Part shown: positions 1-64,000 of the stretch, one piece after another
Numbering within the stretch: position 1 is the stretch's first letter
Layout of the letters: each line of letters opens with the position of its first letter
DNA from: Bdellovibrionota bacterium FG-1
GTDB lineage: Bacteria; Bdellovibrionota; UBA1018
DNA: 64,000 bases
NCBI GenBank assembly: GCA_051382295.1
Contig: JBBCAW010000008.1
Coordinates: 32,001 to 96,000 of the forward strand
Reading direction: 5' to 3'
Program-made: the position numbers and the translations under genes
Notes under the pieces: model-generated
The model's database searches: none
What the model was told of the DNA's origin: nothing
Seen by the model: only the letters and a program-made list of their open reading frames with translations

Positions 1-2
1 TT

Positions 3-671
3 GGCGGCACTTTTGATCCACCTCATCTGGGACATCGCATGGCCGTGGCTGGACTTTTTCGAGAGCCGGGAGTAGGTCGGGTCTGGATCATGCCCTCACC
101 CAGCCCCCCCCACAAGCCCACGGTTGCTTCAACGGAAGAGCGAGTTCAGCTCACCCGCCTGGCCTTTGGACCTTCGCAAACAGTCCCTTTAAAAGAAGAC
201 CTTAGGATAGAACTTTGTGAGCTCGAACGGGCCTCCCGCCACCCCGGTCGCCCGACCTACACCTTTGACACCCTGATGGAACTCCGATCAAAAATCTCGC
301 CCCTTGCCTTTGTGATCGGCAGCGACCAGTTTCACCAATTTCCGAGTTGGCACCGTTTTCCGGAGGTTTTATCGCTTTCCCACTGGATTATTCTTGAAAG
401 AAAAGGGGCTGCGCAAGCCCAGACCCTCCGACTTTTAGCCGAATGGCAGGCGAGCGGCCTCCTTCAAAATGAAGGGGCCGGCTGGCGGATCCGGAAAAAC
501 GGGACGTTTCTTCAAATCTTTCCGACCCCTGCTCCGGAACTCTCCTCTACACTCATTCGTCAAACCATTGCAAAAACAGGGCAGCCGCCCGAAAACAGCC
601 TTTTACCCGAAGTACAGACGTATTTGATGCAACGGGGCATCTATGGTACAAGGCATCCTTCAGGAGTTTAA
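3..671 (+). CDS. nadD: Nicotinate-nucleotide adenylyltransferase (5'-truncated by window edge)
   Basis: The frame upstream of the listed ATG reads GGTFDPPHLGH (HxGH motif). It also has YTFDTL, IGSD..WH and SSTLIR motifs, and sits in the conserved nadD-rsfS-rlmH order. Confidence 0.95.
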   Translation, partial: GGTFDPPHLGHRMAVAGLFREPGVGRVWIMPSPSPPHKPTVASTEERVQLTRLAFGPSQTVPLKEDLRIELCELERASRHPGRPTYTFDTLMELRSKISPLAFVIGSDQFHQFPSWHRFPEVLSLSHWIILERKGAAQAQTLRLLAEWQASGLLQNEGAGWRIRKNGTFLQIFPTPAPELSSTLIRQTIAKTGQPPENSLLPEVQTYLMQRGIYGTRHPSGV

Positions 672-1102
672 TGACTATGCCCAATGAAAATACTGACTCG
701 CAATCGACCATGAGCACCGCCCTAGATGCCTCGCGTGAACGCGCTTTATATTGCGCACGCGCCGCGATCGACAAAAAAGGCGAAAACATCAAAATTCTCG
801 ACCTGTCCGATCTCTCAGGATTTACCGATTATTTTGTCATTTGTAGCGGCTTGTCTGAACGACAAGTCAAGGCCATTGCCGATTCCGTCGAGCACACCCT
901 CGAAGCCGGTGGTCACGAGTTGCTTTCATCCGAAGGATATTCCGATGGCCGCTGGATCTTGATGGATTTTGGCGATGTGGTGGTTCACGTATTTTTGGAC
1001 GCGCTTCGAGAGTACTACGATCTGGAACACTTGTGGACGGATGCTCCACGCGTAAAAATCCCGTCCGAATTTTACGGTCCCTCCGCAAGCCGCCTGAATT
1101 AA
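671..1102 (+). CDS. rsfS: Ribosome silencing factor RsfS (Iojap)
   Basis: DKKGENIKILDL, DYFVICSG, WILMDFGDVVVHVF, REYYDLEHLW motifs. Confidence 0.97.
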   Translation: MTMPNENTDSQSTMSTALDASRERALYCARAAIDKKGENIKILDLSDLSGFTDYFVICSGLSERQVKAIADSVEHTLEAGGHELLSSEGYSDGRWILMDFGDVVVHVFLDALREYYDLEHLWTDAPRVKIPSEFYGPSASRLN

Positions 1103-1109
1103 GTCTAGC

Positions 1110-1282
1110 GGTTTCCGGTGAGTTGTTGCACGAAAGCAAACTTCCTGTTTTTACACAACTTTCGCCATCCCCCTTTGTAGCACATCGTGTACTACAAGTG
1201 CCCGTTTGGGCACCTGGGCTTCTCGGACAATCCTGTCCTCGAAGGGCTTTGTGATTTTCGCGCAACAACTCACCGCGAAACC
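1110..1282 (-). ncRNA. Candidate structured ncRNA of unknown family
   Basis: A ~26-bp closing stem (1110-1135 with 1256-1282) encloses three internal hairpins. Plus-strand C-A mismatches become G-U pairs and a TC/TC mismatch becomes tandem GA/GA on the minus strand. Confidence 0.55.
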
Positions 1283-1403
1283 TGAAGTACAGAAGGTTAT
1301 TCCCGCTTTCAGCGGGAATTGCTTAATTAAGTTAGCATTTTCTTGTTCCGCCTTTTTAGATTTACTGACAGCTGATCGCTGAATGCTCATTCCTAGGGAA
1401 CCC

Positions 1404-1898
1404 ATGAAACTCTTTTTGGTCGCCTTTGGTAAACTCAAAACCCCCGGACTTCCGGAAGCGGCGGATTATTATCGAAAGCTCATTCGAACCTGGGTGAACT
1501 ACGAAGAAATCGAACTCAAGCCCCTTTCGGTGCCCGATAAATCAGCCGCCACTCGAAAACTCATTCAGGAAAAAGAAGCATCCATTCTCGAACAAAAGCT
1601 TGAAACTCTTTTGTCAGCGAGAGGGGCTTTTTATCTCCTCGACGAAGGCGGTAAGGCGCGCTCGACGCAGGATTGGGCAGAGCTCGTTCGCCAATGGGAA
1701 TCCACCGATCTTCCAGAAATCGCACTTTGCCTCGGGAGCAGTCTTGGATTTTCCGAGAGCCTTCGTCAACGCGCGCGCGGAATTTTAAGTTTAGGACCTC
1801 AAACCCTACCCCATGAGCTGGCGCGGGTGGTCCTACTTGAACAAACCTATCGCGCCTGGAGTGTGACGCGAGGACATCCCTACCACGTTCAGGGATAA
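1404..1898 (+). CDS. rlmH: 23S rRNA m3Psi1915 methyltransferase (SPOUT)
   Basis: MKLFLVAFGKLK start, LDEGG, GSSLG, SLGPQTLPHELARVVLLEQTYRA...GHPYH signature. Confidence 0.96.
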   Translation: MKLFLVAFGKLKTPGLPEAADYYRKLIRTWVNYEEIELKPLSVPDKSAATRKLIQEKEASILEQKLETLLSARGAFYLLDEGGKARSTQDWAELVRQWESTDLPEIALCLGSSLGFSESLRQRARGILSLGPQTLPHELARVVLLEQTYRAWSVTRGHPYHVQG

Positions 1899-1971
1899 CC
1901 GGTTGCTTCACCACTCTCCGCAATGTTAAACTCTAAAAAGACTCTCCCGGATTACTCAAAAAGGACTCACC

Positions 1972-3558
1972 GTGACACCCTGCGAACGTGCCTTGCTCAT
2001 TGTACTAGACGGCTTCGGCATCGGAAAAGACTCGCCTTTTAATGCGATTAAGAATGCACGAATGCCTTTTTATCGAGATCTCTGGGCTAAATATCCGCAT
2101 TCGCAACTCATTACCCATGGGCATGACGTGGGCTTACCCGACGGAGTGATGGGCAATTCCGAAGTCGGTCATATGACGATGGGCGCAGGCCGGATCATCT
2201 ATCAAGATTTGACGCGAATCTCGAAATCCATCCGAGATGGAGATTTTTTTAAAAACAAAATCCTGACATCAGGCATGCAGGCTGGGGCAAAAGCCACGGG
2301 GCGCGTCCACCTCATGGGGCTACTCTCGGATGGCGGTGTTCATAGTCACCTCGATCATTTGTTGGCTCTATTGGACATGGCGGTGCAACTCAAAATCCCG
2401 CAAGTGAGCGTTCACTGCTTTATGGATGGCAGGGACACTCCTCCGGATTCAGGCCGCGGCTATCTCGAAACTCTTTTACGACACCCCACCTTTGCTCCAG
2501 GCAGCACCACTCAAGCTACGATAGCCACTCTGATGGGACGCTACTACGCCATGGACCGAGACAAGCGATGGGAGCGAGTCTCTCAAGCGTACCTCGCTCT
2601 GACTGGGCAGACCGCCTGCTGGACCCGCGGCAGTGTCGAACCCCCTGTACTGGAGGCTTGGCGAAAGTCGCACGAGAATGGAAAATCCGACGAGTTTATC
2701 GAGCCCGTCTTGCTGGATTCGACGGCCGCTATGAAAGATGGGGATAGCGTCATTTTCTTTAATTACCGATCAGACAGGGCACGCGAGATCACGCATGCGA
2801 TCACCGAACCCGATTTTCATGATTTTGACCGCGGGCGGGGCTTTCGTCCCTCGGCGTTTGCCGGAATGACCATTTACGACAAAAACCTGACACACGCCCA
2901 AGCCGCTTTTCTCCCCCAAAGCCAAAAAAATATCATGGGCGAATGGTTAGAGAACCATCAGCTCAAGCAGTTTCGGCTCGCAGAAACCGAAAAATACGCC
3001 CACGTTACCTTCTTTTTTAATGCAGGACGGGAAAAGCCTTTTGAAGGCGAGGATCGCGAGCTCATTGCCTCACCCAAAGACGTCGCCACCTATGACCTCA
3101 AACCCGAAATGAGCGCCTTTCAAGTGGCGGCGGCCGCGACTCAACGCCTCAACTTGGCCCAACACCACTTTATACTGATGAACTTTGCCAATGCCGACAT
3201 GGTCGGACATACAGGCAACTACGCGGCAGCGGTCAAAGCGGTCGAAACCCTGGACCAGTGCCTGGCTCAAGTGATTGGTGCCGCTCAAAATAATGGCTAC
3301 CATGTCCTTTTAACCTCAGATCACGGCAATGCTGAAGAAATGTGTGATCAACAAGGTCGGATTCACACTCAGCATACGCTCAATCCCGTCCCCGCCCTCT
3401 GGATTGCCCCAGGCACCGCGATTGCGCCCCAAAGCGCACGCTTTGCGCTCCACGATGGGACACTCGAAGATGTCATGCCCACCTTGCTTGGCCTCATGAA
3501 GCTGCCGCTCCCTCCCGAAGTCACCGGAAAATGTCTTTTGCCTTCTCAACCCATCTAG
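1972..3558 (+). CDS. gpmI: 2,3-bisphosphoglycerate-independent phosphoglycerate mutase
   Basis: LDGFG, MGNSEVGH, DGGVHSH, DGRDTPP, GRYYAMDRD, ETEKYAHVTFF, NADMVGHTG, SDHGNAE. Confidence 0.98.
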   Translation: MTPCERALLIVLDGFGIGKDSPFNAIKNARMPFYRDLWAKYPHSQLITHGHDVGLPDGVMGNSEVGHMTMGAGRIIYQDLTRISKSIRDGDFFKNKILTSGMQAGAKATGRVHLMGLLSDGGVHSHLDHLLALLDMAVQLKIPQVSVHCFMDGRDTPPDSGRGYLETLLRHPTFAPGSTTQATIATLMGRYYAMDRDKRWERVSQAYLALTGQTACWTRGSVEPPVLEAWRKSHENGKSDEFIEPVLLDSTAAMKDGDSVIFFNYRSDRAREITHAITEPDFHDFDRGRGFRPSAFAGMTIYDKNLTHAQAAFLPQSQKNIMGEWLENHQLKQFRLAETEKYAHVTFFFNAGREKPFEGEDRELIASPKDVATYDLKPEMSAFQVAAAATQRLNLAQHHFILMNFANADMVGHTGNYAAAVKAVETLDQCLAQVIGAAQNNGYHVLLTSDHGNAEEMCDQQGRIHTQHTLNPVPALWIAPGTAIAPQSARFALHDGTLEDVMPTLLGLMKLPLPPEVTGKCLLPSQPI

Positions 3559-3572
3559 TGAAAACTGTACCT

Positions 3573-4577
3573 ATGCTCAACATTCCTCATCTCACTCTTC
3601 CCAAAGGTCAAACCAAGTCCATCGCCGTGCTGACGAGTGGCGGCGACGCCCCCGGCATGAATGCCGCCATTCGCGCGGTGGTTCGCTTTGGAATCTCTCA
3701 TGGCTGCCAAGTCTTTGGCGTACACAAAGGTTTCAGTGGTTTACTCGAAGGCCAGATTGATCCACTGGGCCCCTCTTCGGTGGCCAACATCATTCAACGA
3801 GGGGGAACGATTCTCAAAACCGATCGATGTGAAGCCTTCCACAAAAAAAGCGTTCGTCGCGAGGCGGCCAATATCCTGCGTCGAAAAGAGATTGATGGCT
3901 TGGTGGTCATTGGCGGGGACGGCTCATTTACCGGTGCGCATCTCATGGAAAAAGAAACCGGGTTCGCCACGATTGGCGTGCCCGGCACGATCGATAATGA
4001 CATTGCCGGAACCGAGGACACCATTGGTTTTGATACGGCGGTGAATGCGGCAATCGAAGCCATTGACCGGATTCGAGACACGGCAAGCTCGCACGACCGG
4101 ATTTTTCTAGTGGAAGTGATGGGGCGAAGCAGTGGTTTTATCGCTCTGGAAGTCGGAATCGGCGGCGGTGCCGAGACGATCATCGTTCCGGAACGTAAAG
4201 AATCCTTTCAAACCATCGTTAAAACGATCCAAAGAGGAATCGCTCGCGGAAAAACCTCAAGCATCATTGTCGTTGCCGAAGGCGAAAAACCCGGCCTTTC
4301 TGCACGTATTGGTGACGACCTCTCTCAACGCGGATTTAGCTCTAAAGTCTGCATCTTAGGACACACCCAGCGCGGGGGATCACCCACCGCCCATGATCGG
4401 CTCTTGGCCTCAGTGTTAGGCTCTTCCGCGGTGGCCTACCTGCTTGCAGGCAAGAGCAACGCCATGGTCGGAGTCCAAAAGGGTCGAGTCGCCCTGGTGC
4501 CATTTCGAAAAGTGATTGGCCAAAAAAAGGAACTGTCGCAAGGGCTGCTCAACTTGGCTCAAATACTGGCGTCTTAA
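3573..4577 (+). CDS. pfkA: ATP-dependent 6-phosphofructokinase
   Basis: TSGGDAPGMNAAIRAV, GGDGS, PGTIDNDI, EVMGR, LGHTQRGG. Start codon uncertain. Confidence 0.97.
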   Translation: MLNIPHLTLPKGQTKSIAVLTSGGDAPGMNAAIRAVVRFGISHGCQVFGVHKGFSGLLEGQIDPLGPSSVANIIQRGGTILKTDRCEAFHKKSVRREAANILRRKEIDGLVVIGGDGSFTGAHLMEKETGFATIGVPGTIDNDIAGTEDTIGFDTAVNAAIEAIDRIRDTASSHDRIFLVEVMGRSSGFIALEVGIGGGAETIIVPERKESFQTIVKTIQRGIARGKTSSIIVVAEGEKPGLSARIGDDLSQRGFSSKVCILGHTQRGGSPTAHDRLLASVLGSSAVAYLLAGKSNAMVGVQKGRVALVPFRKVIGQKKELSQGLLNLAQILAS

Positions 4578-4613
4578 TTGCAAAAGGTGGTCGCCAACTT
4601 CTGGAGACGCGCC

Positions 4614-5369
4614 ATGTTATTAAATAGCTTTATTTGTCCCGCTTGCCGACAACCATCAGGAACTCTCGGGAGTTTTCCGCTTTGTGAACTCTGTGTGACT
4701 AGCCTCATTCCAGCCCCCGCGCTCTGCCCACACTGCGCCGGAGTCGAATGTGCACAAGCGCCAAACTGCCTTCGACCTTGGATGAAAATTCCAGATCCGC
4801 CGATTGATTCCTTTTGGGCCCTTTATCTTTTGGTGGGCCCTGGCTACCGAGTCCTACGTCGCTGGAAAATCAATCGGGGCATCGGGTTCAACCGGCAAAT
4901 TCTCAAGCCAACGGCGGCACTGCGAGCCCAAATTCATGCTCGTGAAATCGATGCCGTCATTCCCATTCCTCAGCGCTTTTCTAGATCGTGGGCCCTCAAC
5001 GGAAGTCCTGCCGAAACCCTGGCCAGTTGGATCAGCTCGTTCACCGCGATTCCCCATTTATCTGTACTCTCGCCATTTCCCAGTCCGCAACAACCCAAAC
5101 GACAGGCGGAACTCAAGATCAATGAAAGACTTCAGAACCCCCTGAAATTTGGGGTGCAACCGAACACGAGGCTAACCTCCGAATCGAAAATTCTTCTCGT
5201 CGATGACTTTATGACCAGCGGTCACACGCTGCGCGCCGCCGCCCAAGCCTTAAGAAACCACGGAATCGGGCGCACAATCCACGCGTTCAGCCTCGGCGTG
5301 CGGCCTCAGAATACCAGCCACTTGCTCGATCGACGCAGCAGGACCATAGCCATCGGTCACAAAGAATAA
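4614..5369 (+). CDS. comF: ComF family protein (double zinc ribbon + PRTase domain)
   Basis: CxxC pairs at the N-terminus, VIPIP, LLVDDFMTSGHTL PRPP-binding loop. Confidence 0.85.
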   Translation: MLLNSFICPACRQPSGTLGSFPLCELCVTSLIPAPALCPHCAGVECAQAPNCLRPWMKIPDPPIDSFWALYLLVGPGYRVLRRWKINRGIGFNRQILKPTAALRAQIHAREIDAVIPIPQRFSRSWALNGSPAETLASWISSFTAIPHLSVLSPFPSPQQPKRQAELKINERLQNPLKFGVQPNTRLTSESKILLVDDFMTSGHTLRAAAQALRNHGIGRTIHAFSLGVRPQNTSHLLDRRSRTIAIGHKE

Positions 5370-6389
5370 TCCTTGAACCCCGGGAATATGCACCGGATGA
5401 GACGGCACTTCCCCGTCTGCAAACCAAAGCGAATCTTTAAATCTGACTTGCTCGGCACAAACAGTAGCCATGAACTCGGTCTTTTCCCCGGGAAGCCAAC
5501 TACTGCCGCAAAACATTTTATCCAAAGCACTCTTCATTTTTCGGAGTTTTTTAGCAATCTGATGATTGTCTTCCACCTCATCCTCAGCAAGGCCGAGCGT
5601 CCAATAACTCTGCTTGCCGTCGGAGGAAAAATGCCCCCACAGATGCCGCTCAAACTCTTCACCCGACTCCTTATGAAGAGAGCCAAAAAAGCCTTCCATG
5701 ACCTCGCTCCCTACCGGCACAGAATGAGTAAAGGTGGCTTGGAGTAAACTGATGGGATGACGACGCCGGATAAAAGCGAGGTTTTTTGGAAGACCACTCA
5801 AGCGGGGCAAATCACTCCATCGATCCGCAAAAATCGCTTGATCAAAGGAAATCTCCTCACCCGAGGCCAGAATCACGGCACGCGCCTGCCCTTCCTCGAC
5901 TCGAAAGCCAGAAAGAGGAACCCCCTCAATCCGCTGGAGCTGAGCAAAGGAACCATCCGCCATCCGTGTTCGAATCAATCCCTCGATCTCATTAAAGGTC
6001 AAGGAGGCAAAACGCGTCTCCCAAAGTGGCGCCATCTTGCGCTCGGCCGACCACAAACATTCATTCAGGGCATCCTGACGAGCCTCTGCCGTGGGCGCTT
6101 TCATCCATAAAGGCTCTCGAAAAGCCTTATTTCTAAACTCTCGCAAAAAGGAGCCGGAAATCGCCTCTCCTGGATCCACTCCAAAACGATTTGCCAAGAG
6201 CTTCCAGAGCTCCACGCCCGGCCCTGACTCCATGCCAGGAAGAGGCGCGGCAAAATGAGACCCCGTTCCGGAAATCCAAATCACCTTTCCAGATCCCTGT
6301 TCAGCCACCCTTTGAAGGCCAAATCCCACTGCAGCCAAAGCCGACCAGCCGTCACCGACCACGACAGTTTTTATCGTACTCTTTGTCAT
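5250..6389 (-). CDS. Hypothetical protein with FAD/NAD-binding (Rossmann-like) motifs
   Basis: N-terminal VVVGDGWSALAA, central VILASGEEISFDQAIFA, C-terminal GLFFVTD. Long ORF directly downstream of lysC. Confidence 0.6.
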   Translation of the reverse strand: MTKSTIKTVVVGDGWSALAAVGFGLQRVAEQGSGKVIWISGTGSHFAAPLPGMESGPGVELWKLLANRFGVDPGEAISGSFLREFRNKAFREPLWMKAPTAEARQDALNECLWSAERKMAPLWETRFASLTFNEIEGLIRTRMADGSFAQLQRIEGVPLSGFRVEEGQARAVILASGEEISFDQAIFADRWSDLPRLSGLPKNLAFIRRRHPISLLQATFTHSVPVGSEVMEGFFGSLHKESGEEFERHLWGHFSSDGKQSYWTLGLAEDEVEDNHQIAKKLRKMKSALDKMFCGSSWLPGEKTEFMATVCAEQVRFKDSLWFADGEVPSHPVHIPGVQGLFFVTDGYGPAASIEQVAGILRPHAEAERVDCAPDSVVS

Positions 6390-6418
6390 ACTTTTCACTT
6401 TACCCAAATTACCCAAAA

Positions 6419-7606
6419 TTACCCAAAAAACTCCTGATGCAAAGCCTGCACTGCATCAGAAACTTCAGTGGATTCAACGGCCACAGTCATTGCTAAGGCT
6501 GAAGCTGACCCTATCGTAACCGAGATCTTTGCGCGAGCAAGCGTTTCAATCACAGTTCCCAACGCCGCACCGTCCTGAGAAAACCGGTCCCCCACGACTG
6601 ACACAGGAACCAGATTTGAATGAATTTGATATCTTGCCACATAACCTTCGGCGCAAAGCTGGTCTAATAATTTTTTCCACTCCATTTGCCCATCGCGATC
6701 GGCAAAAAACTGAACATTCCCACCCGTAAACATCGGAGCCACAATACTGAGATGCGCGGCTGCCACCCGAGCCCAAAGGGCCCCAAGAACGGTCGCTCGT
6801 GCAAGCTCCACACCGATTAACTGCTTGTCTTTGGCCGCAGTCACGCCCGTTATGGTAAAATCTTCCATCCCTTTTTCAATCACGGCGGTTCCTTCGTTTT
6901 GATTCAAGCTATTGAGCACCCAAAGCGGCACTCGAAATTGTTTCGCTAACTCCACGCTTCGGGGGTGCAAAACTCCCGCTCCCCGTGTGGCGAGTTCAAC
7001 CATCAAGGCATGCGAAATCGTTTTCCAAAGACGAGCCCCGGGAACCAGCCTGGGATCCGCCGAGTAAATACCATCCACATCGGTATAAATTTCACAACGT
7101 TCCGCCCCCAATGCGGCCGCCAGCGCGACCGCCGTGGTATCCGATCCCCCTCGCCCCAAAGTAGTAATCTCTTTGGATGGGCTGACCCCTTGAAAACCAG
7201 CCACGATCGCCACTTTATTTTCAGAAAGCGCTTCCCTGACTCGATCACCCAAAATTTTTTGAATCCGCGCACGCCGATGACTCCCGGTCGTGATAATCCC
7301 GGACTGCGACCCCGTAAAAGATAAGGCCGGCACCCCGCGGTCTGAAAGCGCCATACTCAAAAGTGCCATTGAAATACGCTCGCCCGCCGTCAACAGCATA
7401 TCCATTTCGCGGTGCGGAGGTTCCACCGAAACTCGATGGGCCAACTCAATCAACTCATCCGTGGTGTGCCCCATGGCTGACACCACCACACAGAGGCGAT
7501 ACCCTAATTCCCGGGTACGGACGATTCGATCAGCAACCTTCTGAATCCGTTCTGGAGTGCCAACAGAGGTGCCGCCATACTTTTGCACAATCAGCGAAGC
7601 CATCAC
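6419..7606 (-). CDS. lysC: Aspartate kinase
   Basis: VQKYGGTSV, VVSAMG, AGFQG, TTLGRGGSDTTA, YTDVDGIYSADPR. Confidence 0.96.
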   Translation of the reverse strand: MMASLIVQKYGGTSVGTPERIQKVADRIVRTRELGYRLCVVVSAMGHTTDELIELAHRVSVEPPHREMDMLLTAGERISMALLSMALSDRGVPALSFTGSQSGIITTGSHRRARIQKILGDRVREALSENKVAIVAGFQGVSPSKEITTLGRGGSDTTAVALAAALGAERCEIYTDVDGIYSADPRLVPGARLWKTISHALMVELATRGAGVLHPRSVELAKQFRVPLWVLNSLNQNEGTAVIEKGMEDFTITGVTAAKDKQLIGVELARATVLGALWARVAAAHLSIVAPMFTGGNVQFFADRDGQMEWKKLLDQLCAEGYVARYQIHSNLVPVSVVGDRFSQDGAALGTVIETLARAKISVTIGSASALAMTVAVESTEVSDAVQALHQEFFG

Positions 7607-7621
7607 CGGCCCAAGTCCTTT

Positions 7622-9244
7622 TTAGGTTTCACCCACCGTGACCCGCCCATGAGTACGGGCTGATTGACGCTTTTTATAAGTAATCCGCGAATATTTTCTA
7701 CGATGACTTCGTCGATGCCGCTTGGCCTCGGGGGGATCGCGCACATCCAAAGAAGCCAAACTGCGCGAACGGTCATTGGGAATAGGCAACAAGACCTGAA
7801 CGCCGCGCTTGAGCCTCATTCTAGGTGAAACGCCATTCAGATCTGCGATAGGGTCCACCTTAATTCCGTACTGAGAGGCGATCCGAGCCAAAGTCTCGCC
7901 ACGCCGCACCTTATAAGTCATAAAAGTGATCTGACGAGGAAAGGCTTCGTGATTATAAGCCTGTAAAAAATGCTCCCTAACCGAAGACGGAAGCTTCACC
8001 CGGTAAGTACTCACGTTGGGGGGCGTACACCACCGGAGAAGTTCGGGGTTCAGGGCTTTCACCGTGAGGTAAGAAATACCGGCCGCGCGCGCTATTTTAA
8101 GCATGTCCGCCGGGCTTTGAACTTCAAACTCAGCGATCGACTCGCCGCCCACCTGCCCGTCCTTATTGACGTGGGGAGTGGGGATTGGCTTGGCCAAAAC
8201 TGTTTCAACTAGCGCAGAAGTCAAAGTAGCGGGAGTCATACCTTGGGCTACTTCCGTGGGGGACTCATCCCCGTCTTCCCATTCGTCATCACCCGCCGCA
8301 TTTGCGGCCTCGATCACATTAGGGTTATGAATATTCTGGGTATCTTCGAGTGGCTGATCTGTTTTGACAACATGGACGACTTCGCCATCTCCGGCTACGG
8401 CCTCGCCTGCGCCTGGCTTCAGATTTCCGGCTGCAAAGCCAAATTGAGTCCTGTTCTTAGCCAAAAGGGCGGCCGCGATGATCTTAGGCACATAATCGCG
8501 AGTTTCCGGCCTTAAAAACCGCTGTTTTGAAATCACCCAAAAATCTTTCGACCCAAAGCGTTGAACTGCGCGTGCAACCTTAGTTTCGCCTGCGTTATAG
8601 CTAGCCGCCGCCAATTCCCAGGAACCCATCATCACGTAAAGATCATGAAGGTAGCCCACGGCCGCCAGGGTTGACTTGCGAATATCTCGCCGTTCATCCA
8701 CCCACCAATTGACCATCAACCCGTAGCGCTTACCGGTCGCCGAAATAAATTGCCAGGGCCCCACCGCTTTAGCTCGGGAACGCGCAAAATTATTAAAACC
8801 GCTCTCAATCATCGCAAGATAGACCAGGTCCTCTGGCATCCCATTTTGCTTCAACAGAGGTGCAATGTAGGGGATAAAAAATTCAGAGCGCTCGAGATAC
8901 CGTTCAAAGTGCTTTCGACCCCGGCCAGTAAAATAATCCACCCAATATTCGACACGAGAGTTGATCGTGATGGGGATGTCGAACTTGGTATTTTTAAGCT
9001 TCACCCCTTGAATCACTATTTCTGGGGTTTCAACGGAGACGGGGCGGCTGGAATCAGGCTGAAGAACTTCGCCTAAGGTCTTGGGCTCCGGGCGAGGTTC
9101 GGACTGAGAACTCAGAGGGCCCGTCAAAGTACCCGAGGGCGAAGAGGTACGAACCGTGGCGCAACCGGAAAGAACTAACGCGAAAACGCCAAAAATCGCA
9201 CCCAACGAAGCCCATTTGCCTGAATCTACGATCAAACGTTCCAT
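7622..9244 (-). CDS. mltD: MltD-like lytic murein transglycosylase lipoprotein with LysM
   Basis: Lipobox VLSGC, MIESG catalytic Glu, AVGPWQF, ASYNAGE, ETRDYVPK, C-terminal LysM YKVRRGETLARIA. Confidence 0.9.
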   Translation of the reverse strand: MERLIVDSGKWASLGAIFGVFALVLSGCATVRTSSPSGTLTGPLSSQSEPRPEPKTLGEVLQPDSSRPVSVETPEIVIQGVKLKNTKFDIPITINSRVEYWVDYFTGRGRKHFERYLERSEFFIPYIAPLLKQNGMPEDLVYLAMIESGFNNFARSRAKAVGPWQFISATGKRYGLMVNWWVDERRDIRKSTLAAVGYLHDLYVMMGSWELAAASYNAGETKVARAVQRFGSKDFWVISKQRFLRPETRDYVPKIIAAALLAKNRTQFGFAAGNLKPGAGEAVAGDGEVVHVVKTDQPLEDTQNIHNPNVIEAANAAGDDEWEDGDESPTEVAQGMTPATLTSALVETVLAKPIPTPHVNKDGQVGGESIAEFEVQSPADMLKIARAAGISYLTVKALNPELLRWCTPPNVSTYRVKLPSSVREHFLQAYNHEAFPRQITFMTYKVRRGETLARIASQYGIKVDPIADLNGVSPRMRLKRGVQVLLPIPNDRSRSLASLDVRDPPEAKRHRRSHRRKYSRITYKKRQSARTHGRVTVGET

Positions 9245-9377
9245 GCTCTCTTCCTTGAGTTTGCCGCGAATTAACCCCGAAAGCCTCACCCTATTCGGGA
9301 AAGACCCTTACTTGATATCGTACCATGAGGACAAGGTAGAACCCCAAAGATTCACACAAAGCTTTCAATTTGACTTT

Positions 9378-9764
9378 CTATTTTGATGAAATCGCTTCAA
9401 TTTCAATAGGTTCTATAACTGACCCCGGCGTCCGACCAGGAATTTTTTTGTCGACGGGGCTCGTTAACTCATCCAACTGCACTGACTGCACTGACTGCAC
9501 TGACTGCACTGGGGCAACATCCCCTTCCTCACTGCTCTGCACTAATTCCACTAATTCGCGCCAATCCCGCGCAAAACGCCCAGTCCTATCGTGAAATATT
9601 TGCTGGGCCCGATCCAGACTTTTCAGGAGATCACGTCTTTGAACGTCATCCAATAGGGCAGGCGCAGCGGCAAGAGGTGACGACAAAGAGATTTGCCCCG
9701 ACCACCAAGTCAGTCCGCTCAATAGGGCGAGAAAAGAAATAAGGAAAGAATACCGACGATACAT
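9378..9764 (-). CDS. Small membrane/secreted hypothetical protein with a pilin/pseudopilin-like helix motif
   Basis: N-terminal hydrophobic segment. LKSLDRAQQIFHDRTGRFARDWREL resembles the AQ..Y....G.Y helix of pilins. Sigma54-type promoter upstream. Confidence 0.55.
   Translation of the reverse strand: MYRRYSFLISFLALLSGLTWWSGQISLSSPLAAAPALLDDVQRRDLLKSLDRAQQIFHDRTGRFARDWRELVELVQSSEEGDVAPVQSVQSVQSVQLDELTSPVDKKIPGRTPGSVIEPIEIEAISSK
9476..9511. repeat. Perfect 9-bp tandem repeat (ACTGCACTG)x4
   Basis: Read directly. Encodes the VQSVQSVQS stretch on the minus strand. Confidence 0.95.
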
Positions 9765-9782
9765 AACGCAGTGCGTATCTTA

Positions 9783-9846
9783 TGCAAGCAGTACACCTTA
9801 ATGAAAAGAAAACTTCACAATCTTTACCTGCAAAATCAACAACTTA
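9783..9846 (-). promoter_or_regulatory. Sigma54-like -24/-12 promoter (9783-9798) plus IHF site (9834-9846)
   Basis: Minus strand AGGTGTACTGCTTGCA (GG-N10-GC). Plus-strand AATCAACAACTTA matches the IHF consensus WATCAANNNNTTR. Confidence 0.55.
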
Positions 9847-10058
9847 AAACACATGCCCGTCGAGATCCGCGACGAAATCGATGATTGTTTTGACAGTGTT
9901 TAGTTCTTCGACATCCTCCCGCCCCATGGATAACAGCCTCTCTTTTTTTCACGACCTAGTGCATTAAGTTAGGTACTTTTTACCTACTTCTCATCCACTC
10001 ATCTCTACTCAATGAATGGTTTTAATTTAAATCATTGTTTTAATGGTGTTTAAAAAAT

Positions 10059-10074
10059 TGGTCCAGAAATTGCT
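10059..10074 (+). promoter_or_regulatory. Sigma54 -24/-12 promoter for M4 peptidase
   Basis: TGGTCCAGAAATTGCT (TGG-N10-GC with TTGCT), preceded by an AT-rich stretch. Confidence 0.6.
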
Positions 10075-10140
10075 TAAGACGCACATCACTCATGGAAAAT
10101 GCCATGGGTTCAGGGGTTTTTCAGCCACACAGGGGGTTTA

Positions 10141-11862
10141 ATGTTGATCTCTCACACTCGTGCTTCTTCTTATTTAAAAACCGCAGTTTTAACCACTCTC
10201 ACGCTAACCATCATCACGCTTCCTTCGATTGGTTTTGCGGCAGATTCCTTTTCACACCTTCCCCAAGTCATTTCGACGGAGAACTCCTTCGACAGCTCCG
10301 AACAAGTTTATCAATCAGTTCGCCAAGATCCGGTTGTTCGCGAGTTTCTTACGGACAACTCCCCTAACGCCCTCAGTCTTTCCTCAAAAGCTCGTGGATA
10401 CGGGGTCGAAACGACTAAATTTCAGCACTATTATAAAGGCCTTCTGGTCATGGGATCGATGACCTTCCACCATGCTTCTTCCGAGGGTGCTCAGGTCACC
10501 CCCTTTCTTCGACGCTTTGACTTGGACGTTTCTCCCAGCATCACGGCCGAAAATGCCGTCGCCATCGCCAAGGCGGTAGCCGGCGATCGCGAACTCTCCA
10601 GAACCCCTGAACTCAAGATTCTCCCCTCCAGCCAAGACGACTCCGCTCGATTGATTTATTGGGTTGATATGGCAAACCAGGGCTTCAATGCAGGCGCCGA
10701 TGTGCTGATCGACGCTCACACGGGCCAGCTCGTCGCATCGCTTTCAAAAATGGAAACCATCGCCCCGGTTCAGATCATGACCGCCAAACAACAAGGCATT
10801 GCTTTTTTGCCCATCACTCAAAAGAACGACCAGACAGGCAAATATGAACCCAAAGGCTGCAAGGTCACGGATATGGCAAAAGCCAATGATCCAGGCAAAA
10901 TGCTGACCCCCACTCAATGCAAAACAGCACTCAATACAGACACGCCCCTCACCCAAAACCAATGCCAGGTCGTCCTACTGGATTCAGCCACCTCGGGTGA
11001 TCCTCTGGGCGTGGACCCCACCTCTTGCAGCCAGGTCGTCAAGAACAGTGTTCCATCCGGAAAAGCTGATGCTGCGGCGAAAAATGCCCTCAAAAATTCG
11101 GTTGCAGTACTGAATTACTATAAGGACGTTCATGGCCGCAATGGCATTGACGATCAAGGTGCTGAAGTCGTCAGTATCGTCCACGTTGGGCTTTCATACG
11201 CCAATGCCGCTTGGATTTCTGGAATGGACTTTATGATGTACGGCGACGGCGATGGCGAGTTGATGGATGATATGACCAAAGGACTCGACGTGGCTGGCCA
11301 CGAAATCACGCATGGTATTACTTCGAAAACTGCCAAACTTGAACGAATGGATCAAAGCGGAGCCCTCAATGAGGCCAACTCTGACTTCTTTGGCAAAATG
11401 ATTGCTCAAGACGGCACCTGGATGCTGGGAGCTTCTCTCTCCAAAGACCTTTCTAAATTTCCTGGAATTCGCGACATATCTAATCCAGGAGTACTGAAAG
11501 ATCGCACCCATGACGGTAATGGAGACCTAGTGGAAATTCCTTATCCATCCAAGGTGAGCGAAGCCCTGAAAAAGAGGGACGACAGCACCGTTTGCGACCG
11601 CAACAACGACTATTGCTGGGTTCACTTTAATTCAACAGTCGCTAGTCATGCCGCCTACCTGGTCCATCAAGCCATTGGAAAGTCTAAGGCGGAAGCGATC
11701 TATTACCTGACTTTGACCCAGTTTCTTCCGTCGAATGCGAACTTCAAGACAGCCGCTCAAGCAGTCACGAATGCCTGCACTGAGCTGAGCAAGCAAGGCC
11801 GCGTCACTTCTGACGACTGCGATCAGGTTCGCAAGGCCTTGACTGATACGGAAATGTTGTAA
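10141..11862 (+). CDS. Secreted M4 (thermolysin-family) metallopeptidase with FTP/PepSY propeptide
   Basis: Signal peptide, IDAHTG PepSY motif, NAAW, YGDGDG, DVAGHEITHG, GALNEANSD, VHFNS. Confidence 0.93.
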   Translation: MLISHTRASSYLKTAVLTTLTLTIITLPSIGFAADSFSHLPQVISTENSFDSSEQVYQSVRQDPVVREFLTDNSPNALSLSSKARGYGVETTKFQHYYKGLLVMGSMTFHHASSEGAQVTPFLRRFDLDVSPSITAENAVAIAKAVAGDRELSRTPELKILPSSQDDSARLIYWVDMANQGFNAGADVLIDAHTGQLVASLSKMETIAPVQIMTAKQQGIAFLPITQKNDQTGKYEPKGCKVTDMAKANDPGKMLTPTQCKTALNTDTPLTQNQCQVVLLDSATSGDPLGVDPTSCSQVVKNSVPSGKADAAAKNALKNSVAVLNYYKDVHGRNGIDDQGAEVVSIVHVGLSYANAAWISGMDFMMYGDGDGELMDDMTKGLDVAGHEITHGITSKTAKLERMDQSGALNEANSDFFGKMIAQDGTWMLGASLSKDLSKFPGIRDISNPGVLKDRTHDGNGDLVEIPYPSKVSEALKKRDDSTVCDRNNDYCWVHFNSTVASHAAYLVHQAIGKSKAEAIYYLTLTQFLPSNANFKTAAQAVTNACTELSKQGRVTSDDCDQVRKALTDTEML

Positions 11863-11866
11863 GAAA

Positions 11867-11929
11867 AGCTTTCGGCAGTCAGCTTTCAGCGATCAGGTCT
11901 CAGCTATTTTAAGCTGACCGCTGAAAGCT
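11867..11929. repeat. Heptamer-periodic palindromic element (REP-like / bidirectional terminator)
   Basis: AGCTTTC-GGCAGTC-AGCTTTC-AGCGATC-AGGTCTC-AGCT followed by the inverted AGCTGACCGCTGAAAGCT, between convergent genes. Confidence 0.7.
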
Positions 11930-11931
11930 TC

Positions 11932-12378
11932 TTAATGTGCGTCTTCAGCTTTAAATTTCTGAACAATTTCAACTATTTGGTGTTCAAGATCCTCATCCGT
12001 TTCGTACACATCATCAATGTGGGATGAGCGCATAAAATATTTAACCAAGGTCTCGGCAATAAACTTAAGGCTCTTTTGAAAATAAAAGCCATTCAACACA
12101 TCATCGCCAAAGGTGCCACGAATAACCGCCTTGGCTGCCTTGTATTGATCGCTATCAGTAAAACTCGCTTCGGCCAAAATATCAGCCCGCGCTCCGATTT
12201 TCGCCAAAGTTCGTTCGCGTAGGTCTTCATCGGTCAAGATGAAAGGTCCCACCAGTCCATGGATCTCGTCTTGGACGACCTGACGAAGCCTCACTGGGAA
12301 CGCAATCGATTTATTGTTTTCTAGCCGGGTAACTATGCTCTTTACGAGCAATCGTACGGTTTCTTTTTTGGTAGCCAT
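11932..12378 (-). CDS. DUF507-like protein
   Basis: 148 aa with the C-terminal IDDVYETDEDL pattern typical of DUF507. Good RBS (GGAGGG). Confidence 0.6.
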   Translation of the reverse strand: MATKKETVRLLVKSIVTRLENNKSIAFPVRLRQVVQDEIHGLVGPFILTDEDLRERTLAKIGARADILAEASFTDSDQYKAAKAVIRGTFGDDVLNGFYFQKSLKFIAETLVKYFMRSSHIDDVYETDEDLEHQIVEIVQKFKAEDAH

Positions 12379-12413
12379 CGAGTGAGTCCCCTCCCCTTAC
12401 GATCAACCTTAGC

Positions 12414-14108
12414 TCAAGTCTGTCCGTGTCTCACTTTATTTTTGATTTTTTTCACAAAAAGATTGACCCCATCCATCGTCTCCGTCGCCCGAAACACCCA
12501 GCTCAACCCATAAACCAAAAACAAACCTTCCAAAATGACGACCGAAAGCTTGAGCGCACGAGCCAAAACGAAGCCCAGCTTTCCGAAAAAACCGGCAAAA
12601 ACCAGGTCTGGGAGCAAGAAATCAAAGCCCCAGTAAGAAAGATAAACCAGCACACCCATCAATAATGCCACAGCACCGTGCTTCACAAAGACGACCCCCA
12701 ACGACCCTAAAGGTAAAGCCGCACCGCCGGCTTCACCCAAAAGCCACTTAAGGGAACCGATCAAAAGCAAGGCATTGAGTACGGCCGCCACTGAAGTTCC
12801 TAAAGCCAAACTCCAATAACCCAAAGGCCCCACCCATACCCAATTGAGCCCCACCGCAACCCCCACGCTGATCAAACTCGCCAAAACAGGCAACCGAGCA
12901 TTACCCATCGCATAACAAGCAGGAACCAGGAGTTTCACCGCCGAATAAGCGGTCAGGCCGATCGCATACATCGCTAATGCCAAGGCTGTGGCCTGGGTAT
13001 CGTGAGCTGTAAAACGGCCATACTGAAAAATCAGGGCGATAATAGGTCCTCCGAGAAATGCCAATCCCGCAGAGGCTGGCAGGTTAATCGCAAACACCCG
13101 CCGCAACCCTTGCTCAAGAGTCCTTTGTACACCCACAACATCACCCTTGATCCATTGGGACGAAATCACCGGAAGTGTTGCCGAAGCAAGTGATACCCCA
13201 AAAACCCCGATTGGAAACTGCATCAACCGAAACGAATAATGAAGCCACGACACGGCTCCTGTGCCCTGGGTAGTCGCCAAAACGGTATTCACAAAAACAC
13301 TGAACTGAGTGGCCGCAAGCCCCAACAGACTCGGCACCATCATCCAAAGCATTCGCCTTAAATGAACATTGCGATACCAAACATCTTCTTTTCCACTTGG
13401 CCCCCGCCTGGGAATCCATCGATATCCGGCCCTGTACAGAGCCGGTAATTGACAAAAAGCCTGAACACTGCCACCCACCAAAACCCCCAGCGCCATGCCT
13501 TCAATCGGGTGAATTTGCCAAGTACCGCCCCACTTCCACAAAAAACTTGCCGCCGTAACCCCCGAGGCAATCGAAACCAAATTAAATAAGGCGGCTGAAA
13601 AAGCAGGAATAAAAAAAATCCCGCAGGCATTCAGAACCCCCATATAAGCCGCGGCAAGCGTCACCATCGGAAAATAAGGAAACAACCATCGAGTCATCCG
13701 GATAGTGAGCTCGAACTTTCCAGGCACATCACGAAAGGCCGATGCGTAAAGCGACACTAACTGAGGGGCAAAAACGACGCCAAGAACCGTCAAACTCCCC
13801 GCTAAGACCATTAAAACTCGAAAAACCAACCCTGCCACCCGCCAGGCGCTCTGCTCTCCCTCTTCCTGACGAGCCAGCGTAAACGTCGGCACCAACGCGG
13901 CATTCATGGCCCCCTCAGCAAATAAATTGCGCAAAAGGTTTGGAATCCGAAAAGCGACGTTAAAGGCATCAGTAAAATTACCGGCCCCAAAAAGAAAAGC
14001 AAAGACCTGCTCTCGCACGAGTCCCAAAATACGCGAACAAAGCGTCGCAACCCCCACGGCACTGGCATTTCTCAAAACTCGATCAGAACTCACGTCGAGG
14101 GTCTTCAA
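12414..14108 (-). CDS. murJ: Lipid II flippase MurJ (MviN)
   Basis: SRILGLVRE, DAFNVAFRIPNLLRNLFAEGA, RLMQFPIGVFG, LIFQYGRF. Confidence 0.96.
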   Translation of the reverse strand: MKTLDVSSDRVLRNASAVGVATLCSRILGLVREQVFAFLFGAGNFTDAFNVAFRIPNLLRNLFAEGAMNAALVPTFTLARQEEGEQSAWRVAGLVFRVLMVLAGSLTVLGVVFAPQLVSLYASAFRDVPGKFELTIRMTRWLFPYFPMVTLAAAYMGVLNACGIFFIPAFSAALFNLVSIASGVTAASFLWKWGGTWQIHPIEGMALGVLVGGSVQAFCQLPALYRAGYRWIPRRGPSGKEDVWYRNVHLRRMLWMMVPSLLGLAATQFSVFVNTVLATTQGTGAVSWLHYSFRLMQFPIGVFGVSLASATLPVISSQWIKGDVVGVQRTLEQGLRRVFAINLPASAGLAFLGGPIIALIFQYGRFTAHDTQATALALAMYAIGLTAYSAVKLLVPACYAMGNARLPVLASLISVGVAVGLNWVWVGPLGYWSLALGTSVAAVLNALLLIGSLKWLLGEAGGAALPLGSLGVVFVKHGAVALLMGVLVYLSYWGFDFLLPDLVFAGFFGKLGFVLARALKLSVVILEGLFLVYGLSWVFRATETMDGVNLFVKKIKNKVRHGQT

Positions 14109-14407
14109 ACCTGGAGTTGAAAAGCCTTAGCAATCCATTTATCGATCGCCTCATCTATTTTTGACCTGAAGGGGGCGGCCAAAAGACTCAGCTTGCCATT
14201 CAACTCAAGATGTCCCTCACCGCAAACCAACGTAGCGGTAAACATGGAAGACTTGAGATGAACGCTTTTAGCCGAAGAATCATGCGTAATATCAAATTTT
14301 CCGATCGACGTTTTTTCCATCAAACGCCCAATATCCTTGGAAACCTTGTCATAAAGCTCTTGAGAGCTCTTTCCAGGAACCTGAACTTTTCGTGTATAGC
14401 TTGGCAT
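14105..14407 (-). CDS. Polyhydroxyalkanoic-acid-system (PHA_gran_rgn)-like small protein
   Basis: 100 aa with the C-terminal GKLSLLAAPFRSKIDEAIDKWI pattern. Stop overlaps the murJ start. Confidence 0.65.
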   Translation of the reverse strand: MPSYTRKVQVPGKSSQELYDKVSKDIGRLMEKTSIGKFDITHDSSAKSVHLKSSMFTATLVCGEGHLELNGKLSLLAAPFRSKIDEAIDKWIAKAFQLQV

Positions 14408-14420
14408 CGGCGCTCCTCTC

Positions 14421-16367
14421 TTATGGGCGGTCTGTTTTCAATAATACAAGCTCGGCCAATTCCTGACCAGCTCCGACCTGATCTTCAGCGCAAATTTTCC
14501 ACCGACCGATTTTTGCAGCCACAGGCAGCGCGTGAGGCACAAGCATTCCAAGTGCCTCGATGATCAACACTGGCTCGTGGGCCGGCACTTCAACCCCCTC
14601 CCTAAAAAGAATCGCATGGACTCTGCCATGAACGAGGGCAAAAAGCTGGGGAGCAGCCCTTGGCTTGCCTACCGGGATCTGCAGAACTCTTCGGACCACC
14701 AAAGTCCAAAGACCAATCCTGACCTGCCATTTATTTCGAGCGATGGGAAAGGCACAAACCCTCAAAGATCGGCCATCCAAATCCACTTCTCCGGACAGCC
14801 CCGGCAAGCCATCATAGCTCCAATGTTCGGGGCCTTTAAGCCGCCACATCAAAGCGGCAGGAGAAGCCCACTGATCCCCCACAGCCCAACGGGCGATTTG
14901 ATTTTCTGCCAACGGCTCCAACTGAATGCTATCAAAAAAAACGCCAGCAAAGAGCTTCAAAACCTCGGCGGGCGGGCGCACGAGGGGCAAAAATTCCTCG
15001 TCGACGAAGCCGGCATGAAAAATCCCTTCGCGCACCCAGGGATGATCCAAAAGTTCGGCCAAAAAACGCTCGTTAGTTTGCAGTGAACCCGCAATCCATA
15101 ATTCATTCAACAGTCCACGAACCAGATTCCGCGCTTTTTTAGCATCAGAAGCTCCCGCCCAAAGCAAACCCACCATGCCATAATCGGAGGGCAAGATCCG
15201 GCCTCCGGATTGAGCATCAAAGGGGATGGACAAGCTGAAATGAGCGACGTGTTTTGTTTCCACTTCGCGTACAAAACCAGCCTGCGGCAACTGCCGCAGA
15301 GAATCCTCGGCGTAGATCCGAAGGGCCACCCCGGCCGCCAGTTCTGGCGTTGGAAGCACTGTGGGCTCGTCTTCATCAGCCCCCCCCTGCATTGCCGAAA
15401 GTTGCCAAGCCACCGCCTGGGTACCCGCCACCCGCTCCCAAAGAGAAAATGCGGTATTGAGCCGCGCAATCCCGTCCACCAAAAAAATCCGTGAATCCTC
15501 AACCAAGAATTCGAAGGTTCCCACTCCCACATACCCGACATGATCCGCTAAACGGCGGGTAGCTTGAATCAATCGATCTTGCGCGACTTCGCTGATCGTA
15601 TCTGCCGGACAAAACTCAATCACCTTGCGAAAGCGACTTTGGAGCGAAGCATCCGTGATCGGAAAAACTCTCACCCGTCCATCTTGATATCGAACAAAAG
15701 GAACAACCACATGCCGCGCTCCTTCAAGATAGCGCTCAGCAAAGAGACTCACCTCCCCCAGATGATGTCTCAGCTGCTCAATCCAAAGTGGAATTTTGCG
15801 TTTCAAGTCCTCGGCTTCATGAACCACAAAAACACCCAGGCTCCCGCCCCCCTTGACTGCCTTCAGCACACAAGGAAAGGGCTTTTGGGCTAATGCCTGC
15901 TCAAAAACAAACCTCTCAATCTCCCTCACACTGGAAATGGGATCAAAACGAACGACCAAATGAGGAATCCCCACCTGGTCCGCCTCACCCAAAAAATTAA
16001 TTTTGTTCGAAAACAAAGAAAGCACTCGAGCGGGAGGGCAAATCACTCCAAGACCCAGTTCATCCCCTAAGGTTGCGATTTCGGACCGCTCAGCCCAAAC
16101 ACTCACCCCTGGATGTACGATAGCCCCGGCCCTTCCTTGTGTTTTTTTGGCAAATTGCGTCAAAATCTTTCGAACTTTAACCAAAGCCTCGGGATCCGAT
16201 AGCGACGGAAGTGGCTCGCCACTGGTCTCGGGCTCAAACCCCAATGAACTCAATTGATCCGCTATTAATTTTGCAGCACCACACTCACCTAAAACCAGGG
16301 CGAGTCCGCGTGGAACCCCCCTTGGTATAGATGTTTTTTGATTCGAAGCGGAGAATTGAGTAACCAT
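14421..16367 (-). CDS. Degenerate biotin carboxylase-biotinyl carrier fusion (ATP-grasp pseudoenzyme)
   Basis: HPG, PCVLKAVKGGG, ERYLEGARH, SLQSRFRKVIE, GTFEFL, RIYAED and C-terminal IEALGM align with acyl-CoA carboxylase alpha subunits, but key residues are changed. Confidence 0.8.
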   Translation of the reverse strand: MVTQFSASNQKTSIPRGVPRGLALVLGECGAAKLIADQLSSLGFEPETSGEPLPSLSDPEALVKVRKILTQFAKKTQGRAGAIVHPGVSVWAERSEIATLGDELGLGVICPPARVLSLFSNKINFLGEADQVGIPHLVVRFDPISSVREIERFVFEQALAQKPFPCVLKAVKGGGSLGVFVVHEAEDLKRKIPLWIEQLRHHLGEVSLFAERYLEGARHVVVPFVRYQDGRVRVFPITDASLQSRFRKVIEFCPADTISEVAQDRLIQATRRLADHVGYVGVGTFEFLVEDSRIFLVDGIARLNTAFSLWERVAGTQAVAWQLSAMQGGADEDEPTVLPTPELAAGVALRIYAEDSLRQLPQAGFVREVETKHVAHFSLSIPFDAQSGGRILPSDYGMVGLLWAGASDAKKARNLVRGLLNELWIAGSLQTNERFLAELLDHPWVREGIFHAGFVDEEFLPLVRPPAEVLKLFAGVFFDSIQLEPLAENQIARWAVGDQWASPAALMWRLKGPEHWSYDGLPGLSGEVDLDGRSLRVCAFPIARNKWQVRIGLWTLVVRRVLQIPVGKPRAAPQLFALVHGRVHAILFREGVEVPAHEPVLIIEALGMLVPHALPVAAKIGRWKICAEDQVGAGQELAELVLLKTDRP

Positions 16368-16444
16368 CTCGACTATTACGGTATCGCAGGCCCTCAACAA
16401 AGGCCATGGACAAAGGCCATGGGGTTTGGTCTTGTGTTACCCCT

Positions 16445-17716
16445 ATGCGAGTGCCGGTTCCCCTATCCGAAGCCTTTGGCGCCCCTTTCGAAGACCTTCT
16501 TACTCAGTTTTTACTGCAGAAAGAGTACATTTCGGAAGAAGCCGTCCTGAAATCACCGCGATTTTTGATGCGCTCCATTGTTCCGCATATCAAAAAGCTA
16601 TCCACTCTTTTTAACCGGATCGATCCCGAGGCCGGGGTTGCCCACCAGGCAGAAGGACTTGAACCCTACTGGAAAGAAAGCTCTCACCCGGCGAACCTCC
16701 GTCTGGCTTACTTCATCTACTTTATGCCCTCCAATTTGTATCGAATCGCGTCGATTTGGACCGAGCTAAAAAGACTGGGGTTTCAATGGGGAGCAAAAGG
16801 AAACCTCCGCGCAATCGAACTTGGAGCGGGACCCGCATCTGGGGCCTGTGGAATTGCAGCAGGCGAACATTACGCACCCGTGGGTTTACCCCTCACCGGA
16901 AACTGGGCTCTTTTGGAGCAAGACAAAGCCACTCTGGAGCTAGGCTCCGAATGGGCACAAGCCTATTTTCCAAACCAAGGCTTTCCAGACTGGGGCACGC
17001 GCACCTTTCACCGAAAAATCGATTTTGCACGTGGCCTTCTTCCTCCGTCTGCACCCAAGTTCAACCTTTGGGTGATGAGCTATTTTTTGAACGAAGCGCA
17101 AGAAACCCCGAAAGAACTCGCTGAAATTTTGATCAAAAGCTGGGAAAATCACCTGGATGATGAAGGCGTTGTCATTCTTGCCGAACCCGCCCTAAAACTC
17201 CAGTCGCGCAAGCTTCTGGAACTCAGAAAAGAGCTCTTGCTTGCCCGCGAGCGCCTGAATGCGCCTTGGCTACAAATTCTCCTCCCTTGCCTAGGTCATC
17301 AAAGCTGTGGGGCGCTTGCCGAAGCCGAAGATTGGTGCCACGAAGAAGTCACCTGGTGGCGCCCGCCTTACTTCAGGGGCATCGACAAAATGGCAGGCCT
17401 AGATCGAAAAACCCTCCCTTTTAGTTATCTTGTGATCGTTCGAAGCAAGCGCTCGCTCGAGCAAATCTTACCAGCCTTAGGCGCTTCAAAAGCAACCAAA
17501 CGAGAACGCCTGGTTTCGCCCGCCCATGGAGAAGGAAAGGATCAGGAATTTTTTGTTTGCGGACAAGATGGCAAGCGCCGCGCCCGATACCGTGCACGCC
17601 CAGATGAAGCAGAAACCCTCGCGGCCGAGCTGACTCGCGGGGATATTCTCACCGGGGTTAAAAGCCGAGGAGATGTTCATTCGTCTCGAATTGAAAAAAT
17701 AGAAAGCGTGCTCTAA
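16445..17716 (+). CDS. Rsm22/METTL17-like class I methyltransferase-fold protein
   Basis: AYFIYFMPSN, ELGAGPA, SYFLNE, LAEPA, PCLGHQSC..WCH, FSYLV, FVCGQDG. Confidence 0.85.
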   Translation: MRVPVPLSEAFGAPFEDLLTQFLLQKEYISEEAVLKSPRFLMRSIVPHIKKLSTLFNRIDPEAGVAHQAEGLEPYWKESSHPANLRLAYFIYFMPSNLYRIASIWTELKRLGFQWGAKGNLRAIELGAGPASGACGIAAGEHYAPVGLPLTGNWALLEQDKATLELGSEWAQAYFPNQGFPDWGTRTFHRKIDFARGLLPPSAPKFNLWVMSYFLNEAQETPKELAEILIKSWENHLDDEGVVILAEPALKLQSRKLLELRKELLLARERLNAPWLQILLPCLGHQSCGALAEAEDWCHEEVTWWRPPYFRGIDKMAGLDRKTLPFSYLVIVRSKRSLEQILPALGASKATKRERLVSPAHGEGKDQEFFVCGQDGKRRARYRARPDEAETLAAELTRGDILTGVKSRGDVHSSRIEKIESVL

Positions 17717-19839
17717 GGCTGGAGCCGCGCGCGAATATCCGCCAAAAAGTCTTTGACCTTGGCCTCGTGCTGATCTTGAGCCTCTCGACTTGAAAGATCC
17801 GGCGAAAAAGACTCATCCTTCGAAACTATCAGATGCCGCGGAATCTCCGCAATAAAGCGACTCACGCATCGAGGCACCGGCTTGCCGTAGCGGATCCGAT
17901 TCTTGGCGCGGGTCAAAATCAAATGATCACGCGCTCGAGTAATGCCGACATAAGCGAGGCGGCGCTCTTCGCTATAATCCGTCGCTTCTTCGATCGTTCT
18001 TTTATGAGGCAAAAACCCCTCTTCAACCCCCACCAAAAACACGACGGGATACTCAAGTCCCTTCGCGCCATGAAGAGTCAAGAGCGTGACTTCGTCCTTA
18101 TCCTTCTTCTTTTCGCGATCATTTTTATCTTCTTCAGCCTCTTGCACATCGAGGGTCATCCGAGATAAAAAATCCTGTAAAACCCGGGCCGGGCTGACGG
18201 TTTCGGAAGCGTCAAATTCAGACAATTGAAGTTGACCGATTGAATGGCAAAGTTCTTCGACATTTTCCCATTTTCTACCAAAAGCGGCGGGATCTTCTTC
18301 ATCCGCTTCCATCGCTTTTTTAATGCCAATCGCCTCAAGAGACCGCTTAGCCCAGTGGGCGATCATTTCAGGATGAAGTTCGGTATTTTCAAGTTCCTGT
18401 TTGAGCCGAAGAATCAGATCTCTCAAGGCAATACAGCCTTCCGCACCACGAACCCCCAAACGGGGAGCCTCAGACAAAAATTCAAAAAAAGGTTTGCCCT
18501 GCTCAAAAGCCAAGCCACCGAGCTTTTCAATGGCCGTCTTGCCAATTCCACGCACGGGATAATTAATAATCCGTCGCAAAGAAGCATCATCACCGGAATT
18601 CGAAATCAAACGCCAGTACGACAGTACATCCTTCACTTCCTTGCGATCCAAAAAGGACATGCCCCCGACAATTTTATAAGGGATGCGGTGACGTCGTAAG
18701 GTTTCCTCAAAGAGCCTTGACTGCGCATTAGAGCGATAAAGCACCGCAAAGTCTTTCCAGGGGCGCGGCTTGAGCTCATCTTGACCACGAACCTCTAGAA
18801 TTTTTTCAGCCACAAACTCGGCTTCCTCTCGATCGTTCTCTAAAACCACTTCCAAAAGAGGGTGGCCTTCACCACGATCAGACCATAAAGTTTTGTCATA
18901 GCGCTTTGAGTTGCCCTTAATGACGGCGTTGGCGGCATCCAAGATCATCGTCGTGCTCCGATAATTCTGGTCGAGTAGGATCACGCGCGCGCCAGGAAAC
19001 TGCTTTGGAAAACTCAAAATATGAGCGGAGTCCGCTCCGCGCCATCCGTAAATGGACTGATCATCATCACCGACGACGCACAGGTTCTGATACCGCTCCG
19101 TGAGCAGGCGCAAGAGTCTGAACTGGGACGCATTCGTATCTTGATACTCATCGACCAAAATATGACGAAATCGAGCGTTATAGTGCTCACGAGCTTCGGC
19201 AGAAACCTCAAGCAAACGAACTGCGTTAAACAAAAGATCATCAAAATCCATCGAATTCAGAAGTCTGAGCTGTTCACGATATTTAGTGTAACAGTGCGCC
19301 GTCGCAATGGCATAATCAGGGCTCAGGCGCTTGGACTCCAAAAAATACTCTTCGGCTTGATCGTCCTGCACAAAGCCATTTTTTGCCTGACCTATTTCAA
19401 AAAGAATGGTGTCCAAATCAAACTTGCGATCGTCGATTCGGACATTCTTCATGATCCCTTTCAGGATATCCTTTTGGTCCGAAGTATCTACGATGGTAAA
19501 ATTATTCTGAAAACCAATTTTTTCGGCATGCGCACGAAGGACCCGAACACAAAGGCTATGAAACGTGCTCACGGTCAAACCCCGGGTCGCACCTTTGCCG
19601 GCAACGCTCGACACGAGCTTGACGACCCGCTCTTTCAGCTCACCGGCAGCCTTATTGGTGAACGACAGTCCTAAAATCGCCGTAGCGGGCAAATGCCTCG
19701 CCGAAATCAAATGGGCGATCCGATAGGCCATGGTGCTCGTCTTACCGCTACCAGCACCTGCCAGCACCAAAAGGGGGCCTTCAGCGTGCAACACGGCCTC
19801 CCGTTGATTCGGGTTGAGTTGATTGAGATTGAGCGACAT
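17713..19839 (-). CDS. UvrD/Rep/PcrA superfamily I DNA helicase
   Basis: LAGAGSGKT, FTNKAA, VDEYQDTN, VGDDDQSIYGWRGA, QNYRS, TLHGAKGLEY, EERRLAYVGITRA. Confidence 0.96.
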   Translation of the reverse strand: MSLNLNQLNPNQREAVLHAEGPLLVLAGAGSGKTSTMAYRIAHLISARHLPATAILGLSFTNKAAGELKERVVKLVSSVAGKGATRGLTVSTFHSLCVRVLRAHAEKIGFQNNFTIVDTSDQKDILKGIMKNVRIDDRKFDLDTILFEIGQAKNGFVQDDQAEEYFLESKRLSPDYAIATAHCYTKYREQLRLLNSMDFDDLLFNAVRLLEVSAEAREHYNARFRHILVDEYQDTNASQFRLLRLLTERYQNLCVVGDDDQSIYGWRGADSAHILSFPKQFPGARVILLDQNYRSTTMILDAANAVIKGNSKRYDKTLWSDRGEGHPLLEVVLENDREEAEFVAEKILEVRGQDELKPRPWKDFAVLYRSNAQSRLFEETLRRHRIPYKIVGGMSFLDRKEVKDVLSYWRLISNSGDDASLRRIINYPVRGIGKTAIEKLGGLAFEQGKPFFEFLSEAPRLGVRGAEGCIALRDLILRLKQELENTELHPEMIAHWAKRSLEAIGIKKAMEADEEDPAAFGRKWENVEELCHSIGQLQLSEFDASETVSPARVLQDFLSRMTLDVQEAEEDKNDREKKKDKDEVTLLTLHGAKGLEYPVVFLVGVEEGFLPHKRTIEEATDYSEERRLAYVGITRARDHLILTRAKNRIRYGKPVPRCVSRFIAEIPRHLIVSKDESFSPDLSSREAQDQHEAKVKDFLADIRARLQP

Positions 19840-19898
19840 AAGATTGGGAGTACCCGGAACGGTTTGGAATGCCAATCCCCGACCGAAAATATATATTT

Positions 19899-19914
19899 TG
19901 GTGCAAACTTTGCT
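19899..19914 (+). promoter_or_regulatory. Sigma54 -24/-12 promoter
   Basis: TGGTGCAAACTTTGCT, 12 nt upstream of the ATG at 19927. Confidence 0.6.
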
Positions 19915-19926
19915 TGGTCTTTGAGC

Positions 19927-20799
19927 ATGATTCGGCTAACCACTGACCTGGGTTGGATTTGCTGTTTACTTATTTTTATCTCGCATTCCGCAAATGCCCA
20001 GTGTCATCTCACAGAGGATGAGCACAGTCGGATTCGATTTAAATTAGAAGTCCTCTTCAACGAAAGTGAACTTCTCCTCCGAAACCATAGAGCCGATCTT
20101 TCGGATATACGACACCAAGAACGGGAATTTAAAACCCTTCGCGTATTTGAGCGAATCCCTTTTGAAGATGACGCCCATGACACTCACGATACTCATGACA
20201 CTCGTCACATTCAGGATCTCAAGGCTGAGCTCGCCCAGTCTGCTCAAGCTCGCGGACTACGACTCATAGCATTAAAACCAGAAGTAAAACGCACTGCCCG
20301 TTTTTCAAAAACTCCCGCCTGGCTTTATTCGGATCAGTTGTCGGAGTTTCGTCTTTCAAATTCTCAAATCGCCGATGAAACCCACTTTCACCTGGTTGTC
20401 ACGGGGGGAAAAAGCAAGGTTCTCCAATGGATTCAACATTGGCCGGAAGAACTGCTCCGGCTGACACAGTTGGTTGACTCACCCAATTCCATACGCTCAT
20501 TGGGACCCTCAAGATTTCAGATTTCGGCCAAAACTTTCCACTTTCGAAAAACCAGCTTCCCCAAACTCATCTTGCGCCCCCCGCTGGAGCTGTTGCCTCC
20601 TTCGAGCCGCCACTCACCCGATTGTCTAGCCCAAAAAGCCCCCGTGTTGTGGACGCTGATTGATCGAATTCAAGACCTCCGCCCGAAAACGAAAGACCTT
20701 TACTCGACCCGGGAACAATTGATGCTCAATTCGGCTCGGATGTCCTTTTTTACCGCTCAGGCGATCGGTCACAATAAGCGGTTGCCCATCGCAGAATGA
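19927..20799 (+). CDS. Exported hypothetical protein with a PilO/GspM-like central segment
   Basis: Signal peptide (HSANA). ELAQSAQARGLRLIALKP...HFHLVVTG...WIQHW..LLRLTQL follows the PilO pattern. HDT x3 repeat. Confidence 0.55.
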   Translation: MIRLTTDLGWICCLLIFISHSANAQCHLTEDEHSRIRFKLEVLFNESELLLRNHRADLSDIRHQEREFKTLRVFERIPFEDDAHDTHDTHDTRHIQDLKAELAQSAQARGLRLIALKPEVKRTARFSKTPAWLYSDQLSEFRLSNSQIADETHFHLVVTGGKSKVLQWIQHWPEELLRLTQLVDSPNSIRSLGPSRFQISAKTFHFRKTSFPKLILRPPLELLPPSSRHSPDCLAQKAPVLWTLIDRIQDLRPKTKDLYSTREQLMLNSARMSFFTAQAIGHNKRLPIAE

Positions 20800-20833
20800 A
20801 AGGTACACTCAAGGTCAGGGGGCAAGTCAGCCA

Positions 20834-21229
20834 ATGTTACGTGAGGAAGTGGGCATCCTGGTTGTTGATGACGTCAACACGATGCGAGTCCAAATCAAAG
20901 AACTGCTGAATTCGTTTGGCTTTCGAAAAATCAGCCTAGCCTCCAACGGGCAAGAGGCGCAGAAGATCTTGACTTCTCAGCCGATTCATCTGGTTTTGGC
21001 CGATTGGCATATGACCCCGACGGATGGAATGGAGCTGCTCAAGTTTGTACGTACCCACGAGCAGCTCAAAACCATGGCCTACATCATGGTGACAGCCGAA
21101 GGCACTAAAGAACAAGTAGTCCTGGCCATCAAGAGCGGCGTGGATGACTACCTCATTAAGCCACTGACGGCGGTGCAAATTCAAAACAAGGTGTATGGCG
21201 TTTTACTTCGCAAGCAGGTGCTGGCATGA
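20834..21229 (+). CDS. CheY-like single-domain response regulator
   Basis: LVVDD, LADWHMTPTDGMELL, MVTAE, YLIKP. Confidence 0.93.
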   Translation: MLREEVGILVVDDVNTMRVQIKELLNSFGFRKISLASNGQEAQKILTSQPIHLVLADWHMTPTDGMELLKFVRTHEQLKTMAYIMVTAEGTKEQVVLAIKSGVDDYLIKPLTAVQIQNKVYGVLLRKQVLA

Positions 21230-21660
21230 CTTCAAAGATCCAAGACTTTATCGATGAACTGACCGGTTTTGCAAAAACGGCCGAAGAAACCTTAACGACC
21301 ATTGAAGGCGATTTAGAAGGCAAAAAGGGGCTTTTTTCGGTGTTTACGGAGCGCATGATTGCGATTCGGGGCACGGCTCAACAGCTCTCGCTGCCTCACA
21401 TTGCCCACATCGCAGGCTTGGGCGAAGAAATTTCGATCAAAGCCACGACGGCCGAAACCCGCGCTCAAATCCGCAAATGTGTCGGCGCACTTTGGGATGC
21501 CTTATCGACGGTCAAATATCTATTGGAACACCACGAACAAGAAACCGGTGAAGAACAACAGTTTTTGATCAATCGCCTGGAGGACACCCTACGTCGCCTC
21601 GGGGGCGCACGGCCGAGTGTCGACCAGGACGAGATCGAAGCGATGCTGAAGCAGAGATAG
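21226..21660 (+). CDS. HPt/CheA-P1-like helical protein lacking the phosphoacceptor His
   Basis: FIDE...LTTIE...FTERMIAIRGTAQQLSLPHIAHIAGLGEE aligns to FRxxHTIKG. C-terminal QDEIEAML. ATGA overlap with cheY. Confidence 0.65.
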   Translation: MTSKIQDFIDELTGFAKTAEETLTTIEGDLEGKKGLFSVFTERMIAIRGTAQQLSLPHIAHIAGLGEEISIKATTAETRAQIRKCVGALWDALSTVKYLLEHHEQETGEEQQFLINRLEDTLRRLGGARPSVDQDEIEAMLKQR

Positions 21661-21694
21661 GTGCTCCGCACCTTTTGGTAGAGGCGCGCGTCAT

Positions 21695-22573
21695 TTACCA
21701 AGCAAATCCTGCGGTCACGCCGGCATTGACTGCGACGACGTCTTTATCCGCGACGTAAGTGATGGCTTGATTTCCGTCTTTGTCCTTTCGATCCGTGAGG
21801 ACTTCCACACCCATGTGAGCGCCTATCTGCAAAGGCCCAAGGACGTTGAATTTTCCATCGACGTTTAGACCTAAAGCCAATCCCTGGGCATCATTTTTCT
21901 GCCCCAAGATTTTTCCAGTCGCACTGGCGTCGAATTCGCCTTTTTTGGAAACGTATTTAGCGCTAAGACCAGTCTCGACTGCCGTGGTTGTTCCTAAAAT
22001 GGGGTCAATGGCAGCAGTCAGCCCGACCACTGGCCCAAATAACACACGACTGTCTTCACTGAGTTGGCAAACACCCCCCGCTTGGATAAAATATGATCCA
22101 CGGGGATTAAAAGCTCCCAAGCTAGGTTCAAATGAGCTCCCTCCATTCATTTTAACATCGATAGGAGTAAATTGAACCGTACAACCGCCGGATTGAAGCT
22201 GAGGATGTATGGCCATCAGGGCCGCCCCATTGATTCCAGCCGTAACTGCTTGCCCTGAGACCCGAGTAACCCCGTCATTTTTCTGGACGTCGATCACCCC
22301 TCCGTCCAGTCCGCCGCTGCCCGAAATCGTGGTGGTTGTGCCAAGTCCTATTATACGGAGACCGACGTGAACGCCTGCCTCTGCACGGCTGGTCCTCACT
22401 TCTCCCACGGCTGCAGGGGGAACAACGGTTGGATTGACCACTTGCGCACCCCCGGTGGCGTTGATTTCAATTTTTGTAAGGGGTTCCGCTCTCACTGCCG
22501 TCGAACTCAAACCCGCGAACGAAACCATAATCAATGAAAACACCTTGAGACTCATTCCTTTAAAACTTTGCAT
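21695..22573 (-). CDS. Secreted/outer-membrane beta-rich protein
   Basis: Signal peptide (AVRA), alternating Gly/hydrophobic beta strands, C-terminal GVTAGFAW resembling a beta-signal. Confidence 0.7.
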   Translation of the reverse strand: MQSFKGMSLKVFSLIMVSFAGLSSTAVRAEPLTKIEINATGGAQVVNPTVVPPAAVGEVRTSRAEAGVHVGLRIIGLGTTTTISGSGGLDGGVIDVQKNDGVTRVSGQAVTAGINGAALMAIHPQLQSGGCTVQFTPIDVKMNGGSSFEPSLGAFNPRGSYFIQAGGVCQLSEDSRVLFGPVVGLTAAIDPILGTTTAVETGLSAKYVSKKGEFDASATGKILGQKNDAQGLALGLNVDGKFNVLGPLQIGAHMGVEVLTDRKDKDGNQAITYVADKDVVAVNAGVTAGFAW

Positions 22574-22601
22574 ACTCGACTACCTCTTTGCCCTGCATCA
22601 A

Positions 22602-22617
22602 AGCAAGCGGGGTGCCA
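22602..22617 (-). promoter_or_regulatory. Sigma54 -24/-12 promoter
   Basis: Minus strand TGGCACCCCGCTTGCT, a perfect TGGCAC-N5-TTGC match. Confidence 0.8.
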
Positions 22618-22627
22618 GCGCTGGCGA

Positions 22628-22637
22628 GGGGGGGGGG
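22628..22637. repeat. G10 homopolymer tract
   Basis: Read directly; lies 10 bp upstream of the -24 element. Confidence 0.9.
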
Positions 22638-22785
22638 TAATGACTACATAGACTTACGAGATTAAATCGAGCGCAGGAGTGATTAAGAAGTGGGCAGGTG
22701 TAAAGGGGTTTCCGTTTTCAACAAATGAACTAATCGTTATTGATTCGTTATTTATTCAATGATAGACTTCCTTCGAGGCGTTTGA

Positions 22786-23052
22786 ATGAAATTTGAGTTT
22801 GACCCCAGTAAAAGTCACTCCAATAAAGAAAAACACGGAATCGACTTTATCGAGGGGCCGGCTTTATGGAACAGTCCAAACATCGAACTCAACTCAAAAA
22901 ATCCAAGTGAAGCACGCCGCCTAGTCATTGGTAAGATCGAAGCCACTTTCTGGACTGGCATAATCACCCATCGAGATGAAGCAATCCGGATCATTTCTAT
23001 ACGGAGGTCACGCGATGAAGAAAAAGAAAAATTCAGAAAATACTACCGCTGA
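22786..23052 (+). CDS. brnT: BrnT family toxin
   Basis: FEFDPSKSHSNKEKHGIDF, RRLVIG, IRIISIRR. Confidence 0.92.
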   Translation: MKFEFDPSKSHSNKEKHGIDFIEGPALWNSPNIELNSKNPSEARRLVIGKIEATFWTGIITHRDEAIRIISIRRSRDEEKEKFRKYYR

Positions 23053-23257
23053 TAATCTAGAGCGGAAATTTGATCATGGAGATGACGTCCTTGATTACTT
23101 TGAGGATCAGCCAACAGCCAAGAGAGTGAATCTCGATATTCCAGCCTGGGCTGTCCAGATCATCGACGGTGAAGCCCATCGGCGCGGAATGGCCCGCCAG
23201 CAACTCATTAAGCACTGGATTATTGACAAGGTGGACCAGATCAAAAAAGTGGGATGA
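23015..23257 (+). CDS. BrnA/CopG-type (RHH) antitoxin
   Basis: KFDHGDDVLDYF, KRVNLDIPAW, EAHRRGMARQQLIKHWI. GGAGG RBS; overlaps the toxin. Confidence 0.88.
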   Translation: MKKKKNSENTTADNLERKFDHGDDVLDYFEDQPTAKRVNLDIPAWAVQIIDGEAHRRGMARQQLIKHWIIDKVDQIKKVG

Positions 23258-23326
23258 TTACCAAGCAAAGCCGGCAGTGACTCCTCCAGTGACGGCCAAA
23301 AGGCTTTTGTCGGCAACAAAAAACGC
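23258..23326 (-). pseudogene. 3' remnant of a paralogue of the 21695-22573 gene
   Basis: Translates AFFVADKSLLAVTGGVTAGFAW* versus ITYVADKDVVAVNAGVTAGFAW*. An in-frame stop lies 6 codons upstream. Confidence 0.8.
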
Positions 23327-23369
23327 ACAAATGTACAAAAATCACTGTGACAGTCATTTTAGTACAGTA

Positions 23370-23398
23370 TTGACAAAAATAACTGCCACTATTATCTT
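23370..23398 (+). promoter_or_regulatory. Sigma70-type promoter, probably leaderless transcript
   Basis: TTGACA-17 bp-TATCTT, 8 nt before the ATG at 23407, with no RBS. Confidence 0.55.
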
Positions 23399-23406
23399 TA
23401 TACATA

Positions 23407-24618
23407 ATGGCCCATTCTCGAAGTCGGAGCGTCTCGGAACTCTATCATAAGTTGATCAAGGCGAGCCCTATTCTTGGGATTTTTGGTCACCGTCAGGTGG
23501 GTAAGACTACTTGGATGACTCAGGCGCTACCCCATTACCTTACCTTTGATAGTCATTTTGAGCGCACTCGCGCTGAGTCCGATCCTGAGGCCTTTTTGGA
23601 TACGTTAAAAGGGCATCCTTTTGGCATTGATGAGTGTCAAGGGGTCCCCGCCCTTTTTCCTGCACTCAAAGAGAGGGTGAGAGTCAAGCAGCAGCCAGGA
23701 CAATTTGTTTTGTCCGGATCAGTTCGCTTCACGAGTCGCAAGGCTATTCGAGAGTCGCTTGCAGGACGGATGATGTTTTTTGAGCTTTATCCCTTAGTTC
23801 TCTCTGAAATGGATCAGCGGCCTTTGCCTGATTTTTTTTTGCAACTTCTTAAACAAAATTCCTTTGAATCTTCGAGAATCGAGGAACTCAGTAAAGGGGA
23901 GATCTCCAAAAGACTGAAATCCGTAGACAGTTATCTTTTGAAAGGTGGGCTGCCTGGAATTTGCTTTCTCCGAGAGGAGCGCCTCAGGTTAGAACGGTTG
24001 AATGATCTGCATCATCTTATTCTGGATCGGGACCTGAGAATGGTGCATGAAACTCGGATTTCGATTGAAAAATTGTATGCCTACCTAAAGATGATCGCTC
24101 ATTTCGGACTGAGTGGTTACTCTTACACGAAAGTCAAAAATGAACTCTCTTTGACTCCTGTCACTCAAAAATCTTTACTTTATGCGCTGGAGTCGATTTT
24201 CCTGATTCGGCGAATTCCCTTCTACGGAGGATCTAAGGGAGAAATGATCATTCTTGAAGACCAGTATGAGGAGTGGGTTTTGGGTGATGGTTCGTTGTCC
24301 CCGGACGAGCAGCTTCTTACTTTACTTTATCGTAATCTGAGGGCTCAGTTTCACTATCGTATGGGCGAACCCATTCGCTTTTCCTCTTACTGGACTAAAA
24401 ATAACGCCAGGGTTCATCTTGTGTTGAAAACAGCAAACTCAGTTCTGGGTATTCTTGCTATCGAGGCTGAGGAGCCAACGCTTTCTCAAATTCGAGCCGC
24501 AGAGAGCCTTTTGCGAGTTGAAAGTCAAAGTAAAGTTGCAATTTTTTCAAAAAGCTTAAAAAAGACAAAAGTTTTGAATTCTAGGATTGCCGTGATCCCT
24601 TTGCCCATGGGCATTTGA
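23407..24618 (+). CDS. AAA_14 ATPase with DUF4143-like C-terminus (degenerate)
   Basis: GHRQVGKT Walker A, IDECQ Walker B, GQFVLSGS, ESLAGR, GGLP. Confidence 0.85.
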   Translation: MAHSRSRSVSELYHKLIKASPILGIFGHRQVGKTTWMTQALPHYLTFDSHFERTRAESDPEAFLDTLKGHPFGIDECQGVPALFPALKERVRVKQQPGQFVLSGSVRFTSRKAIRESLAGRMMFFELYPLVLSEMDQRPLPDFFLQLLKQNSFESSRIEELSKGEISKRLKSVDSYLLKGGLPGICFLREERLRLERLNDLHHLILDRDLRMVHETRISIEKLYAYLKMIAHFGLSGYSYTKVKNELSLTPVTQKSLLYALESIFLIRRIPFYGGSKGEMIILEDQYEEWVLGDGSLSPDEQLLTLLYRNLRAQFHYRMGEPIRFSSYWTKNNARVHLVLKTANSVLGILAIEAEEPTLSQIRAAESLLRVESQSKVAIFSKSLKKTKVLNSRIAVIPLPMGI

Positions 24619-24624
24619 CTGCCC

Positions 24625-26355
24625 CTATGCTTTCGCTTCCCGCCGTTTATAGACCACACCGACCCAAATCACGTAGGCCATTTGCACCGCGACGAAACCC
24701 AAAATCGTTTTGAAGCCTCCGCCACTCACAAATCCATAGGAATGCAAGCCCACACCCAAGACGAAATTCACACCGTACCAAGCCATCATCACCGACAAAA
24801 AGGCCACCACCGACCATGCGGCAAAACCAAATTGTCCAACCCAGCCCGAATACCGACCATGAAGAATGGTGATATAACAAAGCAACGCAATCAGCGCCCA
24901 AACTTCTTTAGGATCCCAACCCCAGAAACGACCCCAAGAATAATCCGCCCAAACTCCGCCCAAAATCGTGCCCGCCGCCAACAAAACCACGCCGAACTGC
25001 ATCGCGCGATAAGTGAGCTGATTCATCGAAGTGATTTTAAGCTTTCCGCCCGGACGATTGCTTCGCAAAAAATAATAAAGCGCCACATTAGCCAATCCCA
25101 AAGTCAGCGCAAAGGCCGCATATCCCAGCGTGATCGTCAAAACATGGATCGTCAGCCAATAATTGCTCCGCAAAACCGGAACCAGGGGATTCAGGCTCGG
25201 ATCCATCACCGCTGGCGCGGCGTCTGCAGCAATCAAGCTTAAGGTGGCCAACACACTGGCAACCAAAAGCAAGATCGCCTGTCGATGGATCGCGTACAAA
25301 ATTCCCGCAAAAACAAGCTGACCAAAAGCCACCCAAATCACCGATTCGTACATATTGGTCACTGGAGGACGCCCCGCCACAAAACAACGCATCGCAATCC
25401 CCGCAACGTGAACCGCAAAGGCCACACCCGTGACACTCAAGGCTGCGGCCGTCCATCCAAGTGAAGCGCGGCCGGTTGGCATTTTCGTCTCAGAAAACCG
25501 AGCACCCATCCATACGAATACGGCGATCAAATAAAAGATCCAAGACCAGAGAAACGGCCGAATATGATTATAGATCGATTCAACATCAATCCGAGTGTGA
25601 GCGGTTTCGGTCCAGCCCACGATCTGAGACTCAATCGAAGCGCGCGCCCGCACAACCGCAGATTCAAACTGCGCTTGGTTCGAGCTTTCATAAGCCCGGA
25701 TGATTTGCACAAATAAATCACGAACCGGACTTCCCATTTTGTCAGGATCTGAAAGAGCACCCCACGGCGCAAGCTCTCCTGGCTTAGCACTAATAGCCCC
25801 AGGCAGCGCAGGAATTACAGTCCATGCCTCGCCAGAAATCACCCGGTTGAACATATCGAGACGCTCAAAAACCCGTTTAAATTCTTGATCCCGTGGATCT
25901 ACCTTAGGTTTATTACCCATCGGCGCCGAGACTTGTTGATCCTGCGCACTTGCCGTCTGCGCATACTGCCCTAGCACGGTATTGCCCATCAGTTCTTTAG
26001 GCGAAAACCGCGTCCGCTTTTCATCCAAGCCCACTTGCCGACGCACATCCTCACGCGACACCTGGATAAAGCGATAATTCTGCCAAGCCTCCGGGTTAGC
26101 GATCATCGAAAAAGCCATGTCGACCGGATCCCAACCATCAAAGCTACGTGACCCGGTTTCAAAGAGCATGATTTCACGCGCAAATGAATCCAACGGTTTG
26201 ACCCGCCCCCCACTTTGCAGGGGAATCTCTCGAGCTCGAGCAAAAGACCAATCCGCTCGCTGAACCGGAGCGGGCGCTTCATCTGCGGCAAAAACAGGGG
26301 CCGCCCCAAGCAAACCAGCCAATACGAAACCCAAAATATACGGTTTGATCTTCAT
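24625..26355 (-). CDS. ccsA: Cytochrome c biogenesis protein CcsA/ResC (system II)
   Basis: GRPPVTNMYES, WLTIHV, GGVWADYSWGRFWGWDPKEVW (WWD domain), GLHSY. Confidence 0.95.
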   Translation of the reverse strand: MKIKPYILGFVLAGLLGAAPVFAADEAPAPVQRADWSFARAREIPLQSGGRVKPLDSFAREIMLFETGSRSFDGWDPVDMAFSMIANPEAWQNYRFIQVSREDVRRQVGLDEKRTRFSPKELMGNTVLGQYAQTASAQDQQVSAPMGNKPKVDPRDQEFKRVFERLDMFNRVISGEAWTVIPALPGAISAKPGELAPWGALSDPDKMGSPVRDLFVQIIRAYESSNQAQFESAVVRARASIESQIVGWTETAHTRIDVESIYNHIRPFLWSWIFYLIAVFVWMGARFSETKMPTGRASLGWTAAALSVTGVAFAVHVAGIAMRCFVAGRPPVTNMYESVIWVAFGQLVFAGILYAIHRQAILLLVASVLATLSLIAADAAPAVMDPSLNPLVPVLRSNYWLTIHVLTITLGYAAFALTLGLANVALYYFLRSNRPGGKLKITSMNQLTYRAMQFGVVLLAAGTILGGVWADYSWGRFWGWDPKEVWALIALLCYITILHGRYSGWVGQFGFAAWSVVAFLSVMMAWYGVNFVLGVGLHSYGFVSGGGFKTILGFVAVQMAYVIWVGVVYKRREAKA

Positions 26356-27839
26356 AGTACCTCCGAGGGCATGGGTTCAGAAGTCGAAGACCTCTGAATC
26401 TCTTGCGCCGTCTTTGTTACACTTCCCTTATGTTTTCTGTATTTCACAGCAAACAAAACAATCGAACCCAAGACAATCAAGATAGACCCGAGATACTTCC
26501 AAAACCGCCCTGGGTCGCGGTTAACCGAAAAAATCGACACGGTCGGCCGGGGCTGCGCATCTTCATAACTGGCCTGATAGAGCGTGATGCCCTTGATGGT
26601 AAGTGGCTCATTCATGCTGATCGTAGCGCTTTCGCCGGCCGCACCGGCTTTTGGATCGGTAATCACCGTCACCCGAGAGGCGTAAGAAGAAGGATCCATG
26701 GTCCCTTCGTACCGATCAATCGTGAACCGATCGAGCCGAATCGAAAACGGCAAAACCACTCGATGCGGCAAATAACCGACTTCAAAATTACCATTATCGG
26801 TTCGCAACATGGCTCGATCACCGAGCCCTAGCCACGCCTCAGCGTCTTTATTGCCCTGGCCGCCCTTTCCAGAAACCACATGAATGGCGGACATATTGGT
26901 CATCGGGCCAAATTGCACCCGGGAGGGCTGATACGAAATCATCGGCACCGCATTTTGAATCCAATCCAAAATCGTGACCTTAATATTTCCCTTCCATCCG
27001 GGTTCAATCACATGCCCACGAACGGCCGAAGGCTGAATTTTACCTTTGATGACTTTTCCGTCAGACGAAACCGCAAAAAACTCAACGCCCCCATCTCGAC
27101 CTGGCAATAACGATAACCCCGGCCGCCCAGCAACAGCAGGCAACTCTTCGCCAATCGCAAAACGGGCAGGGCCCATCTGAACATTTTTAAAAGATGAGTC
27201 TCCCATCCAAAGCCAAAAATCCTGCTTGACGCCCATCGCCCCGCCTACCACTTGAATTCTGGCGGCAGTCACAGAAGGATGATTGCCCATCGGAAATTCA
27301 CTCGAAATAAACGCATAGATCGGATCCGCGTGAGAAATAAATTTGTCGATCGTCAGGTCATAGGGAACCCCCTGCGCGCGCGCCGAAATAGGGTGAAACT
27401 CGATGTCCGGCGGAATCCACCCCACCCGGACCTTGTGCACGGCTCCCGCCTCCGTAATCACCAACGAGTTATTGTCCTGCTCCACCATGCTCGCGGTTTC
27501 GCCCTCGGCGATTCTCAAATTTCCATCTAAACCGTACCGGTCGGTGAGCCACGAGCCTACCAATAAAGTCAAAATGCCGATATGCGCGAGCAAAAAGGGA
27601 GCATGCCGACGCTGCCAAGGCCACCGATCCACCATGACGGAAAAGATGTTAATTCCCAGCGACGCCAACAAAAGATGGAACCAGAGGGATCGATAAACAT
27701 AATACTGAGCTGTCGGCGTATCGTAAAGCGACTCCAGAATCGTGCCGATAGCGAGAGCCACCGACAGTCCTAAAATCACGATCACAGTGAGCTTAAGAGA
27801 AGCAAAAAAACCCAGAAAACCTTTATATTTTGATTTCAT
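26352..27839 (-). CDS. resB: Cytochrome c biogenesis protein ResB/CcsB
   Basis: FASLKL, GTILES, LAHIG, LPFSIRL..F, ISMNEPL, YQASY, DPG. Confidence 0.9.
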   Translation of the reverse strand: MKSKYKGFLGFFASLKLTVIVILGLSVALAIGTILESLYDTPTAQYYVYRSLWFHLLLASLGINIFSVMVDRWPWQRRHAPFLLAHIGILTLLVGSWLTDRYGLDGNLRIAEGETASMVEQDNNSLVITEAGAVHKVRVGWIPPDIEFHPISARAQGVPYDLTIDKFISHADPIYAFISSEFPMGNHPSVTAARIQVVGGAMGVKQDFWLWMGDSSFKNVQMGPARFAIGEELPAVAGRPGLSLLPGRDGGVEFFAVSSDGKVIKGKIQPSAVRGHVIEPGWKGNIKVTILDWIQNAVPMISYQPSRVQFGPMTNMSAIHVVSGKGGQGNKDAEAWLGLGDRAMLRTDNGNFEVGYLPHRVVLPFSIRLDRFTIDRYEGTMDPSSYASRVTVITDPKAGAAGESATISMNEPLTIKGITLYQASYEDAQPRPTVSIFSVNRDPGRFWKYLGSILIVLGSIVLFAVKYRKHKGSVTKTAQEIQRSSTSEPMPSEVL

Positions 27840-27845
27840 TTTTTT

Positions 27846-28406
27846 TCAAAGCCTAGTGTAAGGTGCCAATTCCAGCGGTGTGATTTTGCCCCGATCCAAA
27901 GGAGTATCGCCAGTGGGTGCAAAGAAAACCCCAGCCAGTTCCAACACGGCTTTCTGCACCACCCGCTCCCGCTCTAAACCATCCTTTGGGAGTTCTGAGT
28001 TCCTGGCCTTTTCGTCAAAAACTCGGTCATAAATTTTTTTTCTCAGCAATCCAGCATTGCGTCCCACCGTCAAGCGAGCCATACGAGCCAACCGTTTTGC
28101 ATAGAGTAAGGATTGCCTCTGGCCAGGGCCCGTCAAATCAATGACCAGATCAACCTGAGGAGGGTGCACTGCACCGATAGATTGCCCCTGCGTCGTCACA
28201 AAAAACACCGCGGAATCCAAATAGGACCGTAGAATTTTTTGTCTTAACGATTCGATGTCAAAAACAATTCCTGCAGCCGAAAGCACCACTACGACCGTTC
28301 GAACCCCAGGAATTCGATTGGGTTGGGATCGCTCCTGCTCAGCCAGATGAGCCAAACAAGAGTGAGTTAATTGGTCTTGATAACTCAGAGTCTGAGAATT
28401 AGTCAT
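27846..28406 (-). CDS. Hypothetical protein, weak similarity to the N-terminal half of GT9 heptosyltransferases
   Basis: VDLVIDLTG..RQSLLYAKRL..ARLTVGR pattern. Co-oriented directly upstream of resB. Confidence 0.5.
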   Translation of the reverse strand: MTNSQTLSYQDQLTHSCLAHLAEQERSQPNRIPGVRTVVVVLSAAGIVFDIESLRQKILRSYLDSAVFFVTTQGQSIGAVHPPQVDLVIDLTGPGQRQSLLYAKRLARMARLTVGRNAGLLRKKIYDRVFDEKARNSELPKDGLERERVVQKAVLELAGVFFAPTGDTPLDRGKITPLELAPYTRL

Positions 28407-28491
28407 TTCTCAGTTTTATCAGAGTTTTTTTAAGTCTCCTAGCATGAACAATAAATCTCTTTGACTTGGAGCAGGGCAAATCTAAGATTTA

Positions 28492-29697
28492 ATGATGACT
28501 CAACTCACTGATCTGCCTCATTCTCCTGAAATTCTCGAAATTCGGGCCCTTGCCCGCCAGATTTTATCCAAAGAACTTAAACCCCGCGTCGAACACTCAG
28601 AAACCACTGGTGAGTTTTGCCGCGAAGCGTTAATTCAACTTGGCCAGGCAGGCTTAGCTGCCCCGATGTTGCCTGAACCCTGGGGAAGCGGCGAACTTGC
28701 TGATGAAGAGGGAGCTACCCACGGTCTCTTGACCCAGCTCATCGTCGCTGAAGAAATGGGTTATATTTCAAGCGGTTTTGGACTTTCTGAGCTGGCCAGC
28801 GTCTGCCTTTTTGGCGCTAATGTCGGCCGTCAGGGCTCTCGTGAGCAAATGGAAAGATACCTCCCCGGAATTGCTTCAGGCGAAAAAATCGGTTGTTGGG
28901 CGCTCACTGAGCCCGCCGTTGGAAGTGACGCAGTTTCGGTCAAAACCCGCTGCGAACGTCAGGGGGACCACTATGTCCTCAATGGCTCAAAGACCTTCAT
29001 CACCAATGCACCGATTGCCGACTACTTTATGGTGATCGCGCGCGAGTACGGGGCTGACGGCAAACCCGTCGAAGGCTTTCAAGGCGGGACCGCTTTTATT
29101 TTGGATCGAGGGCTGGAGGGCCTGAAGACGGGAAATCCATTTCACAAAATGGGTCATTGGAGCTCGCCCACAGGTGAGGTCTTTATGGACAATGTTCGAG
29201 TCCCCGCCTCTCAAGTTCTTGGCAAACCTGGAAAAGCTTTTTTAGGAATGAAGGTCTCGCTGGATGTCGAACGAACGATCTTTAGCGGGCTCGGAGTGGG
29301 ATTGATGCAATTTTGCCAAGACACCCTGATTCGCTACGGTGCGACTCGAAAGCAATTTGGCGTTTCAATCCTCGAACATCAAATGATTCAAGACAAGGTT
29401 GCCCGAATCGCCGCCTCGCTCGATATGGTCAGACACTACCAATATATGGTGGTGACTAAACTCGCTCGTGGCCAAAGCGCCAATAAAGAAGCCGCTATCC
29501 TCAAATTTATGGGCGGCCGCATGGCCAACGAAGTCGCTGCCGAGGCGGTGCAAGCCCTAGGAGGATACGGCTATATGCGCGAGTACGGGGTCGAGCGAGC
29601 GATGCGTGATGCCAAGCTCTATGAAATCGGCGGCGGTACCAGCGAAATTCAAAAACTCATTATTGCTAAACAAGTCATCAAAGAAACCCTGCAATAA
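28492..29697 (+). CDS. Acyl-CoA dehydrogenase (isovaleryl/short-branched type)
   Basis: ALTEPAVGSD, LNGSKTFITNA, RKQFG, QALGGYGY, RDAKLYEIGGGTSEIQK. Confidence 0.95.
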   Translation: MMTQLTDLPHSPEILEIRALARQILSKELKPRVEHSETTGEFCREALIQLGQAGLAAPMLPEPWGSGELADEEGATHGLLTQLIVAEEMGYISSGFGLSELASVCLFGANVGRQGSREQMERYLPGIASGEKIGCWALTEPAVGSDAVSVKTRCERQGDHYVLNGSKTFITNAPIADYFMVIAREYGADGKPVEGFQGGTAFILDRGLEGLKTGNPFHKMGHWSSPTGEVFMDNVRVPASQVLGKPGKAFLGMKVSLDVERTIFSGLGVGLMQFCQDTLIRYGATRKQFGVSILEHQMIQDKVARIAASLDMVRHYQYMVVTKLARGQSANKEAAILKFMGGRMANEVAAEAVQALGGYGYMREYGVERAMRDAKLYEIGGGTSEIQKLIIAKQVIKETLQ

Positions 29698-29717
29698 CTT
29701 TTGCAAAGAAAGACTTC

Positions 29718-31367
29718 ATGGAAACTACCCACGACCTCAATCAACAGCTCCTTGCCCTTCGCCAACAAGCTCGCCAAATGGGAGGGCCAGAAGCGATTCA
29801 AAAGCAACATGAAGCCGGAAAGCTAACGGCGCGTGAGCGCATCCAACTTCTCTTTGATGAAGGCAGCTTTGTGGAATACGGAGTGCTCGGCACTCACCAC
29901 TCCGCACTTCCCGACATGAAAGATAAAATCACCCCGGCCGATGGCGTAGTGACTGGAGTCGGAATGATTCAGGGCCGGCCTGCCGCTGTCGCGGCCTATG
30001 ACTTTACGGTAATGGCAGGCACGATGGGCGAAGTCGGCGAGCGCAAAGTGAAACGCATGCGAGAAACCTCGCTTCGAGAGCGAATGCCTATGATTTGGCT
30101 ACTCGATTCAGCCGGCGCTCGCATCCAAGAAGCTGCCGGCGCTCAATTTGCGGCGACGGGTAGCCTCTTTTTTGACCAAGTCCAGATGTCGGGCGTGGTG
30201 CCGCAAGTCGCCGCGGTCATGGGGCCTACCGCGGCCGGGACAGCCTATATTCCTGCCTTGGCTGATTTTGTTCCGATGGTCAAAGGAACTTCATCGATGG
30301 CACTAGCGGGTCCCCCACTCGTCAAGGCTGCGATCAATGAAGATGTCACCACCGAAGATCTCGGAGGCACTTCGGTTCATTGCCGAATTAGCGGCGTGGC
30401 CGATCTCGAAACGGCCAACGACCCCGAGTGCATTACCGCCATTCGTAAATACCTGGCCTTTTTTCCTTCCCACAGCAAACAAAAACCGCCACGCATTGAA
30501 GGAGCGATCGCCCGGCACAGTAAATTCTCCAAGGGAATCCGCCAAAAAGATGCCGAGGGCGCGACCAAAGCCTTTGACCGACTAGCAATGAGTGACGCCA
30601 TCCTCGGAATTTTGCCTGAGGATTCACGCAAAGCCTACGACATGAAAGATATCATCCGACAAATCGTCGACAAGCAGGACGATGCCCAGAATAACTCAGA
30701 AACTTCGACCTTTTTTGAGATCAAACCCGACTTTGCTCGAAACATCATTACGGGTCTCGCCCGCATTGACAGTTGGAGCGTGGGAATTCTCGCCAATCAA
30801 CCTCAATTCATGGGGGGCGCGATTGACGTCGATGCCTCCGATAAAGCGGCGCGTTTTTTGTGGCTTTGTGACGCCTACAATATCCCCGTGGTTTTCCTCC
30901 ACGATTGCCCAGGGTTTATGGTGGGTTCACGCATGGAAAAAATGGGTATTATTCGCCACGGCGCCAAGATGCTTTTTGCCCTCAGTGAAATGACGGTCCC
31001 GAAGTTTTCCATCGTGATCCGTCGTTCTTACGGCGCTGGCTATTACGTGATGTGCGGCAAGGGCTACGAGCCAGATTTGATTGTCGGTTGGCCTACAGCC
31101 GAAGTCAGCCTGATGTCCCCCGAGGGCGCGGTCAATATTATCTTTCGCAAGGAAATCGCCGCGGCTCCCAACCCCGAGCAAGCGCGCGCCGCTCGAACCG
31201 AGCAATATCGTCACATGATTGGCGGCCATATCTCCGCCTCGCAAGGTCACCTCGATGACATCATCGATCCGCGCGAAACCCGCAAGATCCTCGCCACCGC
31301 CCTCCTCCACACCCGCGCCAAGAAAGTCACCCGGCCCGCGAAGAAGCACGGGGTGCTCCCCGTTTAG
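29718..31367 (+). CDS. Acyl-CoA carboxylase carboxyltransferase (beta) subunit
   Basis: GKLTARERI, ADGVVTG, DSAGARIQE, DCPGFMVG, GIIRHGAK, DDIIDPRETR, KKHG. Confidence 0.95.
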   Translation: METTHDLNQQLLALRQQARQMGGPEAIQKQHEAGKLTARERIQLLFDEGSFVEYGVLGTHHSALPDMKDKITPADGVVTGVGMIQGRPAAVAAYDFTVMAGTMGEVGERKVKRMRETSLRERMPMIWLLDSAGARIQEAAGAQFAATGSLFFDQVQMSGVVPQVAAVMGPTAAGTAYIPALADFVPMVKGTSSMALAGPPLVKAAINEDVTTEDLGGTSVHCRISGVADLETANDPECITAIRKYLAFFPSHSKQKPPRIEGAIARHSKFSKGIRQKDAEGATKAFDRLAMSDAILGILPEDSRKAYDMKDIIRQIVDKQDDAQNNSETSTFFEIKPDFARNIITGLARIDSWSVGILANQPQFMGGAIDVDASDKAARFLWLCDAYNIPVVFLHDCPGFMVGSRMEKMGIIRHGAKMLFALSEMTVPKFSIVIRRSYGAGYYVMCGKGYEPDLIVGWPTAEVSLMSPEGAVNIIFRKEIAAAPNPEQARAARTEQYRHMIGGHISASQGHLDDIIDPRETRKILATALLHTRAKKVTRPAKKHGVLPV

Positions 31368-31375
31368 GTATCAGG

Positions 31376-32584
31376 TTACTTTGTGATGCCCGGTGCGTTA
31401 AGATGGGGCCATTCCTGAAGGTAATTATTTTGGGTCCACACGAATTTTTCGGAGATCCGCAAATCTCGATAAGATTTGGAAAGATTGGACACCGCCGGCG
31501 CCCATTTCAGTTCAATCGCCCATTTTTTTGGTAAAATAAAATCAACCTCCCCTGAGGGAGATGACAGATAACCAAATCGCGGAAATTTACGACTTAATGC
31601 CTCGTGTGCCACCATTTCAGCCAAGCGATCTTCGGCGTTTTCCGGGGAACTCTGTCCGGAAAGCTCAATCCCCAGCCAGTACAGCATAGGATCCGTAAAA
31701 TAAAATTTCTTATCCTTTCGAAATCGATAGGCGCCGGTATCCATGTCCACGGCATAAAGAGTTTTGACGGCGAAACAGGCTTCTAAAATGGACAGATATT
31801 CATGCACGGTCTCGTGCGAAGCAATCTGAGTTTTTTTAGCAAGCGTTTGATAACTCACCGGTGATTGCGTACACACGGCCAACTGAATCAATACTTCCTT
31901 CAGGTAGTCCTCATTTTTACCAAATTTTACGATATCGCCAACCAACCATTTGTAATAAGTGCTCTTGCTTTGAGGCGCGGTCGACAAGCCATCTACGGCT
32001 GCTGCCCCAACCTCGGCGACGGCCGCCGGCACCCCACCGATCCGAAAATAATCACGAAGCTCAGCGAGCCGGTCCGCCTTGGCCCAACCTGCGACTTTTC
32101 TCATGGCATAAAATTCTTCAAACCCCATGGGCAAAAGTAAGAACTCCCCGCCTGCCTCAAATCTTCCGGGCATGCGATCAGCCCCTAGCTTGAGATCGTA
32201 AGCATGTGATCCCGTAAGCATCAGAATGGGGATACGCCCCAGATCCATTTCATATTTCACGGCCCGATCCCAATGGGGCACAAAATTGACTTCATCCAAT
32301 AAGACCACGTGACGGTTTCGGACAGACTTAAGAATTTCAGCAAGCTCCTGGTAGTCCGCCACTCGTTCACAACTCAAGTAAAAGCAGCTTGTCTTCTTCT
32401 GGGTGTAATGACTGAGCACTGTTTTCAACCACGAGCTCTTTCCGATTTGACGAGGCCCCCGAACGATATACATTCCGTGTTTTTCTGGAATAAATGGAAA
32501 TGACCTCTCAAAAGGCATCGCCGCCAGCTTTCGCAGGTGCTTATCCTCAAGTTCCCAGCCGTCTTTTTCCCAAAATAAATCCAT
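31376..32584 (-). CDS. AAA_14-DUF4143 ATPase with C-terminal PD-(D/E)xK-like motif
   Basis: GPRQIGKS, LLDEV, LTGS, GGVP, KKFYFTDP, GEVDFI..IELK. Confidence 0.9.
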   Translation of the reverse strand: MDLFWEKDGWELEDKHLRKLAAMPFERSFPFIPEKHGMYIVRGPRQIGKSSWLKTVLSHYTQKKTSCFYLSCERVADYQELAEILKSVRNRHVVLLDEVNFVPHWDRAVKYEMDLGRIPILMLTGSHAYDLKLGADRMPGRFEAGGEFLLLPMGFEEFYAMRKVAGWAKADRLAELRDYFRIGGVPAAVAEVGAAAVDGLSTAPQSKSTYYKWLVGDIVKFGKNEDYLKEVLIQLAVCTQSPVSYQTLAKKTQIASHETVHEYLSILEACFAVKTLYAVDMDTGAYRFRKDKKFYFTDPMLYWLGIELSGQSSPENAEDRLAEMVAHEALSRKFPRFGYLSSPSGEVDFILPKKWAIELKWAPAVSNLSKSYRDLRISEKFVWTQNNYLQEWPHLNAPGITK

Positions 32585-32605
32585 AGGATAACAATCATAT
32601 CCTGT

Positions 32606-32660
32606 TTTGGCGATTATTAAAACTAAATTTGGCGATTACAACACCACGATTTGGCGATTA
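32606..32660. repeat. Three direct repeats TTTGGCGATTA at exact 22-bp spacing (operator-like)
   Basis: Copies start at 32606, 32628 and 32650, immediately upstream of the ATPase start. Confidence 0.85.
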
Positions 32661-33542
32661 ACCTTTTCTCCCCGATACCAAATAAGTCACATGCCCCCGA
32701 CCGCAATGAAAAGTCCCCTGCTTGATGGCCTCCTTCACTTGGGCTTGATACCGAAGCCCCGTGGCATAAAGCCGCCCAAATTCGTCCTCACTGCCACCCC
32801 CTGCCAAAAAAAAGCGGCGCGTATCCTCCCGACCAAACAAAAAATAACCCGCCTCGACGTCTCTCAATTCGTCAGCAATCGCCTCTGACTGGCCAGGAGC
32901 AATATAGGGCGGATAAAGGGCACTCGCGCGATCAGACAAATAGACCTGAATGTTTTGGATCCCCAACTCCGAAAAAATTCCCGGTAAGAGGTCCCCAACA
33001 GAATTGTCGCCTTCGCCCAGGGCGATCTTTCCTCGTTCACAAACGAGGAGAATTCTATGAAGTTCCATCGCCTCCTCAACCGTGGTTTGAACCGAAGTTT
33101 TGGTCTGCGCCAAATTGCTGGGTTCTGCCGCGACAATCAAGCCTCCCGGCTTCAAAACGCGCAACATCTCGAGAATCACCTGTCGCGGATCTAAAACATG
33201 AATCAATAAAGTCTGACAAGTCACCAGATCAAAACTGTGATCGGGAAAGGGAAGATGCTCCGCACTCGCCTCAATGAAAGATACTCTGTCCTTTTGTACA
33301 ACAAACTCAGCTCTGGCCTGACTAACCCAGCCAGCCTCTCGATCTACCCCGGTCACGCGGGCATCGGACGGCAAATTTTGCAAAACCGCTTTCGTCCAAT
33401 GCCCCACGCCACAGCCGACATCCAAAATCTGACGGACCCCGGACAAATTCCAACGCTGCGCCATCCATTTCAAAAAATCAGCATTCCACCAGAAATTTCG
33501 AGCATCCGTAAAAAAATGTTCAGAATGTTTCTGGGTCATCAT
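32658..33542 (-). CDS. Class I SAM-dependent methyltransferase
   Basis: ILDVGCGVG, GVD, LPFPDHSFDLVTCQTLLIH, LKPGG. Confidence 0.92.
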   Translation of the reverse strand: MMTQKHSEHFFTDARNFWWNADFLKWMAQRWNLSGVRQILDVGCGVGHWTKAVLQNLPSDARVTGVDREAGWVSQARAEFVVQKDRVSFIEASAEHLPFPDHSFDLVTCQTLLIHVLDPRQVILEMLRVLKPGGLIVAAEPSNLAQTKTSVQTTVEEAMELHRILLVCERGKIALGEGDNSVGDLLPGIFSELGIQNIQVYLSDRASALYPPYIAPGQSEAIADELRDVEAGYFLFGREDTRRFFLAGGGSEDEFGRLYATGLRYQAQVKEAIKQGTFHCGRGHVTYLVSGRKG

Positions 33543-33556
33543 GGGATTATTTATAC

Positions 33557-34876
33557 CTATTTCGCCTGGCGACCACCGCTGATCACCGGAGCCCCAGGCC
33601 CACTACTGGTCCAATAAGAATGTACTCCCGGCACGTCTGAAGTAAAAAGAGCATTCGGGCCGCCTTCATCATCAATAAACACATTAACCGGGCTGGTAAA
33701 TAAATCCATAAAACGGATTGAGCTCATATTGAACTCAATCCTAGCCGGATATTTTCTCCCTGCTTGATCAATAATACTCTCAAAAGAAATCCCGCCACTC
33801 ACGTTATTCTGAGCGGCCCTAAGCTCGCCTTGAGCATCGACAAACACGATCCGAAAAATCGAAACTGGAAACTCATACCAAGAACTCTTTCCACTTCCCT
33901 CAAACAGAAGTCGAGTTTTCCCTAAATCATCTTCGACGGTCAACCAACGCTCCATGGGTCGAACTGAATAATTGAGATGCAACTGAGAACGTACGGTTCC
34001 AACAGGCTTTCGTCCTATAAACCGCACGAAAAACTCATTTTCTCCCTCGGCCACTGGTGGATATGGCACATATCCAGGCCAAGAGGTCTGTAGCCCAAAA
34101 TTTCCAGACACATCCACCGCACGATTCCCATCCAAGTACAACAACCGCTGGCCATCAATCCAATTTTCAGAAGAACCCCAAATCACTGTCCCAGCCTTGA
34201 GCCAATTTGCAATATCCTCCTGCATAATTGTACCGACTACATGATCGCAACCAAGCACATGGCCGATTTCGTGCAAAATCTGCACAGTCAAATGAGATAC
34301 CTGAAGCTTGGCAAACCCAGGGTGCTCACTTATTTTATTCGGTGCCCAGTCTGGGAACCCTTTCGCCAAGCTGTTCTGGGCGGCCACCCAAATCAGACCT
34401 TTCCCCCAACCCGCAATGGGATCATAGGACTGCCGATAGGCCAAAGCAGTGGGATGATTGTATTGTTTTTTCACTAACCGAGTCAGATCATCCTCAGATC
34501 CAAAATAAAACTTGAGATCCTCCGTCCCATCGCACTGAGACATCCGTTCGGTATTAACTTGAATTCGACGTTCCTCTGGAACTAAAAACCAATTCCCGGA
34601 AAAGGCACTAGTCCCCACTTTTTGAAGATAATTTTTCCACTGCAAAAAACTTTCACTCAAACTCGTCGTAACCTGCTCATCGGTAGCCCCAAAATCACTG
34701 GAGCGCAACCAACAGTAGCGAATCGGCTTAGACCCCAAAAACCACGCAGCCCCCGAATCCACAGGTCGATTATCCGTCCCGCCGCTACTTCCTGCCCCCT
34801 CACCCGCAAAGCCCGAGCTTCCGACCGCCAAAGATAGCCCAACCCAAACCAACCCGAAAAACCGAAATACCTTCAT
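33557..34876 (-). CDS. Secreted metzincin-type zinc metalloprotease-like protein
   Basis: Signal peptide followed by GxxSSGG, HEIGHVLGCDH plus Met-turn (TIM). Confidence 0.75.
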   Translation of the reverse strand: MKVFRFFGLVWVGLSLAVGSSGFAGEGAGSSGGTDNRPVDSGAAWFLGSKPIRYCWLRSSDFGATDEQVTTSLSESFLQWKNYLQKVGTSAFSGNWFLVPEERRIQVNTERMSQCDGTEDLKFYFGSEDDLTRLVKKQYNHPTALAYRQSYDPIAGWGKGLIWVAAQNSLAKGFPDWAPNKISEHPGFAKLQVSHLTVQILHEIGHVLGCDHVVGTIMQEDIANWLKAGTVIWGSSENWIDGQRLLYLDGNRAVDVSGNFGLQTSWPGYVPYPPVAEGENEFFVRFIGRKPVGTVRSQLHLNYSVRPMERWLTVEDDLGKTRLLFEGSGKSSWYEFPVSIFRIVFVDAQGELRAAQNNVSGGISFESIIDQAGRKYPARIEFNMSSIRFMDLFTSPVNVFIDDEGGPNALFTSDVPGVHSYWTSSGPGAPVISGGRQAK

Positions 34877-35008
34877 AGTACCCCCTCGTCTATAAGATCC
34901 AACCCCGAGGGTCAACCCGTTCTATAGAGGGTTCATAGCGAGTAAATTTGGCAGAAAATACGTTTTTTTAATTAACTTACATGCTTTAATGTTAGTAATT
35001 ACTTAGTT

Positions 35009-35815
35009 ATGGAAAAATCCCTTTTCGACTTTCGAGACTACAAAACCTTTCTCTCCCAAGCCCTTGCCACTACCGGTGAGAAGCGTGGAGCACGCTCGCG
35101 GCTGGCACAATTCCTCAATTGCCAAACCGCATATATTTCCCAAGTCCTCAATGGGACCGTCCACTTCAGTCTCGAGCACGCCGTGCAGATCAGCGAGTTT
35201 TTAGGGCATACTTCGGAAGAAGCCCACTTTTTCATCCTACTCGTTCACCTGGGCCGTGCCGGATCAAAAAACCTGAGAGCCTACTACGAAAACCAAATCC
35301 TTCAAATTGCCACTCAACGTGAGCAAATTCGGGAACGGATTCATGTCCGCGACACCCTCAGCAACGAAGACCGGGCCATCTATTACAGCTCCTGGCATGT
35401 AGCGGCGATTCACGTCATGCTCTCCATTTCCGCCTTTCAAACCCCTCGCGCGATTGCGCAACACCTCGGCCTTTCGCATGAAATCGTTGAAAAACATCTC
35501 AAATTTTTGGAAAGCATCGGTCTCGCCCTTCGCGAGGGAGAACGATTTCGGATCGGCAATGCTCGCATTCATTTGGCCGCTGAATCTCCTTGGATTTCCA
35601 AACACCACGCTAATTGGCGCATGCGATCGCTGCAATCGCTGGATCTCCCTTCAAAAAACGATCTTCATTATTCGTCCGTAATCACTCTCTCAGAATCGGA
35701 CGTCGCTAAAATTCGGGAAATTTTGCTCGCGGCACTTGAAAAAGCAGAACCCATCGTTCGCAAATCTGCCGAAGAAACGACATATAGTCTCTGCCTGGAT
35801 TTTTTTAAGATTTAA
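35009..35815 (+). CDS. TIGR02147/DUF4423 family HTH protein
   Basis: FDFRDYKTFL, ARSRLA..YISQVLNG HTH, YYSSW..AIH, HHANWR, Y.LCLDFF C-terminus. Confidence 0.85.
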   Translation: MEKSLFDFRDYKTFLSQALATTGEKRGARSRLAQFLNCQTAYISQVLNGTVHFSLEHAVQISEFLGHTSEEAHFFILLVHLGRAGSKNLRAYYENQILQIATQREQIRERIHVRDTLSNEDRAIYYSSWHVAAIHVMLSISAFQTPRAIAQHLGLSHEIVEKHLKFLESIGLALREGERFRIGNARIHLAAESPWISKHHANWRMRSLQSLDLPSKNDLHYSSVITLSESDVAKIREILLAALEKAEPIVRKSAEETTYSLCLDFFKI

Positions 35816-35831
35816 CTAGGCTATTATGACA

Positions 35832-36125
35832 TCATTTCAAATCAGTTGGGCGAAAAAGGCGCGAACCCTCGAAAACACTTAAAACATAAACAGACCTCTC
35901 TCGGACACAATAGATGATGCGATAACCTTCATAAATCAATTCTCGCGCCACCTGCTTTTCATCTTCAGGCACGAAGCGTCCAGAATCCGGAAAATCCACA
36001 AGCTTATCCGCTTGCTCGATGAGTTCTAAAACGAAACTCACCGCTCGATCAGGAGAATCCTGCGCAATAAAATCCTCTATCTCGACAAGCCGATCACGCG
36101 CGGGCTCAGTCCAAACGACTTTCAT
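35832..36125 (-). CDS. RelE/ParE family toxin
   Basis: VVWTEPARDRLVEIEDFIAQD, FPDSGR, YRIIY. Confidence 0.92.
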   Translation of the reverse strand: MKVVWTEPARDRLVEIEDFIAQDSPDRAVSFVLELIEQADKLVDFPDSGRFVPEDEKQVARELIYEGYRIIYCVRERSVYVLSVFEGSRLFRPTDLK

Positions 36126-36424
36126 TTTTTGGACTTTCTTATTTTTCGACGTGTTTCGAGATGCGCCTTTACCTCTTCTGCCGTGTAAACCTTGTCAGCA
36201 ATAATTGCAGCCTCCCCAGCCCTAATTTCACTCCGAACAAAATCTGCGCTTTGATGCTGAATGCGATCAAACTCCTCTGGAGAAATAAGCACTCCGGCCG
36301 GCCTTCCATTTTGAGTAATCACAACAGGTTGGCCTGATGCGCGAACACGATCCAGCCAGCTTGCAGATTGTGCTTTAAACTCTGCAATCGGCACAATATC
36401 TCTGGCAATTCGAACTGCTTTCAT
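36122..36424 (-). CDS. Phd/YefM family antitoxin
   Basis: PIAEFKAQ, PVVITQNGRPAGVLIS. ATGA overlap with the toxin. Confidence 0.92.
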   Translation of the reverse strand: MKAVRIARDIVPIAEFKAQSASWLDRVRASGQPVVITQNGRPAGVLISPEEFDRIQHQSADFVRSEIRAGEAAIIADKVYTAEEVKAHLETRRKIRKSKK

Positions 36425-36444
36425 AATGGATAGTCTCCTAATTC

Positions 36445-36476
36445 TAACCATTAATATACTATATTTTAACCATTAA
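36445..36476. promoter_or_regulatory. Direct repeats TAACCATTAA 22 bp apart upstream of the antitoxin (likely operator)
   Basis: Copies at 36445 and 36467 in an AT-rich promoter region. Confidence 0.55.
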
Positions 36477-36524
36477 AAGATAGAATTTTATTTATTTATG
36501 ATACTTAAAAAGAGAATTATTAAT

Positions 36525-37280
36525 CTAAAAACTCTCCCAATCCGCCAAAATCCAACGTTTCAATTTTTCATCCCACACAAATTGTCTCGCCTGATCCCGC
36601 CAATCCTTTTCAATAATCTGCAACCGCAAAGCGTAGGGTTCATCTGCAAGAAAAAGCACCATCATCTTGACCGTCAAATCTTTAAGCGCTTTTTCGCGGG
36701 CGAGCCACCCCGAAGACGGAATAGCAGGCCGGGCCCCGAGAAATTCACGCCCATCCTCAGACCCCCAAATTCGCGAAACGATCAAGAACTTCCCTTCTGG
36801 GTCACTCTCAAAAATTTTTACCCGTCTCACCTCTTCCGGCACCTGCGCGGCAGCCTGACGATAAGCGCGAAGCTGCATTCTCGCTGGCCCAATACCCTCC
36901 GCGCTGTATGGAATTCGAATCACTTGCTTTGGATTATCCGCGCACGCAAAGATATGGGTCTGACTGCCCGCCCCCAAAAATTCTCCAAGGCGGATGATAC
37001 GGGCTCCAACCTGAACAGAATCACCTTTTCGCAGGAGCAAGATTTGTTTCTTAAAATCCTCGCCGGCAGACTGAGCCAAATCGAGGATTACAGGAGGATT
37101 TCCTTTTTGCCGTTCCGGATGATTCTTATAGTCCCGCACTCGACGGATTTCGGCTTTTGTTCGAAAAATTTGGCTTTTCTCTAAAATCTGGAGCCGCTCT
37201 AAAACATGCGCCAAATCGCATCGCGGCGCCGCCTCTACGCGGGAAAACAAAAAAAGACTCAATAGTACCGTAATCAGCAC
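36525..37280 (-). CDS. Secreted hypothetical protein with a kinase-like N-lobe motif
   Basis: Signal peptide (RVEA), LGEFLGAGSQTHIFA...QVIRIP, C-terminal WILADW. Confidence 0.55.
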   Translation of the reverse strand: MLITVLLSLFLFSRVEAAPRCDLAHVLERLQILEKSQIFRTKAEIRRVRDYKNHPERQKGNPPVILDLAQSAGEDFKKQILLLRKGDSVQVGARIIRLGEFLGAGSQTHIFACADNPKQVIRIPYSAEGIGPARMQLRAYRQAAAQVPEEVRRVKIFESDPEGKFLIVSRIWGSEDGREFLGARPAIPSSGWLAREKALKDLTVKMMVLFLADEPYALRLQIIEKDWRDQARQFVWDEKLKRWILADWESF

Positions 37281-37618
37281 TTTCTCGGGCCATCCCTATC
37301 TAGTTTATCGGCTAACCGACTCGGCCACCGGAACTTCAAAAATCTGGCAAGGACTTTTTTGTTCGGCTGCAAAAACTGAACGAGCCAAAATCCAGACCAT
37401 CAGGACTCCAAGGAGCGATATTTTCAAGTGTTTGGATTCAATTGACATATAAAAACCTCTTGTTTTTCCTCTCATTTATTATCATATCTTTTTTATCAAG
37501 TAATAGTAGTTGTGTCCTCGAAGACACTCTTGAAAGTCGCGTCCTGCATTTTATCGATAGTCCATAAACCGTTGACTCAAAGCAAGGCCGGCCCGACCAT
37601 AGAAATAGGAGAAAATTC

Positions 37619-38473
37619 ATGCCGACACCCCAAAGCCAAGTCGTTGTAACTGCGGCGCTTACCGGCGTCCTCGCCACCCGCAAACAATGCCCATCCATCC
37701 CCTACACCGCCGCTGAAATCGCCGACGAAGCGATCCGTTCTTACGAAGCCGGAGCCACCATTGTTCATATTCACGCGCGCGAAGATGACGGTTCGGCCTG
37801 CTGGCGGCCGGAGGTTTTTCAACAAATCGCCAACCTCATTCGTCCCCGCTGTCCCGTGATTCTCAATTTTTCAACCGGCGGAATTGGCAGCTCCATCCAA
37901 AATCGATCCCGCCATCTCCCCCTAGTTAAACCCGAAATGGCCGCCCTCAATATGGGCAGCATGAATTATTCGCTCTATAGTGCGCGCCAAAAGAAATTCA
38001 TCATGCGCGGAGTTTTTTTAAATCCCTTCGAAGACATTGAATTTTTGCTCAAACTCATGGCTGACAACGGTGTGATTCCAGAACTCGAATGCTTCGACGC
38101 TGGCCACATTTGCAACGCAGATCCTTTTATCGACATGGGACTGCTCAAACCGCCTTTTCACTTTTCGCTCATTATGGGCGTCACGGGCGGAATTTCAGCC
38201 ACCCCCCAAAACCTTCGCAACCAGGTAGGTCTTCTCCCAGGCGGAGCCAATTGGCAACTCGTCGGCATCAGCAAAGAACAATGGGAACTCGTGGATCTTT
38301 CGCTCGACCTCGGAGGGCATATTCGCGTGGGCCTCGAAGACAATTTTTACCTTCCGAATGGCGAAATGGCTAAATCCAATGCAGAGCTCGTCGAAATGGC
38401 CGTAAAAAGGGTACTCGGTCGAGGCCAAAAAGTAGCGACGATTGAGGAAACGAGAAAGATGCTAAAGGGCTGA
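37619..38473 (+). CDS. Beta-keto acid cleavage enzyme (BKACE/Kce, DUF849)
   Basis: TAALTG, AGATIVHIHAR, STGG, LNMGSMN, PELECFD, GGHIRVGLEDN. Confidence 0.93.
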   Translation: MPTPQSQVVVTAALTGVLATRKQCPSIPYTAAEIADEAIRSYEAGATIVHIHAREDDGSACWRPEVFQQIANLIRPRCPVILNFSTGGIGSSIQNRSRHLPLVKPEMAALNMGSMNYSLYSARQKKFIMRGVFLNPFEDIEFLLKLMADNGVIPELECFDAGHICNADPFIDMGLLKPPFHFSLIMGVTGGISATPQNLRNQVGLLPGGANWQLVGISKEQWELVDLSLDLGGHIRVGLEDNFYLPNGEMAKSNAELVEMAVKRVLGRGQKVATIEETRKMLKG

Positions 38474-39679
38474 CTCTTTGACCTTTTTACTCCCGCTATA
38501 CATCTCGTATTTAAGAAGCCGGCACTCAATGGCGCCGTTAAAAAGCACAAATCTGCGCGAGGCTTTGAGTCCTACAGCCTTGGCCAGATCCGGATTGCTG
38601 GTAAGGATATACCCTTCCCAACCCGCGAAGCGTTTTTTGAAAATGTCGCCCATTTCCTTGTAGACGGGTTTGAGCTCTTCCGTCTCACCTAGGCGCTCGC
38701 CGTAGGGAGGATTCATGACCACCAGGCCATGCTCTTGACCGGGGAGCGGAGCCAAATCCAACAGCTCCCGTTTTTCGATGTGCACTTTACCGTGAAGCCC
38801 CGCACCTTCAACATGACTGATCGCAATTCGAACTGCCTCCGAATCTCGATCATATCCAGCGATTCGCGGCAAAAGCTTGGGATCCTTGATCTCAGCGGCT
38901 TGAGCTTCCGCCACCAGCCGCGCCCACAGCGCCGGCACATGTCCCTGCCATCCCATAAAACCAAACCGCTTACGACTAAGTCCCGGCGCACGATTGACCG
39001 CCATCAACGCGGCTTCGATCGGAATCGTCCCAGAGCCACACATCGGGTCAATCAGAGCTGGCATCGCCGAACTTTGGCCAGCTTCTCGACCTTTTTTGAG
39101 CGCGTCAGGCCAGCCCGCCAACATTAAAATCGCAGCCGCCAAATTTTCCTTAAGCGGCGCTTCAACACTCTCTTCACGATAGCCTCGACGATGAAGACTC
39201 TGACCCGAAAGATCCAAACTCACCGTCGCCTCGTTTTCAAGGACATAGACATTGATTCGCAAATCAGGATCTACCGAATCCACTGAAGGCCGCTCTCCGA
39301 GCACACTCCTCAATTGGTCACAAATGGCATCCTTCGTTTTGAGTGCGCCAAAGTGGGTATGCTCAATGTCAGATTTCGACGACGAAAAATCCACCGACAG
39401 GGTTTGGCGAGGAGTGATGTGCTCGGACCAACGGATCGACTTGACGCCGCCGTAAAGCTTTTCAGGAGTCGGCGCCGAAAATGTCTTCAACGGAAGAAGC
39501 ACGCGATTCGCAATTCGCGACCCTAGACAAGCGCGATAAGCCACTTCGAGTGGCCCTTGAAAAGCCACCCCCGCACGAGTCACTTTGACGGACCCGGCGC
39601 CTAACGCCAGAAGCTCTTGCTCAAGCAAGGACTCCATTCCTTTGGCAGTCGTGGCAAAAAAAGAAAGGTTGGCAGCCAT
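38462..39679 (-). CDS. rlmL: THUMP-domain 23S rRNA m2G2445 methyltransferase (stand-alone RlmL)
   Basis: LHRRGYR, APLKENLAAAIL, DPMCGSGT, NPPYGERL. Confidence 0.9.
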   Translation of the reverse strand: MAANLSFFATTAKGMESLLEQELLALGAGSVKVTRAGVAFQGPLEVAYRACLGSRIANRVLLPLKTFSAPTPEKLYGGVKSIRWSEHITPRQTLSVDFSSSKSDIEHTHFGALKTKDAICDQLRSVLGERPSVDSVDPDLRINVYVLENEATVSLDLSGQSLHRRGYREESVEAPLKENLAAAILMLAGWPDALKKGREAGQSSAMPALIDPMCGSGTIPIEAALMAVNRAPGLSRKRFGFMGWQGHVPALWARLVAEAQAAEIKDPKLLPRIAGYDRDSEAVRIAISHVEGAGLHGKVHIEKRELLDLAPLPGQEHGLVVMNPPYGERLGETEELKPVYKEMGDIFKKRFAGWEGYILTSNPDLAKAVGLKASRRFVLFNGAIECRLLKYEMYSGSKKVKESAL

Positions 39680-39743
39680 TCACACTGCATTATCAGGCTT
39701 TACTCTATGCGTCGACCAGGAAGTCGCGATAGAGTTCCCTGAA

Positions 39744-40112
39744 ATGAGATTTTTTTGGATGGGATTTTTTGGACTCGTCGGTATTTTTTCGCGTTTCGGC
39801 GTCGATACCCTCGTACTCAAGGCTGGCGCCCCGGCGCCGTGGGGGACACTCACCATCAATAGCCTAGGTTCATTTATCGCCGGCGTGTTTTTTGCCATCG
39901 GGGCCGAAAAAGGCCTCATATCCCCCGACTTACTCACCCCCCTTATGGTGGGCTTACTTGGCGGCTTTACTACCTTTTCTGCCTTTTCACTTCAAAGCGC
40001 GCTGTTACTGCAGGAAAAAACCCCCTGGCTGGGGTTGCTGTACCTTTCGCTGACCCCGCTTTTAGGAGCCCTTCTCAGTTTTGCTGGCTTGTTCGTCGGA
40101 AGACGAATCTAA
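39744..40112 (+). CDS. crcB: Fluoride channel Fluc/CrcB
   Basis: PWGTLTINSLGSF and GLLGGFTTFSAF motifs; four TM segments. Confidence 0.9.
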   Translation: MRFFWMGFFGLVGIFSRFGVDTLVLKAGAPAPWGTLTINSLGSFIAGVFFAIGAEKGLISPDLLTPLMVGLLGGFTTFSAFSLQSALLLQEKTPWLGLLYLSLTPLLGALLSFAGLFVGRRI

Positions 40113-40915
40113 CGAGTCAAGCTGCAGACAAGCCGACTCACCTGATCATTAAAATAAAGAGTCGAATCCAAATCATTGATTCGCCCGCCCCTCTCATCAA
40201 TGGCTAGAACAGCGATCGATCCAGATGCAAGCCCTTGGAACTGCAGAATTCCCGTTCTATTCGCGAGCTGAACACCTTCAAAAATCGCTAACATACTCAC
40301 CGTGCCCGGAAACTGTGAATCCCAGCCCTGGATTCGCATCTCATACCCACCCTTTCGGGACACCTGGATCACATCCACATAAAGGGGATGCGCTGCCCCC
40401 AAGCTGTGACAAGTCCATCCATAAAACGAAAGACTCTCAGCTCCGCCAAACGATTTCCGAGTCAGCCCCATAGGTTGATCCATCACGAGTTCCACTTTGC
40501 GCAAATCAGAAAGAATTCCGTAGCCACGCGACAAAGCATTCACACGCCCTTCAACCAAAAGACGCGCCCCTGAGCGAACCATGACCGATTGGAGCTCCAC
40601 AAACTGAGGAGCCGCCATTGAGCCTTTGGCAAACACCTGATCTACTTCGTAATGAACCCCACCTGATTCAATATTCAGTGCCCAATAAGTTTGTGTGTGA
40701 GGACAAACAAAAGCGTTGTCCTTCGCGTCGTCATCGCAATACACCAGCGGTATGACAGTTTGACGCGCTTCAAAACTCGCCGTTCCCCTGATTTGAATAT
40801 ACTCTCCATTGTCCGCGACTTGAAAAGGTCGTGAATCAGCAAAAGTCACCAAAGGAAAAAGAACTCCAAAAAGAACCCCAACGATCCAACTCAATCCACT
40901 CATCTTGATTTGCAT
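40109..40915 (-). CDS. Secreted hypothetical protein
   Basis: Signal peptide (VTFA), Cys pairs, sigma54 promoter upstream. Confidence 0.65.
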   Translation of the reverse strand: MQIKMSGLSWIVGVLFGVLFPLVTFADSRPFQVADNGEYIQIRGTASFEARQTVIPLVYCDDDAKDNAFVCPHTQTYWALNIESGGVHYEVDQVFAKGSMAAPQFVELQSVMVRSGARLLVEGRVNALSRGYGILSDLRKVELVMDQPMGLTRKSFGGAESLSFYGWTCHSLGAAHPLYVDVIQVSRKGGYEMRIQGWDSQFPGTVSMLAIFEGVQLANRTGILQFQGLASGSIAVLAIDERGGRINDLDSTLYFNDQVSRLVCSLTR

Positions 40916-40942
40916 GCCATTCCCCTTAAAGAGGGCGCATGA

Positions 40943-40958
40943 AGCAAACAGTATGCCA
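40943..40958 (-). promoter_or_regulatory. Sigma54 -24/-12 promoter
   Basis: Minus strand TGGCATACTGTTTGCT. Confidence 0.75.
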
Positions 40959-40961
40959 CAC

Positions 40962-42290
40962 TTAATCAGTCACGCCGATCCAACATTTGAGGTAACGTCC
41001 TTCCGGAAACTCAGCCAAAACGGGATGATCAGGGGATTGCATTCCCCGCCCCACCCAACGCACATTCAGGTGATTTCGAAGTGCTGCCTTGGACAAGGTT
41101 CGTGCAAATTCTTCTTCTTCTAACAAGGCCGAACAAGAACAGCTCACCACCGAGCCACCTTTTCGAACAAGACGAAACGCTTGGGTATGAAGCTGCAAAT
41201 AGGCATGAGTTCCCGGACCCAAGTCTTTACGCCCCTTAATGAGTGCAGGAGGGTCTGAAATGACCAAATCAAAAGCGCCAGAAGGCAAAGATGCCAAATC
41301 TTTCAAAACATCGCCCCGTAGGGTTTCGCACTGGGAATCTTGCATTTCGATATTACGCTTTGCAAAGTAAAGCGCCTTTTCAGAGGCATCCACGGCTGTG
41401 ACATGAGACGCCAAACCCGACGCCCGAAATGCACTACTGAGTTGCGCACCCCATTGCCCCACGTAACAACAAAGATCCAAAATTCTAAGAGGCCGGCCCC
41501 CCCCTTCTGTCGCAGCGCGCGCTAACGGGTGACGTAACTTGAGTGCGGCCAGCTGAATGTTGGCAAACTGGTCTAGAAAGAAACCCGTCTTTTGCCCCCC
41601 CACTAGATCACAACCCAACTCGATCGCCCTCTCACCCCGACTATCAGTCCAAACCGAGGCCACCTGAATTTTGGCCTCACTTAAATCCATGCCAGGAATC
41701 GCCCGCACCAAAACGGGATCTTCGACCTCTAGACCCTCGAGTTTTCGCACTCCAACATCATTGCGCAAAACGAGCGCCGTTCGATTCCAGCGAGGTCCTC
41801 CAGACTGAGAGTCAGCATTTGTCATCCACTCAAGAGCTTCCCAAACTTTTGGGATCAAGCGCTGCGCACCGGCGGTATGAGCCTGAACGACATAAACCTG
41901 CGCTTGTTCCGCCAAGACGTAGCGATCAATCACAAGCCCAGGAATACGATCAGATTCACCAAAACACAGGCGATGGCTCCAACGAGAAATGCCACTCACC
42001 TCGCGGACGTGTTGAGCCGAATGCAAAGTCCGCAGAATACTTTCAACCGAGTCTGGCGCTGTCACGCCTGGATCACGCGAAAGGGCTCGAAATGCGATCA
42101 GAGAGGCAGCGTTCCCATACCCACGAGCCAAAAAGGCATCTTTGGCATCTCTGAGCTCAACGAGGGCCCCGGGCTCAACCCCTTTAGGGCTCGCTGCGAG
42201 CTCATTTGAATAAACCCAGGGGTGCCCCGATCGAAAACGACGATCAGCACCCGGACGAAGACGCCAAACAACAGAAGGAGACTGCGGCAT
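40962..42290 (-). CDS. rlmI: RlmI-family PUA-domain rRNA m5C methyltransferase
   Basis: GHPWVYSNE, ESDRIPGLVIDRY, GQKTGFFLDQ, DPPA, CSCS, DHP, YLK. Confidence 0.85.
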   Translation of the reverse strand: MPQSPSVVWRLRPGADRRFRSGHPWVYSNELAASPKGVEPGALVELRDAKDAFLARGYGNAASLIAFRALSRDPGVTAPDSVESILRTLHSAQHVREVSGISRWSHRLCFGESDRIPGLVIDRYVLAEQAQVYVVQAHTAGAQRLIPKVWEALEWMTNADSQSGGPRWNRTALVLRNDVGVRKLEGLEVEDPVLVRAIPGMDLSEAKIQVASVWTDSRGERAIELGCDLVGGQKTGFFLDQFANIQLAALKLRHPLARAATEGGGRPLRILDLCCYVGQWGAQLSSAFRASGLASHVTAVDASEKALYFAKRNIEMQDSQCETLRGDVLKDLASLPSGAFDLVISDPPALIKGRKDLGPGTHAYLQLHTQAFRLVRKGGSVVSCSCSALLEEEEFARTLSKAALRNHLNVRWVGRGMQSPDHPVLAEFPEGRYLKCWIGVTD

Positions 42291-42370
42291 AGCGCCGCTA
42301 CATATAACTGAATGAAATTAAAAGCAAAAACAAAAACCAAGAATTCCACTCCGAAAAAATCTATGATTAC

Positions 42371-43918
42371 ATGAATCTGATGACCCCTCCCTCAAACTGG
42401 CCAGTGTTAAACTGGAAAGAAGCTGCCACCCTCGTCCAAACCATTCGCCCTCTGATCGAGGGCTTATTTGTCGACCGCATCGTTGTCGCCCAACGTCCTG
42501 AATTCCCTGACGGCTTTTTGCGAAATGAGTGGACTATCCGCCTCACAAGTCGCCAGGCGGAGTCAGCGTTGTTTTTTTGCCTCAGACCCCGCCATCCCTA
42601 TTTTGCTCTATGCCCTGCCAGAGGCCCCAAGGCCGCCCTCCAAGCAACACATTCCCCCTTTACCCTGAACCTTTCCAAGGCAATCAAAGGGGCGAAGATT
42701 TTAAAAATCGAGGCCATCTCTCAGGAGCGAATCATGGTCCTTTGGTTTTCTTCCGAAGGCCACTCTCCGGAAGTTGAAAAACTGGGGTTGGTCCTCTGCC
42801 TCATTCCTGCCATGCCCGAAGCCCTTCTTGTCCGAGCTCGAAGAGAGTCCCCAGAAAAATGGGAAATCTTAGCGCGCAGCCGCACCCTTTCGCCGTCCGC
42901 AGCTCAAAAGGCCTCTGCTTTTTTTAGCCCGCCCACGGGATCGCAAGCTCCTCCCAACCCGACAGTACGCGAGGAGCTCTTCCAAACACCCGGCACTTTT
43001 TTTCAAGTCATTGACAAACTCCTCACTCAAGAGGCGTTTGAACTCCGCCTCAAAACGGCTGAAAAGGAGCTTCGAGATCGCATCAAAGGGGCGACAGAAA
43101 GACTCAAACAAAGTCGCCTCGCCTTCCATGAGGCCACCCGAGAATCGGATTGGCTTCAGTACGGCGAAACTTTAAAAAACACCCTGCCTCATACTCCAGA
43201 ATGTTTGGAACAGGGGAGTAAACATTTTCGTCAAGTTCTGGATTTTGCGACAGGAGAAGAAATACAAATCCCCTGCGACCCTAGACTGGACGCTCGGGAA
43301 CAGGTCGAGCGATTTTTTTACTTAGCGAGACGCAAAAAACGTCGCATTGAAGAAGCACGCTCCCGCATCGATCAGTTTGAACAAAATATCCACAAATGGG
43401 AAACCGCCCTGACCCGCGCGCCCGGTCTGGGAGATTGGGCGAACCTTGAAAAGCTTGAGCGACAGGCCAATATTTTTATTCAAAAACCTGCGCCGGATGG
43501 AAAAAGCCCTCCGAGCGGCAAACGAAAACTCTCGAGCTGGATGGGTAAAACCTTCACCTCTGGGGATGGGCTGGTCATCCTAGCAGGACGGAGTAAGGAC
43601 GAAAACCTTGACCTCACTTTCAAACAAGCCAAGGGCAACGACATTTGGTTACATGTGCGAGGACGCCCGGGGGCTCATGTGGTGATCGTGCTTTCACCCG
43701 GCAAATCCCCCCCCCTCGAAACACTCTTGGATGCGGCCACGCTGGCCATTTACTACAGTGGAGGAGAACACTGGGGAAAAACCGAAGTGGATTACACCTT
43801 TAAAAAATACGTGCGCCGAATCAAGGACTCAACCGAAGCAAGTTATATCAATAACAAGACCTTGATCATCGAGCCCGACCCAAAACGAATCAAACGACTT
43901 TTGGATGCAGCTGAGTAA
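42371..43918 (+). CDS. NFACT/RqcH (FbpA)-family ribosome quality-control protein
   Basis: NFACT-N region (QERIM), coiled coil, C-terminal NFACT-R GRSKDENLDLT, WLHVRGRPGAHVVI, AATLAIYYS, VDYT. Confidence 0.85.
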   Translation: MNLMTPPSNWPVLNWKEAATLVQTIRPLIEGLFVDRIVVAQRPEFPDGFLRNEWTIRLTSRQAESALFFCLRPRHPYFALCPARGPKAALQATHSPFTLNLSKAIKGAKILKIEAISQERIMVLWFSSEGHSPEVEKLGLVLCLIPAMPEALLVRARRESPEKWEILARSRTLSPSAAQKASAFFSPPTGSQAPPNPTVREELFQTPGTFFQVIDKLLTQEAFELRLKTAEKELRDRIKGATERLKQSRLAFHEATRESDWLQYGETLKNTLPHTPECLEQGSKHFRQVLDFATGEEIQIPCDPRLDAREQVERFFYLARRKKRRIEEARSRIDQFEQNIHKWETALTRAPGLGDWANLEKLERQANIFIQKPAPDGKSPPSGKRKLSSWMGKTFTSGDGLVILAGRSKDENLDLTFKQAKGNDIWLHVRGRPGAHVVIVLSPGKSPPLETLLDAATLAIYYSGGEHWGKTEVDYTFKKYVRRIKDSTEASYINNKTLIIEPDPKRIKRLLDAAE

Positions 43919-44201
43919 CAATTTCTTCTGCCGACTTCCCTACGCAGAGCACATCTTTTTGCTTTGAACTCTGACCCCGTAAGATCGCGATTTGGCTTGC
44001 CGGTATTCGAAGAGCCTTTTTCAAAAATCGGATCACTTCTTCGTTGGCTTCGCCATCCACGGGAGGCGCAGCGATCCGAATTTTCAGTCGCGGGGGCACC
44101 CCGTGCGGCCCCACCACTTCTGAACGTGAGGCTTTAGGCTGAATAAGGAGCATCAACACGATGCCTTTTTCAGTATTTTTAATCCATTCAGGAAGGGTCA
44201 T
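43890..44201 (-). CDS. DUF167 (YggU/UPF0235) protein
   Basis: QPKASRS, LKIRIAAPPVDGEAN, GQSSKQK. Confidence 0.92.
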   Translation of the reverse strand: MTLPEWIKNTEKGIVLMLLIQPKASRSEVVGPHGVPPRLKIRIAAPPVDGEANEEVIRFLKKALRIPASQIAILRGQSSKQKDVLCVGKSAEEIVTQLHPKVV

Positions 44202-44212
44202 TCGTCCGATCC

Positions 44213-45526
44213 TTATTTTACAAAATGCTTGACGACATATTCCAAGGCTTCTTCTTTGGAATGAAGCTTATTCTCCAGAGACAAATCCTCGATAACACGA
44301 AGGATTTCTGAAAACCCTGGGCCAGGCTTAAGTCCCAGCTGAATCAAATCATCCCCTGCGAGCAACTTGAGAGTCTCCGAACCTTCTTTTTGAATTTCCT
44401 GCCACCTCGAACTACAGAATTCGAAAAAAGCCAAATTTCCGTCCGTCACCGTGGCTACGACCCGATGCAGCGCCAAAAGCTCATCAAAGCCTGACTGACG
44501 AATAAATCGTTGAAGCGTTGCCTCCCGCATCTTGAAGGCCTCTTTGAACTTCCCCTCTTCTTCAATCAAAAAGCACACCCGCTCAATCTCATGACGAGAC
44601 ATCTTCATGCGCTCGCAAATAGTCCGTGCCACGTCTGCGGCACCCGAACCACTTCTAGGCACCTCAAGCAAGACCGCCGCCCACGACAAGGAATCAGAAC
44701 GCTGAGGATACCGATGCGCAAGAACCTCTAAAACCCGCAAAGTTCGCCCCCAAGGTTGCTCCTGAGATGTCACCCCCTTGAGCGCCTCCACTTCTGGGAG
44801 CACCCAGCACAATAGCCCGAGTGTCGAGAGCGCCTGGAGCGCTTCCGATGGCCTCGGCCCATTCCAGATTAAAGTCAGCTCGGCATGCACCCTTTCCTCA
44901 CTGACCTTCACCAAAAGGCGGGCGCGCGCGGAGATGGCCTCCTGGGTATGAGGTTCGATCGTTAAACCCAAACAAGAACTAAAGCGAACAGCACGAAGCA
45001 AACGAAGGGCGTCTTCGCGAAAACGCACCGAGGGGTCTCCGATGGCGCGAATGACTCCCGCCCGCAAATCCTCAATGCCCCCAACAGTATCTAAAATCCG
45101 TGACATCTTTGGGTCAAAAAACATCGCGTTGATCGTAAAATCGCGGCGTTTTGCATCTTCTTCGGGACCTGAAAAGCGAACTCCCACCGGATGCCGGTGA
45201 TCCTGATAATCCAGATCCTCCCTAAAAGTCGCAATTTCTAAAAGGACCGGCGACCGATCCCCTTGGACCTGAACGGGCACTTTAATCACCCCAAAGGCTT
45301 TACCCACGGTTACCGCCTGCGGAAACAATCTGCAAATATCATCCGGATTGGCGCTGGTCGCGATGTCATGATCTTTGGATTCACGCCCCAATAAAAAATC
45401 ACGAACACTCCCCCCGACCACAAAAGCCACATAGCCCGCATCATTCAGGCGTTGAATCGCTTCTCTGACCCAAACCGGCAACGAAAAGGGGCGTTCAGTC
45501 CGGATCCACTTCAAGGGTTCGTCCAT
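44213..45526 (-). CDS. cca: Class II tRNA nucleotidyltransferase (CCA-adding type), HD domain degenerate
   Basis: VGGSVRD, DHDIAT, EIATFR, RRDFTINA, EDALRLLRAVRF, SEER. Start uncertain. Confidence 0.9.
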   Translation of the reverse strand: MDEPLKWIRTERPFSLPVWVREAIQRLNDAGYVAFVVGGSVRDFLLGRESKDHDIATSANPDDICRLFPQAVTVGKAFGVIKVPVQVQGDRSPVLLEIATFREDLDYQDHRHPVGVRFSGPEEDAKRRDFTINAMFFDPKMSRILDTVGGIEDLRAGVIRAIGDPSVRFREDALRLLRAVRFSSCLGLTIEPHTQEAISARARLLVKVSEERVHAELTLIWNGPRPSEALQALSTLGLLCWVLPEVEALKGVTSQEQPWGRTLRVLEVLAHRYPQRSDSLSWAAVLLEVPRSGSGAADVARTICERMKMSRHEIERVCFLIEEEGKFKEAFKMREATLQRFIRQSGFDELLALHRVVATVTDGNLAFFEFCSSRWQEIQKEGSETLKLLAGDDLIQLGLKPGPGFSEILRVIEDLSLENKLHSKEEALEYVVKHFVK

Positions 45527-45773
45527 CGAGTTCGTACTTGCTTTTGAGGACAGTGTCGGCTTGGAAACGGTCTCGAGCTTCGGTACCTTCGGCTTCTTTT
45601 TCACGAGGGTGTTTGCCTTTCGATGGACGGCGTTTTGCCTGGGGGCCGCCCGGGGACGACTCAGTGATTTTGGGCGGACTCAAGTTAGCTCCGGACTCTT
45701 CGGCACACGCGCTAGCTTGGCAGATCATGGACACCATGATCAAAAAAATGAGCGTCACCGCTAAGCGTTTCAT
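45495..45773 (-). CDS. Small secreted hypothetical protein
   Basis: Signal peptide MKRLAVTLIFL..., ends YELDGRTLEVDPD. Lies between ftsK and cca. Confidence 0.6.
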   Translation of the reverse strand: MKRLAVTLIFLIMVSMICQASACAEESGANLSPPKITESSPGGPQAKRRPSKGKHPREKEAEGTEARDRFQADTVLKSKYELDGRTLEVDPD

Positions 45774-45796
45774 AAGCGGAAAGTACCAAATCGGTC

Positions 45797-48373
45797 TCAC
45801 CGAATCAACACCTGACGGGGCTTAGCGCCTTCCGCTGGGCCTACGATCCCCCGCCCCTCCATCGTCTCAATCATACGTGCCGCCCGATTGTAACCCACCT
45901 TCAAATGACGCTGCAAATAACTGGCAGACGCATGACCTGAGTGCTTGACAAGCTCAATGGCTTCCCGAAATAACTCATCATCCTCATTTTCACCAGAATC
46001 GCCGCTCCCCTCCGCTTCGTCGTCGTCGGTGGCTTGGAGAATTTCATCCCGATAAACAGGTTTGCCTTGTTCCTTCAAAAAGGTCGTAATCTTGCTAATT
46101 TCATCATCCGAGAGAAAGGCCCCATGAAGTCGAATACTGTGCGCCGCCCCTGGCGGAATAAATAGCATATCCCCTTGGCCTAAAAGACGTTCAGACCCTG
46201 GATGATCCAAAATCGTGCGTGAATCAATCTGAGACGCCAGACGAAAAGATACTCGGGATGGCAAATTTGCCTTGATCAGGCCGGTAACCACATCCGTCGA
46301 AGGACGCTGCGTAGCAATCACCAGATGAATTCCAGCGGCCCGAGCCTTTTGCGCAATTCGGGCAATCGAAACCTCCACTTCCTTCTTTGCTATCATCATC
46401 AAATCGGCAAGCTCATCGATAATGACGACCACATAGGGCAATTTCCCGACTCGCGGAATTCCGAACTCATCCAACTCAAAGGCCGCCTCCCAATCACACC
46501 CAATGCCCACAGGCCGAGCGGCCATCGCTCCCGCAAAATCCCCTGCACCATTAGCATCTGCGCTCTCGTCGTCCGCGCTGAGGACCTCTGAAATTTTCTC
46601 CGTTCCCAGTTCATCGACTTTCTGGTTGAAGGTCGCAAGATTTCTTGCTCCAACTTTAGCCAAAATTCGATAACGACGCTCCATCTCTTGCACCGCCCAC
46701 CGAAGCGCGGTGGCCGCGTGCTTCGGATCATCGACCACGGGGAGCAATAAATGGGGAATATGCTGATAAGCGCTAAACTCAATGAATTTGGGATCGATCA
46801 AAATCATCCGAAGCTCATCCGGAGTGTAACGAAATAGCATCGAACAGATCAAACCATTCATAAACACGGATTTTCCAGACCCGGTTTGCCCCGCCACCAG
46901 TAAATGGGGCATTTTTGCTAAATCCGAAAGATAGGGCGTGCCTCCGATATCCTTGCCCATCACAACGGGAAGCGAATATTTTTCATTGAAAAAATCCGCA
47001 TGCTGCAAGAATTCCTTCGTGTAAACGGTTTCGCGAACATCACTAGGAATTTCGATCCCAACGACTGATTTACCCGGAATCGGGGCCAGAATTCGAACGC
47101 TTTGGGCCGAAAGCGCCATCGATAAATCATTCACTAAGCTCGCGATTCGAGAAACCTTGACCCCTGCAGCTGGCTTAAACTCATACAAAGTGATCACCGG
47201 ACCAGGACGCACAGCGGTGATTTCGCCGTCAATTCCAAAATCCTTGAGCTTCTGAGTCAAAAGCTGCGCATTGGCCATGATTTTTGCCTTATCGATATTG
47301 CTTTCGATCTTGGGCGGATTCTTCAAAAAATCAATTGGGGGAACCTTCCATTGACGATTTTTAAAGTGCCGTTTCACCCGAGCTAATTTTTGCGCCACTT
47401 TATGCGCAATCGCTCCATCGATATTTCCGTGTCCATCGCGCTCAGCTTGCGCTGCCGCCCCCAAAGGCCCAAGAGCAGGATCCACATAGGGGGCTTCGGG
47501 AGGTATAATTTCTGGCATTTTAGCGTCAACCAGGTCCAGGACCGTCGGTTCTTGCGGCCCAATATAAAGCTCACGTTGAGAAGACACAGCCGGCTCCACG
47601 GTTGGGGCAGCATCGACTCTGAGATCTGTCTCAATTTCCTGAGCCGGCGCGGCCACCGCCTTGAACGAAGGCGCACGTTCCCGCGCTCGTCGAATTGCCC
47701 CTTGAATCAAGCGTTCGAGCAAGTCGCCCATCGCATGCGCCGCTCTCATCACGACCAGTCCGAGCAAATACAAAAGATAAGTCCCCACGACTCTCGTTAA
47801 ACGTGAACCAATCACAGCAAATGTGCGTAAGATATGAGCCCCCATCCGAGCCACACTGAGAGGTGTCGAAAGCACAAGGGCCAGACAAAATACCAGAAGT
47901 GAAACGATCGTGGAACCCAATGAGTTAAACTGATGACGCAACCCCTCCGCGACCCACGCCCCAAAAGCCCCCCCGGTCAAAAGCAAAGTCCCCGAATAGG
48001 GCCAATACTTCCACTGAAGCGTTAAAAACACGGTCACTGACATGACTGCCACTGTCATTCCGCCCAGGGTGCCGATCAATCGTGTCGAGCCCTCGCGCTT
48101 GTGGATGCTCACCGACATAAAGAAAAATGCGGCTGGAAGTAAAAATGCCCCCAGGCCAAAACCCTCTAAAAACAATGAAGAAAGATAGGCACCCACCCTG
48201 CCGCACGCGTTAACAGCTCCCCCACGCACATTGCTGAAAATCGAGGGATCACCCGGGTTATAGGTCGCCAAGGAAAAGAGGGCAAAGACACTCAGCGCAA
48301 ACACAAATAGACTCACAACTTCGATCAGAGGGTCTTTAACAAATTTTGCAGTGTTGACGCGTCTGTTTTCCAT
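45797..48373 (-). CDS. ftsK: DNA translocase FtsK
   Basis: N-terminal TM domain, GPVIT, PHLLVAGQTGSGKS, IDELADLM, ATQRPS, gamma domain LQRHLKVGYNRAAR. Confidence 0.97.
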   Translation of the reverse strand: MENRRVNTAKFVKDPLIEVVSLFVFALSVFALFSLATYNPGDPSIFSNVRGGAVNACGRVGAYLSSLFLEGFGLGAFLLPAAFFFMSVSIHKREGSTRLIGTLGGMTVAVMSVTVFLTLQWKYWPYSGTLLLTGGAFGAWVAEGLRHQFNSLGSTIVSLLVFCLALVLSTPLSVARMGAHILRTFAVIGSRLTRVVGTYLLYLLGLVVMRAAHAMGDLLERLIQGAIRRARERAPSFKAVAAPAQEIETDLRVDAAPTVEPAVSSQRELYIGPQEPTVLDLVDAKMPEIIPPEAPYVDPALGPLGAAAQAERDGHGNIDGAIAHKVAQKLARVKRHFKNRQWKVPPIDFLKNPPKIESNIDKAKIMANAQLLTQKLKDFGIDGEITAVRPGPVITLYEFKPAAGVKVSRIASLVNDLSMALSAQSVRILAPIPGKSVVGIEIPSDVRETVYTKEFLQHADFFNEKYSLPVVMGKDIGGTPYLSDLAKMPHLLVAGQTGSGKSVFMNGLICSMLFRYTPDELRMILIDPKFIEFSAYQHIPHLLLPVVDDPKHAATALRWAVQEMERRYRILAKVGARNLATFNQKVDELGTEKISEVLSADDESADANGAGDFAGAMAARPVGIGCDWEAAFELDEFGIPRVGKLPYVVVIIDELADLMMIAKKEVEVSIARIAQKARAAGIHLVIATQRPSTDVVTGLIKANLPSRVSFRLASQIDSRTILDHPGSERLLGQGDMLFIPPGAAHSIRLHGAFLSDDEISKITTFLKEQGKPVYRDEILQATDDDEAEGSGDSGENEDDELFREAIELVKHSGHASASYLQRHLKVGYNRAARMIETMEGRGIVGPAEGAKPRQVLIR

Positions 48374-48399
48374 ATACATATTATGGTACACGGTGAAGC

Positions 48400-49440
48400 A
48401 TGAGTCAGAAAGCATCCGACCGAAAATTCAGGAAAAAAAGCTCCACGAAACACCAGAAAAAGAGCGCCAAAAAAACGACTCCAGCGCCAAAACGTAGACG
48501 CTCGCCCAGCCTCGTACTTGCCTACGACCTAGGCGGCACCAAGGTCGCTGCAGGAATCGTCGACGACCATGGTAATGTACTTGAAGAAATCCGGCAGCCC
48601 GTGGTCATCGAAAAGGGCAAAAACGCGGTGATTCAGCAACTTGCTGATCTCGGACATGCACTCATCCAACGTCATCGTCACGTCACAAAAGTAGGAGTAG
48701 CCTCGGCGGGCCCCCTGGATCCACTGCGCGGCCTCCTTTTGGACCCCACTAACTTTTCAAGCCGCGAAGAAGGCACATGGGGAGTGACACCGTTGGCCGC
48801 GTTACTCAAGAAAAAGCTGGGCGTGCCCGTATTCCTTGAAAACGATGCTGCTGCCGCAATCTTGGCAGAACATTGGATTGGACGCGCCCAGGGCTACGAC
48901 AATGCGATGATTCTTACTCTTGGAACGGGCTTGGGTACTGGCATTATTTGTAATGGCGAACTCGTGCGGGCAGGCCATCATTTTCATCCCGAGGCCGGGC
49001 ATATCATTCTTAAGGTCAATGATCCCAGCGCCCCTTGTGGATGCGGTAATTTAGGATGTGCAGAAGCCTATCTTTCAGGCCGCAACTTCGGCAGGCGAGC
49101 GGCAGTTCGCTTAAAAAGGCCAGATCTTGATGCCAAGCAAGTCACGGAACTCGCCCGCATGGGGGACCGTAAAGCCCTCGAGGCCTTTGCTGAATATGCG
49201 GAAATGATGGCCATTGCCATTCAAAACTATGTCGTGATTTACTGCCCCGAAGTCATTGTCCTGACCGGAAGTTTTGCAGCCGCAAACGACCTTTTTCTGG
49301 AAGCAACCCAAAAGCATTTAGAACATCTCCTTGCGCGGCGCAGACAAGGAACAGATCTCATGCCTCAAATCGTGATTTCAGCACTCGACAATCAAGCTGG
49401 CCTAGTCGGGGGAGCCTACATCGCTTTTCATGCGCGCTAA
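48400..49440 (+). CDS. ROK family sugar kinase with basic N-terminal extension
   Basis: DLGGTK, ENDA, LTLGTGLG, EAGH, CGCGNLGCAE. Confidence 0.9.
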   Translation: MSQKASDRKFRKKSSTKHQKKSAKKTTPAPKRRRSPSLVLAYDLGGTKVAAGIVDDHGNVLEEIRQPVVIEKGKNAVIQQLADLGHALIQRHRHVTKVGVASAGPLDPLRGLLLDPTNFSSREEGTWGVTPLAALLKKKLGVPVFLENDAAAAILAEHWIGRAQGYDNAMILTLGTGLGTGIICNGELVRAGHHFHPEAGHIILKVNDPSAPCGCGNLGCAEAYLSGRNFGRRAAVRLKRPDLDAKQVTELARMGDRKALEAFAEYAEMMAIAIQNYVVIYCPEVIVLTGSFAAANDLFLEATQKHLEHLLARRRQGTDLMPQIVISALDNQAGLVGGAYIAFHAR

Positions 49441-50054
49441 CTCAAAGCCCGGAAGCGATCGAGCAAGTTTTTGATCATTGAACCCGTCGCTCCCCAAATA
49501 CGGTACTCGTCGACCTGAAAGACCTGAATGGCATACTGTTTCCCCTCATAGGGGACAAACTCCACATGATGAGTCTGTTTACTGAGCAAAACCGCCCAAG
49601 AAATCCAGCGAGCTTCCGCGATTTCATCCGCATTCAATTTCAATTGAACATCCTCAATAGGGATTCTTGACCAACCTACCACAGGGGTCACCTCAAACCG
49701 CGTGATGGTCACCAGTGCTGGAAGCCTCCCTAGAACCGCAACATCAGCAGACAAGATCCCCAACTCCTCTTGTGTCTCTCGCAAAGCAGCCTTCACGGCA
49801 CCCTCGCCCCCCCCTAACTCGTCCGACTCACAAACGCCACCTGGAAACGCCATCTGCCCCTTGTGATTACCCACGGTTTCTGTCCGACGCGTAATCAATA
49901 TCCCCACGTCGCCCGAATTTTGGCGCCATCGCCCAAAAAGCAGGAGGACCGCGGCAGCACGTGTACTGATTAAAGGATGACGATCAGGATAGGGAAGATC
50001 GAGTTTAAGCGCCTCAGCCAGCTGTTGCCCGAACAGAACATCCATCCGATCCAT
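49437..50054 (-). CDS. Nudix CoA pyrophosphatase (NudL/PCD1-like)
   Basis: AAVLL, HKGQMAFPGG, ALRETQEELG, IWGATG. Confidence 0.92.
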   Translation of the reverse strand: MDRMDVLFGQQLAEALKLDLPYPDRHPLISTRAAAVLLLFGRWRQNSGDVGILITRRTETVGNHKGQMAFPGGVCESDELGGGEGAVKAALRETQEELGILSADVAVLGRLPALVTITRFEVTPVVGWSRIPIEDVQLKLNADEIAEARWISWAVLLSKQTHHVEFVPYEGKQYAIQVFQVDEYRIWGATGSMIKNLLDRFRALS

Positions 50055-50058
50055 GATC

Positions 50059-51459
50059 CTATTTGCCTCGCAGGTCTATGCCGTAACGTTGCGCCTTTCG
50101 ATACAAAGTGGCGCGATCAATTCCCAATACCTCGGAGGCCTTAGATTTATTGAAACCCACTTCCTGCAAAATCCGCATAATGTGAGCCTTTTCCATATCC
50201 TCTAAAGAGGTCGCCCCTTGCGAACTCCCTCCTGCCCCATTTTCACTCAAAGGTATACCACTCGTACCGTAGCGAACAATCTCGGGTGAAAAATCCTCTG
50301 GAAAAAGCACAGAGGTATTGCTCATCGCTACAGCCCGTTCAATGGAATGCTCGAGTTCGCGAATATTGCCCGGCCACGGGTAAACCTCCAAAAGCCGAAA
50401 CGCCTCGTCTGAAACATGAGAAACACTTTTGCCATTCTTTTCGGCAAAACGTGCCAAAAAATGCCCTACTAAATCCTGAAGATCTTCCATTCTTTCGCGA
50501 AGAGGCGGTAGTTCGATCTGAATCACCTTGAGACGATAGTAAAGATCTTCTCTAAATTTTCCGGTCCGCACCATGAGCTCAAGGTCTCGATGGGTCGCCG
50601 CAATCACGCGCACATCGGCCTTTTTGGTTTCACTGGACCCTACCAATTTAAATTCACTTTCCTGAAGAACCCGAAGCAGCTTAATCTGAAGCCCTAACGA
50701 AATATCACCAATCTCATCCAAAAAAAGCGTGCCGCCGTTAGCCTCTTCAAAAAGGCCCCGCTTATCTGAAACCGCCCCTGTAAACGAACCCTTAACATGT
50801 CCAAAGAGTTCGCTCTCAAGTAGATTTTCTGCCAGCGCACCACAATTGACCGCGACAAACTTACGTCCCCGACGTGGACCATTGTCATGAATCGCGCGGG
50901 CCACCAATTCCTTTCCCGTCCCGCTTTCACCCATCACCAAAACCGTACTCGAAGACATCGCTGCACGCGCCAAAGTTTTGTAAACTTCAACAATCCGGGG
51001 AGAACTCCCAATAAGCCCCTTGGCCGCCACATCAAACTTGCCACTCACACTTGCATTTCCACGGTGCTTCCCGTGAGTGGACTCCCAATGTTTAGCCGCG
51101 CGGGCCACCACACTTTTGAGATGATCAATCTTAAAGGGTTTACTGATATAGTCGAAGGCCCCCTCCTGAATAGCCTCAATCGCCCCCTCCATACTACCAA
51201 AGCCAGTCATCAAGATAACCGCAGTAGCAGAATCTCGCCGCTTAGCCTCACGAAGCACGGCCATGCCATCCAGCTCAACCATTCGGATATCAGAAACAAT
51301 AATCGGAAAACCGCTCTGCCGAAGAACTCGCACCGCTTCTTCGCCGCTCGCGGCAAGTTGTACGGAGTAGCCTTCCCGCTCCAGCACTTCCTTAAGAAGT
51401 TTGCGAGTGACTTCATCATCATCCACGACAAGCATTGTTTGTATTAAAATCGAATTCAT
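50059..51459 (-). CDS. Sigma54-dependent response regulator (NtrC/ZraR/AtoC family)
   Basis: Receiver domain, [29 protein letters not shown], Fis-type HTH. Confidence 0.96.
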
Positions 51460-51463
51460 GGTG

Positions 51464-52876
51464 TCAAACCTGATAAGGAATTTTGAGAACTACCCGCGTC
51501 CATCCGCCTTCTTTTGAATCAATTTCCAAAAGTCCTCCGTATTTGTGAGCCAGCTGTTGGCAAATCGTCAGACCTAAACCAGTTCCTTCGCCTGGACCTT
51601 TAGTCGTAAAAAACGGCTTGAAAATGTTTTTCAAATCAGTCTTTTTGATCCCCTCACCCGTATCATAAACCGTCACACGCGCCCACTCTTTGCCCGCTTC
51701 CGACTCAGTTTGGGTCGAAATTTCCAACATCAAACGACCTCGCTCACGCGCCTGAACCTTAGAACGCAAGCTATCCAGCGAATTATTGACTAAATTGAGC
51801 AAAATCTGCTCCAAATCCAAGGGAACCGCCCGAACTGGGCCCATTTTGCGATCGAAATCTCGCCTCAACTCAACCCCTAAAGCCTCCAAACGGGGGCGTG
51901 CAATTCCAAGCGTCTTCTCGACCAATTGATTTAAATCGACCAGCTGTTTTTGAGAGACGGGTTTAGCCGTGCTCTGCAAAAAGCCTTTAACAATCTTCTC
52001 AATCTTGGCCACTTGCCCGTTAATAATTTCCAGGCGTTCACCACGTCCGATTTCTTCCTGAAGAAGTTGGAGATGCCCGCCAATCGCGTTCAGGGGAGTG
52101 CCAATCTCATGGGCAAAGCTGGCCGTGAGCTGGCCCATAACCGCGAGCTTTTCGGTATTCATAATTTGGCGCTGGGCATCATGAAGTTGCTCGGTCAATT
52201 GAATGTTTTGCGATTCAGCCCGCCGAAGGAGCCGATCATTCGCGATTGTTTTTCGAAGAAAGTAACTCAGCACCAAAATCAGACACACGACACTCATTGC
52301 TGCGGCCGTGGCCGTTGTTTTCCAAAGCGTCCCTATGATGTTCTCGACCACTTTGGCTGAAACAATGAGGTGAACCGTCCCCAGCAGGCGCCGGGGGCCT
52401 CGTGGATCACGCGAACGATGTTCAATAGGAACACTAATTTCCCAGTTATTCGCGCCATTTTCGTCTTCTTTGTACTCACTCGTCACCGCCTCGACCAAAC
52501 TAAACGCAGGCTGGGAAGCGGTCGGATCTTCTTCCACATTAGAGGCGACAACCTTAACGATGCCAGTCACCGGATCTTTCACCACAACGTCCACCCGAAC
52601 AATATTCGGCTGCGAATAAAGGATTTCCTGCATCCTCGACTCAATGGCGGGCGTTGGATTAGGCATCTGCAATAGACGCCCACTCACGATTTCAGCTGCG
52701 AGGGTTTTGCCGGAGGTGACTCCAATTTGGCGGATTTCATCTTCCAAAATAGGTTGGGTCAACTTGTTCTGAGCTACCGTCACAATAAGAAACGTGGGCA
52801 GAATCACTGCGACCAAAACAAGACTGACCTTGGCCTGAAGATCCAAACGCCGTTTGAGATTATGGAGCAATTGCAC
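51464..52876 (-). CDS. Membrane sensor histidine kinase (NtrB/ZraS-like)
   Basis: Two TM segments, AHEIGTPL, NLVNNS, DTGEGI, FFTTK, GTGLGL. Confidence 0.95.
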   Translation of the reverse strand: MQLLHNLKRRLDLQAKVSLVLVAVILPTFLIVTVAQNKLTQPILEDEIRQIGVTSGKTLAAEIVSGRLLQMPNPTPAIESRMQEILYSQPNIVRVDVVVKDPVTGIVKVVASNVEEDPTASQPAFSLVEAVTSEYKEDENGANNWEISVPIEHRSRDPRGPRRLLGTVHLIVSAKVVENIIGTLWKTTATAAAMSVVCLILVLSYFLRKTIANDRLLRRAESQNIQLTEQLHDAQRQIMNTEKLAVMGQLTASFAHEIGTPLNAIGGHLQLLQEEIGRGERLEIINGQVAKIEKIVKGFLQSTAKPVSQKQLVDLNQLVEKTLGIARPRLEALGVELRRDFDRKMGPVRAVPLDLEQILLNLVNNSLDSLRSKVQARERGRLMLEISTQTESEAGKEWARVTVYDTGEGIKKTDLKNIFKPFFTTKGPGEGTGLGLTICQQLAHKYGGLLEIDSKEGGWTRVVLKIPYQV

Positions 52877-52908
52877 TCAACCAATCTACCCTTTTTCGGA
52901 CGACAAAT

Positions 52909-52949
52909 AAAAAAAAACCGAGGAACCCAAAAGGGAATCCCCGGTTTTC
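52909..52949 (-). terminator. Rho-independent terminator after the small secreted protein gene
   Basis: Minus strand AAAACCGGGGA-TTCCC-TTTT-GGG-TTCCTCGGTTTT followed by a T-run. Confidence 0.8.
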
Positions 52950-52971
52950 AAAATCAACTGATTTGATAAGC

Positions 52972-53214
52972 TTACTGACCTGCAGGAGCAGCTGGAGCGG
53001 CGACAGGGGCTGCAGGAGCAGCTGGCTCAGCAGCGGCTTTAGCTTTCTTAACTTTTTTGCTGGTCTTCTTCTTGGCTTTTTTTGCCTTCTGAACAACCAC
53101 GGTCTTTGGGGCTGCTGCGACTGGAGCAGCGGTCGTGGTGGTGGTGGTGGTTTCAGCAGCAAAAGCGGACATAGCGAACAAAGCAGCTACGATAACAACG
53201 AGGGTCCTTTTCAT
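52972..53214 (-). CDS. Small secreted Ala/Lys/Pro/Thr-rich low-complexity protein (Asr-like)
   Basis: AAGGAG RBS, signal peptide ending SAFA, T7 run, KKAKKAKKK core, own sigma54 promoter and terminator. Confidence 0.8.
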   Translation of the reverse strand: MKRTLVVIVAALFAMSAFAAETTTTTTTAAPVAAAPKTVVVQKAKKAKKKTSKKVKKAKAAAEPAAPAAPVAAPAAPAGQ

Positions 53215-53255
53215 ACAGATCTCCTTGAATGGTTTGGCGAACACCTCACCACTAG

Positions 53256-53362
53256 AGCAAAGGAAGTGCCATCATTTTTTTCCTCTATTTTCAATAGGTT
53301 ATCAATAACACCGGAGGGAAACTGTCGCAAACCGCTACAGACTGATGCGGCGGGTTGCAACA
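53256..53362 (-). promoter_or_regulatory. Sigma54 promoter (53256-53271) with IHF-like site (53289-53301) and two enhancer-like palindromes (53323-53339, 53346-53362)
   Basis: Minus strand TGGCACTTCCTTTGCT. Plus strand TTTCAATAGGTTA, TGTCGCAAACCGCTACA and TGCGGCGGGTTGCAACA. Confidence 0.8.
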
Positions 53363-53452
53363 CTTAAAAGGAAAGGATCAGCTTTCTGCGCTCAACCTTC
53401 CGCCAAAAATTCTTATGATTAAATCTGAATCCTTTTGTATGAATGCTGCACG

Positions 53453-54514
53453 ATGCTTCTCTCCTCCTCTCGCCCCTTAGCCAATAGAATCCAAGACCCC
53501 CGCCGAGTCCGAGCGGTGAACATCAGAAGTCAGGTCGAAGCTAAAATTCGATCTTTTTTTACGGCGAACGACTTCATTGAAACCCGTACCCCGCTCCTCG
53601 TTCGCTGTCCTGGCATGGAACCCCACCTTCGCCCCTTCCAGGTCGTTCGGCCTGCCAAGAACCCTGACGCCCCTGCCATTCCCAGCAATCGCGAAACACT
53701 CTTTCTTCCCACATCACCCGAGTTCGCCATGAAACGCCTGCTCGTGGGCGGTCTCCCTCGGATTTTTCAAATCTGCCCCGCATTTCGTGATGAGCCCGAG
53801 TCCTCTACCCATCGTCCCGAGTTTACCTTGCTCGAGTGGTACCGTGCTCACACTGGATATGAGCAGATCATGCAAGACACCGAGCAAATGATCGAGGCTC
53901 TGGCTCGCTCGATTCATGGCGACGCGATCATTCATTACCAAGGCAGAAAAATTTCGGTAAAAACCCCCTGGCCTCGCCTGAAAGTCCGTGAACTCTTTCA
54001 GCAACATGCAGCCGTTAATCTCGTTTGTGCGGCCGACACGACCGTTTTGGCCGCGCATTGCCGCCGCCTCGGCTTAACACCGACACCTACTGACACCTGG
54101 GATGACCTCTATTTCAGGATTTGGCTGAACCTCATTGAACCCAAACTGCCGAGCGATCAGGCCGTGTTTGTCATGCGCTATCCGCCTTCGCAAGCGGCGC
54201 TTGCGGTGATTGACAAAGACCCCGATGGATCGAGGTGGGCCAAGCGATTTGAAGTCTACGCCGCAGGCCTCGAACTCGGGAATGCCTTTGAAGAACTCAC
54301 CGATCCAGTTGAACAACGCAAACGTTTTGAAAAAGACATGGAGCTTCGCACGCAAACGTATGGCGAGGATTTTCCAAAAAGTCCGATCGATGAAGAATTC
54401 TTGAATGCCCTTCAAGAAGGCATGCCTCCCTCTGGCGGGATCGCCATGGGCGTGGACCGGCTGGTCATGCTCCTGGCGGATGAACCGAATATCGATTACA
54501 CTTTCTGGCTCTAG
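53453..54514 (+). CDS. epmA: EF-P lysine aminoacylase EpmA (GenX/PoxA)
   Basis: PTSPEFAMKRLL, FRDE..HRPEFTLLEWY, ELGNAFEELTD, GIAMGVDRL. No anticodon-binding domain. Confidence 0.93.
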   Translation: MLLSSSRPLANRIQDPRRVRAVNIRSQVEAKIRSFFTANDFIETRTPLLVRCPGMEPHLRPFQVVRPAKNPDAPAIPSNRETLFLPTSPEFAMKRLLVGGLPRIFQICPAFRDEPESSTHRPEFTLLEWYRAHTGYEQIMQDTEQMIEALARSIHGDAIIHYQGRKISVKTPWPRLKVRELFQQHAAVNLVCAADTTVLAAHCRRLGLTPTPTDTWDDLYFRIWLNLIEPKLPSDQAVFVMRYPPSQAALAVIDKDPDGSRWAKRFEVYAAGLELGNAFEELTDPVEQRKRFEKDMELRTQTYGEDFPKSPIDEEFLNALQEGMPPSGGIAMGVDRLVMLLADEPNIDYTFWL

Positions 54515-54520
54515 TAGACG

Positions 54521-56392
54521 TTAGGTTTCGCCCTGTACCGCTTCCTGATAGCGATAAAGCCGCGCGTAAAGTCCCCCGGCTTGCAATAACTCGTCATGAC
54601 TTCCCTTCTCTTGAAGGGTTCCTTTATGAAGCACTAAAATCAAATCCGCCGTTTTGACCGTCGCCAAGCGGTGCGCGATCAAAATGGATGTGCGCCCTCG
54701 ACTCTCCTCATCAAGCGATATCTGAAGGCTCTCTTCAGTTTGCGAGTCCATATTGGCCGTGGCCTCATCCAAAATCCAAATCCGAGGGTTGGCCGCCAAC
54801 GCCCTCGAAAAAGCAAGCACCTGCTTTTCGCCCATTGAAAGATTCGTACCCCGTTCTTGAACCAACCCTGTACTGGTATTCCACCATTTTTCATAGCCCA
54901 GACGCGCCAGAGCTTTGCGCGCAGCCATCACACCGGCCCCGCTATCGTCTCGCCAAAAAGTAATATTGTCCTTAAGAGTACCTGAAAAGACAAAAGCATC
55001 CTGCTGAATCATCCCAATCGAAGCACGCAGACGACGTTTATCATAATCACGCAAATCCTTACCATCCAACAAAATGCGCCCACGCTGGGGTTCATAAAAC
55101 CGCATCAAAAGACTGATGAGCGTCGTTTTTCCAGCACCGGTATGACCAACCACGCCCACCCGTACCCCTGGAAGGATCTCCAAATTAAAGTCTTTCAATA
55201 CCCATCGTAATTCACTGTGGGCCTCACCACGGGTCTCGCCGCGTTTGTCATCATAGGCAAACCAAACCCCCTCAAAAATGATATGACCCCGCAAATTTTC
55301 ATAAGGCAGTGTCTCTTCTGAATTTTCGGGCGGAGTTCCAGGGTCTATGGGATTTGACCACGCCACTTCGGTGGGCCAATCTAGGATCGCAAAAATCCGT
55401 TCAACGGAAATCATACCGGACAAGAATACATTCCATTTATCGGCAATTTCCCGAACCGGCTGAAAAAGCGAAATAGAATAGGAAAAAAATGCGACCAACA
55501 CCCCCACTTTAATGACCCCGTTCGAAACACTTTGAGCACCAAAAAGCATGAGTAAAGCGACAGAGATCCCCGAAGCAATCGTAATAGCGGGCTGAAAAAA
55601 AGCATAGACACGAATCGTAGAAATCAATGCGTCCGTGTACCACTGATTAATCCGGCGAAACCGCTCGAGATGGAGATTTTGCCGATTAAACAAATGCACT
55701 ACTCTCATCCCGCTTAAATTTTCAGCCAAAAATGCATTCAGCGCGGACAACTTACTGCGAGATTCCCGGTACGACCTTCGCAATAACTGCGTGAAGTAAA
55801 CTCCAAAAATGACGAGAAACGGGAAAACGCTTGCAGCAATCATTCCCAACTTGACATCCAAAACCACCAGCCAAATCAGAATTCCGACCACCATCAGTGC
55901 GTTCGAAAGCATCGATACAAAACCGGCAGAAAACATTTCACCGATACTCCCGATATCGTTCGTCACGCGGGTCAATAGACGCCCAGCAGGATATTTGTCA
56001 TAAAGCCCCAGAGGAAGCCTCATAAGCGTAGAAAAAAGTTGAACACGCAATTCCTGCGTCACCCTCTGCCCCAATACCTCAAAAACAAAAGTTTGACCGA
56101 TCATCGCCAGGATCCGCACCAAAACCATCAAGAAAAACAGACCTGAAAGCCTCATCAGAAGCTCCCCCCGCTTGGGCACAATCGCCTCATCGATCGCGTA
56201 ACCAAAGATTCGAGGTTCAAGCAACGTGGCAAAGGTGCCTAGAAACATAAGAACCACACCAATCCCCAGCAACAAGCGGTGCCGACCAATCACTCGGGCC
56301 AACCGCCAAAAACTATTCGACTTCAGATGCGGTTGATCGCTCAAGTCATGAACTTCGTCCTGCTCAATAAATTCGGATGGGTTTGAACTCAC
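54521..56392 (-). CDS. ABC exporter, TMD-NBD half (MdlB-like)
   Basis: GRLLTRVTND, GHTGAGKT, LSMGE, LDEAT, IAHRL. Confidence 0.93.
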   Translation of the reverse strand: MSSNPSEFIEQDEVHDLSDQPHLKSNSFWRLARVIGRHRLLLGIGVVLMFLGTFATLLEPRIFGYAIDEAIVPKRGELLMRLSGLFFLMVLVRILAMIGQTFVFEVLGQRVTQELRVQLFSTLMRLPLGLYDKYPAGRLLTRVTNDIGSIGEMFSAGFVSMLSNALMVVGILIWLVVLDVKLGMIAASVFPFLVIFGVYFTQLLRRSYRESRSKLSALNAFLAENLSGMRVVHLFNRQNLHLERFRRINQWYTDALISTIRVYAFFQPAITIASGISVALLMLFGAQSVSNGVIKVGVLVAFFSYSISLFQPVREIADKWNVFLSGMISVERIFAILDWPTEVAWSNPIDPGTPPENSEETLPYENLRGHIIFEGVWFAYDDKRGETRGEAHSELRWVLKDFNLEILPGVRVGVVGHTGAGKTTLISLLMRFYEPQRGRILLDGKDLRDYDKRRLRASIGMIQQDAFVFSGTLKDNITFWRDDSGAGVMAARKALARLGYEKWWNTSTGLVQERGTNLSMGEKQVLAFSRALAANPRIWILDEATANMDSQTEESLQISLDEESRGRTSILIAHRLATVKTADLILVLHKGTLQEKGSHDELLQAGGLYARLYRYQEAVQGET

Positions 56393-58260
56393 GTGACCGA
56401 CTCCTCGAGTGACACGTCAAGCCTCTCCACATAACTCTCGAGATCTTCTTGCAAGCGCTGCTGTTCGTAGAATTGACGATAAAGGCCCCGCCGATCCATT
56501 GACAGCTCAGCATGGGTACCCACTTGCCGAATTTTCCCGTCCGCCAAAACCACAATTCGATCAGCGTCCTTGATGGTCGAAATTCGATGGGCCGCAATGA
56601 TTTCTGTATTCCGCCCGGACCGGGAGCGAAGGCCCTGCAAAATCTGCTCTTCTGTTTGTACGTCCACCGACGAAAGCGCATCATCCATAACCAAAATCGA
56701 AGGATGTTTTGCAATCGCACGCGCAATGGTCAAACGCTGTTTTTGCCCTCCCGACAGATTAACCCCACGTTCTCCCAGACGAGTTTGATAGGATTGCGAA
56801 AGCCCCAAAACTTCGTCATGCACTCCGGCTAGCCTCGCGGCGTCTTCGATCGACCTGGATTGTAAGCCCGGTGATTTCGCCCAGTTCAAAAGTCCAAAGG
56901 CGACATTTTCAGTAACGGTCTCACTAAAGAGAAAGACATCTTGACTCACAAAACCGACCTGCCGGCGTAACTCCTCCAAAGGCCAATCGTTTATATCGAC
57001 TCCATCAATCCATAGCATTCCCCGCTCCACTGGGTACATCCGTGGAAGAAGGGATAAAAGGGCGGACTTCCCCGCCCCGACGGCACCGACAAAGGCGACT
57101 CGTTCCCCCGCCTCGATGGTCAACGAAATCCCGTTTAAAACCGCACGATCAGTCCCGGGAAAACAAAAAACAAGATTTCGAAACTCGAATCTTCCTAGAG
57201 TACGCCCCTCCACCAGCGCCGGCAAAAGGGGCTGCGAAGACTCCGGAACATCGGTATGGATCGCTTGAACTTCTTTCAAACGATTCGAGCTCGAAACCGC
57301 GCGCTGATAATACCCCACGGACATCCCTAAAGCGGCCATCGGCCACACAATCTTTTGGATATAGCGCTGAAAAGCCACAAAAGTGCCTAAAGTAATAACA
57401 GCCCTTGCACCCGGCGTAATCATCCAACGTCCACCCACAAAGAGCAAAAGCACCATGCCAACGCTCATCACAAAATCGAGCGTGGGACCGAACGAAGTTT
57501 GCACCTTCGCCAAACTCAAATTGAGTTTGACAAATTCGTCACCTTTTCTCTTAAAGCGCGCGACCTGCGCTTCTTCACGCGAAAAGCCCTTCAAAACCCG
57601 AACACCGCTTAGACTTTCCTGGGCCATGGCCGAAAGCTCGGCAAAACACTTTTGAACTTTTTCAAACCGAGTATGGACCTCGCGCTCGTTGCGGTACACC
57701 AGCCAAGGTACGAGCGGAAGCGTGACAAAAGTTAAAAGGGTGAGCTGGGGCGAAAGCCAATACATTGCAACGGGTACTGTCAGTAAATAAAACAAAGAAT
57801 CAGCAAAGACGAGGATCCCCGCTCCGAGTTCCATCCTGACGGCTTCGATGTCATTGGTCGCAAGCGACATGAGCTCACCAATGGGTCTGCGATCAAAAAA
57901 ACTGGTTGAAAGCCCAAACAAATGCTCGGTAAAGCTTTGTCTCATGTCCTGACCGGCGAACATGCTGGCGCGAATCAGGTACATGCGCCATCCGTACCGA
58001 CAGACTCCCTGGATCAAAGCCACCGCCAAATAAAGAGCTGCGATCCGACGCAACTCTCCAAAATTTGCCGTTCCCGCAGTACTCAGATCCACTGCCTGCT
58101 TCAGAAATAAAGGGGGCAAGATCTCAAGACCATCGAGAACCACGAGCGTACCCAGCCCCAGGCAGACATAGGTCCGATACTTCCAAAGATAATGTCGAAT
58201 GAGTGAGCTATTCTCGAGAAAACGACCTATGAACGAATTTGGCGAAGATCCCCGACGCAT
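56389..58260 (-). CDS. ABC exporter, TMD-NBD half (MdlA-like)
   Basis: GELMSLATNDI, GAVGAGKS, LSGGQKQR, MDDALSSVD, AHRIS. Confidence 0.93.
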   Translation of the reverse strand: MRRGSSPNSFIGRFLENSSLIRHYLWKYRTYVCLGLGTLVVLDGLEILPPLFLKQAVDLSTAGTANFGELRRIAALYLAVALIQGVCRYGWRMYLIRASMFAGQDMRQSFTEHLFGLSTSFFDRRPIGELMSLATNDIEAVRMELGAGILVFADSLFYLLTVPVAMYWLSPQLTLLTFVTLPLVPWLVYRNEREVHTRFEKVQKCFAELSAMAQESLSGVRVLKGFSREEAQVARFKRKGDEFVKLNLSLAKVQTSFGPTLDFVMSVGMVLLLFVGGRWMITPGARAVITLGTFVAFQRYIQKIVWPMAALGMSVGYYQRAVSSSNRLKEVQAIHTDVPESSQPLLPALVEGRTLGRFEFRNLVFCFPGTDRAVLNGISLTIEAGERVAFVGAVGAGKSALLSLLPRMYPVERGMLWIDGVDINDWPLEELRRQVGFVSQDVFLFSETVTENVAFGLLNWAKSPGLQSRSIEDAARLAGVHDEVLGLSQSYQTRLGERGVNLSGGQKQRLTIARAIAKHPSILVMDDALSSVDVQTEEQILQGLRSRSGRNTEIIAAHRISTIKDADRIVVLADGKIRQVGTHAELSMDRRGLYRQFYEQQRLQEDLESYVERLDVSLEESVT

Positions 58261-59201
58261 TGCAAAAAATCCTCAGGAAGAGGGCAAGATACTGAGACTT
58301 CAGTTTGATGGATGGGATGAGGGAAAGTCAAGCTCACGGCATGCAACATCATCCTGGTTTTTTCTCTTGGCCGACGATGACCATAAAGTGAATCCGCCAC
58401 AATCGGAAGCCCGACCTCTGAAAGATGGACTCGAATTTGATGGGTTCGACCGGTAATCGGTTTAGCCTCCACCCAGAGTGCGCGATTTCCGAGTTTTTCG
58501 ATCACTCTAAAATGGGTCTCGGCGGGGTCTCCGCCGGATCGAACGGCTCCAAACTGAGATTGCTTTCCGGGGGTCGAAAGCCGACCTAAATAGTTTTGCT
58601 CAACCCATTGATCCCGCACCTGAACTCCAGGCTCGATCCACGAAAGCGCCTGGTAAGTCTTACGCGCCAAGTGTTTAGAAAACATCTCGCTCGCCCCAGA
58701 GTTTGCGGCCTTGGACTTGACCAATAAAATCACGCCCGAAGTATCCCGGTCCAATCGATGATGGAGGGCGAGATAGGGATCGACAACGCCACTGCGGGCG
58801 GCCAAAAACTTCTTTACGGAAGAAAACAAATTCACCCGCGCTTCGTCTAGTGTCGGTTGGGTCGGCAAACCGGGCGGCTTATTGACGACAATGATGAACT
58901 CGTCTTCAAAAAGAACATCCGATTGAGTCATTTCAAAAGGACGATCTTGAGCACGTCCGTCATCCTCGAAGAGCTTTTTAAGATCAATCTGAACATCGAT
59001 TTTGGCATTGGGCATGAGCGGCTTCGAAGCGATCCGAACTCGACGCCCATTGAGATAAACCGCGCCCGCCACGATGAGCTTACGGACCTTGCCCTTCGAA
59101 ACGGGTTGCCCCAAGGCCACGGGCAACCACTCGGCCAAGACGTGGTCGAGGCGTTGGTTGCGTTGATCGAGGGTAGTTTTGAGCGTGTATTTTTTGAGCA
59201 A
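58227..59201 (-). CDS. RluA/RluD family pseudouridine synthase with S4 domain
   Basis: RLD S4 start, NKPPG, HRLDRDTSG, TGRTHQIRVH, LHA. Confidence 0.95.
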   Translation of the reverse strand: MLKKYTLKTTLDQRNQRLDHVLAEWLPVALGQPVSKGKVRKLIVAGAVYLNGRRVRIASKPLMPNAKIDVQIDLKKLFEDDGRAQDRPFEMTQSDVLFEDEFIIVVNKPPGLPTQPTLDEARVNLFSSVKKFLAARSGVVDPYLALHHRLDRDTSGVILLVKSKAANSGASEMFSKHLARKTYQALSWIEPGVQVRDQWVEQNYLGRLSTPGKQSQFGAVRSGGDPAETHFRVIEKLGNRALWVEAKPITGRTHQIRVHLSEVGLPIVADSLYGHRRPREKTRMMLHAVSLTFPHPIHQTEVSVSCPLPEDFLQCVGDLRQIRS

Positions 59202-59227
59202 AAGTGGGGTCCCTTTCTAAATGACTA

Positions 59228-61360
59228 TCACCATGTGTGACTGTCCGGAAACCAAGGAGGATCCTTGGAGACGCAGCCCTTGAGATAGGTCATTTGTTTG
59301 TAATTCTGAGGGGGCAGACCAGTGCAAAGCCATATCTCAGTAAAGCCGATATTGACCATTTTTATGGCGATTTCCTCACCCTTCACACCACCCCCCAACA
59401 TACTGTCCACATAGATGGGGGTATTTTTATGGAGTCGTGGGGCAAAAGCAAAAAATTCATCGGGTGCGGTGAAGTGCCGCACATTTTTGCCATCTTTTTT
59501 AGCCGCGTACTTCCAGGTCATATGAACCAATGAATCATCGTCGATCAATACATAATCTGGTCGCTCAAGCGGCTCCGCAAAGGAAATTGGAACAAAGCCA
59601 GCCAACCCTTTGGGGATCAGACGAACTCTCAGCCTTTCACAACTTTGTCTAATATGGGGCTCTTCAAAACGACTGGTCACTAAGATGCTTTGGGGTCCAA
59701 TTTTCAGGCTCTCAATCAAATCAAGACCGGTTTGTTTGTGACCGAGAAGTTCATAATCTGCGAGATAAACAGCTGAACGTGCAGACGGGGACGAGTTCAC
59801 CCACTGGATCAACTCATCGGGCGTCGAAAAGTGAAGTACCTCAATGCCCTTTTCCTGCACTCGGAGCGAATCAAAACGCCCCTGCCAAATTCCATGAATA
59901 CTCGAGTCATCATCCAGCACGACTACTGGAGTGTTCAGCTCCAGCTTGAGTTCGGAAACAAACCATGAAGGAGCCCGGGCCTGAGGAAGCGAAATCAGGA
60001 CGGTGGTGCCCTTTCCAACCTCGGATTCAAGAGTGAGTGTGCCACCCCAGGATTCAACAGACGTTCGCGCATGAAAAAGGCCAAGCCCTGACCCACCTTG
60101 CTTGCCGTGGGTTTCGCCTCGCTGGCCGAGCTTGGCAAGGACCTCTGGTGGAATCCCTTTGCCGTTATCGGTGATTCTAATCTCGACCTGCCCTTCATTG
60201 CCCACGAGCGAGAGGATAACGACTCCTTTGTCGCCGAGGACCTCAACTGCGTTGTTCACAAGATTGGAAAGTGCCCGCTTGAATTCGGTGGGTTGAATCC
60301 TGGCAAAAAGACCGTAGGACGAAGCATCCAATCGCCCGTCGATTTCGACACCTATTTTTGAGCGAAACTGCATCCGTTTTTCGCTGATCAGCGGATCAAT
60401 GAGACTAGAAAGGAGCTGAACAGAAGACGCCTCGTTCGTTACTACCGCGGAGCTTTCAGCATTCGCAGTTACCGAAGTAGCTCGATGCTCCCGATTTTTT
60501 TCGATAAGATTGTTCGCGATGTCCTTAATGCGATTAATCGCCGTCCTCACAAGGATACGGTCGTCTTCAGGAAGGACTTGAAGGCCACCCAAAACGTTGT
60601 CGAGAGCCGCAAGGGGCGAACGGATGTCGTGGGCAACCTGGGCTGCTGTCCTTGCCAAAGCCTCCTGGAGAGTTGCCGCAATTAACTGCGCTTGAAATTC
60701 ATCAATCTTGGATGCCATTACTCCGATACTCGAAAGCAGCATCTGAACCTCTTTTACATCCGATCCTCGAATTTCATTAACTTGACTGGTGATGGTATCT
60801 ATCTTACCGGTGGCCAGCCCCTCAGAAAGCTTCGTAATGGGTCTGGAGATCGATATTCCGATCAGTCGAGCAAGCAAAAATTGAATCAAGGCAAAGAAAA
60901 AAATTGCGGCCACGAGAAGGCCAATTGATTTCGACTTAGTTTCTGAAGAAATTGCTGTAGAATATCGAATAACAACTTGCGCTGCGATATCCTTTTGTTT
61001 TTCGTCAAAAAACAGAGGAGTTTTAATAACAATTCCGTCAATGACTTCAGACCCAAAATCACAAATAGGTTGCCCTTTTGAATCCGTGATCCTCATGGAA
61101 AGAACTGGCTGATTACTAAAAAACGTCTTACATTTTCTGTAAACTTCGGCATTTGCCCCAATCAATATATCTTGCGAAATAGTTTCAGAAAACAGCAGTT
61201 GGGAAGATTTAAGATTATCCTCAAAAGATTTGTTAATCGTCTTAAAAATGACATGGGCAGAAACCAACGAAAATGCAATGAGAACCAACAAGCCAATCAA
61301 AAGGCTACGTAAAAAAATAAGCCGGCCAAGGGACTTTGACTCAATGCCCTTAAATATCAC
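59228..61360 (-). CDS. Hybrid sensor histidine kinase with two C-terminal receiver-like domains
   Basis: Two TM segments, QVAHDIRSPL H-box, NLVNNA, DNGKGI, GSGLGL, two LDDD/IDDD receiver starts. GTG start overlaps the upstream TGA. Confidence 0.9.
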   Translation of the reverse strand: MIFKGIESKSLGRLIFLRSLLIGLLVLIAFSLVSAHVIFKTINKSFEDNLKSSQLLFSETISQDILIGANAEVYRKCKTFFSNQPVLSMRITDSKGQPICDFGSEVIDGIVIKTPLFFDEKQKDIAAQVVIRYSTAISSETKSKSIGLLVAAIFFFALIQFLLARLIGISISRPITKLSEGLATGKIDTITSQVNEIRGSDVKEVQMLLSSIGVMASKIDEFQAQLIAATLQEALARTAAQVAHDIRSPLAALDNVLGGLQVLPEDDRILVRTAINRIKDIANNLIEKNREHRATSVTANAESSAVVTNEASSVQLLSSLIDPLISEKRMQFRSKIGVEIDGRLDASSYGLFARIQPTEFKRALSNLVNNAVEVLGDKGVVILSLVGNEGQVEIRITDNGKGIPPEVLAKLGQRGETHGKQGGSGLGLFHARTSVESWGGTLTLESEVGKGTTVLISLPQARAPSWFVSELKLELNTPVVVLDDDSSIHGIWQGRFDSLRVQEKGIEVLHFSTPDELIQWVNSSPSARSAVYLADYELLGHKQTGLDLIESLKIGPQSILVTSRFEEPHIRQSCERLRVRLIPKGLAGFVPISFAEPLERPDYVLIDDDSLVHMTWKYAAKKDGKNVRHFTAPDEFFAFAPRLHKNTPIYVDSMLGGGVKGEEIAIKMVNIGFTEIWLCTGLPPQNYKQMTYLKGCVSKDPPWFPDSHTW

Positions 61361-62916
61361 TTTCGATCCTCCACCTGCCAAAAGATGTTTTTTAACTCAG
61401 CTTCGTAACGATAACTGGTATCTGGGACGTGAATACCATTAGTAAATAAAATTGGCAGATTAACTTGAAACAACGGAATCACATATTTTAAGCGTTCGAA
61501 CTCCAAAAGTGCGTCTGCATAGGCTTTCAATCGTATTTTAGCTTCTGAAATAAATCGCGCCTTTTCAATTTTTTCAAAAAGCTTCCTACTAGGTTCAAAA
61601 CCCTTCTTGAACCCGATTCCATCATGGAGCAGGTCTAGAAATCCATCCGGATCCGGAAAATTCCCCATATAAGGAATGGACAACAGATCAAAATCAAAAT
61701 GATCTAGGGAGGCTTTCAGGTCAGCCCCAGCTTTTACCTCAATATCAGCATTAATCCCAATCAGAGAAAAAGCCCCCGAAAACGCCTTCAAAAGAGGCCC
61801 ACTGAAATAAGTTTGGGGTAAAACAAACTTGAGGTGAACATTAAGTGCGCGAGCACCCCACTTCCTTTTAAAGGCCTCCACGGGCATCTTATCTAGAGTT
61901 CGCTCATAGTAGTAACTCGGCAATATCCCCTTCGGCATAAAATAGGGTGATACCTTCTGAAAGGGTGAAATAAGCTCTGCCTTTTCAGTGATCGAATAAA
62001 TCACTGAAGCTAGGTCACGGCGAAAATCATCATCCTTCAAAAGCTGATTCCTAGGGTTCAAATAAAGATGACTAAAAGCAAGGCTGTTCGTTCGAAGTAC
62101 GGTCACACTTGACGGAACCTTGGACACATCAAGTTCTCCAAAAGGTACTCCAATTGCGAGATCCAGCGCCCCCGCCGTGAAAGCATTAAGCACTTCGTCG
62201 ATGCCTGCCTTGCGCTGAATACAGAATGCAGCTGTTTTTGGCGGTACCCCTATGTACCCATCAAACCGGTGGAGAAGCCACGTTTTTGAATCGCTTAGAT
62301 ACTCAGCTTTCATGGGACCAGAACCATTTGCTTTTTTATGAATATCAAAGCCTTTTGGAAAAACTGAAAATCCTGGCATCGCCAATACGGATAAAAATGG
62401 CGAATAAGGCTTAACCAAATTAAAAGAGAGAGAATGCTTGCCTATGATCTTCACGCCAGCTGGAATTTCTCCATTCTTTACCCGGTCAGTGCCAACCAAT
62501 ATGCCATTAAGATAACCTTTTACCACGGACTTGGATGAAGGCCAAAAGTGTTTTCCGATACTAAAGGCTACATCATCACTCTCAACGACTTTGCCATTAT
62601 GAAAATGAGCATCTGATCGCAATTCCATCGAATAAACTCGCCCTGTACTATCGACTGACCATTTCTTGGCAAGCGATGCCACGATTTGGCCATTTTCATT
62701 CACTCTCGTTAGAGTGTCAAAAACTGCCTGAATCAAGAGAAATTGCTGATAATTCCATGCCTCGGTTGGATCTAGGTACTCCGGCACATTGACTAAACTA
62801 AGGTTGAGCATTTGCTTAGATCTCCTTGCAACCACAGAGCTACAATTTTCAGAAAAAGCTAAAGATACAGAACAACAATTGATCAAAATAAGTAGACCAT
62901 AAAAATATAACTTCAC
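61357..62916 (-). CDS. Family 5 (OppA/DppA-like) extracytoplasmic peptide-binding protein
   Basis: Signal peptide, LDP, FDTL, LAKKWSV, LRSDAHFHNG..V..DDV.FS, NGSGP, IPLF. GTG start overlaps the upstream TGA. Confidence 0.88.
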   Translation of the reverse strand: MKLYFYGLLILINCCSVSLAFSENCSSVVARRSKQMLNLSLVNVPEYLDPTEAWNYQQFLLIQAVFDTLTRVNENGQIVASLAKKWSVDSTGRVYSMELRSDAHFHNGKVVESDDVAFSIGKHFWPSSKSVVKGYLNGILVGTDRVKNGEIPAGVKIIGKHSLSFNLVKPYSPFLSVLAMPGFSVFPKGFDIHKKANGSGPMKAEYLSDSKTWLLHRFDGYIGVPPKTAAFCIQRKAGIDEVLNAFTAGALDLAIGVPFGELDVSKVPSSVTVLRTNSLAFSHLYLNPRNQLLKDDDFRRDLASVIYSITEKAELISPFQKVSPYFMPKGILPSYYYERTLDKMPVEAFKRKWGARALNVHLKFVLPQTYFSGPLLKAFSGAFSLIGINADIEVKAGADLKASLDHFDFDLLSIPYMGNFPDPDGFLDLLHDGIGFKKGFEPSRKLFEKIEKARFISEAKIRLKAYADALLEFERLKYVIPLFQVNLPILFTNGIHVPDTSYRYEAELKNIFWQVEDRK

Positions 62917-64000
62917 CTTTTGCACAAAAAGGTCCTTTCTTGACCATTTCTCAATTGACAGCAAATCTCTTCAGGCGTGACTGAAATCCTTAGCTCTCCG
63001 ATCGCCTCCGAACCTTGTTTAAGATCAGCCGGCAAAAAACATCGCGCTAGTTGCATTAGACCAGCCTCCCGAAGAGAACGCCGATTTTTCCAACCAAAAT
63101 CGCAACCCAGATTTTCATGTATTCGCATGATTTCCAACCGAGGAAACAAATACGACTCCAACTCTACTTCGGAAGCAGAAGATTCTAAATCAACCAAAGC
63201 AGAAGAAAAGTATCTCAACTTATTCGATCCCATCGTCCTAAAAAAATAAGGAATATCTTGACGATTTAACTGCTGCTGTTCACTCGGAAGCACTGTAGGG
63301 TGCCATTGCTTTTGCTCGCCTAGAAGTGCCAAGCGATAACTACTTGTATCGCGCAATATAACTCGAATTGGCCATTTCCAAATCTCAGAAACGTTAGTAA
63401 TGAATTTCGTGACTGCCTTCTCTTCTTGATTCAACACATCAATTACCTGAAGAAAGCCCACTTTAGATACCCGCAACGGACTTTAAGGGATTTAATGAAT
63501 TATTCAAAAAGGGTAAAAGCGAAGACAGACCACTTTGAACCGTAGCATTATGCTTCGGATGCAGAAGAAAAGTCTGGGACGGAAGCTGGTAGTCATCAAA
63601 AATACACTCAATATCTAGAGGCATGCAAATCGGCCCACCACTTTTGGAAGTGCCAAGTGCCATATTTTGCGCGTGAATATCTCCAATGCCGAACCATGAG
63701 ATCAAAGCGATAACCGAGCCTACCTGCTGACAAACTAGAGATGATAGTTCAAATCGCCCCGGGTCCCAATGAATTCGTTCCACTCTGCCTTGGGCCAATC
63801 CCGGATCGGATGAAAAAAACTCCACATCCTCAAACAAATCAAACGGACATCCCGTGGAGTTCCGCGAAAAAACATCAGATAGAAAAATACGTAAAGGACT
63901 TTCCTTAGATAAAAACAGCCACTCCCAACCAATCGTTCTCGGCTTTTCGAGAGTTCCATCGTCCAATTCGCGTACACGACGACCAAAATTATGAGGATCG
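62913..64000 (-). pseudogene. LanM-type dehydratase/kinase domain (DUF4135) without LanC cyclase; frameshifted at about 63465; 5' end beyond window
   Basis: The frame from the window edge reads DPHNFGRRV...EKPR...GDIHAQN...LDIECIF. The second ORF has GF, RVILRDTSSY and E..QL..QDIPYFF. Confidence 0.8.

Follow-up and report, generated by a model that had tools for sequence, protein, structure and literature searches.

A gene cassette recurring in Bdellovibrio-like bacteria that looks like a Gram-negative way to make and sense a modified peptide signal, and a copy in which synthesis has probably been lost

Described systems

Peptide pheromone circuits are textbook material for Gram-positive bacteria—agr, com, nisin with NisRK, and PrgZ-bound cCF10, which controls conjugation—whereas Gram-negative bacteria are held to rely on small molecules. 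The opening of one paper (PMC5388746) heads toward this same contrast. The cassette described here recurs in Bdellovibrio-like bacteria, and looks like a hitherto undescribed Gram-negative way to make and sense a modified peptide signal. It shares the logic of the Gram-positive circuits (precursor, maturase, exporter, receptor kinase, variable signal and a link to conjugation) and departs from them in that the host is Gram-negative, the co-receptor periplasmic, the predicted product a linear dehydro-peptide, the regulator of the sigma-54 type and the synthases apparently interchangeable.

Its enzyme resembles the dehydration domain of CylM (PDB 5DZT) and LicM2 (6ST5) in fold, in profile match and in ten catalytic residues, but is only about 350–380 aa long, and is accompanied by neither a LanC cyclase nor a C39 transporter. 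With no cyclase and a precursor free of Cys, lanthionine cannot form. PoyF (polytheonamide) and HomMD (hominicin) likewise consist of the dehydratase domain alone and yield linear products; they are tailoring enzymes of multi-enzyme toxin or bacteriocin pathways, however, whereas the cassette has no second maturase and couples its enzyme to a binding protein and a kinase. Phospeptin EmbA/EmbM of Ca. Eudoremicrobium comes close: a sole, cyclase-less LanM-domain maturase, a Cys-free precursor, and a two-component pair sharing their scaffold. EmbM lacks the elimination residues that the cassette enzyme keeps, the leader of EmbA is of the Nif11 kind, with a Gly-Gly site, where that of the cassette precursor is short and acidic, and the cassette, unlike EmbA/EmbM, includes a family-5 binding protein and an MFS transporter. 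LanM domains can halt at phosphorylation, contrary to prediction, as EmbM demonstrates (PMC9259500).

On the receptor side, periplasmic binding proteins gate membrane kinases in CBP-ChiS, LuxP-LuxQ, TorT-TorS and ChvE-VirA, as we propose for the cassette, and the CBP of CBP-ChiS also belongs to SBP_bac_5. The ligands of these four systems are sugars, AI-2 or TMAO; in the portions of the literature drawn on here, none is described as a ribosomal peptide of the same operon.

The FG-1 locus

The window is a stretch of 64,000 nt from Bdellovibrionota bacterium FG-1 (GCA_051382295.1, contig JBBCAW010000008.1, positions 32,001–96,000, forward strand). Positions without prefix follow window numbering; those prefixed G000:C8 follow the contig, the window edge at 64000 being 96000. 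The features are:

63463..64000 (ORF 64056-63463), minus strand: LanM dehydratase domain, 5' piece, 197 aa, ending in a premature stop
62913..63476, minus strand: LanM dehydratase domain, 3' piece, 187 aa, in another frame than the 5' piece
61357..62916, minus strand: orphan family-5 solute-binding protein (SBP_bac_5), 519 aa
59228..61360, minus strand: putative membrane hybrid histidine kinase (HATPase_c and weak HisKA), 710 aa
64078-64155 (G000:C8:96078-96155), minus strand: candidate precursor, 25 codons, past the right edge of the window
G000:C8:96334-97521, plus strand: divergent MFS transporter, 395 aa, past the right edge of the window
60700..64000, continuing to about G000:C8:98000: low-GC stretch (GC 0.42), starting within the kinase gene

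The start codon of the 5' piece, at G000:C8:96056, lies 56 nt beyond the edge. A sequence-only reading of this DNA had described three minus-strand genes coupled by GTGA overlaps, and both overlaps (62913-62916 and 61357-61360) are present, the second between the adjoining binding protein and kinase genes. The same reading described the three-gene stretch as lower in GC than the backbone. This is so for 60700-64000, at 0.42 against 0.509 +/- 0.021 for 1-58000, the lowest 1-kb bin of which (0.462) still lies above it; it is not so for 59228-60700 (0.507), and so low GC ends inside the kinase gene. At its other end, near G000:C8:98000, is a BrnT/CopG-like toxin-antitoxin pair. Two ABC exporters (54521-58260) were rejected as parts of the cassette, being of backbone GC and not recurring beside homologues; a sigma-54 regulator and kinase at 50059-52876, also of backbone GC, were ruled out.

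A LanM dehydratase domain in two frames

The first gene had been read as a LanM dehydratase from its DxH, KPR, DxHxxN, DxE and R-x5-T motifs. The motifs are real, but they occupy two frames and not one ORF: a frameshift near 63463 splits the gene, the 197-aa frame ending at a stop and the 187-aa frame continuing, and because R-x5-T lies in the second piece, the encoded 197-aa product is without it. Scored separately against PF13575 (DUF4135), the pieces reach 15.8 and 23.5 bits, both under the cut-off of 29; read through with X across the break, the gene passes at 39.5 bits (P0007 passes at 33.2 bits), and the DUF4135 assignment is upheld. The read-through retains every one of the ten CylM catalytic residues. 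By the roles assigned in CylM (PMC4550811), the 5' piece carries equivalents of the phosphorylation residues K274, D347, H349, N352 and D364, of the elimination residues D252 and H254, and of E366, and the 3' piece carries the elimination residues R506 and T512, at 63365 and 63347. Across 48 non-Myxococcota rows, D252, H254, R506 and T512 are kept in 42, 47, 47 and 45, respectively.

The enzyme profile matches only CylM and LicM2. When the closest intact homologue is modelled (pLDDT 90), these two are also its best fold matches; it aligns to the CylM dehydration domain with a TM of only 0.47. Family members stand alone without a cyclase, and are 260–407 aa long in the best 150 representatives. 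That the gene carries no LanC domain, as first read, is borne out by profile search: Pfam finds no LanC cyclase, fused or nearby, homologues stop shortly past the dehydratase domain, and TIGR03897 scores 29 bits at this locus against a cut-off of 304. Longer forms of 552–587 aa occur in three loci (L235, L237 and L238) together with Cys-containing precursors; a cyclase in these was considered and dropped, the extension being without Pfam match in the two that were scanned.

Precursor and export

The precursor and exporter predicted to lie past the right edge have candidates there, in the form of a Ser/Thr-rich 25-aa ORF and the MFS gene. The ORF encodes an acidic IDLDxxE leader followed by a tail of 12 residues, four of them Thr and none Cys; it has no Pfam match and no Gly-Gly site, hence no Nif11 leader of the Gly-Gly kind. 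A precursor with the leader motif lies upstream of the enzyme in 28 of 38 homologous loci, sampled from the host phylum, Bdellovibrionota, against 13 of 3823 control windows, a count that is partly circular, as are those below, because the motif and the binding protein, kinase and MFS profiles were derived from these same loci, related members of which are not independent. Every tail examined contains Ser or Thr (36/36), and few contain Cys (4/36). The tails are mostly 9–16 residues long (leader remnant included), largely acidic or neutral, and they vary strongly. A promoter element common to the loci was sought ahead of the precursor and dropped: a TGAC-N7-GTCA repeat occurs in only 2 of 25 loci, the strict sigma-54 pattern in 0, and a sigma-70 scan returned 0 sites.

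The FG-1 transporter matches MFS_1 below cut-off (E 8e-7). An MFS gene occurs within 5.5 kb in 18 of the 38 loci; of the 28 loci that encode a binding protein, 10 have none within that distance. Leader peptidases are not conserved: an S9 peptidase occurs in only 3 of 49 mapped loci.

Binding protein and kinase

The binding protein matches SBP_bac_5 with 107 bits (cut-off 32.4) and begins with a hydrophobic, signal-peptide-like segment. It reaches neither the OppA nor the NikA equivalog cut-off, and it stands, as the sequence-only reading had it, without an ABC partner: no Opp/Dpp/Nik permease or ATPase adjoins it in FG-1 or is among the recurring neighbours of homologous loci. Linkage leaves room for an unlinked Opp/Dpp/Nik transporter, which may use it. 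The best solved relatives of its profile bind nickel, heme and opines as well as peptides, PrgZ being among the matches, and sequence therefore leaves the class of ligand unfixed.

The kinase is composed of TM1, a periplasmic domain of ~100 aa with two invariant Cys, TM2, HisKA (H244), HATPase and two receiver-like domains. HATPase_c scores 81.6 bits; the HisKA assignment fared less well than that of SBP_bac_5, its Pfam match falling below cut-off. Pfam finds no Response_reg in the tail, and the label ‘hybrid’ is suggested by the invariant columns D483, D484, D535, T562 and K584 and by a model that shows two alpha/beta domains and has full-length ShkA as its second fold match. Among the sequences searched, the sensor part resembles only kinases of LanM cassettes, and the core is common to resident paralogues that adjoin YcaO, radical-SAM or methyltransferase genes; on sequence comparison, the kinase is a mosaic of a cassette-type sensor joined to a resident-type core. 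Among enzyme, binding protein and kinase sensor, distances correlate at 0.52–0.63 and 0.67–0.83, against 0.29–0.47 and 0.55–0.65 where the kinase core is compared. The FG-1 cassette has no response regulator.

Distribution

Enzyme, binding protein and kinase are linked across the host phylum, so that the co-occurrence anticipated by the sequence-only reading is found, along with the DUF4135 hit and the nearby precursor. A family-5 binding protein is present in 28 of the 38 loci, and in 26 of them with a kinase, the conserved linkage that is also a trait of CBP-ChiS; contig ends explain only 4 of the 10 loci without a binding protein. Signal gene, maturase, exporter and receptor come together in one cassette, with, in FG-1, a broken maturase and no peptidase. 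No tailoring enzyme, C39 transporter or immunity gene recurs among annotated neighbour clusters.

A related enzyme clade in Myxococcota (12 of its 67 rows kept among the 61 rows of the FastTree enzyme tree) has a binding protein in 0 of 67 loci, including 0 of 29 with full flanks, and no consistent precursor emerged from a scan, limited to ATG starts, of those loci that have 250 nt or more upstream. Peptide and receptor thus travel together.

Conjugation markers flank 13 of the 38 loci; none lies within the 20 kb examined at FG-1. Among 12 regulator-bearing loci tested, two (L020 and L220) carry one palindrome twice, ahead of the cassette and again ahead of the operon downstream, a bare hint of autoinduction.

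Proposed circuit and its alternatives

We read the cassette, with a probability of roughly 0.6, as a pheromone circuit of Gram-negative cells: a linear dehydro-peptide would leave the cell and then be sensed by binding protein and hybrid kinase. In relatives whose cassette is intact, a minimal LanM dehydratase of about 350 aa, standing alone, would bind the acidic IDLDxxE leader, phosphorylate Ser and Thr of the short, Cys-free tail, and then eliminate the phosphate to leave a linear Dha/Dhb peptide. Some peptidase would remove the leader, and the MFS transporter would carry the peptide out. In the periplasm, the family-5 binding protein would capture it and switch the membrane kinase, much as CBP does with ChiS, in what may be a quorum-like role. 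Where the cassette includes a sigma-54 regulator, this probably drives both the cassette and the adjoining conjugation genes. If so, dozens of natural precursor-receptor pairs would allow peptide signalling in Bdellovibrionota to be tested directly, and with it how their conjugative elements time transfer. The enzyme, very small for a Ser/Thr dehydratase and paired with a short leader, would be of use in peptide engineering.

The same circuit could carry a phosphopeptide, as phospeptin does, or a further-modified signal, instead. EmbM sets the precedent: its LanM domain, without a cyclase and with a two-component pair next to it, gives a phosphorylated product. The cassette enzymes are also far shorter than the CylM dehydration domain, to which they align modestly; but the elimination residues that EmbM lacks are nearly invariant in them, and either variant strikes us as improbable. 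It is also rather unlikely that the peptide is an antimicrobial or effector, with MFS for export or immunity and the binding protein and kinase for autoregulation, as in lantibiotic clusters. Stand-alone LanM dehydratases do work in bioactive RiPPs such as hominicin, and the FG-1 cassette occupies a low-GC island adjoining a toxin-antitoxin pair; the short, variable, mostly acidic or neutral tails argue otherwise, as do the missing tailoring, C39 and immunity genes and a linkage to the enzyme that is more consistent for the receptor genes than for the transporter. Binding protein and kinase might, again, form a general sensor of some outside ligand (prey peptides, a metal complex) that regulates or merely accompanies RiPP genes. 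Ten of the 16 family-5 binding proteins in the FG-1 genome adjoin a kinase, with varied neighbours, and the FG-1 receptor is intact although its enzyme is broken. Most of these neighbours, however, are candidate modifiers of peptides or small molecules—YcaO (four, three of them over cut-off), a B12 radical SAM, methyltransferases—and with a sensor that, among the sequences searched, resembles only kinases of LanM cassettes and co-varies with binding protein and enzyme, we think this explanation improbable.

A different objection concerns the frameshift, which might be an assembly error or recoded, leaving FG-1 with a complete working circuit, whatever that circuit does. Decay is otherwise not seen: the ten catalytic residues are kept, and the precursor and its ribosome site are intact. 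The truncated 197-aa product is recorded exactly in two assembly sources, NCBI and Logan, which may nevertheless share the same reads. Against error, no near-identical intact allele was found (the closest is 51% identical at best), the break lies outside any long homopolymer, and enzyme genes are split in L083, L241 and L242 as well. Programmed frameshifting was rejected, since all 16 homologues aligned at the break point run through in one frame and none is split there. A working FG-1 circuit therefore seems a poor bet.

Status of the FG-1 copy

With its enzyme gene frameshifted, the locus probably makes no modified peptide, and here the sequence-only reading, which had it do so, falls short. 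Since binding protein and kinase are intact, the copy is most likely a mute listener: it can probably listen but not speak, synthesis having apparently been lost, and its receptor would be wired into the host's own kinase network. Among 46 loci, 4 enzyme genes, 1 binding protein gene and 0 kinase genes are split, two of the splits falling past the catalytic motifs; that synthesis is lost in preference to the receptor is suggestive only. Because its enzyme is broken, the FG-1 copy is the wrong one for enzymology, and is of interest instead as a test case of a receptor kept after its signal is lost.

More tentatively, and with somewhat less than even confidence, we can imagine that Bdellovibrionota and their conjugative elements carry interchangeable pheromone modules, each synthase with its own binding protein and sensor on a shared hybrid-kinase core; the linear dehydro-peptide of the LanM type would control either conjugation or a phosphorelay of the host, and hosts like FG-1 would lose synthesis, retain the receptors and eavesdrop. 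The synthase types in such a scheme would be the minimal LanM dehydratase, YcaO, radical SAM and methyltransferase. The FG-1 genome holds a second copy of the cassette, probably with an insertion sequence within its precursor.

Organization of the locus

The cassette occupies the minus strand at the right edge of the window, which is C8:32001–96000 in a genome (G000) of 4.44 Mb in 158 contigs. Coordinates above 64000 continue the window numbering past that edge:

64334–65521, divergent: MFS gene (candidate exporter), then a BrnT/CopG-like pair
64078–64155, minus: candidate precursor gene, 25 codons, 21 bases upstream of the enzyme
64056–63463, minus: enzyme, 5' piece, a 197-aa frame ending in a stop
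63476–62913, minus: enzyme, 3' piece, 187 aa, in a different frame
61357–62916, minus: family-5 binding protein, intact ORF with GTGA overlaps
59228–61360, minus: kinase, intact ORF with a GTGA overlap with the binding-protein gene

The sequence-only reading described three chained genes. The GTGA chaining and the intact binding protein and kinase stand, but the first gene is two frames, not one ORF. The stretch is low in GC, as had been claimed—0.42 at 60700–64000 versus 0.509 ± 0.021 for the backbone—and remains below 0.49 out to about 66000. A precursor and an exporter had been predicted beyond the edge, and candidates for both are there. The precursor has a ribosome site (GGAGG); its leader is acidic and bears the motif IDLDxxE, and its tail contains four Thr but lacks Cys. 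A whole-genome scan for short ORFs bearing the leader motif gave two matches, both at LanM cassettes. Upstream of it, at L001:8212–8230 (L001 being the region around this cassette), a TGAC-N7-GTCA repeat is followed by GCTATTCA; among 25 loci, only L103 shares the repeat. The BrnT-like/CopG-like toxin–antitoxin pair (L001:9606–10255), beyond the MFS gene at the low-GC island's distal end, does not recur beside related loci. Just outside the island is a 452-aa ORF (L001:10383–11741) with no match in Pfam or NCBIfam, and at 52972–53244 in the window there is a 90-aa ORF, rich in Ala/Lys/Thr, with a signal-peptide-like start.

The enzyme

Each enzyme piece matches DUF4135 weakly; joined through an X at the break, the pieces give a 380-aa product whose 39.5 bits exceed the cut-off of 29, in agreement with the proposed LanM assignment. 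One continuous frame spans the break point in all 16 homologues found with the read-through. NCBI and Logan both list a protein identical to the truncated product, which counts against an assembler slip, though both may share the same reads. In the PDB, a profile built from 16 intact homologues found no matches other than CylM and LicM2, and the AlphaFold model (pLDDT 90) of the closest intact homologue, 51% identical, has the same two as its top fold matches (TM 0.47 and 0.46). No LanC domain appeared in domain searches of the pieces, the read-through and the homologues checked, as the sequence-only reading had it.

In CylM, the residues assigned to phosphorylation are K274, D347, H349, N352 and D364, and those assigned to elimination are D252, H254, R506 and T512 (PMC4550811). 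All are found in the read-through, the R506 and T512 equivalents lying 3' of the break. The four elimination positions are conserved in 42, 47, 47 and 45 of 48 non-Myxococcota rows, and in every one of the 67 Myxococcota-type rows. The stand-alone family is large: 388 representatives reach E values of 1e-30 or lower, and the 150 top-ranked are 260–407 aa long. Longer forms with an unclassified C-terminal extension occur near a family-2 glycosyltransferase (L235:7005–8663, L237:1353–3116, L238:6104–7867); L237 and L238 precursors are rich in Cys and Thr. At L019:1341–3566 the enzyme immediately follows a radical SAM gene that carries a frameshift, and the receptor is absent.

Conservation and distribution

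The cassette is real and conserved. The enzyme profile matched 32 of 401 genomes of the host phylum, and 41 match rows merged into 38 loci (G010 is represented by L103, which has the same genes and a longer flank). Within 5.5 kb, 28 of the 38 have a family-5 binding protein (one match, L215, is weak), 26 have binding protein plus kinase, much as co-occurrence in related genomes had been anticipated, and 18 have an MFS gene; the profiles behind these counts derive from cassette members and were spot-checked with Pfam. Among the ten loci without a binding protein, four are cut by contig ends and three are the longer enzyme forms in a different context. Directly upstream, 28/38 loci have an ORF with the leader motif, versus 13/3823 control windows; the motif was derived from the loci in which it was counted, and the L231 match is a different ORF from the likely precursor. 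Tails, from the 38 loci and 10 extra, contain Ser/Thr in 36/36 and Cys in 4/36. Most named cassette-bearing records have a Bdellovibrionota title, while one is titled Elusimicrobia and one Polynucleobacter; the host phylum is judged from these titles.

Of 80 loci retained out of 184, 13 have a binding protein. It is absent from the remaining 67 (0/67; 0/29 with full flanks), whose records carry Myxococcota, Deltaproteobacteria or Acidobacteriota titles, and an ATG-only scan of those with 250 nt or more upstream gave no consistent peptide; the 12 placed in the tree form a single clade (support 100). The enzyme by itself thus does not imply the circuit, but peptide and receptor are found together. 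These separate enzymes (L025–L101) are about 400 aa long, and one, P0012, has a Cys-rich C-terminal tail.

Two layouts recur. Layout A, seen here, runs precursor, enzyme, binding protein, kinase, with a divergent MFS gene in some; layout B runs sigma-54 regulator, MFS, binding protein, kinase, precursor, enzyme, and 14 of the 15 layout-B enzymes placed in the tree group as a single clade (support 93). Conjugation genes (VirB2, VirB4, VirB6 or coupling protein) adjoin 13/38 loci and were not found flanking this one. In L020 and L220, a 16–18-bp palindrome found ahead of the cassette recurs ahead of the operon downstream of it; of the 12 loci examined, the remaining 10 gave no such match.

Proposed function

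From the observed gene content, linkage, residues, fold, precursor family and breaks, we propose that leader-directed dehydration would yield a linear Dha/Dhb peptide, that a peptidase would cleave the leader and the MFS protein export the product, and that the binding protein would capture it and control the kinase, by analogy with CBP–ChiS (PMC12704726; PMC8050422). We put this whole scheme at a probability of about 0.6. An S9 prolyl oligopeptidase lies within the cassette at L063, L216 and L217; Pro is present in the L216 and L217 precursors, which makes it a candidate processing enzyme.

Less probably, the product is a phosphopeptide, against which the conserved elimination residues speak, or the peptide has an antimicrobial role. 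Also less probably, the ligand of the binding protein and kinase is unrelated to the peptide; the binding-protein profile cannot tell peptide binders from nickel or heme binders. Pairwise distances among enzyme, binding protein and kinase sensor correlate with one another (0.52–0.63 in 18 loci, 0.67–0.83 in 11) more than each does with the kinase core (0.29–0.47 and 0.55–0.65). Because kin are not independent, we take this as a hint.

Stand-alone LanM domains are already known: PoyF and EmbM (PMC9505594; PMC9259500), and HomMD (PMC12749797). A DUF4135 survey used a 500-residue minimum (PMC10676384), which would leave out this short family; lanthipeptide clusters have been tied to mobile DNA, with Bdellovibrio unmentioned in the accessible part of that paper (PMC12715929). 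No description of the cassette was found in full-text searches of largely non-subscription literature, and it is apparently unpublished. We regard it as a new variant of peptide-pheromone signalling assembled from known parts.

A mosaic kinase and a reused receptor

The kinase has two membrane helices flanking a small periplasmic domain, then HisKA, HATPase and two receiver-like domains, neither of which a Pfam search recognised as a receiver. Judged by sequence, it is a mosaic. Among G000 proteins and the compared loci, residues 1–230 match only LanM-cassette kinases of other genomes; the core is 72–75% identical to G000 paralogues on contigs C147, C10 and C62, and at most 62% to cassette kinases elsewhere. 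Near nucleotide 630 of the kinase gene, GC rises from 0.37–0.44 to 0.47–0.55. In a tree the core joins these paralogues (86/80). A single clade of cassette cores, a group defined after the first tree was seen, is rejected by an AU test (p 0.001).

G000 has 15 matches to such kinases, and 10 of its 16 family-5 binding proteins adjoin a kinase. Neighbours of these pairs are YcaO (four, three over cut-off), B12 radical SAM plus dipeptidase, methyltransferase or hydrolase; the receptor architecture is thus reused with different candidate synthases. The YcaO genes, on C33, C54, C120 and C21 (L244–L247), are compact and adjoin orphan binding proteins and kinases. The pairs on C10, C62 and C19 (L248–L250) accompany, respectively, B12 radical SAM plus dipeptidase; a double methyltransferase with an MFS–binding protein fusion; and a hydrolase with an ICMT-like gene. 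An 882-aa ORF at L241:4284–6932 is a fusion like that on C62. Related kinases with small-enzyme neighbours, without a family-5 binding protein, occur at C28:36049–42117, C153:159–3214 and C140:5529–11049; regulators accompany the C28 and C140 kinases, and both adjoin conjugation genes.

Probable loss of synthesis

With its enzyme gene broken, this copy is probably mute. G000 has a second cassette (L252, L021):

C119:2350–8601 plus C24:1–1231: regulator, MFS, binding protein, kinase, precursor, enzyme

The C119 end carries the regulator, MFS, binding protein and kinase genes and the start of a precursor gene, which passes into the end of an insertion sequence; C24 starts with the opposite end of that element, followed by a short tail rich in Gly/Ser and by an intact enzyme that belongs to the layout-B clade. 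The insertion sequence has probably split the precursor gene. The flanks at both of its ends read TTA, and since contigs C2 and C72 share the flank, the join rests on gene content. If it is right, both LanM cassettes of G000 have lost signal production and retained their receptors. Across 46 loci, split genes number four for the enzyme, one for the binding protein and none for the kinase. Conjugation genes lie downstream on C24.
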